From the NCBI GenBank assembly GCA_036262475.1, contig DATAIY010000474.1, positions 1 through 31,743 on the forward strand: 31,743 nt of DNA, in the 5' to 3' direction. The notes beneath the pieces were generated by a model that ran no database searches, was not told the DNA's origin, and was given only the letters and a program-made list of their open reading frames with translations. Numbering within the stretch: the stretch's first letter is position 1; each line of letters begins with the position of its first letter. The DNA is from Solirubrobacterales bacterium (GTDB lineage: Bacteria > Actinomycetota > Thermoleophilia > Solirubrobacterales > 70-9). Both the position numbers and the translations under genes were made by a program. This document shows, one piece after another, positions 1 through 31,743 of this stretch.

Positions 1-323
1 CCCCAACTCCCTGGACGGACAGTAGTAGCAGCGATCGCTCGCGTGGTCGTGGACAGCAATCCAGTCGACCATCGACGCCGTGAAGTGCTTCGTCTGTCGG
101 ACCTTGCCTTTCGTGAGCGAATGCGATCGGCATCTGATGAGGATTCTGCGCCCGTTGGATTGCCTGAACTTCACCTGGATTCGGGGAGATGACCTTCGAA
201 GTCCGCGATTAGGTCGTGGTCGCAGTCCTCTCCAAAGGAGATAGCGGGTCTGCAGCCGCGCGCGATCAGATCCGCGGCGATCTTTAGCTCCGCCAGGTCC
301 CCTTTCTGCTTCAAAGACGCCAT
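1..323 (-). pseudogene. PD-(D/E)XK endonuclease (PDDEXK_5 / I-Ssp6803I-like), frameshifted, 3' end beyond window edge
   Basis: MASLKQKGDLAELKIAADL...FGEDCDHDLIADFEGHL continues in another frame as RIQVKFRQSNGRRILIRCRSHSLTKGKVRQTKHFTASMVDWIAVHDHASDRCYYCP. One base is missing at the G4 run 183-186. The D...QVK catalytic pattern is present. Confidence 0.75.
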
Positions 324-424
324 CAACATCGAAGGTAGATCGAGACCGGCTTCCCTTCGCAAGCAAACAGTGCCAATAGTGCAACAAGGGTCCTCGGCCA
401 CACCGGTTAGCTGGAGGTCAGGAC

Positions 425-1198
425 TCAGCCGAAGACGGCGCGCTTGTATTTCGCCACCGAGAGGAAGGCGAAGACGGCGGCGATGCCGATCGACCAGGCG
501 ACGGCGCCCCAGATGTCGTTGCCGGCGGGGGCGCCGAGGAAGAGCGCGCGCATCGCATTGACGGTGATCGTGAAGGGGTTGACTTCGGCGAAGGCCTGCA
601 GCGGCGCCGGCATCGATTCGACTGGGACGAAGGCGGAGGAGACGAAGGTCAGGGGGAAGATGAGGATGAAGCCGAGCGACTGCGAAGCCTCCGGCGAGGA
701 CGAGGAGAGGCCGATGAAGGCGAAGACCCAGGAGAAGGCGTAGCCGAAGAGCAGCAGCAGGAGGATGCCGGCGACGATGTGGGCGATGGGGGCGTTGAAG
801 GAGAAGCCGGCGAGGGCGCCGACGCCGATCATGATCGCGATCGAGACCGAGTTGGTGGCGATGTCGGCCAGGGTGCGGCCGGCGAGGACGGCGGAGCGGG
901 ACATTGGCAGGGAGCGGAAGCGGTCGACCAGGCCCTTCTTCAGGTCCTCGGCCAGACCCAGCGCGGTGACGAAGCCGCCGAAGGCCATCGTCTGGACGAT
1001 GATCCCCGGCATCAGGAAGTCGACATAGTCGTAGCCGGGCGTCTGGATCGCGCCGCCGAAGACGTAGACGAAGAGCAGGACGAACATGATTGGCTGCACG
1101 GTGAAGGAGAGCAGCAGGTCGGGGGCGCGAGGGATGCGCAGGAAGCTGCGTTTGGCCAGCACCAGCGTGTCGGAGATGCCGTTGGCGAAGTTGCTCGT
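425..1198 (-). CDS. ABC-2 type transporter permease (DrrB-like)
   Basis: Hydrophobic ORF: LLLSFTVQPIMFVLLFVYVFGGAI, DFLMPGIIVQTMAF, GLVDRFRSLPMSRSAVLAGR, SSAFVPVESMP, EVNPFT. The expected start position reads ACG (ACG AGC AAC TTC), not ATG. Confidence 0.9.
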   Translation of the reverse strand, partial: TSNFANGISDTLVLAKRSFLRIPRAPDLLLSFTVQPIMFVLLFVYVFGGAIQTPGYDYVDFLMPGIIVQTMAFGGFVTALGLAEDLKKGLVDRFRSLPMSRSAVLAGRTLADIATNSVSIAIMIGVGALAGFSFNAPIAHIVAGILLLLLFGYAFSWVFAFIGLSSSSPEASQSLGFILIFPLTFVSSAFVPVESMPAPLQAFAEVNPFTITVNAMRALFLGAPAGNDIWGAVAWSIGIAAVFAFLSVAKYKRAVFG

Positions 1199-2177
1199 CC
1201 TCGTCCTCGTCCTCGCTCTCGCCGTCGCCGTCTCCGGACTCGGCCGCGTGCCCGGTGAGGGTGAGGAAGACATCGTCGAGGGTGGGCCGCCGCATCGCCA
1301 CGTCGTCGATCCCGATCCCGGCCTCGTTGAGCCGGCGCACGGCGTCGGCGATCGTCCCCTTGCGCTGCTTGATCGGCATCCGCAGCACGCCCTCGACCAG
1401 GGACGCGCGCTCCGCCGCGATCGGCTCCAGCGCCGCGATCGCCGCCTCGGCGTCGGTCTCGATTTCAAGCGTGACGTCGAGCCGCTCGCCGCCGACCTGG
1501 TCCCTTGAGTTCGTCCGAGCTGCCCTCGGCGATGACGCGGCCGCGGTCGATGACCGAGATCCGGTCGGCCAGGCGGTCGGCCTCGTCGAGGTACTGAGTG
1601 GTGAGCAGGACGGTGGTGCCGCTGGCGACCCGGGCCTCGATCGTCTCCCAGAGGCCGATCCGGCTGCGCGGGTCCAGCCCGGTCGTCGGCTCGTCGAGGA
1701 AGAGGACAGGCGGCCGGGCGACCAGCGCCGCGGCGAGGTCGAGGCGACGGCGCATCCCACCCGAGTAGGTGCGTACCAGGCGGTCGGCGGCATCGCTGAG
1801 GTCGAAGCGCTCCAGCAGCTCGGCGGCGCGGCTGCGCGGCTCCCCCCTTGGCAGGTGGTAGAGGCGGCCGACCATCTCCAGGTTCTCGGCCCCGGTCAGG
1901 TTCTCGTCGACCGCCGCGTACTGGCCGGCGAGGCCGATCTTGGTCCGCAGCTTCGCCGCTTCGGTGGCGACGTCGAGCCCGGCGACCCGGGCGCTGCCGC
2001 CGTCGGGGGGAGCAGCGTCGTGAGGATGCGGACGGCGGTCCTCTTGCCGGCGCCGTTGGGACCGAGCAGGCCGAGCACGGTTCCGGACGGGACCCGGAGG
2101 TCGATCCCGTCGAGCGCCTGCACCTTCCCGTAGGACTTGCGCAAGCCTTCGGCCTCGATTGCGACGTCATCGGCGAC
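1195..2177 (-). pseudogene. ABC transporter ATP-binding protein (DrrA-like), split across three frames
   Basis: Walker [10 protein letters not shown], signature YSGGMRRRL, Walker [15 protein letters not shown]-loop region [11 protein letters not shown]-terminal RRPTLDDVFLTLTG. Frameshifts at G6 2005-2010 and C3 1502-1504. No canonical start (GTC at 2177) and no in-frame stop before the permease. Confidence 0.85.
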
Positions 2178-2210
2178 CCCGCCAAACTAACGGGCGCCCC
2201 GTCGCCTGGA

Positions 2211-3236
2211 TCAGTCGTCGAAGTCGAAGTCCTTGGGGGGCTGCTGCTCGAACCAGAGGTTGTCGTCCTCGGGCGCGTCCTCGAGGAAGTCCGGGGTGTC
2301 CTCGAGCGGGTCCTCGTTCTCCTCGCCGTCGTCTCCCTCGACGTCCCCGGCGGCCACCTCGACCTCCGGGGCATCCTCCTCCCTCTCGATTTCGCCGGAG
2401 TCCTCCTCATCCGCCTCGAGGTCGTAGGTCGCGGTGGATTCCTCGGTCTGAGGGACGGTCGCGTGCTCCTCGGTGGCAGGGCCGACGGGCTCGGCTGGCG
2501 CCACCGCTGGATGCTCGTCGGTCAGCGGCGCCTCGAGCGCCTGGTTGAGCTCGTCGGAAAGGCGCTGCTCGCTGAAGAAGTCGTCCTCCTCCTCGTCGGC
2601 CGGCTCCTCGGCCACCTCGGCGTCTGCACCGGTGTCGACGATGCCGCTGAGCGGGTCGACCGGCGCCAGGCGCGGCTCCGACAGCTCGGCGTCGACCAGC
2701 TGCTCGTCTGAGGGGCTGAGCGGTTCCGAACCCGCCTCGAGCTCGGCCTCGACGTCGAAGAACTCGGTCGGCTGCTCGGCGATCGCGTGGCGCTCTTCGG
2801 TCGAGTGGCCACCGTCGACCTCCGGCTCGGGGTCGGGCGCGGCGGCCGGATCCGGCTCGGGATGGGGAGCGGGCATGGTCTGTTCGATCGCCGGTTGCTG
2901 CTCCTCGGAGGGGGCCTCCGGCGCATCGACAGGGGTCGCCTCCGCGGGCGTCGGCTGCTCCGCCGGGGGCGGCTCCGGAGCCTCCTGCAGATCGGCGATA
3001 TTGGGCTCGCGACGGCCGCTCGGCTCACCTTTTTCGGCGTCCGACGCCGCCTCGTCGGCACCCGTGGCAGGCGCGGTTAGGAACTCGGTCGGCGCCTCCG
3101 CGAAGGGGTCCGCGTCTTCGGGACGCCCAGGCGGCCCAAAAGCCTCGTCCTCGAGCTTTTTGAGCTCGGCTTCGTCCGCGCCATGCGCGCGCTTCAGTTC
3201 CAGATGCTCTCGAATTGCGTCGTCGAGGATGCTCAT
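2211..3236 (-). CDS. Hypothetical acidic, Pro/Ala/Glu-rich, probably disordered protein with structured-looking termini
   Basis: 341-aa ORF with GC3-biased codons. N-terminus MSILDDAIREHLELKRAHG, long E/D/P/A linker, C-terminus LWFEQQPPKDFDFDD. Confidence 0.85.
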   Translation of the reverse strand: MSILDDAIREHLELKRAHGADEAELKKLEDEAFGPPGRPEDADPFAEAPTEFLTAPATGADEAASDAEKGEPSGRREPNIADLQEAPEPPPAEQPTPAEATPVDAPEAPSEEQQPAIEQTMPAPHPEPDPAAAPDPEPEVDGGHSTEERHAIAEQPTEFFDVEAELEAGSEPLSPSDEQLVDAELSEPRLAPVDPLSGIVDTGADAEVAEEPADEEEDDFFSEQRLSDELNQALEAPLTDEHPAVAPAEPVGPATEEHATVPQTEESTATYDLEADEEDSGEIEREEDAPEVEVAAGDVEGDDGEENEDPLEDTPDFLEDAPEDDNLWFEQQPPKDFDFDD

Positions 3237-3326
3237 GTCGCCATTCCCTGGATGAGGCTGCCAAAGACTATGCGGTTATCCTTGCTCTTGCGAGGCAATG
3301 GGCACAACTTCCCAGCCATGCATCTT

Positions 3327-3399
3327 GGGGCTATAGCTCAGCTGGCAGAGCGCCTGGATCGCACCCAGGAGGTCGGCGGTTCGAATCCGCCTAGCTCCA
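3327..3399 (+). tRNA. tRNA-Ala (anticodon CGC), CCA not encoded
   Basis: Acceptor GGGGCTA/TAGCTCC with the G3:U70 Ala determinant. D arm GCTC-AGCTGGCA-GAGC; anticodon stem CCTGG/CCAGG with loop ATCGCAC; T arm GGCGG-TTCGAAT-CCGCC; discriminator A. Confidence 0.97.
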
Positions 3400-4173
3400 C
3401 TGCGTCAGCGGGATGCCGGCCGCCGCCTCCTCCAGCAGCCAGGACAGCGGCGCCAGGATCTCCTCCCCGGCCAGCTCACCCACCGGCTCGCCGAGCCGGG
3501 ACACGACCGCCGCCAGGATCGCCCGGTGCTCCTGGCTGCCGTGCCCCGCCCACTGCTCGAGCCGCTCTTCGGCAACCTGGTCGAGCAGGGGACGCCCGTC
3601 CAGCCCGGCGTCGGGGTTGTGCAGGAAGGCAGTCACGAGCTCGGCCTGGCGGCCCTTGAAATCGCCCGCGACAGGGTCGAGCCGTCCTTCCTCCACGGCG
3701 CACTCCAGCTCGAGCGCGATGCGGTCGCGCAGGCGCGCTTCCTCGAAGCCCATCATCGAGCGCCAGCGGAGCTCGTCGGTGTCGGGCGGCTCCAGCCCGG
3801 AGGCCTCGAGCGCTTCACGCAGCAGCTCGCCTGCCGATTGCTCTTCCACCTCCCATGCCCGCAGCATTCGCATCGTCTGCTCGGAGGCGCAGATCTCCGC
3901 GTACGCTCCGGCGCCGCCGACAAGCTCGAGGAACCGCCCGAGCCGTTCCGCCACGGCCTGCTTCACCGCGAGAGGCGCGAGCAGATTGCGCGGAAGCTCA
4001 TACCAGAGGAACAGCTGCAGCCGGTAGCGCGTGACCACGATCGGCTCCCCGTCGTCCTCCCAACCGGCGATCGATTCGAGCCCAGCCTCGACGTCGGGCC
4101 GAGCGTCGAGGTCGTGCTCGCCCAACCTTGCAAGGCCGCGCTCGACCGCTGTGGCTGACAGCTCGACCGGCAT
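3391..4173 (-). CDS. Hypothetical protein, probably C-terminally truncated at the tRNA 3' end
   Basis: GC3-biased ORF (LQLFLWYELPRNL...LAPLSWLLEEAAAGIPLTQ). Its last codons and stop come from the antisense of the tRNA acceptor stem (3391-3399). Confidence 0.7.
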   Translation of the reverse strand: MPVELSATAVERGLARLGEHDLDARPDVEAGLESIAGWEDDGEPIVVTRYRLQLFLWYELPRNLLAPLAVKQAVAERLGRFLELVGGAGAYAEICASEQTMRMLRAWEVEEQSAGELLREALEASGLEPPDTDELRWRSMMGFEEARLRDRIALELECAVEEGRLDPVAGDFKGRQAELVTAFLHNPDAGLDGRPLLDQVAEERLEQWAGHGSQEHRAILAAVVSRLGEPVGELAGEEILAPLSWLLEEAAAGIPLTQWS

Positions 4174-4362
4174 CGGCACAGTCTGCCTGACCCCATCCCC
4201 CCGCGCTATGGCGCCCGTCACTCAGACCAACGCCTGGACCGCGGCCACCAACGCCCTGCCGCCACCGAGCCAAGAATCGGATCCAGGAGATCGGCGACTG
4301 CCGCATGGCCAAAATATCGAGATCCGGCGCGGCGCCAACCTCCCGTGCCAGCTCGGCTAGAA

Positions 4363-5018
4363 GGCCTGGAAGGCACGGCGATCAGCGGCGAAGGCAAGAA
4401 CGTCTAGTCGCGGCCGCGGTTTCCGAAGCCCTCGTCGTGTTCGCGCGCAACCCGTCCACCGGTGCGCTGACGCAGGCGGCGGATGGGAGCGGCTGCGTCG
4501 TTTCCAGCCCGCTCGCCGGCTGCACCACGGGCGCCCAGCCGGGCGGCGCGGACGCGGTGACGGTCAGCCCCGACGACGAAGACGTATACGTGACTTCGCT
4601 GTTCAGCAAGAGCGTCACCTCCTTCACCCGCTCGACCTGCTCCGGTCTCCTCACCCAGAAGTCCGGCCCCTCCGGCTGCCTGGTCTTCCTGCGCTCCACC
4701 GGCTGCTCGTTCGCTCGTGCGCTCAACGCTCCCGAGGGGCTTGGCGTCTCGCCGGACGGGGCCAACCTCTACGCGGCCTCGTTCGCGCCGGGCGCGATCG
4801 CGGTCCTCGATCGCAACACGCGCTCCGGCGTCGTCGCCCAGAAGCCGCTCCGGCCGGGCTGCGTCGGCTCGGTCCCCGACTGCTCGCGTGCCCAGGCGCT
4901 GAGCGGCGCCAGCTCCCTTGCCATCAGCCCCGACGGGGGCTACCTCTACGCGGCCGCATCCAAGAGCAACGCGATCGCCATCTTCCGGTGGGTCACCCGG
5001 CCGCACGGGTCGAAGTGA
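4363..5018 (+). pseudogene. Beta-propeller (lactonase/YVTN-like) repeat protein fragment
   Basis: Blade repeats AVTVSPDDEDVYVTS, GLGVSPDGANLYAAS and SLAISPDGGYLYAAA. An upstream blade GLEGTAISGEGKNV is out of frame by one base at ~4406. No start codon or signal peptide found. Confidence 0.7.
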
Positions 5019-5063
5019 CGCGTCGATAGGCGGGCGAAGCCCGTGAGAGCATGCGGGTCGCGA

Positions 5064-6137
5064 ATGAGTGACTTCCTGGTCAAGCGCAGCGATCTCCGTG
5101 AGTGCCGCGTCGTCGAGTCCGAGACGCCCCAGCTGGAAGCGGGCCAGGCGATGCTCCGGGTCGAGACCTTCGGGCTGACCGCGAACAACGTCACCTATGC
5201 GGTGATGGGCGAGGCGATGTCCTACTGGGACTTCTTCCCCGCCGAGGACGGTTGGGGGCGGGTTCCGATGTGGGGGTTCGCCGAGGTGGAGCGCAGCACG
5301 GCGGATGGGGTCGAGCCCGGGACGCGCGTGTACGGGTATCTGCCTCCGTCCTCGCACCTGGTCGTGACGCCCGTTGAGGCCGCCGGCAGCGGGTTCGTCG
5401 ACGGTTCCGCGCATCGGGCGGCGCTGCCTTCGGCCTACCACCGCTATCTGGCGACCGGCGCCGACCCCTTCTACCGGGCGGACACAGAGGAGATCCAGAT
5501 GCTGTTGCGGCCGCTCTTCTTCACCTCCTTCCTGATCGACGACCAGCTCGCGGCCGAGAGACTCACCGGCCTCGGGCCGATCGTGATCTCCAGCGCCTCG
5601 AGCAAGACGGCGATCGCCGCCGCGTTCGCGCTGGCCCAGCGCGAGGAGGTCAAGTTGGTCGGCCTGACCTCGCCGCGCAGCGCCGAGTTCGTCGCCGGCC
5701 TCGGGATCTACGACCGCACGGTCTCCTATGACGCGGTCGACTCGCTCGAGCGCGGGCCCGCCACCTTCGTCGACATCGCGGGCGACGGCGAGGTGCGCCT
5801 TGCGGTCCACTCGCATTACGGCGAGGACCTCGTCCACAGCATGGCGGTGGGGGTCACGCACTGGCAGGAGCTCGGGTCCGGCGCGACCGAGCTGCCGGGG
5901 CCGACGCCGGCCTTGTTCTTCGCCCCCGACCGGATTGAAAAGCGCTCCAAGGACTGGGGTCGCGGCGGCCTCGAGAAGCGCGTAGCCGACGCCTGGCATC
6001 CGTTCTGCGAGTGGACCGGCGGCTGGCTCAAGGTGAATCGCGGCCAAGGGTTCGAGGGAGCCCAGAGCGCCTACCTCGACGTTCTCGAGGGCCGCGTCGA
6101 CCCCCGGACCGCGCACGTGATCTCACTCGACGGCTAG
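5064..6137 (+). CDS. DUF2855 family protein
   Basis: FGLTANNVTYA, YWDFFP, GRVPMWGFAEV, RVYGYLP, LFFTSFLIDD, SSASSKTA, FFAP are motifs I recognise from DUF2855. Confidence 0.85.
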   Translation: MSDFLVKRSDLRECRVVESETPQLEAGQAMLRVETFGLTANNVTYAVMGEAMSYWDFFPAEDGWGRVPMWGFAEVERSTADGVEPGTRVYGYLPPSSHLVVTPVEAAGSGFVDGSAHRAALPSAYHRYLATGADPFYRADTEEIQMLLRPLFFTSFLIDDQLAAERLTGLGPIVISSASSKTAIAAAFALAQREEVKLVGLTSPRSAEFVAGLGIYDRTVSYDAVDSLERGPATFVDIAGDGEVRLAVHSHYGEDLVHSMAVGVTHWQELGSGATELPGPTPALFFAPDRIEKRSKDWGRGGLEKRVADAWHPFCEWTGGWLKVNRGQGFEGAQSAYLDVLEGRVDPRTAHVISLDG

Positions 6138-6149
6138 ACGAGGACTCGC

Positions 6150-7424
6150 TCAGTGCTTGGCGAGCTTGAGGTTGCCGAGCACGCCGACCCGGAAGCCAAG
6201 CCAGGGATAGGTGGCGGTGAAGAGCGCGTTGTCCTGGGGCTGAAGCCCGACCGCGGAGAGCCAGAGCTGGTAGGCGGGGGCGTTGGCGATGCCGCCGTGC
6301 AGTCGCCGCCAGACCCGCCCGTCGCTTTGGCCCGTCGGGGACGGGGCGATGGTGTCGGTCCACTCCACCGCGTTGCCGCCCTGATCGAGGGTTCCCCAGG
6401 GCGAGGTGGTCTTCGCCTGACCGACCGTGCCGAGGCTTCCCTGGTAGATCTCGGCATAGGTCGTTGGGTCGATTCCGAAGGGGTTGACGGTCGCGCAGGC
6501 TTCCTGTGGTTGCACGGCCGCCGGGCACCAGCTCGGCGCCGCCACGCCTGAGGCGTGATAGGTCGCCAGCGGCTGCGTCGCCGCATTCGTGACGTCGCCG
6601 TTGGACGGGTCGAGCGCCGTCGGGGTGGGCGCGGTCGCCGTGCCGTCGCCGAAGACGCCCGCGTTGGTCGGGTACTTCCAGTAGGAGTAGGTCCCGCCGC
6701 CGTTGGGGTCGTAGTAGGCCGCCTTTATCCACTCGTTCTGGCTGGGCAGGACGAAGCCGGACTTGCGAGACCGGGTCGGGCCTTCGCGCCCGCCTTTCGC
6801 CCTGCCGAAGTCATACATCCCGCTCTCGGTCTGCTTCGAGAGCCGCACCCGGTAGCTGACATAGCGGAAGGCGCCTTCGCTGCTGGCGTGTTTGGAGAGC
6901 AGGCGCCCGTTGTAGAGGGAGTTGACGAAGCGCGCCGCTCGCAGGAAGTTGGCGAAGCCATAGGGCTTGGCGGCCCATTCCGGAGAGGCCACCGAGTAGT
7001 GGTGGCCCTTGCCGGCGCCGGAGGAGAAGTCGATCTGGCCGAACCTGGGCCAGGCCGAGGGGCTCTCGTTCGGCTCATAGAGACGATGCGGATCGCGACC
7101 GGTCGGATCGGCCGTGTTCAGAAACGCTACCCACTGCTTGACGGTGATCTCGAGTTGACCGATGCCATAGCGGTACTTGACCCCGCCGACGCTCAGACAT
7201 TCAGCCGAAGACGCAGGAGCTTCTTCACAGGAGCGGTAGACGGCATCGGTGAACGGGACGATTCCCACCGAGGGGTTCCCCGGCGCGCCGACCTTGACCG
7301 TCTTCAGCGTCACGACCGCGCCCCCCGAGGAGGCGACCGACATCGTCGGACCCGCGAGCGCGGACAGCGCCGCCACGGCCAGCGCCAGCACCAAGCGCCT
7401 GCGCGGTGTGCCGGTCGCTGCCAT
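6150..7424 (-). CDS. Secreted FGE/SUMF1-fold (C-type-lectin-like) domain protein
   Basis: Signal peptide TPRRRLVLALAVAALSALAG. Motifs VGAPGN, YGIGQLEITVKQWVAFLN, LPSQNEWIKAAYY, GTLDQGGNAVEW, HGG and LGFRV. SD GAGG precedes ATG 7424; alternative ATG at 7448. Confidence 0.8.
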   Translation of the reverse strand: MAATGTPRRRLVLALAVAALSALAGPTMSVASSGGAVVTLKTVKVGAPGNPSVGIVPFTDAVYRSCEEAPASSAECLSVGGVKYRYGIGQLEITVKQWVAFLNTADPTGRDPHRLYEPNESPSAWPRFGQIDFSSGAGKGHHYSVASPEWAAKPYGFANFLRAARFVNSLYNGRLLSKHASSEGAFRYVSYRVRLSKQTESGMYDFGRAKGGREGPTRSRKSGFVLPSQNEWIKAAYYDPNGGGTYSYWKYPTNAGVFGDGTATAPTPTALDPSNGDVTNAATQPLATYHASGVAAPSWCPAAVQPQEACATVNPFGIDPTTYAEIYQGSLGTVGQAKTTSPWGTLDQGGNAVEWTDTIAPSPTGQSDGRVWRRLHGGIANAPAYQLWLSAVGLQPQDNALFTATYPWLGFRVGVLGNLKLAKH

Positions 7425-7511
7425 GCCTCTCGCTATGCCAATGCTCATCGCTTCCCGACTACCTTAGTTCGCCTTCACCGTTCCGGCGAACGGCGTGGCC
7501 GGAAAGGCTGT

Positions 7512-7979
7512 TCAGTCAGCGCTCTCGCCCTCGACGTAGGGCGGGGCGAAGCCCCAGCCCCAGCGGGGCATCGGCGCGTGCTGGGCCACCTTGGCCGCGG
7601 CCGCGGACTTGTGCACGGCCAGTCGCGAGCCCCACTCCGCGTAGCCGATGACCGTCGCCCGGAACTCGGGGTCGGCCGGCAGCCCCGCGTCGTCCGAAAC
7701 GGCCTGGCTCAGCGTGGTCACGAACCGCAGCCGCTGCTGGGGCGTGATCTCCAGCCCCCGGTGGTGGGCGAGCATCGACTCATAGCCGTCGAGCGCCGGC
7801 CCGCCCATCACCTCGACCCACCAGGCGGCGACATGGTCGCGGTGCTCGGCGCCGACCGTGCCGCCGAAGAGCGGGGCGAGCAGGTCGTCGCCTTCGACCA
7901 GGTCGTAGAAGACGTTGAGCCAGCGCTCGAGCGGCTCGGCGCCTCCGGCCCACTCGTAGATCGCCGGTGGCTCGGCCAC
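7512..7979 (-). CDS. Group II truncated haemoglobin (bacterial globin)
   Basis: IYEWAGG, VFYDLV, LLAPLF, HVAAWWVEVMGGP, MLAHHRGLEIT, LPADPEFR, YAEWGS, MPRWGWG. GTG start. Confidence 0.85.
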   Translation of the reverse strand: MAEPPAIYEWAGGAEPLERWLNVFYDLVEGDDLLAPLFGGTVGAEHRDHVAAWWVEVMGGPALDGYESMLAHHRGLEITPQQRLRFVTTLSQAVSDDAGLPADPEFRATVIGYAEWGSRLAVHKSAAAAKVAQHAPMPRWGWGFAPPYVEGESAD

Positions 7980-8005
7980 GGGACCGAGGATCGCAAACTC
8001 GCAAC

Positions 8006-8377
8006 CTAGGGCTGCTCGCGGCTAGCTCCGGCCTCCTGCTCGGCCGGCCCCGAGTAGCTCCGCTCGGGCCTGATCCGGTTCAACATCTGGAGCTCTCACT
8101 CGGACTGCTTGAGGGTGCGAGCGTCGCCGATGGTCCCGGGCGCGATCCGGACCAGCTTCTTGCGCGATTTACGCGAGTACCGCAGCCACCGGTTGACGCC
8201 GAGACCGACTCCGGTGAAGGAATGTCCCTCGTGCAGGACGGTGAGCTCCGGGATCATTGATATCGACAGCAGGTCGCGACTCGAGGCGATGAGGAAGCTC
8301 CCGGCCGCATCGCCACACGCATTGCCTGGGTCCGCTCACCGATCCGGATACTGGTCAACGGCTCCGGGGTCGTCAAG
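8006..8377 (-). pseudogene. Decayed coding remnant of unknown family
   Basis: A single GC3-rich frame with two internal TGA (8336-8338, 8096-8098): LDDPGAVDQYPDR*ADPG...FLIASSRDLLSISMIPELTVLHEGHSFTGVGLGVNRWLRYSRK...KQSE*ELQMLNRIRPER. Confidence 0.45.
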
Positions 8378-8432
8378 GACCCGGTTTGGATCGGGGCCGA
8401 GCGTTCAGCCCGACCCCCCTTCAATGCCGTCC

Positions 8433-9092
8433 CTAGCCGATAGTCGTCGCGCTGAGCCAGTACCAGCAGGTGTTCGTGTTCTCTTTCGGAGGCCAGGCCG
8501 GTGAAGGCATCGAAGCCCTGCCCGTTTGCCGCCGAGGCGCTCACTCCCGTGGCGGCGGGGTTGTCGAACGCGAAGGGCCCGGCACTGTCAGCCCATTCGG
8601 GGCCGTTGAGTTCACGTTCTCCCTGAGGAGTCGCGGGGCCGAAGCTGCTGCTGCCGTCCTTCCAGCTGGTGAAGTTGCGCCGTCGGGTGCTGGCGGATAT
8701 GAAGGCGCGGGTCGTGATGTTGGTGTTGATCAGGGCTTCGCATTTGACGGTGATAGTGAGCGGGCCGTATGCGAGAGCGGTGGCTTCCTGGCCCAGCGAA
8801 CGGGTGCCCTTCGAGCCTTTGATCACGTCCGTCGGCGCGGAGTTTGGCGCCGTGCCGAGAGTCCCCGTGTTCACCTTGGATCCGGTGATAGCACCGTTCT
8901 TGATCTTCGCCGGGGTGACCGCGTTCTTCGTGATCTTGGCTACCGTCACCGCGTTCGCCTTCAGCTGCTCGGTCCCGACACTGCTCTTGCCGAGGTTGCT
9001 GGCGACGAGGGCCGTGGCCCTCCCGGGACAAGAAAGACCGCGATCGACGACATCGCGTTTGCGTAGGTGAGCCGCGTTTGCATCCGCTTCAT
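8433..9092 (-). pseudogene. Secreted hypothetical protein with short NAVT-xx-KI repeats, frameshifted
   Basis: SD AGGAG then MKRMQTRLTYANAMSSIAVFLVPGG. A shift at the C3 run 9018-9020 leads into ATALVASNLGKSSVGTEQLKANAVTVAKITKNAVTPAKIKNGAITGSKV. A second shift at T3 8484-8486 restores ENTNTCWYWLSATTIG*. Confidence 0.7.
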
Positions 9093-9225
9093 GAGTTCTC
9101 CTGACGATTGGCGAGACCCCTGGTTGGAGCCTCCGAACCAGCCAGGGGAGCGTCCCAGCGCCAGGCTGGGTCATCCATGGAGCGAGCCGCCTACCGAGGT
9201 GCGGTTTTCCGCCAGGAGCCAGGCG

Positions 9226-9684
9226 CTATCGATTCAGGTCCGAGCGTCCAGGGCTCCGACCCAGCTCACGTCGAAGACCGGCGGCCGCATTGTCCCCAAG
9301 CCGCTTGAAGGCAAGGCCGAAGAGTGGGTCGATGATCCGCATCGCGCCCTTCAGCGTCAGCTGCGCGTCGTAGACCATCTCGCAGCCGGAGTCGGTCGGC
9401 TCGACCGTGATCGTGTCCTCGGAGATCGTGGTCGAGTTCTCGGCCCGCAGCACCACCCGCTTCGGGCGTTCGTACGTCGTCGTCGTGTATTCGAGTGGGA
9501 TCTCGCGACCCATCCACCTGACCAGAACCTCGAACCGTGCCCCTTGGCCGGGCTCGTTGCCGCCGACCGAGCGTGCCTCGGCCGCGGTCGGGTCCCACTC
9601 GGTGACGTTCGAGAACATCGCCATGTAGTCGAAGACCTCCTCGGCGCTCTTCGGGCTGGCGATCGTGTCGCGGTAGCGGGCCAT
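9226..9684 (-). CDS. SRPBCC (START/polyketide cyclase-like) family protein
   Basis: AEEVFDYMAMFSNVTEWDP, GARFEV, YERPKRVVL. SD GAAGGAG. Start lies 1 nt after the SDR stop. Confidence 0.85.
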   Translation of the reverse strand: MARYRDTIASPKSAEEVFDYMAMFSNVTEWDPTAAEARSVGGNEPGQGARFEVLVRWMGREIPLEYTTTTYERPKRVVLRAENSTTISEDTITVEPTDSGCEMVYDAQLTLKGAMRIIDPLFGLAFKRLGDNAAAGLRRELGRSPGRSDLNR

Positions 9685-9685
9685 C

Positions 9686-10687
9686 TCAGTCTCCTTCGTC
9701 GTCGATCTGGTTTGCGGAGTCCGTGGCGGCCCCGGGCGCCAAGCCGCAGAGGCGCTCGCACTCCTCGAAGACCCTGACCCGCTGCTCCGAACTCTCGTGG
9801 GTCCACGGCACGCGGTGCTTGGGTCGCGGGCGGCGGTCGTGCCAGAACTCCCCGGTGCTCCGCGCGGCCTCTGGAGAGCCGGCGAGCCAGACAATCGTGT
9901 CGGCTCCGGCTTCGGGATCGCGAAGCAGCGGGCCCATTAACTGATTGAAACGTGGCAGCGAGGACTTGACTCCGTCGGTCGCGACCCATCCCGGATGAGT
10001 CGAATGCACGGTTATCCCGTCGCCCGCCAGCCGCTTCCCCCACTCCTCGCTGAGGATCACCTCCGCCCGCTTGGTGTGGGCGTAGAAACGGGCTCCGTCG
10101 AAGTCGTGGCGCTCGAGCTGGAGGTCGTCGACGTCGATCCGTGCCGTGTACATTCCTCCCGAGGCGACGTTGATCACCCGCGAGGGGGCGGCACGGATCA
10201 GCGCCGGCAACAGCAACGAGGTGAGCAGGAACGGGCCGAGGACATTGGTCGCGAAGGTGAGCTCGAACCCCTCCTCGGTGTGCTTCCGCTCGGAGGGGAG
10301 CACCCCGGCGTTGTTGACCAGGACGTCGAGGCTCCCGCCCGAGGCGAGGAAGCCGGAGGCGAACCCGCGCACCGAGGAGAGGCTCGAGAGGTCGCAGACA
10401 TGCAACTTGACCGCGGTGGAGCCAGACGCGCCGGCGATCCGCTCGCGAGACCGCTCGCCGCGCTCGCGGCTGCGCACGACCATCTGCACGCTGGCACCGG
10501 CCCGCGCCAACTCCGTGCAGGCCGCCTCGCCGATCCCCGAGCTCGCGCCGGTGACCATCACCGAGTGCCCGTCGAGCTCGACCGGCTCCCAGGGCTCAAG
10601 CCGCTCACGCACCTTGTAGCCGAGGCTGGTGTATCCGGGCACCACGGTCCAGTCCATCGCCTTGTCGAGAATTCGGCTGAGCCTCAA
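9686..10687 (-). CDS. Short-chain dehydrogenase/reductase (DHRS12-like)
   Basis: TGASSGIG, CDLSSL, VLVNNAG, NVASGG, YAHTK (YxxxK), HPGWVAT. TTG start overlaps the GH18 stop (TTGA). Confidence 0.9.
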   Translation of the reverse strand: MRLSRILDKAMDWTVVPGYTSLGYKVRERLEPWEPVELDGHSVMVTGASSGIGEAACTELARAGASVQMVVRSRERGERSRERIAGASGSTAVKLHVCDLSSLSSVRGFASGFLASGGSLDVLVNNAGVLPSERKHTEEGFELTFATNVLGPFLLTSLLLPALIRAAPSRVINVASGGMYTARIDVDDLQLERHDFDGARFYAHTKRAEVILSEEWGKRLAGDGITVHSTHPGWVATDGVKSSLPRFNQLMGPLLRDPEAGADTIVWLAGSPEAARSTGEFWHDRRPRPKHRVPWTHESSEQRVRVFEECERLCGLAPGAATDSANQIDDEGD

Positions 10688-11727
10688 CCGGCCCTCCCAC
10701 CCGACAGGCTCGCTCGCACTCCGATCGGGTCGGAGGAGCCGAGCCGCCAGAGGGCGACGCCCTGCAGGTGCGCGCGGCGGGCGAGGCGGAGGCGGAGGTT
10801 AAGCGAGCGGCGGTCCGACCACCAGAGGATGCCGCCACCGGGAAGGCGGGCGTGCCATTCGCCGCCGCCGGGCGACCAGCGGGCTCGGTCGCCGGCCAGG
10901 CGCCGGGACTGGGAGTCGCTGAGCGAGCGGGTGGGTTGCCCGCGGCGCCAGAGGTATCCGTAACCGGCAACGCCGAGGCGGAACTTCGACGGCGGAATCT
11001 GCCGCTCGGTGACGGCGATCGCGCGGCGAACCCAGGGGAGGCCAGCGATCGGTCCCGGCGGGCCGCCTTCGTAGTGCTGGTCGTAGGCCATCACCACGAC
11101 CCAGTTGACGATGCCGGCGATCGCGGGGACGTCGAAGGGCGCCCATTCTTCGCCCCCGGTGGAGGTCGACGCCGGGACGTCGATGTCGAGCGTGGCCGTG
11201 GCGGGCAACCGCGACCGAAGAAGGCGGAGGAAATCGACGAGGCCGGCCCGGTCGGCGGCGGCGAGCGCCTCGAGGTCGACCGTGATCCCGTCCCAGCCGA
11301 ATCCGTTCACCTCCGCGGCGAGCGCGGCGGCGACGGCTTCGCGGTGGGAGGCGCCGCGGAGCAGCCGGGCTCCTATCCGCGGTGAGAAATCGCTCAACCT
11401 GTCGTCGAAGTTGGAGACGAGCAGCTCCGCCGGCTTGCCGGCGGCGTGGGCGGCACGAAGGGCTTCGCGAGCTGCAGGGTCGACGGAGATCGAAGCGCCG
11501 TCGCGGCCGACCTCGCAGCCGTCGACGCCGATGTCGGAGAAGGCAGTGCCCTCGGATGCGATCAGGCTCGGCGCGCCGCCCGTCAGCACGTACCCGGTGA
11601 GCGCAAGCGGTTCCGCCGTGGCGACGGCCGCGGGCCCGGAAGCAGCGCCCACCGATCCGGCGAGGCCGGCCCCGAGGACCAGGGTCGAGATTGTCGCGAT
11701 CGCCAGCCGGCGAAGCCTTCGAGTCAT
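10684..11727 (-). CDS. Secreted glycoside hydrolase family 18 protein (YaaH/YdhD-like)
   Basis: Signal peptide; WDGITVDLE (DxxxxDxE); VVMAYDQH; GPIAGLPWV; LGVAGYGYLW; GVALWRLG. Confidence 0.85.
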   Translation of the reverse strand: MTRRLRRLAIATISTLVLGAGLAGSVGAASGPAAVATAEPLALTGYVLTGGAPSLIASEGTAFSDIGVDGCEVGRDGASISVDPAAREALRAAHAAGKPAELLVSNFDDRLSDFSPRIGARLLRGASHREAVAAALAAEVNGFGWDGITVDLEALAAADRAGLVDFLRLLRSRLPATATLDIDVPASTSTGGEEWAPFDVPAIAGIVNWVVVMAYDQHYEGGPPGPIAGLPWVRRAIAVTERQIPPSKFRLGVAGYGYLWRRGQPTRSLSDSQSRRLAGDRARWSPGGGEWHARLPGGGILWWSDRRSLNLRLRLARRAHLQGVALWRLGSSDPIGVRASLSGGRAG

Positions 11728-11812
11728 CGCTCGATCAGCCTACGGATCGGTCGGCGGCGGGGAATGGCGAAGAACTGAGGGGGACTTTACCGCGGTAGGG
11801 GACAATCCGAGC

Positions 11813-12664
11813 GTGTCCGAAAGCCTCAGAGAACGAGCGCCAATCGGCCTGGAGGTGTCGCCCGAGGCTCCGGAGAGCTACGGGCCGATCCACCCCGGCT
11901 CCGGTCGCCCGCCGTGGCGCAAGCGGTTCGGCCGGCTGCTCGCGCCGCTGGCGCTGCTGGCGGCGAAAGCGAAATCGCTCCTGTTCCTGCTCCCGAACCT
12001 GAAGCTGCTGGCGACCTTTGGCTCGATGGCGGTCTCGATCGCCGCCTACGGGCTGTTCTTCGGCTTCCCCTTCGCGGTCGGCTTCGTCCTGCTGCTGCTC
12101 CTGCACGAGATCGGACACGTGATCCAGATGCGGCGGGAGGGAATCAGGGCGTCGGCGCCGGTCTTCATCCCGTTCCTCGGGGCGGTGATCGCGGCCAAGT
12201 CCCTCGGCAAGGATGCCGCCGCGGAGGCTCGGGTGGGACTCGCGGGCCCGGTCGCCGGGACGATCGCCACGCTGGTCCCGCTGGGGCTGTGGCTCGCGAC
12301 CGGCGATGAATTCTGGCGGGCGCTCGCCTACATCGGGTTCGTACTCAACCTCTTCAACCTGCTGCCCGTGGTCCCGCTTGACGGCGGCCGGGCGATGGCG
12401 GCACTGAGCCCGGTGGTATGGCTGGCGGGCCTGGCGGGGCTCCTCGCTCTGGCGATCGTCTACCCGAGCCCGATCATCGTCCTGGTTCTGATCTTCGGCG
12501 CGGTCGAGAGCTGGCGCCGGTGGAAGGCTCGCGCGACGCTGGAGAGCAAGGCCTATTACGCGGTTCCCACCCGCACCCGGGCGCTGGTCGGCGTCGTCTA
12601 TCTCGGCCTCGCCGCGGCGCTCTCGGTCGGGGTGGCCGAGACCTTCATCTCGCGCAGCCTCTGA
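11813..12664 (+). CDS. Site-2 protease family (M50) membrane metalloprotease
   Basis: HEIGH zinc motif, PFLGAVI, LAGP, NLFNLLPVVPLDGGR and several TM segments. GTG start, preceded 6 nt upstream by GACAAT (possible leaderless -10). Confidence 0.9.
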   Translation: MSESLRERAPIGLEVSPEAPESYGPIHPGSGRPPWRKRFGRLLAPLALLAAKAKSLLFLLPNLKLLATFGSMAVSIAAYGLFFGFPFAVGFVLLLLLHEIGHVIQMRREGIRASAPVFIPFLGAVIAAKSLGKDAAAEARVGLAGPVAGTIATLVPLGLWLATGDEFWRALAYIGFVLNLFNLLPVVPLDGGRAMAALSPVVWLAGLAGLLALAIVYPSPIIVLVLIFGAVESWRRWKARATLESKAYYAVPTRTRALVGVVYLGLAAALSVGVAETFISRSL

Positions 12665-12719
12665 GGGCCGGCCCCGAACGCCGTCGCTACGGCTTCCCGC
12701 GCCGCCGCCCTGCGGCAGC

Positions 12720-12875
12720 GTGACGCCCTTTTCCGCACAGCCGAGACCGGAGTCGACGGCCGCCCGACAGACGGCGCCAGGCGACGAGGAGGGTCTCCGC
12801 GACGAGGTCGCCGGATCGGTGCGACGCTCGAGCGTCGTAGCCGCCGGTGCCTGCGGGGCGCGCGAATCCGAGCAT
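12720..12875 (-). pseudogene. Heavily decayed ECF sigma factor remnant (region 2)
   Basis: DLVAETLLVAWRRL (12768-12809) followed by SRLCGKGRH resembles the ECF region-2 pattern DLVAETFLVAWRR...PWLYGIARH. The flanks are degenerate. Confidence 0.5.
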
Positions 12876-12991
12876 GCCGTGATCCCCCCTCGCCCGCCTC
12901 GCCCCGCCTGGGAGCCGGTCGCGCTCGACGCCGCCCTGCATGGTCGGAGACCGCGAGCGGCGCTGGGGGTCCCTCCCCGACTCGGGTGCGT

Positions 12992-13489
12992 CTAGGTAAA
13001 GATCATCTGGCCGCCCGCCGCGAGGCCGTAGAACTCGCCCACGGTGATCACGTCCTCGACCTGGGGAATGAAGTCCTCGGTGCTCAGGCCGAAGAGATCG
13101 ACCGACGCCTTGCACGCGTAGAGGGCGCCGCCAGAGTCGGCGATCATCTCGACGAACTCGGGGATCGGAGGGATGTCGAGCTTCTCCATCTCCTGCGCCA
13201 ATTTGTGCGTGACCAGTGCCGAGACGCCCGGGACGCCACCGGCCCAGGTGGCGAGGTGCAGGCCCGGGTTGCCGACGGTCGAGACCTTGACGTGCTCGTG
13301 TTTTGCCTTGTTGATGGCGTCAAGGCCGAAGAAGGTGAAGAAGAGATTGGCCTCGATGCCCTCCATCCGGGCACCGTTGGCCATGATCAGGGCCGGATAG
13401 ATGCCCTCCAGCGAGCCCTTGGAGACAATGATCGAGACCTTCTCGATCGGCTCCGGCCTGGCAACCGTGCTCTCGTGTTGTTCGGTCAA
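12992..13489 (-). CDS. dsrE: DsrE/DsrF/DrsH-like (DsrE2/E3-type) sulfurtransferase
   Basis: VSIIVSKGSLEGIYPALIMANGA, ANLFFTFFGL, IPPIPEF, LYACKASVDLF (single Cys), VITVGEFY. SD GGAGG before TTG. Confidence 0.85.
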   Translation of the reverse strand: MTEQHESTVARPEPIEKVSIIVSKGSLEGIYPALIMANGARMEGIEANLFFTFFGLDAINKAKHEHVKVSTVGNPGLHLATWAGGVPGVSALVTHKLAQEMEKLDIPPIPEFVEMIADSGGALYACKASVDLFGLSTEDFIPQVEDVITVGEFYGLAAGGQMIFT

Positions 13490-13503
13490 CGGGTCCTCCC
13501 TGC

Positions 13504-13821
13504 CTAGATGCAGCCGCGCGGCTTGGGGATGCCGGCGATCCTGGCCGCGAGCTTCGCGGGCCCCTTTGGAAATAACTGGTAGAGCTCCTTGATCGGCACG
13601 CCCGAGGCTTTTCCGAGCGTCCGGATCGACGGGGCCGAGCCGCTATCCAGGTAGGTGTCTCGCATGAAGTTGATCACCAGCCAGTGCCGATCGGTGAGCT
13701 GGTCGATGCCGGCCTCGGCGGCAATCTCATCGGCGATCTGCTCGTTCCACTGATCGGGCTGGGCCAGGAAGCCCTCGGGGTCGACCTCGACCGCAGTGCC
13801 GGCGTAGGTGAGAGTGCTCAT
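13504..13821 (-). CDS. tusE: TusE/DsrC/DsvC family sulfur relay protein (single C-terminal Cys)
   Basis: DPEGFL..PDQWNE.IA, LTDRHWLVINFMR, LYQLFPKGPAKLAARIAGIPKPRGCI. ATGA overlap with the sqr stop. Confidence 0.92.
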   Translation of the reverse strand: MSTLTYAGTAVEVDPEGFLAQPDQWNEQIADEIAAEAGIDQLTDRHWLVINFMRDTYLDSGSAPSIRTLGKASGVPIKELYQLFPKGPAKLAARIAGIPKPRGCI

Positions 13822-15080
13822 CGTTTGTCTCCTTGTCCGCTCACGGCCGGCTGCTTGCCGGCCATCGTCATCTGTGCGCCAACGCCGAGGATGTCGCGAC
13901 CCGGCAGAAGCAGGTGCCAGTAAAGGGGCTGGAAGGCGAGCTTGCCGAGGTGGTTTATGCGCGACTCGCGCAGCAACGGAAGCGGTCCGAAGTGGGCCTC
14001 GGGATAGCGACCGGGGAGCGGCTCCACCTCGTAGTTGAAGTCGATCAGCAGCGCCTTGTGGAAGCCGCTCTCGATGAAGCAGTTGACGTGACCGTCGTAG
14101 CTGCCCTCGAGCTCCTCCCCGGCGAGGAAGCGCTCGATGTTGGCGACCAGAGTCTCGCCCTCGAAGTGCGTCGAGGAGCCAGCCTTGGAGGTCGGCAGGC
14201 TGGCGGCGTCGCCGATCGCGAAGACGTTCGGAGCAGCCTTGCTCTGCAACGTGTGGATGTCGACGGGCACGAACCCGAGCTCGTCGCCGAGTCCCGGGGA
14301 TCGGGCGACGAAGGGGGCGCCGCCGTGAAGCGGGATCGTGACCAGCAGGTCAAACGGGATCTCGCGCTCGTCCCAGCTGACCAGTCGCCCGTTCTTCCCG
14401 TCGACCCGCCCGGTTGCGAACTCAGTCTCCAGAGCGATGCCCTTCTGCTCGAACATGCCGCCGAGGTGCGCGGCCGCGACTGGCTTGGTGAAGGCGGCGT
14501 CCAGCGGCGTCGCGTAGGTGATCTCCACGTCTTCGCGCACCCCCCTCTCGCGCAGGAACCAGTCAGCGAGAAAACAGAACTCGAGCGGCGCGACCGGGCA
14601 TTTGATCGGCATGTCGATGAGGTTCACGACCAGACGCCCGCGATCGAAGGAGCGGAGCGCGTCCCGAAGCGCCACCGCGTCCTCGAGCGAGTAGAAGGAG
14701 AAGACGCGCTGACCCCAGCCGGGGGCCCTCAGCCCGTCGGTCTCCTCGTACAGCAGGGAGGCGCCGCTGGCGATCACCAGCACGTCGTAGGCAAGGGTCG
14801 ATCCGTCGCTCAGGTGGATGCTCTCGGCGGCGATCTCGACCCGATCGACCGCACCGAGGCGAAACTCGATCCCCGAGTGCAGCTGCTCGCGGCGCGAGCG
14901 AACGATGCCCTCCGGCTCCTCGAGGCCGAAGGGGACGAACAACAGGCCCGGTTGGTAGACGTGGCGGTCGTCGCGGTCGACGACGACGATCTCGGCCTCG
15001 TCTCCGTAGCGCTTGCGCAGGCGGTTCGCGGTGAGCGTTCCACCGGTCCCCCCTCCGACAATGACGATGCGGTGGCCCAT
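13818..15080 (-). CDS. sqr: Sulfide:quinone oxidoreductase-like FAD-dependent oxidoreductase (type III/SqrC-like)
   Basis: GGGTGG FAD motif, YQPGLLFVPFG, IKCPVAPLEF, VFAIGDA, SKAGS, NCFIESG, and C-terminal amphipathic KLAFQPLYWHLL. Both catalytic-position Cys are present. Confidence 0.82.
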   Translation of the reverse strand: MGHRIVIVGGGTGGTLTANRLRKRYGDEAEIVVVDRDDRHVYQPGLLFVPFGLEEPEGIVRSRREQLHSGIEFRLGAVDRVEIAAESIHLSDGSTLAYDVLVIASGASLLYEETDGLRAPGWGQRVFSFYSLEDAVALRDALRSFDRGRLVVNLIDMPIKCPVAPLEFCFLADWFLRERGVREDVEITYATPLDAAFTKPVAAAHLGGMFEQKGIALETEFATGRVDGKNGRLVSWDEREIPFDLLVTIPLHGGAPFVARSPGLGDELGFVPVDIHTLQSKAAPNVFAIGDAASLPTSKAGSSTHFEGETLVANIERFLAGEELEGSYDGHVNCFIESGFHKALLIDFNYEVEPLPGRYPEAHFGPLPLLRESRINHLGKLAFQPLYWHLLLPGRDILGVGAQMTMAGKQPAVSGQGDKR

Positions 15081-15166
15081 ACACGGGTGATTCTGCGCCT
15101 CGTCATCCATCCACGCATCCGCAGGAAACCGCAGCGCCGGCGGGGCGGGTTACGGAGGGGGCGTCT

Positions 15167-15350
15167 CGCATCGGTCCCGAGATCGACCTCCGCGTCCGGA
15201 TCTGCGCCTGACTTGGCCGCGACGACGAGCGCTGCATAGCTACAGGTCCCGCCGTCGAGCTGCCTCGTCCGAAATCAAGAGGGTCGGCTCCCCTGCCGAC
15301 TACAGGAGCTGAAGATGCCCAACGAATTCCAGCGCTACCGCGTCCTCTGA
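15167..15350 (+). pseudogene. Possible decayed 3' gene remnant
   Basis: GC3-rich pieces across frames: RIGPEIDLRVRICA*LGRDDERCIATGPAVEL / SEIKRVGSPADY / QELKMPNEFQRYRVL*. Family not recognised. Confidence 0.25.
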
Positions 15351-15378
15351 CCACTCGTCCCCGCGATGGCGATGGTGA

Positions 15379-15894
15379 GGGGTCGGCCTCGAGCACGACC
15401 TGATCGTGGTCCTCGGGCTCAGGATCGCCGTTTCCCTGCCAGAGGACCTTCGAGCCGACCTTCCAGTCGGAGTCGAGGCGGGCGCCCCAGTAGCGCTGCG
15501 TGAAGGCGGGATCGATGAGGGCGGCCCAGAGCTCCTCCGGCGTGGTCTTGATGTAGGTGACGTAGACGAATTCGGTGGGCCCCATCTGGTTCTCCCCCAG
15601 TGCGTGTTTGAGGGCGTTCAATGCCGCCGCCCTGGCGACGTCGTACTGGTCGATCCAGCGCTCAACGATCTGACCGATCGGCGCCGCGTTCAGGTGGTGC
15701 AGCTTCTGGCGCCCTCGGCGCCGCGTCGTCACCAGGCCCGCGGCCTCGAGCACCGTCAGGTGCTTGCTGACCCACTGGCGGGCCATCTCGAGCCCCTCGC
15801 AGAGCTCGCCCAAGCTCTGCCCGTTGCTCCGGTTGAGCCGGCCGAGCAGCAGGCGCCTCGACGGGTCGGCGATGGCTTTGAAGACGTCTTTCAG
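15379..15894 (-). pseudogene. ArsR/SmtB HTH-SRPBCC(AHSA1) fusion regulator, truncated at both ends
   Basis: DVFKAIADPSRRLLL...SLGELC...VSKHLTVLEAAGLV, then TEFVYVTYIKTTPEELWAALIDP.FT.RYW. Similarity stops after DQVVLEADP. No start codon before DVFKA. Confidence 0.75.
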
Positions 15895-16098
15895 GGGCTG
15901 GACCTGCTCGCCGATCTGGACGAGCGGCTGGACGGCCACCATCGCCTCCACGCGACGCGTGCCCACCTGCTGGAGATGTCAGGGGGGATGGACGCCGCGA
16001 TCGCCGACTACCGGGTCGCCGCCGATCGCACCAACAGCCTCCCCGAGCAGCATTACCTGACTGCGCAGGCGGCGCGGCTGAACGAGCGCCAGGGCTGA
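15895..16098 (+). pseudogene. 3' fragment of an ECF42-type sigma factor (TPR tail)
   Basis: GLDLLADLDERLDGHHRLHATRAHLLEMSGGMDAAIADYRVAADRTNSLPEQHYLTAQAARL* parallels the C-terminus of the full-length sigma at 18261-19436 (GLAIVDGL...[12 protein letters not shown]...AYRRAL...ERRLLERRL). Confidence 0.7.
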
Positions 16099-16117
16099 TT
16101 CCGGCTTCTGCTGGCAA

Positions 16118-16147
16118 GCTGTCGAATTCGCCGCTTCCCGTTCGTCT
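16118..16147 (+). promoter_or_regulatory. ECF42-type promoter (TGTCGAA-N16-CGTC)
   Basis: GCTGTCGAATTCG-ccgcttcccg-TTCGTCT. Both boxes and the spacing match the element at 17842. Lies 32 nt upstream of ATG 16180. Confidence 0.75.
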
Positions 16148-16179
16148 GAAGGGAGACCGCTCCAGAGGAAGGGTGACCG

Positions 16180-16599
16180 ATGCTCTCCGTCAACAGCTAT
16201 CCCCATGAGTACGTCGAGGAATGCCGCGCGAAGATCGCCCGGCAGACCTCCGCCTACGAGAAGCTGTCCGCCGGGGCGAGCGGCACCCCAGCGGAGTCCG
16301 CGCTGGCGGAGTTCGAACCGCTTTTCTTCAACCACATGGTCCTGGCGCTGGACCATTACTTCCTCCATCGCGCCCGTGGCATGGAGGGCAAGGATGGAAA
16401 TCCTCTCAACGAGGTCCGGGTTCTCTGCGATTCGCTGATGGAGAACGACGGCAAGCTGGCCGCCAACAAGACGATCAAGCTCGACCCCGCCAAGTCGCTG
16501 CTTCAGTACGGGGCCGGCGATGAGATCGCCATCGACGAAGCGAACTTCAACCTCCTGTCGAAGGCCTTCCTCGACGAAATCGAGAGCAAGTACCCCTAG
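16180..16599 (+). CDS. Conserved-looking actinobacterial hypothetical protein
   Basis: 139-aa ORF with SD GAGGAAGG and clean GC3 bias. Motifs FFNHMVLALDHYFLHR, EGKDGNPLNEVRVLC, KTIKL. Confidence 0.85.
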   Translation: MLSVNSYPHEYVEECRAKIARQTSAYEKLSAGASGTPAESALAEFEPLFFNHMVLALDHYFLHRARGMEGKDGNPLNEVRVLCDSLMENDGKLAANKTIKLDPAKSLLQYGAGDEIAIDEANFNLLSKAFLDEIESKYP

Positions 16600-16602
16600 C
16601 AG

Positions 16603-17022
16603 ATGGGTCAGGAGCAGATCAGGCTGGCGCCGATCGGCCGGGTCGAGTCGCAGCTCGACGATCTCCCAGCAGCGCCTCAGCAGGGCGACGAGGGTGCGCC
16701 GTACGCGTGGCTCGTCCTCGAGGCGGAGGTGGCCGGGGGCCTTGGCGGCATTGGGGCCGGCGACGACGTCCTCGTCTTCACCTGGCTCGACCGCGCCCGG
16801 CGCGACCTGCTGGCAGTCCATCCGCGCGGCGACGCGTCGCGACCGCTTCAGGGCGTGTTCGCCAACCGCTCTCCCGACCGGCCCAACCCGATCGGCCTGC
16901 ACCGAGTGAGGGTGGCGCCGGTCGACCGCAACCGGCTGCTGGTCGAAGGCCTCGAGGCGCTGGACGGGACGCCGATCCTCGACCTGGAGCCGGTGCTGAG
17001 CGCCGAGGTCGACGAGCGCTGA
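16603..17022 (+). CDS. trmO: TrmO/TsaA (YaeB N-terminal) SAM-binding domain protein, single domain
   Basis: LAPIGRVES, VLVFTWLDRA, VHPRGD, GVFANRSPDRPNPIGLH, LEALDGTPILDLEP. Confidence 0.8.
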   Translation: MGQEQIRLAPIGRVESQLDDLPAAPQQGDEGAPYAWLVLEAEVAGGLGGIGAGDDVLVFTWLDRARRDLLAVHPRGDASRPLQGVFANRSPDRPNPIGLHRVRVAPVDRNRLLVEGLEALDGTPILDLEPVLSAEVDER

Positions 17023-17055
17023 GCCGGGCCGACCACCCACTAGCCTCTCCTGGCG

Positions 17056-17817
17056 ATGACCGGGACCGCTCTCACCTACGAGCCGCTGGGCGGCGATCGC
17101 CATCGGCACGGCGACGACCTCGTCCACGAGCACCCGCACGCCGGTCCGCACAGCCACGAGCCCGACCATCCGGCTCACGACCATCACCACCACGGCGGCC
17201 ACGGTCACTCGCACGGCCTCGTCGACGAGAGCATCAAACGCTCGCGCGAGGGACTGCGGGCGGTCGGCCTCTCGCTCGCCGTCCTCGCCGTCGCCGCCGC
17301 CGCCCAGACCGCGATCTTCCTCGCCAGCGGCAGCGTCGCCCTGCTAGCCGACCTGATCCACAACTTCGGCGACGCGGGCACCGCGATCCCACTCGGAGCC
17401 GCCTTCCTGCTGCGCTCGGGTCGGGCCGAGCGGGTGGCCGGGCTGTTCGTCGTCGCCGTCATCTTCTTCTCCGCCTGCGTCGCCGGATTCGAGGCGATCT
17501 CGCGGCTGATCCATCCCCAGACCCCCACCCACCTCATCGCCCTGGCCGCCGCCGGCCTGATCGGGTTCGCCGGCAACTGGCTCGCGGCCGGGATCCGGAC
17601 CCGGGCCGGCAACCGCCTCGACAGCCCGGCGCTCCTCGCCGACGGCAACCACGCCCGCGCCGACTCCTACGTCAGCCTCGCGGTTATCGCCAGCGCCGCC
17701 GTTGTCGCGATCGGGGTGCCCGTCGCCGACCCGCTGATCGGCCTCGCAATCACCGCGGTGATCCTCAAGATCACCTGGGACTCCTGGGGCACGGTGCGGG
17801 GGCACCGCCACCGCTAG
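17056..17817 (+). CDS. Cation diffusion facilitator with His-rich N-terminus and no C-terminal domain
   Basis: Six TM segments; site-A motifs HNFGD (TM2) and HARAD (TM5); N-terminal HEHPH...HDHHHHGGHGHSHG. Protein ends about 10 aa after TM6. Confidence 0.88.
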   Translation: MTGTALTYEPLGGDRHRHGDDLVHEHPHAGPHSHEPDHPAHDHHHHGGHGHSHGLVDESIKRSREGLRAVGLSLAVLAVAAAAQTAIFLASGSVALLADLIHNFGDAGTAIPLGAAFLLRSGRAERVAGLFVVAVIFFSACVAGFEAISRLIHPQTPTHLIALAAAGLIGFAGNWLAAGIRTRAGNRLDSPALLADGNHARADSYVSLAVIASAAVVAIGVPVADPLIGLAITAVILKITWDSWGTVRGHRHR

Positions 17818-17841
17818 GGCTGCGTGGGGAGTTCGCGGGCG

Positions 17842-17871
17842 GCTGTCGAATTCGGGGCGGCCCATTCGTCT
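17842..17871 (+). promoter_or_regulatory. ECF42-type promoter upstream of the DGPF-sigma operon
   Basis: GCTGTCGAATTCG-gggcggccca-TTCGTCT, 36 nt before ATG 17908. This is the expected autoregulatory position for ECF42. Confidence 0.8.
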
Positions 17872-17907
17872 CTGATGCGACCACTCTCCAAACGACAAGG
17901 AGAAGCG

Positions 17908-18264
17908 ATGAGATACATGCTGCTGATTCACCAGGGCACCACCCCGACCCCCGGCTCGCCGGAGTGGGACAGCCTTGCCGAGGACGAGCAGCGGGCCGTC
18001 TACGCCGACTACCAGGGGATCAACGAAACCCCCGGCGTCAGCCCCGGCCAGCAGCTGCAGCCCCCCGAGGCGGCGACCACGGTGCGGGTGCAGGGCGGCG
18101 AGACGCTGGTCACCGACGGCCCCTTCGTCGAGACCAAGGAGGCACTCGGCGGCTGGCTGATGTTCGAGGCCGGTGACCTCGACGCCGCGATCGAACTCGC
18201 CGCGCGGATCCCGGCGGCGCGCATGGGCGGGGCGATCGAGGTGCGCCCGCTGGTGGAGCGGTAG
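17908..18264 (+). CDS. YciI/DGPF family protein
   Basis: [54 protein letters not shown]. Confidence 0.92.
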
Positions 18265-19436
18265 CGATCCTCGACCAGGTCTACCGCGACGAGTGGGGAC
18301 GCGTCCTCGCTGCGACGATCGGCTTCCTCGGCGACTTCGACCTCGCCGAGGAAGCCACGCAGGAGGCCTTCGCGGTCGCCGCCGAGCGCTGGCCTCGCGA
18401 CGGAGTCCCGACCAGCCCCGGCACCTGGCTGGTGACGACGGCGCGCAACCGGGCGATCGACCGCATCCGCCGCGACCGCACGCTGGCGGCGAAGACCCGC
18501 CAGCTCGAGCTGCCCGAGGCGACTGAGGACGAGATGGACGCGACGACGTTTCCAGACGAACGGCTCGAGCTCGTCTTCACCTGCTGCCACCCGGCGCTCG
18601 CGACCGAGGCGCAGGTGGCGCTCACCCTGCGGACCCTCGGCGGCCTCAGCACCAGCGAGATCGCCCGCGCCTTCCTGGTCGCCGAGCCGACGATGGCGCA
18701 GCGGCTGGTGCGGGCGAAACGCAAGATCAAGGCCGCCGGGATCCCCTTCCGGGTGCCCCCCGACCACCTGCTGCCCGACCGGCTCACCGCCGTGCTCGCG
18801 GTCGTCTACCTGATCTTCAACGAGGGCTACGGCCGCGGGGGCGGTGAGCTGGAGGCCGAGGCGCTGCGGCTCGGGTGGGCACTCGCCGAGCTGATGCCCG
18901 ACGAGCCGGAGGCGCACGGCCTGCTGGCGATGATGCTCCTGCTCGACGCCCGCCGCGCGGCGCGGTTCCGCGACGGCGACCTGGTCCTGCTCGGCGACCA
19001 GGACCGCTCGCTCTGGGACGCGGCGCAGATCGCCACCGGCCGGGCGACGCTCGACCGGGCCCTGGCTCTGCACGGCCGCGGTCCCTACGTGATCCAGGCG
19101 GCGATCGCCTCCCTGCACGCCGACGAGCCCCGCGACTGGCCGCAAATCGCCGCCCTCTACGGCGAGCTGTCCCGCCTCACCGACTCGCCCGTCGTCGAGC
19201 TGAACCGGGCCGTAGCCGTCGCCGAGGCCGAGGGGCCGGAGGCGGGGCTGGCGATCGTCGACGGCCTGGCGCTCGAGGACTACCGGTACCTGCATTCGAC
19301 CCGCGGGGAGCTGCTGCGCCGCCTCGACCGGACCGAGGAGGCCCGCGGCGCATACCGCCGGGCCCTGGCTCTCGTCCACGACGAAGCCGAGCGGCGCCTG
19401 CTCGAACGGCGTTTGTCGGAGCTGGATGAGCTGTAG
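18261..19436 (+). CDS. ECF42-type RNA polymerase sigma factor with DUF6596/TPR extension; start codon non-canonical
   Basis: In frame from 18261: [15 protein letters not shown]...[13 protein letters not shown]...WPRDGVP...[12 protein letters not shown]...[15 protein letters not shown]...LRTLGGL...[13 protein letters not shown]...DQDRSLWD...[10 protein letters not shown]...[11 protein letters not shown]. The junction reads GTAG, not GTGA. Confidence 0.88.
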
Positions 19437-19493
19437 TCCGGCCGTGCGGCAGTGGAGGAAATCGCTCACGCCGACGGAATCTAGGCCGCAGCC

Positions 19494-19978
19494 ATGGCAC
19501 GCGAAGACCTCCTTGCCGCCGCACAGGCGCTGATCGGCGCGGACGATCCCGTAACGGCCGCCGGAGTGTTCGGCCTGCAGGACGACTACGCGGCAATCAC
19601 CGTCGGGGCATCGTCAGCGGCATCGCGACCCCGGACGCCGCCAGCCCGGTGCTCGCCGGGGCCGGGGCGACCGCGAGCCTCGAGGCCACCCGGCAGGAGA
19701 GCGCGCGCAGCCAGGGCCTGACCGTGCGGATGCTGGTCGTCGTCACCGCCCGCAGCATCCACATCCTCTCCCTGCCGATGGCCGGGAACACGCCGCAGAA
19801 GGAGCTGATGAGCTTCGAGCGCGGCGGCACCAAAGTCGAGATCTCGAAATTCGGGCTGAGCCGGCGGCTGAAGCTGACCGATTCCGGCTCCGGCCAGCAC
19901 CTGGGATTGACCGGCTCGGCCGCTCCATTCTCCTCCTTCTCCAAGGGGGACAAGGCGGTCTTGGCCGAGCTCGGTTAG
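19494..19978 (+). pseudogene. Hypothetical protein (~161 aa), frameshifted
   Basis: MAREDLLAAAQALIG...AITVG joins GIVSGIATPDAASPVLAGAG...MLVVVTARSIHIL...GDKAVLAELG* if one G is added to the G4 run 19605-19608. Confidence 0.65.
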
Positions 19979-20076
19979 GGCCCGGGCTCTGCGGGGAGTG
20001 CGGCAGCCAACTCTTCCACTGATCGAGTCCGACTTGGCGGGAGGGAATAGAGAGAATCAGGCCCACCCGGGCAGCC

Positions 20077-21207
20077 TCACTCGTCCTGGCCGCGATCTGG
20101 CAGCGGCGGCGGAGCCGACCTGTAGGTGACGGGAGTCTCCGAGAGCCGGATCGGGTTGCGCGTCAGGTTCACCGTAGAGCCGTCCTCGCGGGGGACCGGG
20201 ACGATCGGCTCGAGCCCGATCGCGGCGGCGAACCGGAAGGCCGCCGCGATGTCGTTGACCACTCCCGCCGGGATCCGTCGCTCGGTCAGCTCCGCCGCCC
20301 ACTCCGCCGCCGGGCGGGTGCTGAGGGCCGGGCCGAGACCGGTCCGGAGCGCCTCGCGGTTCTCGACCCTGACCGGGTTGCTGGCGAAGCGCTCGTCGGC
20401 GGACAGGTTGGGCAGGCCGAGGACGGCGCAGAGCTCGGCGAACTGGCGGTCGGTGCCCACGGCGAGCACGAGCTCCCCTTCGGCGGTGTCGAAGAGCTCG
20501 TATGGGGCGATGCTCGGGTGCCGGTTCCCCATCCGCCCCGGCACCGCCCCGGCGACGGTGTAGGCGGAAGCCTGGTTGACGAGCGCCGCGAGCAGCGAGG
20601 AGAACAGGTCGACCTCGACCAGCTGGCCGCGGCCGCTGTCGCGGCGGTGCTCGAGCGCGGCCAGTATGCCGACCGCCGCGAAGAGGCCGGCGATCACGTC
20701 GACCAGGGCGACTCCCACCTTCAGCGGCGGCCCGTCGGGCTCGCCGGTGATGCTCATCAGGCCGCCGAGGGCCTGGATCAGGAGATCGTAGCCGGGCAGG
20801 ACGGAGCCCTTCTCCCCCGACCCGAATCCGGTGACCGAGCAGTAGACGAGGCCAGGGTTCTCGGCGCTAAGTGCTTCGTAGTCGAGGCCGAAGCGAGCCA
20901 TCAGCCCGGGGCGGAAGTTCTCCACGACGACGTCCGCCCCGAGCGCCAGCCGCCGCGCCTCGGCGAGCCCGGCGGGATCGGAGAGGTCGAGGGCGATGCT
21001 CGACTTGTTGCGGTTGAGGGCCTCGAAGTAGGTCGCCTCCCCGGTTGTGTCGTAGGGCGGTCCCCAGGAGCGGGTGTCGTCGCCGACGCCGGGTCGCTCG
21101 ACCTTCGTCACCTCGGCGCCGAGGTCCCCGAGCACCATCGTCGCCAGGGGACCGGCGAGCACGCGGGAGAAATCGAGGATGCGCAGATCTCCCAGTGCGG
21201 ACGGCAT
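20077..21207 (-). CDS. Family III CoA-transferase (CaiB/BaiF; succinyl-CoA:glutarate CoA-transferase-like)
   Basis: ILDFSRVLAGP, LGAEVTKVERPG.GDDTR, LNRNKSSI, DVVVENFRPG, GYDLLIQA, GNRHPSIAPY. Divergent from the acyl-CoA dehydrogenase. Confidence 0.9.
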   Translation of the reverse strand: MPSALGDLRILDFSRVLAGPLATMVLGDLGAEVTKVERPGVGDDTRSWGPPYDTTGEATYFEALNRNKSSIALDLSDPAGLAEARRLALGADVVVENFRPGLMARFGLDYEALSAENPGLVYCSVTGFGSGEKGSVLPGYDLLIQALGGLMSITGEPDGPPLKVGVALVDVIAGLFAAVGILAALEHRRDSGRGQLVEVDLFSSLLAALVNQASAYTVAGAVPGRMGNRHPSIAPYELFDTAEGELVLAVGTDRQFAELCAVLGLPNLSADERFASNPVRVENREALRTGLGPALSTRPAAEWAAELTERRIPAGVVNDIAAAFRFAAAIGLEPIVPVPREDGSTVNLTRNPIRLSETPVTYRSAPPPLPDRGQDE

Positions 21208-21224
21208 GTGGTTGAATCCTGTCA

Positions 21225-21245
21225 GATATTCGAAAATCGAGAATC
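21225..21245. promoter_or_regulatory. Candidate GntR operator in the divergent intergenic region
   Basis: GATATTC GAAAATC GAGAATC: three tandem GAnAwTC heptamers. The first two form a 14-bp palindrome with one mismatched pair. AT-rich stretch in a 50-bp spacer. Confidence 0.5.
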
Positions 21246-21257
21246 AAGGAAAGCCAT

Positions 21258-22445
21258 ATGTCACTTTCTACTGCCCCGACCGAGGCGATTCGCCCCAATG
21301 ACTACCTCGGCATCGATCGTCTCCTCTCCGACGAGGAGCGCGACATCCGCGACACCGTCAGGGCCTTTGTCCGCAACCGCGTCGTCCCCAACGCCGGCGA
21401 GTGGTTCGAGAAGGCGACGATCCCGCTCGAGCTGGCCGGCGAACTCGGCAAGCTCGGCGTCCTCGGGATGCACCTCGAGGGCTACGGCTGCGCCGGCACC
21501 AGCGCCACCGCCTACGGCCTCGCCTGCATGGAGCTGGAGGCCGGCGACAGCGGCATCCGCAGCCTCGTCTCGGTCCAGGGCTCGCTGGCGATGTACGCGA
21601 TCTACCGCTGGGGCTCGGAGGAGCAGAAGCAGGAGTGGCTGCCGCGGATGGCCGCCGGAGAGGTGCTCGGCTGCTTCGGCCTGACCGAGCCCGACGCCGG
21701 CTCCGACCCCGGATCGATGCGGACCAGGGCGCGCCGCGACGGCTCCGACTGGATCCTGCACGGGCAGAAGATGTGGATCACCAACGGCTCCGTGGCGGAG
21801 GTCGCCGTGGTCTGGGCCCAGACCGACGAGGGCGTGCGCGGCTTCCTCGTCCCCAAGGGAACCAAGGGCTTCACCACCCAGGACATCCACGGCAAGATGT
21901 CGCTGCGAGCCTCGATCACCTCCGAGCTACTGCTCGACGAAGTCCGGCTCCCGGCCGATGCGGTCCTGCCCGAGGTCAGCTCACTGAAAGGCCCGCTCTC
22001 CTGCCTCAACGAGGCCCGCTACGGAATCGTCTGGGGCGCGGCGGGCGCGGCCCGGGCCTGCTTCGAAGCGGCCCTCGAGTACAGCCTCGAGCGGATCCAG
22101 TTCGGCAAACCGATCGCCTCCTTCCAGATCCAGCAGCAGAAGCTGGCGCAGATGGCGCTGGAGGTGAATCGCGCGACCCTGCTCGCCCTCCACCTGGGGC
22201 GGATGAAGGACGAGGGGCGGCTGCACTCCGAGCACGTCAGCATGGGCAAGCTCGGCAACGTCAACGCCGCCCTCGAGGTCGCCCGCAGCGCCCGCCAGGT
22301 GCTGGGCGCCAACGGCATCACGCTCGAGTATCCGGTGATCCGGCACATGAACAACCTCGAGTCGGTGGTCACCTACGAGGGCACGGCGGACGTCCACGCG
22401 CTCGTGATCGGCTCCACCCTGACCGGGATCCAGGCCTTCCGATGA
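21258..22445 (+). CDS. gcdH: Glutaryl-CoA dehydrogenase-like acyl-CoA dehydrogenase
   Basis: AYGLACMELEAGDSGIRSLVSVQGSLAM, GCFGLTEPDAGSDP, KMWITNGS, GPLSCLNEARYGI, RQVLGANGI.LEYPVIRH..NLESV.TYEGT are characteristic of GCDH. Confidence 0.85.
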   Translation: MSLSTAPTEAIRPNDYLGIDRLLSDEERDIRDTVRAFVRNRVVPNAGEWFEKATIPLELAGELGKLGVLGMHLEGYGCAGTSATAYGLACMELEAGDSGIRSLVSVQGSLAMYAIYRWGSEEQKQEWLPRMAAGEVLGCFGLTEPDAGSDPGSMRTRARRDGSDWILHGQKMWITNGSVAEVAVVWAQTDEGVRGFLVPKGTKGFTTQDIHGKMSLRASITSELLLDEVRLPADAVLPEVSSLKGPLSCLNEARYGIVWGAAGAARACFEAALEYSLERIQFGKPIASFQIQQQKLAQMALEVNRATLLALHLGRMKDEGRLHSEHVSMGKLGNVNAALEVARSARQVLGANGITLEYPVIRHMNNLESVVTYEGTADVHALVIGSTLTGIQAFR

Positions 22446-23311
22446 GCGGCGGCGCGATCGAGAAGGTCGGAGTCGTCGGTGGCGGCATCATGGGCACCGG
22501 GATCGCCGAGGTCTGCGCCCGCTCGGGCCTCTCGGTGGCCCTGGTCGAGGTCGACCAGGAGAGGGCCGATGCGGCCCGCGGCCGGATCGAGAAATCGATG
22601 GGCAAAGCGGTCAGGCGCGAAGCGATCAGCGGCGGTGAGGCCGAGGAGGCGATGGCGCGGCTGAGCTGCGCCGCCAGCCTCGACGCCGTCGCCGACAGCT
22701 CGCTGGTCGTCGAGGCCGTGGTCGAGGACCGTGACGCGAAGCTCGGGGTGTTCACGCGGCTGCAGACGATCGTCGAGGACCCCGACGCGATCCTCGCCTC
22801 GAACACCTCCTCGATCCCGATCGTCGAGCTCGCCGCGGCGACCGGCGACCGGGCCGAGAACGTGCTCGGACTGCACTTCTTCAACCCGGTGCCCGTCCTC
22901 TCGCTGGTCGAGATCATCCCCTCACTGCTGACCGACCAGAAAGTGGTCGAGCGCACCCGGACCTTCGCGGTCGAGGTGCTGGGGAAGGAACCGATCGTCG
23001 CCCCCGACCGGGCCGGCTTCACCGTCAACGCCCTCCTGATCCCCTACCTGCTGGCGGCGATCCGCATGTTCGAACAGGGCCTGGCGAGCGCCGAGGACAT
23101 CGACAAGGGCATGGTCAAGGGCTGCGCCCACCCGATGGGCCCGCTGGCGCTCTCGGACCTGATCGGCCTCGACACCGTGGTGAGCGTCGCCGAGACCCTC
23201 TACGCCGAGCACCGCGAGCAGCTCTTCGCGCCACCGCCGCTGCTGCAGCGGCTGGTCGCCGCGAACATGCTAGGGCGCAAGACCTCGCGGGGCCTCTACA
23301 GCTATGACTGA
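22442..23311 (+). CDS. 3-hydroxybutyryl-CoA dehydrogenase
   Basis: VGVVGGGIMGTGIA, VVEAVVE, ASNTSSIP, GLHFFNPVP, GFTVNALLIPYL, HPMGPL.LSDLIGLD, LGRKT.RG.Y. ATGA overlap with gcdH. Confidence 0.9.
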   Translation: MSGGAIEKVGVVGGGIMGTGIAEVCARSGLSVALVEVDQERADAARGRIEKSMGKAVRREAISGGEAEEAMARLSCAASLDAVADSSLVVEAVVEDRDAKLGVFTRLQTIVEDPDAILASNTSSIPIVELAAATGDRAENVLGLHFFNPVPVLSLVEIIPSLLTDQKVVERTRTFAVEVLGKEPIVAPDRAGFTVNALLIPYLLAAIRMFEQGLASAEDIDKGMVKGCAHPMGPLALSDLIGLDTVVSVAETLYAEHREQLFAPPPLLQRLVAANMLGRKTSRGLYSYD

Positions 23312-24020
23312 GCGGAGCCCGGTCGCTGTCGCGGAGCGCCAGCCGGGCGGGGGGGCGCTGCCCGGCAAGGCCCCCGGCACCACCGCCCAGCACGCTCTCG
23401 AGGGACTGCGCCGGGCGATCGTCGGCGGCGAGTGGCGACCCGGGCAGCGGGTCGGCCAGGAGGACATCGCCGAGCGCCTCGGGGTCAGCCTCGCCCCGGT
23501 CCGCGAAGCGCTGGCCGTGCTCGAGCAGGAGGGGCAGGTCACCTATATCCCCCGCCGCGGCTACTTCGTCACCGAGCTGCGGATCGAGGACCTGAAGGAG
23601 ATCTACGCCCTGCGCGAGTTGCTCGAGAGCCGGGCGGCGGCGCAGGCGCTGCCCTCGATCGACGAGGACGGGCTGCACCGGATCGAGCTGGCCGACCGCG
23701 ACTGCGTCGAAGCGGCCGAGGAGGGCGACGTAGCCGCCGAGCTGGAGGCCAACCGGCGCTTCCACTTCGCGCTGCTGGAATCGCCGGAGCAGACGCACAC
23801 CACGCGGCTGATTCGCCTGCTCTGGGACTCGACCGAAGCCTACCGAGCGATGTACTACAACTCACCGGTCGCGAGGGCGGAGTCGGTGCGGGCCCACGAG
23901 CGGATCCTCGCCGCGATCCGCAACGGCGACGGCGAGCGCCTGATCGCCGAGCTCGACGCCCATCGCGACCGGGCGCTACAGCTGCTCAGCGACGTACTCG
24001 CGCCGCCGCCGCTCCCCTAG
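23304..24020 (+). CDS. GntR family regulator (FCD domain)
   Basis: HTH QEDIAERLGVSLAPVREALAVLEQEGQV..IPRRGYFV; FCD ANRRFHFAL and HERILAAI. 8-nt overlap with the upstream gene. Confidence 0.92.
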   Translation: MTERSPVAVAERQPGGGALPGKAPGTTAQHALEGLRRAIVGGEWRPGQRVGQEDIAERLGVSLAPVREALAVLEQEGQVTYIPRRGYFVTELRIEDLKEIYALRELLESRAAAQALPSIDEDGLHRIELADRDCVEAAEEGDVAAELEANRRFHFALLESPEQTHTTRLIRLLWDSTEAYRAMYYNSPVARAESVRAHERILAAIRNGDGERLIAELDAHRDRALQLLSDVLAPPPLP

Positions 24021-25410
24021 GAGCACTGCTTGCCGTGCCTTGATCCGGCTTGCCGCGCTGGAAGAGCCAGCGCTGGAAGAGCGAGCCGAGGTCGGGGCCG
24101 GAGACTTCTTCGGCGAGGGCGACGAACTGGGCGATGTCGGCGTTGCCGTAGCGGTGCTCGGTCGCCCAGAGGCGCAGGACCTTCAGCATCTTCTTGGTCC
24201 CGATCTGCAGCCGCAGCGCCTCCAGCGCCATCGCGCCGCGCACGTTGGTCGAGGTGGCGAAGAGGTTCTTCGGCTGGCCCGGATGACCGGAGGGCGGGTC
24301 CCAGAAGTCGGTGTTGGAGGCGGGGACGCGGTAGAGCTGGCGGAAGGTCTGGACGGCGCTGCGGCCGCCGTGCCGCTCGGCGTAGTACCACTCGGTCCAG
24401 GTCGCGAAGCCCTCGTTGAGCCAGATGTTGGGCCAGCGCTCGAGCCCGGCCGAGTCGCCGAACCACTGGTGCGCCGTCTCGTGCACCAGGGTCGTCAGGT
24501 CGGGCGGGAAGGCGTATATCGGACGGGTCTGGGTCTCCAGGGCGTAGCCGAGCTTGGGAGCAAAGTCGACGACCGAGCCGGCCGCGTCGAACGGGTAGGG
24601 GCCGAAGATCTTCGACTCGAAGCGGACCACCTGCGGCAGCGCGGCGAGGGCCCGCCGCGAGCGCTCGGCGAGCGCCGGGTCGACCATCGTCCAGGTCGGC
24701 AGGCCGTCGATCTCAGTGCGCACCAGCTTGCCGCGGCCGATGTCGATCAGCGCCAGGTAGGGAGCCATCGGCTGCGCCTCGGTCCAGTCGAACAGCTTGC
24801 GTCCCCCCTTGCGGCTGACCGACACGAGGCGCCCGTTGGCCACCCCCTTCAGGGCCGCCGGGACGGTGACGTGGAAGCTGAAGCCGGCCTTGTCGAAGGG
24901 AGCGTTGTTGCAGGGGATCCAGGCCGCGGTGCCGAGCGGCTCGCCAACTCCGAACGCCCCGTCGGGGGTTCGGTTCCAGCCCTCGAAGGTGCCGTCGGGG
25001 TCGATCACCCGGCGCGGGCGGCCCTGGTAGTGGACGACGACCGTGAACGATTCTCCGCGCACCAGTGGCGTCTCGGGAGTGATCTTCAGCTTGTCCCGGC
25101 CACGGCCGAAGGTGGCGCCTTCGCCGTCGACCGTGACCCCCGTCACCCGCAGGCCGACGAGGTCGAGTGAGAAGCTGCTCAGGCGCTGGTCGGCGCTCGC
25201 CGAGATCCTCGTCGCCGCGTCGAGCGTGCCGTTGGCGGGGCGGAAGGCGAGGCGGACGTCGTAGTGGGAGACGTCATAGGCGCGGCTGCCGCTGCGCGGG
25301 AAGAAGGGTTCGCCGAGGACGTCGGCGGCGGCAGAGCTCGCTCCGATCAGCCCGGCGACGGCGAGGCCGAGCAGAAAGCGGGTGAGCCGGGCAGCGAACA
25401 CCGACCGCAT
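23986..25410 (-). CDS. Secreted M1 family zinc aminopeptidase
   Basis: Signal peptide; GEPFFP..G...YDV.HYD; YALETQT; HETAHQWFGD; WLNEGFATW (HExxH...E). Confidence 0.9.
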   Translation of the reverse strand: MRSVFAARLTRFLLGLAVAGLIGASSAAADVLGEPFFPRSGSRAYDVSHYDVRLAFRPANGTLDAATRISASADQRLSSFSLDLVGLRVTGVTVDGEGATFGRGRDKLKITPETPLVRGESFTVVVHYQGRPRRVIDPDGTFEGWNRTPDGAFGVGEPLGTAAWIPCNNAPFDKAGFSFHVTVPAALKGVANGRLVSVSRKGGRKLFDWTEAQPMAPYLALIDIGRGKLVRTEIDGLPTWTMVDPALAERSRRALAALPQVVRFESKIFGPYPFDAAGSVVDFAPKLGYALETQTRPIYAFPPDLTTLVHETAHQWFGDSAGLERWPNIWLNEGFATWTEWYYAERHGGRSAVQTFRQLYRVPASNTDFWDPPSGHPGQPKNLFATSTNVRGAMALEALRLQIGTKKMLKVLRLWATEHRYGNADIAQFVALAEEVSGPDLGSLFQRWLFQRGKPDQGTASSAPRGAAAARVRR

Positions 25411-25432
25411 CCTAGGCGTCGTACCCACTCAC

Positions 25433-25996
25433 TCAGTCCGGCGAGCGCGCCGAGCGGGCGACGTGGGCGGCGAGCGTCTCGAACACGGTGGCGAGTCGAG
25501 AGCGTGGCTCGGAATCGGCGATCAGGCCGTCGGGGCCGATCTAGTCGCGGGCGACCGGGATCCGCACGCAGGCGTCCTCGACCAAATCGGCGCCGAGGTA
25601 GCCGCGGACCTTGCGCAGCGAGTCGTCGGCGTTGACCCCGCGACCGGGAGCGGCGGGGTTGACCCAGGCCGCCGGCACGCCATAGATCTCATGCCCACCG
25701 ACGGTCCACTCGAGCATGTTCTTGAACGAGCCCGGCAGGGCGCCGGCGTACTCGGGGGTCGAGAACTGCACCGCGTCCGCGCGGCCCAGCTGGGCGCGCA
25801 TCGCGGCGGCGGGCGGCGGAATCTCCATCCCCTCCTCGTCGTCGTCGGGATTGAAGTGCGGCAGGCCCGCGAGCCCCTCATAGAGCGCGGTCGATACCCC
25901 CTCGGGCGCGACCGCTGCGGCCGTCCGCAGCAGCGCCGAGTTGGTCGAGCCGTCCCGCAGGCTCCCCGAGACGAGCAGGATGTGGGCGAGTGCCAT
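25433..25996 (-). pseudogene. NADPH-dependent FMN reductase with an in-frame TAG
   Basis: SGSLR.GSTN, LPHFNPD, STPEYAGALPGSFKN.LEW. The frame continues past TAG 25541-25543 as IGPDGLIADSE...LAAHVARSARSPD* to 25433. Confidence 0.8.
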
Positions 25997-26067
25997 CGGC
26001 TCCAGGGTCGCGCATTCGCCACGCCGTCGGCCGAGTGCGCCGGCGAAGGCGTGGGAGACTCCGGGGG

Positions 26068-26772
26068 GTGCGAGTCCTGGCGATCGTCCAACAGCGCGAC
26101 GCCGGCCCCGGCGTCTTCGCCGAAGCGATCCGGGAGAGTGGCGCCGAGCTTGACCCCTGGCTGCTGCCCGAGGAACCCGATGCTCCGGCGGACCCGCTCG
26201 GCTACGACGCGGTGCTCGTCCTCGGCGGTGCCGTGCATCCCGACCAGGACGCCGGCAACGGCTGGCTGACCGAGGAGAAGGCTCTCCTGAAGGAGCTGCT
26301 GGCGAGCAGCGTGCCGCTGCTCGGCCTCTGCCTGGGAGGCCAGCTGGTCGCAGGAGCGGCGGGCGCGACGCCGCACCGCGCCGAGCGGCCGGAGATCGGC
26401 TGGCACCCGGTGGCGCTGAGCGCCGAGGGACGGGAGGACCCGCTGCTGGCGCCCCTCGCCCCCGGCTTCGAGGCCTTCCAGTGGCACAGCTACGAATTCC
26501 CGCTGCCGCCCGGCGCCGTCGCCCTCGCCCACAGCGACGTCTGCCTCCAGGCCTGCCGGATCGGCGCCGCGGCCTGGGCGATCCAGTTCCACCCCGAGGT
26601 CAGCACCGCCGACGCCCTCACCTGGATCGACGACTACCGCTCCGACCCCGACGCGCTGCGAATCGGCCTCGACCCGGAAGCGCTGCGAACCGAGACCGAA
26701 GCCAAGATCGCCGCCTTCAACCGGCTAGGCCGCGACCTCTGCCGCCGCTGGCTCGACGTCGTCGCGGCCTGA
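26068..26772 (+). CDS. Class I glutamine amidotransferase-like protein
   Basis: DAVLVLGG, LGLCLGGQL (nucleophile Cys), PEIGW, FQWHS, IQFHPE (His-Glu). GTG start. Confidence 0.88.
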   Translation: MRVLAIVQQRDAGPGVFAEAIRESGAELDPWLLPEEPDAPADPLGYDAVLVLGGAVHPDQDAGNGWLTEEKALLKELLASSVPLLGLCLGGQLVAGAAGATPHRAERPEIGWHPVALSAEGREDPLLAPLAPGFEAFQWHSYEFPLPPGAVALAHSDVCLQACRIGAAAWAIQFHPEVSTADALTWIDDYRSDPDALRIGLDPEALRTETEAKIAAFNRLGRDLCRRWLDVVAA

Positions 26773-26827
26773 GCACGGGTCGGGGCGCCTTCTGCACCCC
26801 GTGCGGCGGCTAAAGCGCCCGCCCGCG

Positions 26828-27586
26828 CTAGTCGACCTGGATCGGTGTCAGGTAGGCGCCGGAGAGGCCGCCGTCGACGAGGAAGGTGCTGGCGGTGACG
26901 AACGAGGAGTCGTCGCTGGCGAGGAACAGCGCCGCCTTGGCGATCTCCTCGGGTTCGCCGAAGCGGCCCATCGGGATGTGGACGAGGCGTTTCGCGGCGC
27001 GGTCGGGATCCTTGGCGAAGAGCTCCTTCAGCAGCGGCGTGTTGACCGGGCCGGGGCAGAGGGCGTTGACCCGGACACCGCGTTCGGCGAACTCGACGCC
27101 GAGCTCGCGGGAGAGCGAGAGCACCGCCCCCTTCGAGGCCGTGTAGGAGATCTGGGAGACGGCGGCGCCCATCGTCGCGACGAAGGAGGCGACGTTGATC
27201 ACCGAGCCGCCGCCGGCCTCGAGCAGCTGCGGGATGCCGTGCTTGCAGCAGAGGAAGACGCTGCGCAGGTTGACGTCCTGGACCCGCTGCCAGGCCTCGA
27301 GCTCGGTCACCAGCACCGAGCCGTCATCGGTCGGGTTGATGCCGGCGTTGTTCATCAGCACGTCGATCCCGCCCAGCTCCTCGCTGACCCGTTTGTAGGC
27401 GGCGGCGACCTGCGCCTCGTCGGAGACGTCGGCCTGGATCGTCAGCTCGCCCTCGGTGCCCTCGGTGGCGAGATCGATCCCGACCACGCGCGCGCCCTCG
27501 GCGGCGAAGAGCCGTGCCGACTCGGCGCCGATCCCGCTCGCGGTCCCGGTGATCACGCAGACCTTGCCCTCCAGTCGTCCCGACAT
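26828..27586 (-). CDS. Short-chain dehydrogenase of the glnA4 operon (Rv2857c-like)
   Basis: ITGTASGIG, NNAGI, INVASFV, YTASK, NALCPGPV.T, FLVDGG. TGATG overlap with the ALDH. Confidence 0.9.
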   Translation of the reverse strand: MSGRLEGKVCVITGTASGIGAESARLFAAEGARVVGIDLATEGTEGELTIQADVSDEAQVAAAYKRVSEELGGIDVLMNNAGINPTDDGSVLVTELEAWQRVQDVNLRSVFLCCKHGIPQLLEAGGGSVINVASFVATMGAAVSQISYTASKGAVLSLSRELGVEFAERGVRVNALCPGPVNTPLLKELFAKDPDRAAKRLVHIPMGRFGEPEEIAKAALFLASDDSSFVTASTFLVDGGLSGAYLTPIQVD

Positions 27587-28947
27587 CAGCCCTCCGTGGT
27601 CGCGTAGTAGACGTTCTTTACGTCGGTGTAGTGCTCGAGCGCGTCGGGGCCGAGCTCGCGGCCGACCCCCGACTGCTTGAAGCCCCCGAACGGGGTCGAG
27701 ACCCGGACCGAGGTGTTGGAGTTGATTGAGAGCACCCCGGCCTCGACGGCGCGCGCCACCCGCAGCGCCCTGCTGCCGTCGCGGCTCCAGATCGAGCCGG
27801 AGAGGCCGTAGATCGTCTCGTTGGCGAGGGCGATCGCCTCCTCCTCTCCCTCGAATGGGATCAGGCAGGCGACCGGGCCGAAGATCTCCTCCCGCGCCGC
27901 CCGCTCGGAGTTGGCGACCGGGGCGAGCACGGTCGGCGGGAACCAGTAGCCGGGCCCCTCGGGCGCCGTGCCGCGGATCGCCACCGGAGCGTCGTCGGGG
28001 ACGTAGGCGGCGACGCTGGAGCGCTGGTCGGCGGAGATCAGCGGGCCCATCTGGGTCGACTCCTCGAGCGGGTCGCCGACCCGCAGCGATTCGACCTGCG
28101 GCGCCATCGCCGCGAGGAAGTCGTCGACGGCGGAGCGCTCGACCAGGATCCGCGAGCGGGCGCAGCAGTCCTGGCCGGCGTTGCCGAAGACGGCGCCCGG
28201 CGCCGCGGCCGCGGCGGCCTCGAGGTCGGCGTCGGCGAAGACGATGTTGGCCGACTTGCCGCCCAGCTCCAGGGTCACCCGCTTAATTGTTGAAGCGGCG
28301 CCGGCGGCGATCCCGCGGCCGACCTCGGTCGAACCGGTGAAGGCGATCTTGGCGACGTCGGGGTGCTCGACCAGCCGGGCGCCGCAGACGCTCCCCGGGC
28401 CGGCGACGACATTTAGGACGCCCTCCGGCAGGCCCGCCCCGAGCGCGATCTTCTCCAGCTCGACCGCCGTCAGCGGCGTCAGCGCCGCTGGCTTGAGAAC
28501 GATGCAGTTGCCGGCGGCGAGCGCCGGCGCGACCTTCCAGGCGGCGATCGTCAGCGGGAAGTTCCAGGGCACGATCAGGCCGACGACGCCGAGCGGCTCG
28601 CGGAAGGTCATGTCGACACCGCCGGCGACCGGGATCGTCTGGCCGAGCAGGCGCTCGGGGGCGCCGGCGTAGTAGTGGAAGGTTTCGACCACCATCCCGA
28701 TCTCGCCGCGGGCGTCGCCGATCGGCTTGCCTGCGTTCCGCGCCTCGAGCGTGGCCAGCTCCTCGAGCCGCTCGGCGAGCGCGTCGGCGAGGCCGTGCAG
28801 CAGCGCTCCGCGGTCCGATGGCGAGACGTCCCGCCAACCCGGGAACGCGGCCTTGGCCCGTGCCACCGCGGCGTCAACCTCCTCGACTCCCGCCCGCGGC
28901 AGCTCGGCCATCACCTGCTCGGTCGCCGGCTCGATCACCTCGATCAA
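27586..28947 (-). CDS. Aldehyde dehydrogenase (AldC/PuuC-like, gamma-glutamyl-aminoaldehyde dehydrogenase)
   Basis: IVPWNFP, LKPA, FTGSTEVG, LELGGKS, GQDCCARSR, EEIFGPV, PFGGFKQSG. TTGA overlap with the upstream hydrolase. Confidence 0.92.
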   Translation of the reverse strand: MIEVIEPATEQVMAELPRAGVEEVDAAVARAKAAFPGWRDVSPSDRGALLHGLADALAERLEELATLEARNAGKPIGDARGEIGMVVETFHYYAGAPERLLGQTIPVAGGVDMTFREPLGVVGLIVPWNFPLTIAAWKVAPALAAGNCIVLKPAALTPLTAVELEKIALGAGLPEGVLNVVAGPGSVCGARLVEHPDVAKIAFTGSTEVGRGIAAGAASTIKRVTLELGGKSANIVFADADLEAAAAAAPGAVFGNAGQDCCARSRILVERSAVDDFLAAMAPQVESLRVGDPLEESTQMGPLISADQRSSVAAYVPDDAPVAIRGTAPEGPGYWFPPTVLAPVANSERAAREEIFGPVACLIPFEGEEEAIALANETIYGLSGSIWSRDGSRALRVARAVEAGVLSINSNTSVRVSTPFGGFKQSGVGRELGPDALEHYTDVKNVYYATTEG

Positions 28948-29675
28948 GATCTGACCCCCTGCCTGCTCCGCGCCGCCTCGACCAGGGCGGCGATCACCTC
29001 ACTGCGGACGTCCTCCTCGGGGTGCCAGACGATCCCGAGGGCGAAAGCGTGGTCCGGCAACTCGATCGCCTCGATCAACTCGTCGCCCACCGCCCAGCCG
29101 CTCGCCACCAGCCCCTCGCCCAGCTTCTCCACCCCCTGGTGGTGGTGGGACATCACCGCGACCTGCTCGGACCCCGCCGCCCGGCAAGCCAGGGTGCCGG
29201 GGGCGAGCCGGACCTCGTGCCCGCCGAAGGTGCCGGCGACGAGGCGGTGATCCTCATGGCCCACCGACTCCGGCAGGTGCTGGACGAGGGTGCCGCCACA
29301 GGCGATGTTGAGCAGCTGCATCCCGCGGCAGATGCCGAGGACGGGAAGGTCGCGCTCGAGGGCACGGCGGACGAGGGCGAGCTCGAAGCGATCGCGCTCG
29401 GGCCAAGTGCCCCTGGTCTCGGGGTGCGGGGTGGCGCCGTAGGTGGCAGGGTCGATGTCCGAGCCGCCGGCGAGCAGCAGCGCGTCGAGCCGGTCGAGCA
29501 GGGGATCGGGATCCTCCAGCGCCGCGGCGTCGGGTGCCAGCAGCAGCGCCAGGCCGCCGGCCCGCTGCACCGCGGTGGCGTAGGAGCGCGGCGCCATCGT
29601 CACCGTTTCCTCGACCCACGCCTCCCAGCTGACGCGCTCGATCGCCGCACAGATGCCGATCGCTGGAGAGCTCAT
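28944..29675 (-). CDS. puuD: Gamma-glutamyl-amide hydrolase (peptidase C26, PuuD-like)
   Basis: LLLAGGSDIDP..YG, RDRFEL, LGICRGMQLLN, SHHHQGV, IEAIE, GIVWHPE. Confidence 0.85.
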   Translation of the reverse strand: MSSPAIGICAAIERVSWEAWVEETVTMAPRSYATAVQRAGGLALLLAPDAAALEDPDPLLDRLDALLLAGGSDIDPATYGATPHPETRGTWPERDRFELALVRRALERDLPVLGICRGMQLLNIACGGTLVQHLPESVGHEDHRLVAGTFGGHEVRLAPGTLACRAAGSEQVAVMSHHHQGVEKLGEGLVASGWAVGDELIEAIELPDHAFALGIVWHPEEDVRSEVIAALVEAARSRQGVRS

Positions 29676-29743
29676 AGCCACTGCTTCGCGCTTCGCTCGC
29701 TCGCGCTAATCATCACCGGCAGCCTCGCTCACTCGCTCCGCGC
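29676..29743 (-). repeat. GCGA-rich intergenic spacer carrying two overlapping mini-ORFs (MIRU/REP-like)
   Basis: Minus strand gcgcggagcgagtgagcgag...gcgcgagcgagcgaagcgcgaagc. Mini-ORFs at 29747-29706 and 29713-29672 overlap both flanking genes. Confidence 0.45.
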
Positions 29744-31072
29744 TCACAGACGCTCGAACCCGCGGTAGCGCTCCCAATCGGTGACGGCGGCCTCGAAGGC
29801 GTCGATCTCGACGCCAGCCCGGTTCAGGTAGTGGTCGACGACCTCGGGGCCGAAGGCCTCGGCCACCATCGGGCTCGTCGCGAAGGCGTCACGGGCGTCG
29901 TAGATGTTGTGCGGAACGCGGGGCTTGTCGGACTTGTAGGCGTCGCCCTCGAAGACCGGCTCCAGCGCCAGCTCTTTTTCGATCCCGTGCAGGCCGGCGG
30001 CGATCAGCGCGCTCAGCGCCAGGTACGGGTTGACGTCGGCACCCGGCAGCCGGTTCTCGACCCGCAGCCCCTCGCCGTGGCCGACCACCCGCAGCGAGCA
30101 GGTGCGGTTGTCCCGACCCCAGGCGATCGCGGTCGGCGCGAAGGAGCCGGCGGAGAAGCGTTTGTAGGAGTTGACGTGCGGCGCGTAGAGCAAGGTCAGC
30201 TCCCGCATGCAGGCGATCTGGCCGGCGACGAAGTGCTCGAACAGCGCCTGGTCTGCGGCGAACGCGTTGGAGCCGTCCTCGTTGGCGAGCGAGCAGTGGA
30301 TGTGGCAGGAGTTGCCCTCGCGCTCGTTGAACTTGGCCATGAAGGTGATCGCGTGCTCCTCCTGGGAGGCGATCTCCTTGGCGCCGTTCTTGTAGATCGC
30401 GTGGTTGTCGGCGCTGCGCAGGGCCTCCTCGTAGCGGAAGTTGATCTCGTGCTGGCCGAGGTTGCACTCGCCCTTGGAGTTCTCGACCGTCATCCCCGCC
30501 GAGGACATCTCGTTGCGGATGCGGCGGATCAGCGGCTCGACCCGGGCGCTGCCCAGCAGCGAATAGTCGATGTTGTAGAGGTTGGCCGGCTCGAGGTCGC
30601 GGAAGCCCTGCTTCCAGGCCTCCTCGTAGGTGTCGCGGAAGACGATGAACTCGAGCTCGGTAGCGGCGTTGGCGCTGAACCCCCGCTCGGCTAGGCGGGC
30701 CAGCTGGCGGCGCAGGATCTGCCGCGGCGATGCCATCACGTCGCGCCCGTCGGACCACTGCAGGTCGGCCATCACCATCGCCGTCCCGGGCAGCCAGGGG
30801 ACCGGCCGCAGCGTCTCCAGGTCGGGCTTCATCTCGAAGTCGCCGTAGCCGGTGTCCCAGGAGGCCATCGCGTAGCCGCCGACGGTTTCCATGTCGACGT
30901 CGACCGCAAGCAGGTAGTTGCAGCCCTCGGCGCCGTGCTCGAGCACGTCGCCGAGGAAGTGCGAGGCGGTCAGCCGCTTGCCCTGCAGCCGCCCCTCCAT
31001 GTCGGCGATCGCCAGGAGCACGGTGTCGACCGTGCCCTCGGCGACCGCCTGCCTCAGCTCGTCTACGGTCAC
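29744..31072 (-). CDS. glnA4: Glutamine synthetase-like gamma-glutamylating enzyme (GlnA4 type)
   Basis: DMEGRLQGKR, YLLAVDVDM.TV.GYAMASWDTGYGD, ATELEF, KGECNLGQHEINF, EGNSCHIH, NSYKR, WGRDNRT, VENRLPGAD. The GS-hydrolase-ALDH-SDR order matches M. tuberculosis Rv2860c-2857c as I recall it. Confidence 0.88.
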   Translation of the reverse strand: MTVDELRQAVAEGTVDTVLLAIADMEGRLQGKRLTASHFLGDVLEHGAEGCNYLLAVDVDMETVGGYAMASWDTGYGDFEMKPDLETLRPVPWLPGTAMVMADLQWSDGRDVMASPRQILRRQLARLAERGFSANAATELEFIVFRDTYEEAWKQGFRDLEPANLYNIDYSLLGSARVEPLIRRIRNEMSSAGMTVENSKGECNLGQHEINFRYEEALRSADNHAIYKNGAKEIASQEEHAITFMAKFNEREGNSCHIHCSLANEDGSNAFAADQALFEHFVAGQIACMRELTLLYAPHVNSYKRFSAGSFAPTAIAWGRDNRTCSLRVVGHGEGLRVENRLPGADVNPYLALSALIAAGLHGIEKELALEPVFEGDAYKSDKPRVPHNIYDARDAFATSPMVAEAFGPEVVDHYLNRAGVEIDAFEAAVTDWERYRGFERL

Positions 31073-31079
31073 GCCGGGA

Positions 31080-31085
31080 ACGTTA
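31080..31085 (-). promoter_or_regulatory. Possible -10 element for a leaderless glnA4 transcript
   Basis: TAACGT (TAnnnT) lies exactly 7 nt before the GTG start, and no SD is present. Confidence 0.4.
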
Positions 31086-31094
31086 CGCCGCCGC

Positions 31095-31743
31095 TCACGG
31101 CGCGCCGGGGCCGACCTCGGGCGGGGGACCGACGTCTTTCTCGAGGTCGATCTCGCGCACCTGGCCGGTGAAGTGCTTGTGGGCGCTCGTGTACCAGGCG
31201 ATTCCCGCGAAAAGGATCACCACGCCGACCATCAGGGGCGCGTAGTTGAGGGATTCCCAGCTGAATTCGCTGTTCCACGGGACGCCCGCAGGCACGAACG
31301 GGAGGCAGAAGATGAGCACGATCAGGATCACCCAGAAGACCGCGAAGGGGTTCATCCACTTGTACTTTCGACCGTTGGTCCAGGGCCCGGCCTGGAAATC
31401 GCCGCCTTGGCGCCAGCGCAGGAAGATCGGGATCGCATAGGCCATGTAGAGGCCGATCACCGTGATCGAGACGACTGCGTAGAAGGCCCACGGATACTGT
31501 TCGCCGTTGCCCTTGAGGGCCGGCAGGGTGATCAGCAGCGCCGCGATCGCCATCGCCAGCACCGCGAAGACCGGCACACGCTCGGAGTTGACCCGAGAGA
31601 GGAGCGCCGAGGGGCGGCGGCCGAAGCCGCGATCGCGTGAGAACGCGTAGCACATGCGCGAAGCGCTGGTCAGGCAGGCGCCGCCGCAGAAGAGCTGGCC
31701 GACGGTGGAGATGATCAGCACGAGCTTCACCCAGCCACTGCCC
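31095..31743 (-). CDS. APC-family amino acid/amine permease, 3' part (5' end beyond window)
   Basis: GQLFCG...TSASRMCYAFSRDRG, VNSERVPVFAV, SITVIGLYMAYAIPIFLR, GPW..G, NYAP. Multiple TM segments. Confidence 0.88.
   Translation of the reverse strand, partial: GSGWVKLVLIISTVGQLFCGGACLTSASRMCYAFSRDRGFGRRPSALLSRVNSERVPVFAVLAMAIAALLITLPALKGNGEQYPWAFYAVVSITVIGLYMAYAIPIFLRWRQGGDFQAGPWTNGRKYKWMNPFAVFWVILIVLIFCLPFVPAGVPWNSEFSWESLNYAPLMVGVVILFAGIAWYTSAHKHFTGQVREIDLEKDVGPPPEVGPGAP

Follow-up and report, generated by a model that had tools for sequence, protein, structure and literature searches.

[quoted passage not shown] The three genes probably make up a cassette for sulfide oxidation and sulfur relay, in which the SQR would load sulfane sulfur on Cys104 of the DsrC-like protein, and the DsrE2 protein would serve as the second station. 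Judged from sequence features and tree position, SQR-linked DsrC-like proteins are a distinct subfamily. They may even form a functional branch of their own, the third in the DsrC/TusE family, on which many type III SQRs would rely as dedicated physiological acceptors of sulfur; we make this broader claim tentatively, giving it somewhat less than an even chance.

The preliminary description of this DNA had reported the three ORFs, and the joining of sqr to a TusE/DsrC carrier by an ATGA overlap. All three ORFs were found in place on the minus strand, and the overlap, which we read as translational coupling of sqr and the dsrC-like gene, is seen directly in the sequence (Table 1). The longest sqr ORF spans positions 13818-15110. 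Its first 10 residues are unconserved in the homologue alignment, the conserved core begins at Met11, and the ATG at 15080, which encodes this residue, is the likely sqr start; residues of the SQR are numbered throughout on the long ORF (start at 15110). The dsrE2B-like gene starts with a TTG codon, placed 7 nt past a GGGAGG box and 14 nt past the stop codon of the dsrC-like gene.

Table 1. Features of the SQR locus (positions refer to the window)
Feature	Coordinates	Strand	Evidence
sqr, type III sulfide:quinone reductase	13818..15080	minus	NF049943, PF07992
dsrC-like gene, 105-aa DsrC/TusE/RspA-family sulfur carrier	13504..13821	minus	PF04358, TIGR03342
dsrE2B-like gene, 165-aa DrsE_2-family protein	12992..13489	minus	PF13686
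ATGA overlap, sqr stop codon / dsrC-like start codon	13818..13821	minus	read directly, cgATGAgc
ArsR-type HTH + half AHSA1/SRPBCC domain, upstream neighbour	15103..15966	minus	Pfam HTH_20, AHSA1

A survey of co-occurrence, proposed when the trio was first described, showed that 78 of the 80 loci most similar to it in other genomes (MAGs of Solirubrobacterales, Gaiellales and Acidimicrobiia) have the three genes in the same order. This is far beyond chance, and the trio is, at the sequence level, a conserved unit. It is also present with representatives of SQR clusters at 57, 52 and 50% identity; representatives at 38 and 35% identity are accompanied by the DsrC-like gene only, with no DsrE2. 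In a sample of 401 genomes of Actinomycetota, 23 of the 31 other genomes hosting an SQR above cut-off have a DsrC-family gene on the same strand, at most 1 kb downstream, and the linked pair occurs in about 6% of the sample. None of 6 family relatives carries the cassette; its distribution is patchy, and horizontal acquisition is probable. Thousands of close relatives of the DsrC-like protein populate public metagenomes, and near-identical DNA was found in soil, wetland and sediment runs.

Contigs of two soil metatranscriptome libraries cover positions 12875-14994 with 0-3 differences, and span both gene junctions. There is almost no RNA cover in the flanks of the trio, and two DNA runs cover the whole stretch evenly, but gaps in RNA contig data are by themselves no proof that the flanks are silent. 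The RNA contigs come from one study, the same as the probable source sample, and the runs were found with the trio stretch itself. The trio is probably transcribed as a unit, and appears to be transcribed in soil.

The SQR matches the NCBIfam model of type III SQRs over profile positions 2-406 of 406 (559 bits; cut-off 525). The PF07992 match starts at residue 14, and the GGGTGG Rossmann motif, involved in FAD binding, is at residues 19-24. Cys171 (PIKCP) and Cys344 (HVNCF) align to the two Cys of human SQOR that serve in catalysis (PVKCAG and YTSCP), are invariant in 81 sequences, and correspond to the Cys pair of type III SQRs as named in PMC13047784. A type III-like SQR endowed with both catalytic-position Cys residues, as originally described, is thus supported by profile and alignment alike. 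In a selenoprotein form of the SQR family the HxxU position hosting Sec is that of Cys344 (PMC13188914), which marks Cys344 as the reactive residue. No hydrophobic stretch of transmembrane strength was detected in the protein. A second SQR/FCSD-like gene fragment is present in the host genome, and the SQR of the trio need not, therefore, be the main sulfide oxidase. Some type III relatives are solitary and others reside beside rhodanese and YeeE-type genes, hence SQR in general does not require a DsrC-like carrier.

The carrier exceeds the cut-offs of PF04358 (120 bits vs 24.9) and TIGR03342 (101 bits vs 53.5). Its single Cys, Cys104, is the penultimate residue, lies on the invariant GIPKPRGC arm, and is itself invariant in 79 sequences. 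Among solved structures, its best relatives are DsrC proteins. DsrC, known from Allochromatium vinosum and from the DsrAB-DsrC complexes 2v4j and 2xsj, has the same fold and length, and the local alignment to chain C of 2xsj is nearly full (92 bits). The C-terminal arm with the penultimate Cys, and a sulfur transferase of the DsrE family as a neighbour, are features of the DsrC system too, where DsrEFH loads DsrC. Yet DsrC has a second conserved Cys, CysB, placed 11 residues ahead of the penultimate one, whereas the aligned residue is Ala93 here (alignment to 2xsj, 2v4j and 3or1), the partner is SQR rather than DsrAB, and the protein sits on its own tree branch. All the SQR-linked homologues examined lack CysB; in genomes that carry dsrA, canonical copies show ACKIAGLPKPTGCV. 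The one-Cys layout is shared with E. coli TusE, in which the penultimate Cys is found in PKPVKCI, as opposed to PKPRGCI. However, the two proteins fall on separate branches, TusA and TusBCD were not found here, and the carrier gene is never beside mnmA in the loci examined. In the family tree, a branch with 99/97 support separates 22 SQR-linked sequences, fused domains included, from E. coli TusE, from Cys-less copies and from canonical DsrC with two Cys. The earlier assignment to a TusE/DsrC carrier consequently holds as to the family and the single Cys. A TusE identity fits less well, the protein being nearer to DsrC than to 7syb, a chain named only 'Sulfurtransferase' (38 bits), and reaching 85 bits with the TusE equivalog NF008562 against a cut-off of 191.

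The third protein was anticipated to be a single-Cys DsrE, and it matches PF13686 with 98 bits (cut-off 25). With the DsrE2 equivalog NF047629 it scores 79 bits against a cut-off of 210, and is hence a DrsE_2-family member of the DsrE2B type, not a certified equivalog. Its only Cys, Cys126 (YACKAS), is invariant in 78 sequences, and aligns with the Cys of 2qs7, the best solved relative, and of 3pnx. The former is an archaeal DsrE2B homotrimer (PMC11094781). DsrE2B proteins of Sulfolobales, such as that encoded by the dsrE3A-dsrE2B-tusA cluster of Metallosphaera cuprina (PMC4175335, PMC11094781), share the aligned active-site Cys and are likewise soluble, free of the membrane helices of DsrE2A; no stretch of transmembrane strength was found in the protein under study. 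They are linked to sHdr and TusA, whereas the protein described here is linked to SQR and the DsrC-like protein, and features an additional insert of 35 residues.

SQR and carrier are in places joined in one polypeptide. The proteins P0128 (581 aa) and P0170 (562 aa) consist of an SQR and a C-terminal DsrC-like domain ending PKPxGC(V/I), and either gene is followed by a DrsE_2 gene. The two clusters are 33% identical to each other, and that of P0170 includes RefSeq proteins of cultured Mobiluncus isolates. A further candidate fusion (L093) was discarded, as translation revealed an in-frame stop between both genes.

A complex of SQR, DsrC-like protein and FAD was modelled with a score of 0.78, the best of three controls reaching 0.01. 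The score is the model's own confidence; 58 of 80 solved complexes attain the mark adopted for it, as do 2 of 110 mismatched pairs, a calibration which is only rough for a model built with custom alignments and a riding FAD. At least 82% of the contacts are common to the runs, and the pLDDT of the partner is at least 86. In the model the carrier is placed beside the active-site loop of SQR. The predicted interface comprises, on the SQR side, residues 166-167, just before Cys171, 230-234, 246-247, 261, 276-278 and 306, and, on the carrier side, residues 62-87 and Arg102. Cys104 is outside the confident contacts, which on the arm involve Arg102 only, with an expected error of 6.9 Å. Sequence searches of the PDB retrieved no structure that contains both an SQR and a DsrC-family chain, so it seems unlikely that the model merely reproduces a solved complex.

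A working scheme can be drawn from these data. The type III SQR, on the cytoplasmic membrane face, would oxidise H2S at Cys171/Cys344, beside FAD, as its family membership suggests, and deliver two electrons to the quinone pool. The zero-valent sulfur would be passed on as a persulfide to Cys104 of the flexible C-terminal arm, the carrier docking beside the active-site loop, and no polysulfide would be set free; fusions, synteny, the conserved Cys and the complex model all point to this step. By analogy with the transfers from TusA to DsrE, and from DsrE to DsrC, the DsrE2B-like protein may act through Cys126 as the next relay station, or as a buffer. A direct route from SQR to the TusE Cys and then to DsrE had been proposed at the outset: fusions and complex model provide indirect backing for the handover to Cys104, while we infer the order of the carriers.

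Alternatively, SQR may release polysulfide or sulfane sulfur, like other SQRs, and the small proteins be co-expressed scavengers of sulfane sulfur feeding the dioxygenase, either with no specific docking to SQR, or with DsrE2 as the first acceptor. We regard this scenario as unlikely. It would be in keeping with the existence of type III SQRs devoid of a carrier, with the position of Cys104 in the model, with the view that cst and yrk carriers act downstream of SQR (PMC9918477), and with a statement in PMC9163753 that rhodaneses in sqr-pdo operons limit cellular sulfane sulfur. In turn, scavenging does not readily account for the covalent fusion of SQR and DsrC-like domain in two clusters so distant from each other, for the ATGA coupling, for a complex model exceeding its controls by 0.77, or for the persistence of the pair, with no DsrE2, in distant relatives.

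The host genome is 87% complete and split into 489 contigs, and gene absences are therefore provisional. PDO, rhodanese, TusA, TusBCD, MnmA and DsrAB were not found among the neighbours checked (9.7-19.4 kb), nor, by genome-wide family searches, on the contig of the window. In the 87%-complete genome as a whole, no dsrA (best match 32 bits; cut-off 393), TusA (PF01206), TusBCD, second DsrC or SoxB was found. A second DsrE/TusD-like match on contig C391 involves 41 positions of a 62-aa ORF and was judged spurious; the ORF beside it is presumably a transposase fragment. CCG-domain matches were considered as a sign of sHdr and set aside. The sole HdrB-like protein is encoded after an SdhB-like Fe-S subunit and best matches the SdhE anchor model, at 180 bits far under the 500-bit cut-off; from sequence, a role as SdhE anchor in a type E succinate dehydrogenase seems likelier for it than one in sHdr. 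Another small contig encodes a CstB-like persulfide dioxygenase (PDO) that carries two rhodanese domains (MBL-Rhd-Rhd; 236 bits to 3tp9, 178 bits to 3r2u), so that the usual heterotrophic sulfide sink does not seem to be missing. Further rhodaneses, TauE exporters, MnmA and a MoeB-type rhodanese-ThiF protein (NF006444, 527.6 bits vs 449) are encoded elsewhere in the genome.

The picture given in the preliminary description, that of a trio deprived of its usual sulfur partners, is accordingly correct for the window and not for the genome, which encodes the CstB-like PDO, rhodaneses and MnmA. The genome search suggested there retrieved a PDO-like gene and mnmA, and failed to retrieve dsrA, sHdr, SoxB and tusA; a full Dsr or Tus pathway, envisaged as a different explanation for the three genes, was not found in the 87% of the genome available. 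Neither CstB-like PDO nor mnmA is a conserved neighbour in the 80 related loci. CstB-like proteins occur in 18 of 24 genomes carrying the linked pair, and in 144 of 376 others, kin genomes not being independent; dsrA is absent from all 24 sampled genomes with the linked SQR and DsrC-like genes. Going by gene content, the sulfur would probably end at the CstB-like PDO-rhodanese, to give sulfite or thiosulfate, and TauE-type exporters may take care of removal. The DsrC-like carrier would operate without DsrAB, and without TusA or TusBCD.

The presence of MnmA and of the MoeB-type protein, together with the TusE-like layout of the carrier, might suggest that the cassette supplies sulfur for biosynthesis, i.e. 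for tRNA thiolation by MnmA or for cofactor synthesis, rather than serving detoxification or energy capture. This is improbable, given the score below the TusE cut-off, the branch apart from E. coli TusE, the failure to find TusA and TusBCD and the lack of linkage to mnmA in the 80 loci; a patchy, cassette-like distribution, with the cassette in none of 6 family relatives, is in addition a poor fit to a housekeeping role. A reverse function, in which the flavoprotein, as a reductase linked to quinol or NAD(P)H, would regenerate a persulfidated or oxidised DsrC-like protein and free H2S, is very improbable. In Dsr systems, DsrC is indeed a substrate protein that undergoes redox cycling (PMC8477390), and the Pyr_redox_2 fold includes many disulfide reductases, but the flavoprotein exceeds the type III SQR cut-off and has kept both catalytic Cys. 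Moreover, a carrier with one Cys cannot form the intramolecular trisulfide or disulfide of DsrC. RspA members of the DsrC family are regulatory sulfur-related proteins, and Cys-less copies occur in related genomes, yet a role of the DsrC-like protein as a regulator of sqr expression, like Cys-less RspA-type members with their helix-turn-helix-like core, is scarcely credible, since the PKPxGC arm is conserved throughout, penultimate Cys included, some lineages carry the domain as part of the membrane enzyme, and ATGA coupling implies that the protein is produced in step with SQR.

The closest known system is the sqr-tusA-dsrE2 operon of Methylacidiphilum. In M. fumariolicum SolV the operon MFUM_v2_0219-0221 encodes a type III SQR, a TusA homologue and DsrE2, and is up about 1.7-fold in sulfide-adapted cells oxidising H2S to elemental sulfur (PMC10205796). 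In both cases the type III SQR gene comes first, with the genes of a small sulfur carrier and of a DsrE2-type protein behind it. They differ in the middle gene, which encodes a TusA homologue, by the description given in the paper, in SolV, and a one-Cys PF04358 protein here, in a genome where PF01206 was not found. The cst operon of Staphylococcus aureus and the yrk cluster of Bacillus licheniformis include SQR, PDO/CstB, CstA or YrkE/YrkF/YrkI carriers and TauE (PMC9918477). Heterotrophic sulfide detoxification relies there on SQR and on carriers of the DsrE, TusA and rhodanese type, and a CstB-like PDO and TauE are also encoded by the genome analysed here. Nevertheless, all parts are in one regulated cluster in cst and yrk, whereas the PDO gene is on another contig here, and no DsrC-family member is described among those carriers (PMC9918477), at variance with the DsrC-like carrier of the trio.

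The full-text literature searched, which covers few subscription journals, included no paper on a pairing or fusion of SQR and a DsrC-family protein, no biochemical study of such pairing, and no paper naming the physiological sulfur acceptor of type III SQRs. The initial remark that no biochemistry of the triad is known is in line with this. The idea itself is less isolated than was then held, because SQR operons with small sulfur carriers have been described (PMC10205796, PMC9918477).

Were the SQR-linked proteins dedicated acceptors, the product of SQR would leave bound to a protein, in persulfide form, instead of being set free as polysulfide or as a small-molecule persulfide, and a physiological sulfane-sulfur acceptor, which we found described nowhere, would be named for the type III class. 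Free polysulfide is reactive and toxic, and a dedicated protein acceptor would show how cells oxidise sulfide without freeing reactive sulfur. DsrC-like proteins would also have a function that belongs to neither the Dsr nor the Tus pathway. With fused forms known from cultured Mobiluncus, the carrier idea can be put to a bench test. Tallies of sulfur-cycle genes sometimes include DsrC/TusE genes, for example as phage auxiliary genes (PMC8190135), and could be misled by SQR-linked copies. The frequency in Actinomycetota, the spread in metagenomes and the apparent transcription in soil suggest that common soil actinobacteria may contribute to sulfide turnover.

As to regulation, a promoter and terminator scan of positions 12600-16200 gave nothing above chance, and none of the neighbours checked was recognisable as a regulator of the CstR or SqrR type. 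The ArsR-type gene upstream of sqr is probably decayed. Its AHSA1 match covers profile positions 1-56 of 125 only, no other frame carries on the domain, and its low-complexity tail overlaps the long sqr ORF. ArsR neighbours were considered as candidate persulfide sensors and rejected: the one in the window and four from related loci fit the generic ArsR/SmtB model only, and score 34-57 bits (34 for that in the window) with the BigR model, the cut-off of which is 155. ArsR-type genes occur in 10 of the 80 related loci, are weakly similar (30-41% identity) and vary in position; the upstream gene is, on sequence comparison, no conserved part of the module.

Three co-directional ORFs on the minus strand form a cassette of a type III SQR gene, a dsrC-like gene, whose product we call the carrier, and a DrsE_2-family gene (see table). 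ORF calls confirmed their positions in a preliminary description, which had proposed an sqr-tusE-dsrE operon relaying sulfur from SQR to a TusE cysteine and on to DsrE. The sqr ORF matches NF049943, the NCBIfam type III sulfide:quinone reductase model, over the whole length (559 bits, cut-off 525). Residues 1-13 lie outside the profile match, and the first ten are unconserved among relatives; translation therefore probably starts at the ATG at 15080, where that description had ended the operon. The sqr TGA overlaps the ATG of the dsrC-like gene, as read from the sequence, and 14 nt, with a GGGAGG box within, lie between the stop of the latter and the TTG of the DrsE_2 gene. SQR Cys171 (PIKCP) and Cys344 (HVNCF) align with both catalytic cysteine positions of human SQOR, the single cysteine of the carrier is its penultimate residue, and that of the DsrE-like protein lies in YACKAS; the preliminary description had named two catalytic-position cysteines in SQR, a C-terminal one in the TusE-like protein and a single one in DsrE, and alignment and sequences bear this out.

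Features of the trio and of the gene directly upstream
Feature	Coordinates	Strand	Remarks
ArsR-type HTH + partial AHSA1 gene	15103-15966	minus	directly upstream of sqr
sqr, type III SQR	13818-15110	minus	NF049943; 430-aa ORF, probable start ATG 15080
dsrC-like gene, DsrC/TusE family	13504-13821	minus	PF04358, 120 bits; 105 aa
DrsE_2-family gene	12992-13489	minus	PF13686, 98 bits; 165 aa, TTG start

Among solved structures the carrier is closest to true DsrC proteins of equal length (2xsj, 92 bits; 2v4j, 91 bits), which have their second redox cysteine where the carrier has an alanine. The match to the TusE equivalog model, 85 bits, falls below the cut-off of 191. All SQR-linked DsrC-like copies examined, fused ones included, carry the penultimate cysteine only. 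In a maximum-likelihood tree of 35 sequences, a branch with 99/97 support separates the 22 SQR-linked proteins from canonical two-Cys DsrC of dsrA-bearing actinobacteria, from Cys-less copies and from E. coli TusE. The tree shows a coherent SQR-linked group, whose exact family position is not fixed by so small an outgroup (13 rows, one TusE).

A scan with one genome per species returned at least 580 SQR relatives, and the best 80 were examined for neighbours. They are mostly MAGs labelled Solirubrobacterales, along with Gaiellales, Acidimicrobiia, Microthrixaceae and one labelled delta proteobacterium. The order SQR, DsrC-like, DsrE-like is kept in 78 of these 80 loci; in the other two the DsrC-like match is partial (one locus, L062, ends there) and a DsrE-like match was not found. 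SQR Cys171 and Cys344, carrier Cys104 with the entire GIPKPRGC arm, and DsrE Cys126 are invariant across the related-locus sequences. The SQR was also searched against 1.8 billion cluster representatives, and the contigs of eleven diverse matches were inspected. The full trio accompanies representatives 57, 52 and 50% identical to the SQR, and the DsrC-like gene only is found with two others (38 and 35%); three have neither carrier beside SQR, one contig is too short for neighbours, and the remaining two matches are fusion proteins. Other genes recur at the 80 loci examined: in 32 of them a gene for an MMPL-family RND transporter, a lipid-type exporter, is located upstream of the trio, on the same strand in 28 (e.g. 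L014:2742-4910), and ArsR (17), OsmC (11) and rhodanese-containing (8) genes are found as well; none of these recurrent neighbours adjoins the trio in the window.

In two protein clusters, P0128 (581 aa) and P0170 (562 aa), an N-terminal SQR and a C-terminal DsrC-like domain, ending in PKPRGCV and PKPVGCI respectively, are joined in one protein. Such fusions are a classic sign that the two partners work together physically. A DrsE_2 gene directly follows each fusion gene, and one contig carries two fusion + DsrE2 pairs, 2 kb apart with one gene between. The two fusions are 33% identical. An assembly artefact is ruled out, because the 263 members of the P0170 cluster include RefSeq proteins of Mobiluncus isolates. 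In one metagenomic lineage a fusion and its DsrE2 gene (L121:5001-7245) are embedded in a row of ribosomal protein genes, between those for L5 and S8 and alongside three unnamed genes. P0141, a type III SQR relative (44% identity), has a C-terminal pair of CBS domains in place of the DsrC-like domain.

The main rival explanation is that the carriers merely scavenge sulfane sulfur released by SQR. Docking of the carrier on SQR was modelled by co-folding the two proteins (40-row alignments for each) with FAD. The complex scored 0.78, the best of three controls 0.01. Of 80 solved complexes 58 attain that mark, as do 2 of 110 mismatched pairs; the calibration is a rough one because our own alignments and a ligand were used. 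At least 82% of contacts are common to three runs, with partner pLDDT of at least 86. The predicted interface engages helical core residues 62-87 and arm residue Arg102 of the carrier, and residues 166-167, 230-234, 246-247, 261, 276-278 and 306 of SQR, of which 166-167 come just before Cys171 and 306 is part of the conserved LPTSKAG stretch. Such a placement fits a carrier arm reaching the SQR active site; Cys104 is absent from the confident contacts. Sequence searches with SQR and carrier returned no PDB entry in which the two families had been solved together, so that a high score through memorisation of a solved complex seems unlikely. The model supports the predicted binding of the carrier to SQR.

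To the observed family assignments, conserved cysteines, gene order and fusions a relay by docking can be fitted. SQR would oxidise sulfide and reduce quinone, and the sulfur left on Cys344 would pass to Cys104 of the docked carrier. DsrE2 Cys126 may be the next station, by analogy with Allochromatium, where sulfur moves from TusA to DsrE and from DsrE to DsrC (PMC11094781), and a CstB-like enzyme would be the sink. Of the systems described, the Methylacidiphilum SolV operon comes nearest: it combines a type III SQR with a TusA homologue and DsrE2 and is upregulated in cells adapted to sulfide (PMC10205796). DsrE-, TusA- and rhodanese-type carriers also occur in the cst and yrk clusters of Firmicutes (PMC9918477). 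SQR operons with carriers are thus known, but no account of an SQR paired with, or fused to, a DsrC-family protein came up in full-text literature searches, and we regard the pairing as a variant on known systems.

The linked pair occurs independently of Dsr in the genomes sampled. In an even sample of the phylum (401 genomes), an SQR over the family cut-off was counted in 32 and a DsrC-family gene in 39. A DsrC-family gene follows SQR within 1 kb on the same strand in 23 of the 31 SQR genomes other than that of the window; in six genomes (G160, G242, G047, G133, G030, G316) the gap is 550-820 bp, room for one small gene. One further locus is cut by a contig end. The remaining seven genomes (G188, G035, G135, G079, G121, G050, G279), all of one actinobacterial family, have an in-frame TGA in SQR, the selenoprotein form, in which selenocysteine occupies the Cys344 position (PMC13188914). 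Six of them have dsrA and, away from SQR, a canonical two-Cys DsrC; in the seventh, G050, dsrA was not matched, and a two-Cys DsrC gene lies immediately upstream, on the opposite strand. The selenocysteine form lives in Dsr-bearing organisms and has no downstream DsrC-like gene. While dsrA occurs in 13 of the 401 genomes, it was found in none of the 24 with the linked pair (one with an SQR just under the cut-off included).

The genome of the window (2.5 Mb, 489 contigs) is 87% complete, and gene absences are therefore provisional. In the assembled 87%, a second DsrC, TusA, a credible second DsrE or TusD, dsrA, SoxB, a sulfite-oxidase molybdoenzyme and sHdr were not found. The lone HdrB-like protein, a candidate for sHdr, resembles the SdhE anchor found in type E succinate dehydrogenase. 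It lies on contig C483 (L108) with an SdhB-like Fe-S subunit, the two probably forming that enzyme, and a HipB-HipA toxin-antitoxin pair follows. MnmA, nine rhodanese domains and TauE-type exporters are encoded. A second SQR/FCSD-family gene, on contig C9 (L111:1-1050, minus strand), is cut by the contig end; its product scores 181 bits to the type III model, and the solved structures closest to it are those of flavocytochrome c sulfide dehydrogenases. The 3.3-kb contig C316 (L105:404-1804, minus strand) encodes a 466-aa protein with a metallo-beta-lactamase domain and two rhodanese domains, to judge by which it has the architecture of a CstB-type persulfide dioxygenase. Its best solved relatives are 3tp9, 3r2u and a Burkholderia PDO-rhodanese fusion, and it is likely the persulfide dioxygenase of this genome; a nitroreductase-family gene adjoins it. 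Since this protein is encoded, the usual heterotrophic sulfur sink is there, though unlinked to the trio. CstB-like proteins occur in 163 of the 401 sampled genomes (the unpublished genomes G001, G120 and G318 among those counted), and in 18 of the 24 with the linked pair.

Sequencing runs on soil, wetland and sediment, from 9 studies in all, contain near-identical DNA. The stretch 12875-14994, both gene junctions included, is covered in two soil metatranscriptome libraries by contigs that show 0-3 differences, with almost no RNA contig cover in the 3 kb on either side, while two DNA runs are even over the whole 9 kb. The pattern indicates that the trio is probably transcribed in soil; the evidence consists of contigs rather than reads, both libraries belong to the study that yielded the probable source sample, and the trio stretch itself was used to retrieve the runs.

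The window is G+C-rich, with 0.645-0.676 at 13001-17000 versus mostly 0.69-0.73 in the flanking 1-kb windows. Genes checked between 9.7 and 19.4 kb encode a short-chain dehydrogenase, a GH18 protein, an M50 peptidase, TrmO, a cation-efflux protein, YCII and an ECF sigma factor, and no evident tie to sulfur metabolism was seen among them. In the ArsR-AHSA1 gene, the AHSA1 match stops after the first 56 of 125 profile positions, and a Pro/Ser/Arg/Gly-rich low-complexity tail reaches into the sqr start region. No continuation of the domain was found in other frames beside it, and the gene is probably decayed or frameshifted; among the best 80 related loci it is not conserved beside the trio. None of six sampled genomes from the organism's own family carries the cassette; this, the drop in G+C and the apparent decay of the gene upstream suggest that the trio may have been acquired horizontally. 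Relative to the window, a wetland DNA run has 1-nt deletions at 15272 and 15556.

Follow-up and report, generated by a model that had tools for sequence, protein, structure and literature searches.

The window, as we call the whole stretch of 31,743 nucleotides analysed here, belongs to a Solirubrobacterales MAG from soil (2.5 Mb, 87% complete, 489 contigs). The gene order in its central part is as the preliminary description had stated: an ECF42 remnant, a 139-aa ORF (p139), a TrmO_N gene, a CDF gene, a YCII/DGPF gene and an ECF42 sigma gene (Table 1). Two promoter-like sites, P1 and P2, lie among them. GCTGTCGAATTCG occurs at 16118-16130 and 17842-17854, followed by a 10-nt spacer and then by TTCGTCT at 16141-16147 and 17865-17871. 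Direct reading showed that the match claimed between the two sites is exact, with 20 identical box positions and equal spacing. Five of the ten spacer bases agree, the flanks are unrelated and the likeness is restricted to the boxes. Downstream of each site, at a distance of 60-64 nt, stands an ATG with a ribosome-binding site in front. The same gene arrangement, with identical P1 and P2, recurred in L132, a Logan assembly made independently from a different run, and 20 DNA runs on soil or sediment (9 studies) contained 60-87% of the region's sampled words.

Table 1. Features at the P1-P2 locus (positions are those of the window).
Feature	Position	Strand	Evidence or detail
ArsR/SmtB HTH fused to AHSA1/SRPBCC	15103..15942	-	PF12840, PF01022, PF08327; NF033788
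ECF42-B remnant: final ~51 codons of a deleted second ECF42 paralog	15940..16098	+	congener identity
P1, predicted ECF42-dependent promoter	16118..16147	+	-35 TGTCGA 16120-16125; -10 CGTC 16143-16146
p139, conserved protein of 139 aa (family unnamed); gene predicted to be served directly by P1	16180..16599	+	motif, linkage
TrmO/TsaA N-terminal-domain-only protein, 139 aa	16603..17022	+	PF01980 at 3.7e-21
CDF metal-efflux transporter	17056..17817	+	PF01545 (residues 72-242), TIGR01297 above cut-off
P2, predicted ECF42-dependent autoregulatory promoter	17842..17871	+	-35 17844-17849; -10 17867-17870
YCII/DGPF protein, first gene of sigma operon	17908..18264	+	PF03795 at 3.1e-14
ECF42 sigma (sigma2, sigma4, DUF6596, TPR extension)	18267..19436	+	PF04542, PF08281, PF20239

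With up to 3 mismatches allowed, GCTGTCGAATTCG-N10-TTCGTCT was found at these 2 sites only in the window (0.02 expected), and two or more matches to the extended motif were obtained in 0/100 shuffles searched in the same way. The looser core TGTCGA-N15-19-CGTC had 4 matches in the window versus 0.94 expected; thus, the core by itself carries little weight, and the signal lies in the extended boxes.

The sigma factor of the window has an ECF core, with its sigma2 and sigma4 matches joined by a TIGR02937 match above the cut-off. Its C-terminal extension matched DUF6596 at 4e-28 and, at residues ~347-417, TPR_2, TPR_21 and TPR_12, all three below their gathering cut-offs. Only 2 nt lie between the end of the YCII/DGPF gene and the sigma frame, so that a YCII gene lies upstream as in the ECF42 group. 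No anti-sigma gene was found near the sigma gene, and the ORFs downstream of it (19.5-20 kb) had no Pfam match; the next gene after these ORFs encodes a CoA-transferase on the other strand. The apparent start codon of the sigma gene is ATC, in a TAG-CG-ATC junction that is kept in orthologs, and no ATG, GTG or TTG was found from the in-frame stop at 18174-18176 to 18432. The expression level of the sigma factor is uncertain because a canonical start codon is absent. The P2 motif was found at the orthologous position in five loci of the genus that carry DGPF-sigma operons (L082, L087, L088, L090 and L097), which bears out the earlier placing of the second copy before the DGPF-ECF42 operon. This conservation implies autoregulation: P2 would drive the YCII/DGPF gene together with the sigma gene and so act in a positive feedback.

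The ECF42 promoters of Sinorhizobium meliloti, mapped by 5'-RACE/RNA-seq, have the form TGTCGG-N17-CGTC, with TTCGTC in 2/3 (PMC6180224 Table 1). The ECF42-type motif proposed for the window agrees with them down to the 17-nt spacing: both sites conform to TGTCG(A/G)-N17-CGTC, point towards a gene and lie shortly upstream of it. The -35 of S. meliloti RpoE10 ends in G, whereas A and a T-rich tail are found here (PMC6180224). RNA polymerase carrying the window's ECF42 would recognise a -35 of (C)TGTCGA(A/T)TTCG and a -10 of (G/A)TTCGTC(T), TGTCGA and CGTC being 17 nt apart, and transcription from P1 is expected to start near 16153-16156.

The motif scan proposed earlier was run over the MAG (5.0 million positions, >12 bits) with a PWM trained on 22 sites, all from other genomes. 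Four distinct sites scored above the threshold, with P1 first (44.9 bits) and P2 second (38.9 bits). Of the two others, one lies upstream of a RibD_C-family gene on contig C191; an ATC start for this gene was dropped, since a TTG start is available. The other lies upstream of the remains of a deleted third DGPF-ECF42 operon (contig C445). These two sites would complete the predicted regulon of the MAG. The MAG contains one match to a DUF6596 sigma and one to a YCII gene, both inside the window; given the completeness and fragmentation of the assembly, a second ECF42 or extra sites could be absent from view. Among 41 genomes of the genus, TGTCGAWY-N12-RWTCGTC occurred 73 times in 36, and the reversed control occurred 0 times. 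The genes behind this motif were YCII or RibD_C in 10/10 cases checked by Pfam, and RibD_C was as frequent as YCII. From motif statistics, conservation and gene linkage, P1 and P2 are very likely read by the genome's single ECF42-type sigma factor.

The main result concerns p139, the predicted direct target of P1. In 13/80 homologous loci, p139 has the strict core motif immediately in front of it, at 35-109 nt from the start, compared to an expectation of about 0.06 from the locus-wide background; the preliminary description had suggested looking for the motif at homologs of this gene, and in these loci it is indeed present, far above background. In 11 of these 13 loci, the boxes are extended and lie 60-83 nt before the start (60 nt for P1 in the window). 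Further motif-bearing cases are L094, from the same genus, and L134. In addition, the strict motif was found upstream of a DGPF gene in five more loci (L010, L015, L024, L040 and L056); in four of the five, the operon order is DGPF-ECF42-p139. An ECF42 gene adjoins p139 in 11 other loci of the 80, co-oriented in 10 of 11, and ECF41-like sigma genes adjoin it in 9 more, so that about 41% of the 80 loci link p139 to ECF42 or ECF41-like sigmas. The operon orders seen were DGPF-ECF42-p139, DGPF-p139-ECF42, p139-ECF42 and DGPF-ECF42-TrmO_N-p139. The p139 genes linked to ECF41 have a distinct GT(C/T)AC-type -35. The tree of p139 was made by a quick method and was poorly resolved (7/78 branches well supported), and it was used solely for the composition of the clade that contains the window and for the pair L071 and L074; these two are well-supported sisters between which the linkage switches between ECF41-like and ECF42. 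These data suggest that p139 recurs, without being obligatory, as an output of ECF sigmas with a C-terminal extension (ECF42 and ECF41-like), as one part of the whole explanation, in which the window's ECF42 reads P1, P2 and two more sites; we hold this explanation as a whole to be probable.

The p139 family comprises 1,227 clusters at 50% identity (E<=1e-3). No Pfam or NCBIfam domain was matched, no sequence-profile match was found in the PDB, and Foldseek with the AF2 model returned no fold match at E<=0.001. The AF2 model (pLDDT 92.9) has four helices, and by this confident prediction p139 is small, soluble and helical; its family is widespread and unnamed. The residues R64, R66, E69, K71, D72, N77, E78 and R80 are invariant. 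A protein-atlas lead towards a HEPN-like domain was rejected, with an atlas similarity of only 0.79, a TM of 0.55 and no significant score; the HEPN R-x4-6-H motif is absent among the invariant residues, which do not include the His that precedes R64. Among 10 longer members, the one domain match was a TetR N-terminal domain, maybe from a merged gene call. We also considered, as an unlikely role, that p139 might be a signal-input component that binds the stimulus or the TPR/SnoaL extension of ECF42/ECF41-type sigmas, which would explain the DGPF-p139-sigma operons and its place beside two 'one-component' sigma groups.

The region upstream of P1 was examined for the paralogous ECF42 remnant claimed earlier, and its last 51 codons proved 84% identical to the C-terminus of the full-length ECF42-B of one congener (aa identity with G013, L098) and 82% identical to that of another (G006, L099). 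The homology stops at the stop codon, and the remnant alone had no Pfam match. The idea that P1 once served the deleted ECF42-B operon was rejected: congeners have a different sequence, TGTCGA-N17-CGAC, upstream of the DGPF gene of that operon. No copy of this ECF42-B-type promoter is left in the MAG.

How far transcription from P1 extends was judged from the genes behind p139. The TrmO-like protein matched TIGR00104 with 97.3 bits, just above the cut-off of 93.25, and has the N-domain only, the C-terminal domain being absent. The CDF protein has the TM domain (Cation_efflux) and a His-rich N-terminus, and ends at residue 253 with no match to the C-terminal cytoplasmic (ZT_dimer) domain. P1 probably also drives both genes, because only 3 nt separate the p139 stop from the TrmO-like gene and 33 nt the TrmO-like from the CDF gene, and no terminator was found between the three. 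The P1 transcript may also read through into the operon of P2. Alternatively, P1 might be a real ECF42 promoter that serves only p139, or p139 and the TrmO-like gene, while the CDF gene has a promoter of its own; this is a serious possibility, though we think it the less probable one. Such a promoter would be placed inside or after the TrmO-like gene and could be, for example, metal-responsive. It would fit raw ORF calls in GC-rich DNA, in which a long opposite-strand ORF seemingly follows p139 in many motif-bearing loci, so that the TrmO-like and CDF genes are not conserved operon partners of p139. It would also fit the CDF orthologs of other congeners, which have different neighbours (in L084 an apparent divergent ArsR/SmtB-type gene, seen by eye only), and the TrmO-like genes of G002 and G007, which are convergent neighbours of ECF42 operons and are not co-transcribed with them. 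A TrmO_N gene does lie between ECF42 and p139 in L026. Against a separate CDF promoter stand the 33-nt gap without a detectable terminator, a p139 remnant still directly before the CDF gene in G048, and an RNA-library contig that extends from the CDF gene over P2. The CDF-P2-DGPF-ECF42 adjacency is retained in G005 and G048. The metatranscriptome contigs, short, low-depth and unstranded Logan assemblies without 5'-end information from libraries that may contain DNA, cover p139 (16305-16597), the CDF gene and 17651-17910, the last bridging the CDF 3' end, P2 and the DGPF start. From the spacing of the genes, we infer that the TrmO-like gene is probably, and the CDF gene possibly, co-transcribed with p139 from P1.

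Two further readings concern the motif itself. Another sigma with a CGTC -10, for example an ECF41-like one, or several sigmas might read it, not specifically the window's ECF42. ECF41 promoters (TGTCACA-N16-CGTC) are indeed similar to it, and close p139 homologs alternate between ECF41-like and ECF42 linkage, as in the sisters L071 and L074. However, DGPF-ECF42 operons are preceded by the motif in the window, in five loci of congeners and, among the 80 loci, in four p139-containing operons; its TGTCGA with a T-rich tail and its 17-nt spacing match the S. meliloti ECF42 and not the ECF41 site; and the p139 genes linked to ECF41 use a different -35. We consider this reading highly improbable. 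More improbable still is a fossil P1 without function, left over or copied from P2 in the rearrangements that destroyed the ECF42-B operon. The region has been rearranged, as the ECF42-B remnant and the p139 remnant of G048 attest, and P1 and P2 have in common a lineage-specific A (GAATTC) where most other sites have T. The likeness of P1 and P2 is nevertheless confined to their boxes within unrelated flanks, the ECF42-B promoter of congeners differs in its CGAC -10, and p139 homologs in unrelated genomes have the motif at an equal distance from the start.

With >10,000 sequences each, ECF41 and ECF42 rank with the largest groups of ECF sigmas, and their stimuli and physiological roles are not established. 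In Streptomyces venezuelae, DGPF genes are reportedly both the neighbours and the main targets of the ECF42 sigmas, whereas in the predicted regulon of the MAG non-DGPF promoters outnumber DGPF promoters. The MAG also differs in having one intact ECF42 and two relics. According to reviews, SVEN_0747, SVEN_4377 and SVEN_7131 resemble the window's sigma in having a C-terminal TPR extension and no anti-sigma, and their extension of ~200 aa is needed for activity (Liu, Pinto and Mascher 2018, as described in reviews). S. meliloti RpoE10 is likewise an ECF42 with a YCII gene upstream of sigma, an N17-CGTC promoter and a small regulon that includes non-YCII genes (PMC6180224). Its targets are SRPBCC-like and glyoxalase-like genes, versus p139 and RibD_C here, and it showed no autoregulation on overexpression, whereas autoregulation through P2 is predicted here (PMC6180224). 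The earlier interpretation held in every part that was put to the test. p139 is a predicted new regulon member and not a new kind of system, because non-DGPF targets were already known in S. meliloti and RibD_C is routine in the genus. ECF41 sigmas (e.g. S. meliloti RpoE9) carry a SnoaL_2/NTF2 extension instead of DUF6596/TPR and differ in the -35, and p139 homologs adjoin ECF41-like sigmas too, behind GT(C/T)AC-N-CGTC promoters. ECF56, described in S. venezuelae and further Actinobacteria, controls a small, highly conserved and promoter-defined regulon; the targets are small enzymes, including dihydrofolate-reductase-like and deaminase-reductase proteins, and neither their roles nor the stimulus of the sigma is established (bioRxiv 10.1101/2020.01.30.927608). 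A sigma with a C-terminal extension and a small promoter-defined regulon are common to ECF56 and the window system, but the ECF56 promoter, CGATGAGTT-N14/15-GTC, and its inhibitory extension are both unlike those of the window (bioRxiv 10.1101/2020.01.30.927608).

The gain is incremental, in that a known regulatory scheme is refined and no new scheme is added. The p139 family appears to be recurrently under ECF42/ECF41-like control, from its own promoter or within an operon, in Actinomycetota, Chloroflexota and some Pseudomonadota, and it offers one more conserved output for biochemistry beside the YCII, RibD_C, glyoxalase and SRPBCC proteins. Furthermore, in uncultured actinobacteria from soil, a promoter PWM can delimit mini-regulons in full, with 1-5 sites in each genome. 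Finally, the divergent ArsR-AHSA1 gene, 176 nt upstream of P1, might encode a second regulator of P1; in L045 and L051, both proteobacterial loci, an ArsR-type gene stands immediately before the p139 homolog.

The preliminary description held that two matching ECF42-type promoters lie in this region, and direct reading confirmed both sequence sites: GCTGTCGAATTCG-N10-TTCGTCT occurs on the forward strand at 16118 (P1) and at 17842 (P2), with exact boxes and spacing. When up to three mismatches were allowed, P1 and P2 were the only matches in the window, compared to 0.02 expected. Half of the spacer positions are identical and the flanks on either side are unrelated; therefore, the likeness is limited to the would-be -35 and -10 elements. 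In DNA of 69% GC, the core TGTCGA-N15-19-CGTC by itself is not especially rare: the window has four matches (0.94 expected) and the genome 119. The information sits in the extended boxes rather than in this core. Misassembly does not explain this layout: in Logan contig L132, assembled independently from a different sequencing run, the genes follow in the same order and P1 and P2 are both unchanged, and 20 DNA runs on soil or sediment (nine studies) contain most of the region. The CDF transporter encoded between the two promoters has a His-rich N-terminus and stops right behind its membrane domain; the cytoplasmic C-terminal domain typical of CDF proteins is absent.

Features of the locus and further predicted ECF42 sites in the same genome
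Feature	Position	Strand	Remark
ArsR-AHSA1 fusion gene	15103-15942	-	divergent, upstream
ORF tail (second ECF42 paralog)	15940-16098	+	last 51 codons
P1	16118-16147	+	predicted promoter
p139 gene	16180-16599	+	139 aa; no Pfam or NCBIfam match
TrmO_N-only gene	16603-17022	+	139 aa; 3 nt after p139
CDF transporter gene	17056-17817	+	253 aa; 33 nt after TrmO_N gene
P2	17842-17871	+	predicted promoter
YCII/DGPF gene	17908-18264	+	downstream of P2
Sigma factor gene	to 19436	+	regions 2 and 4, DUF6596, TPR repeats; ECF42 architecture
PWM site	C191:329-355		before RibD_C-family gene; duplicated on C178
PWM site	C445:21735-21761		before 79-codon ORF

Promoters of the Sinorhizobium meliloti ECF42 sigma factor RpoE10, mapped by 5'-RACE or RNA-seq, read TGTCGG-N17-CGTC, with TTCGTC in two of three (PMC6180224 Table 1), and the window sites agree with them in both boxes and in spacing. 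A PWM was trained on 22 sites from other genomes only, upstream of p139 homologs or DGPF genes, and applied to the entire MAG, which is 87% complete and has 2.52 Mb in 489 contigs. P1 (44.9 bits) and P2 (38.9 bits) were the best two of 5.0 million positions, and only two other distinct sites exceeded 12 bits. The RibD_C gene behind the first (C191:329-983, L100) carries a frameshift near L100:650 and is a pseudogene or reflects an assembly error. The ORF behind the second (C445:21500-21770; L101:4450-4770, - strand) starts as a DGPF N-terminus (MRFMMLMYPG...); judged by eye, its 3' part looks like the C-terminal end of an ECF42, and the ORF would then be what a deletion left of a third DGPF-ECF42 operon.

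The MAG contains a single DUF6596 sigma gene and a single YCII gene, both inside the window. In the genus, DUF6596 sigmas were found in 59 of 61 genomes, TGTCGAWY-N12-RWTCGTC occurred 73 times in 36 of 41 genomes (reversed control, 0), and five congeners have a P2 counterpart ahead of their orthologous DGPF-sigma operon. Judged by N-terminal sequence, the genes behind the fetched genus sites are YCII paralogs or RibD_C genes, about a dozen each; a Pfam scan confirmed 10 of 10 (five of each). The match to mapped promoters, the PWM ranking, the single sigma, the genus survey and the conservation of P2 together support a small, promoter-defined ECF42 regulon in which P2 would be the autoregulatory site. 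In the genus, the motif is followed by RibD_C ('dihydrofolate reductase-like') genes as often as by YCII genes (L100, L102-L128; Pfam-confirmed in six cases).

ECF42 promoters, the DGPF linkage and the autoregulatory layout are already established. Non-DGPF targets of ECF42 in S. meliloti are SRPBCC-like and glyoxalase-like genes, and dihydrofolate-reductase-like and deaminase-reductase genes have been reported in the related ECF56 regulon. What appears to be new is the definition of predicted ECF42 targets in this uncultured genus and the unnamed p139 family as a recurrent ECF42/ECF41-linked gene, possibly listed before as a neighbour in Liu et al. (2018). The original reading of a local ECF42 regulon with a non-DGPF target is supported at the level of prediction. 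The hint at the ECF42 stimulus that had been hoped for was not delivered; the CDF and ArsR neighbours point only weakly to metal stress.

The search for the motif before homologs of p139, also proposed earlier, covered the best 80 genomic loci (1.43 Mb in total, both strands). The strict core motif preceded p139 in 13 of the 80, at 35-109 nt from the start codon, compared to about 0.06 matches expected from the remaining background; 11 of the 13 have extended boxes (TGTCGAT-type -35, A/T-TCGTC -10) at 35-83 nt, mostly 60-75, and P1 lies 60 nt from the start codon. Among the 27 strict matches in all, five precede a DGPF gene (L010, L015, L024, L040, L056), four of these in DGPF-ECF42-p139 operons. 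Two additional p139 genes carry the motif: a distant paralog from the same genus (L094) and, on Logan contig L134, a homolog with 65% identity. An ECF42 gene adjoins p139 in 11 of the 80 loci, as DGPF-ECF42-p139 (six), DGPF-p139-ECF42 (two), p139-ECF42, DGPF-ECF42-TrmO_N-p139 or a convergent pair (one each). An ECF41-like sigma adjoins it in nine more, four directly upstream on the same strand and five divergent; four were identified by tblastn, and the five examined by Pfam have region 2 (5/5), region 4 (4/5) and a weak SnoaL_2 domain (2/5). Therefore, motif-bearing, ECF42-adjacent and ECF41-like loci taken together, about 41% of the 80 loci are linked to an ECF sigma with a C-terminal extension. 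In a quick, poorly resolved tree, the window's p139 clade is ECF42-linked in eight of 11 members, the window's own gene left out, and L071 and L074, one ECF41-linked and one ECF42-linked, are well-supported sisters.

Where the ECF41-like gene is divergent from p139 (L035, L046, L055, L071 (Ilumatobacteraceae) and L077 (Chloroflexia)), a quasi-palindrome common to both genes, CGTCATAGCACTGACG, lies about 60-100 nt ahead of the p139 start; L062 and L073 have the motif alone. It resolves to overlapping face-to-face predicted promoters, GT(T/C)AC-N16/17-CGTCA, one per strand. In two proteobacterial loci (L045:1708-2136, L051:4647-4988), an ArsR-family gene lies directly upstream of p139 on the same strand, and in the window the ArsR-AHSA1 fusion gene diverges from P1; a repressor of the ArsR type may regulate the family in addition to, or in place of, an ECF sigma.

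The p139 family is large: in the 90% database, 981 of 1,004 scored candidates matched, and at 50% identity there are 1,227 clusters (E<=1e-3). Members are nearly always single-domain proteins of ~135-145 aa, strongly conserved at F-E-P-x-F-F-N and H-R-x-R-x-x-E-x-K-D-G-N-P-L-N-E-V-R. The AlphaFold model is a confident four-helix structure (pLDDT 92.9), and neither fold nor sequence searches of the PDB gave a significant match. Although almost every genome of the genus has the sigma, a p139 gene turned up in just 7 of 61; p139 therefore behaves as an optional output rather than an obligatory partner. Nearly identical p139 genes (tree branches <0.15) occur in Symbiobacteriaceae, Methylococcales, Blastocatellia and Anaerolineae MAGs (L003, L006, L014, L031, L038, L060), most with a conserved upstream leader, ...AAGACACTA(C/T)AGG..., and no sigma linkage was seen in this set; the near-identity and the leader suggest that the gene has recently spread by horizontal transfer, perhaps with a mobile element. 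In an Acidimicrobiia MAG (L032:5429-5845), a YjbR-family gene, for another small protein of unknown role, overlaps the stop of a motif-bearing p139 homolog and is predicted to be co-transcribed with it.

Whether the P1 transcript extends beyond p139 into the TrmO_N and CDF genes can only be inferred. The short intergenic gaps, the lack of a terminator-like site between the forward-strand genes, a p139 remnant beside the CDF gene in congener G048 and a contig from an RNA library that runs from the end of the CDF gene through P2 to the start of the DGPF gene (17651-17910, one mismatch) argue for a longer transcript. Against it, a long opposite-strand ORF seems to follow p139 in many motif-bearing loci (raw ORF calls in GC-rich DNA), CDF orthologs of the genus sit in other contexts, and in L084 a divergent ArsR/SmtB-type gene appears, by eye, upstream of the CDF ortholog. 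In metatranscriptome contigs, p139 (16305-16597), the CDF gene and the DGPF/sigma junction are represented as well; because these contigs are unstranded, shallow and perhaps partly DNA, they are at best evidence of presence. Near ECF42 operons, the TrmO_N-only gene is met repeatedly, in no fixed orientation: TrmO_N-like genes directly follow a further DGPF-ECF42 operon, in convergent orientation, in G002:C63:23892-26468 and G007:C1:1367480-1370054, and one lies between ECF42 and p139 in L026.

The paralogous ECF42 remnant claimed upstream of P1 was confirmed, the ORF tail being 84% and 82% identical to full-length genes (ECF42-B) of congeners G013 and G006, with homology ending at the stop codon. 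G048 has a 31-codon p139 remnant directly before CDF-P2-DGPF-ECF42, and G005 has the order DGPF-B, CDF, P2-DGPF-ECF42. From this remnant and these arrangements, the region reads as a decaying cluster of ECF42 operons. With the C445 relic, whose tail was judged by eye, the genome would show loss of ECF42 paralogs. Among the genomes searched, the arrangement with intact p139 was found only in this lineage, in the window and in Logan contigs L132 and L133. The ECF42-B promoter of congeners, TGTCGA-N17-CGAC, was sought in the MAG and not found. Upstream of DGPF-B in L098, L099 and L082, a conserved promoter-like site, TGTCGAGAACGCGG(C/G)CGCGGCTCCGAC, has -10 CGAC instead of CGTC, as do p139 loci L052 and L076; CGAC may be a paralog-specific -10 preference.

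The ECF42 sigma gene of the window has no ATG, GTG or TTG from the in-frame stop (18174-18176) to 18432. Junctions were compared among the window (18250-18270), L082, L087, L090, L097, L004, L015 and L024. An ATC lying two bases past the DGPF stop (TAG-CG-ATC) marks the beginning of the conserved N-terminus, and GGAG stands nine bases ahead of it. Four orthologs in the genus retain this junction; in more distant ones a GTG lies two codons upstream, or the genes overlap at GTGA. The pattern suggests AUC initiation or termination-reinitiation, which would keep sigma levels low.
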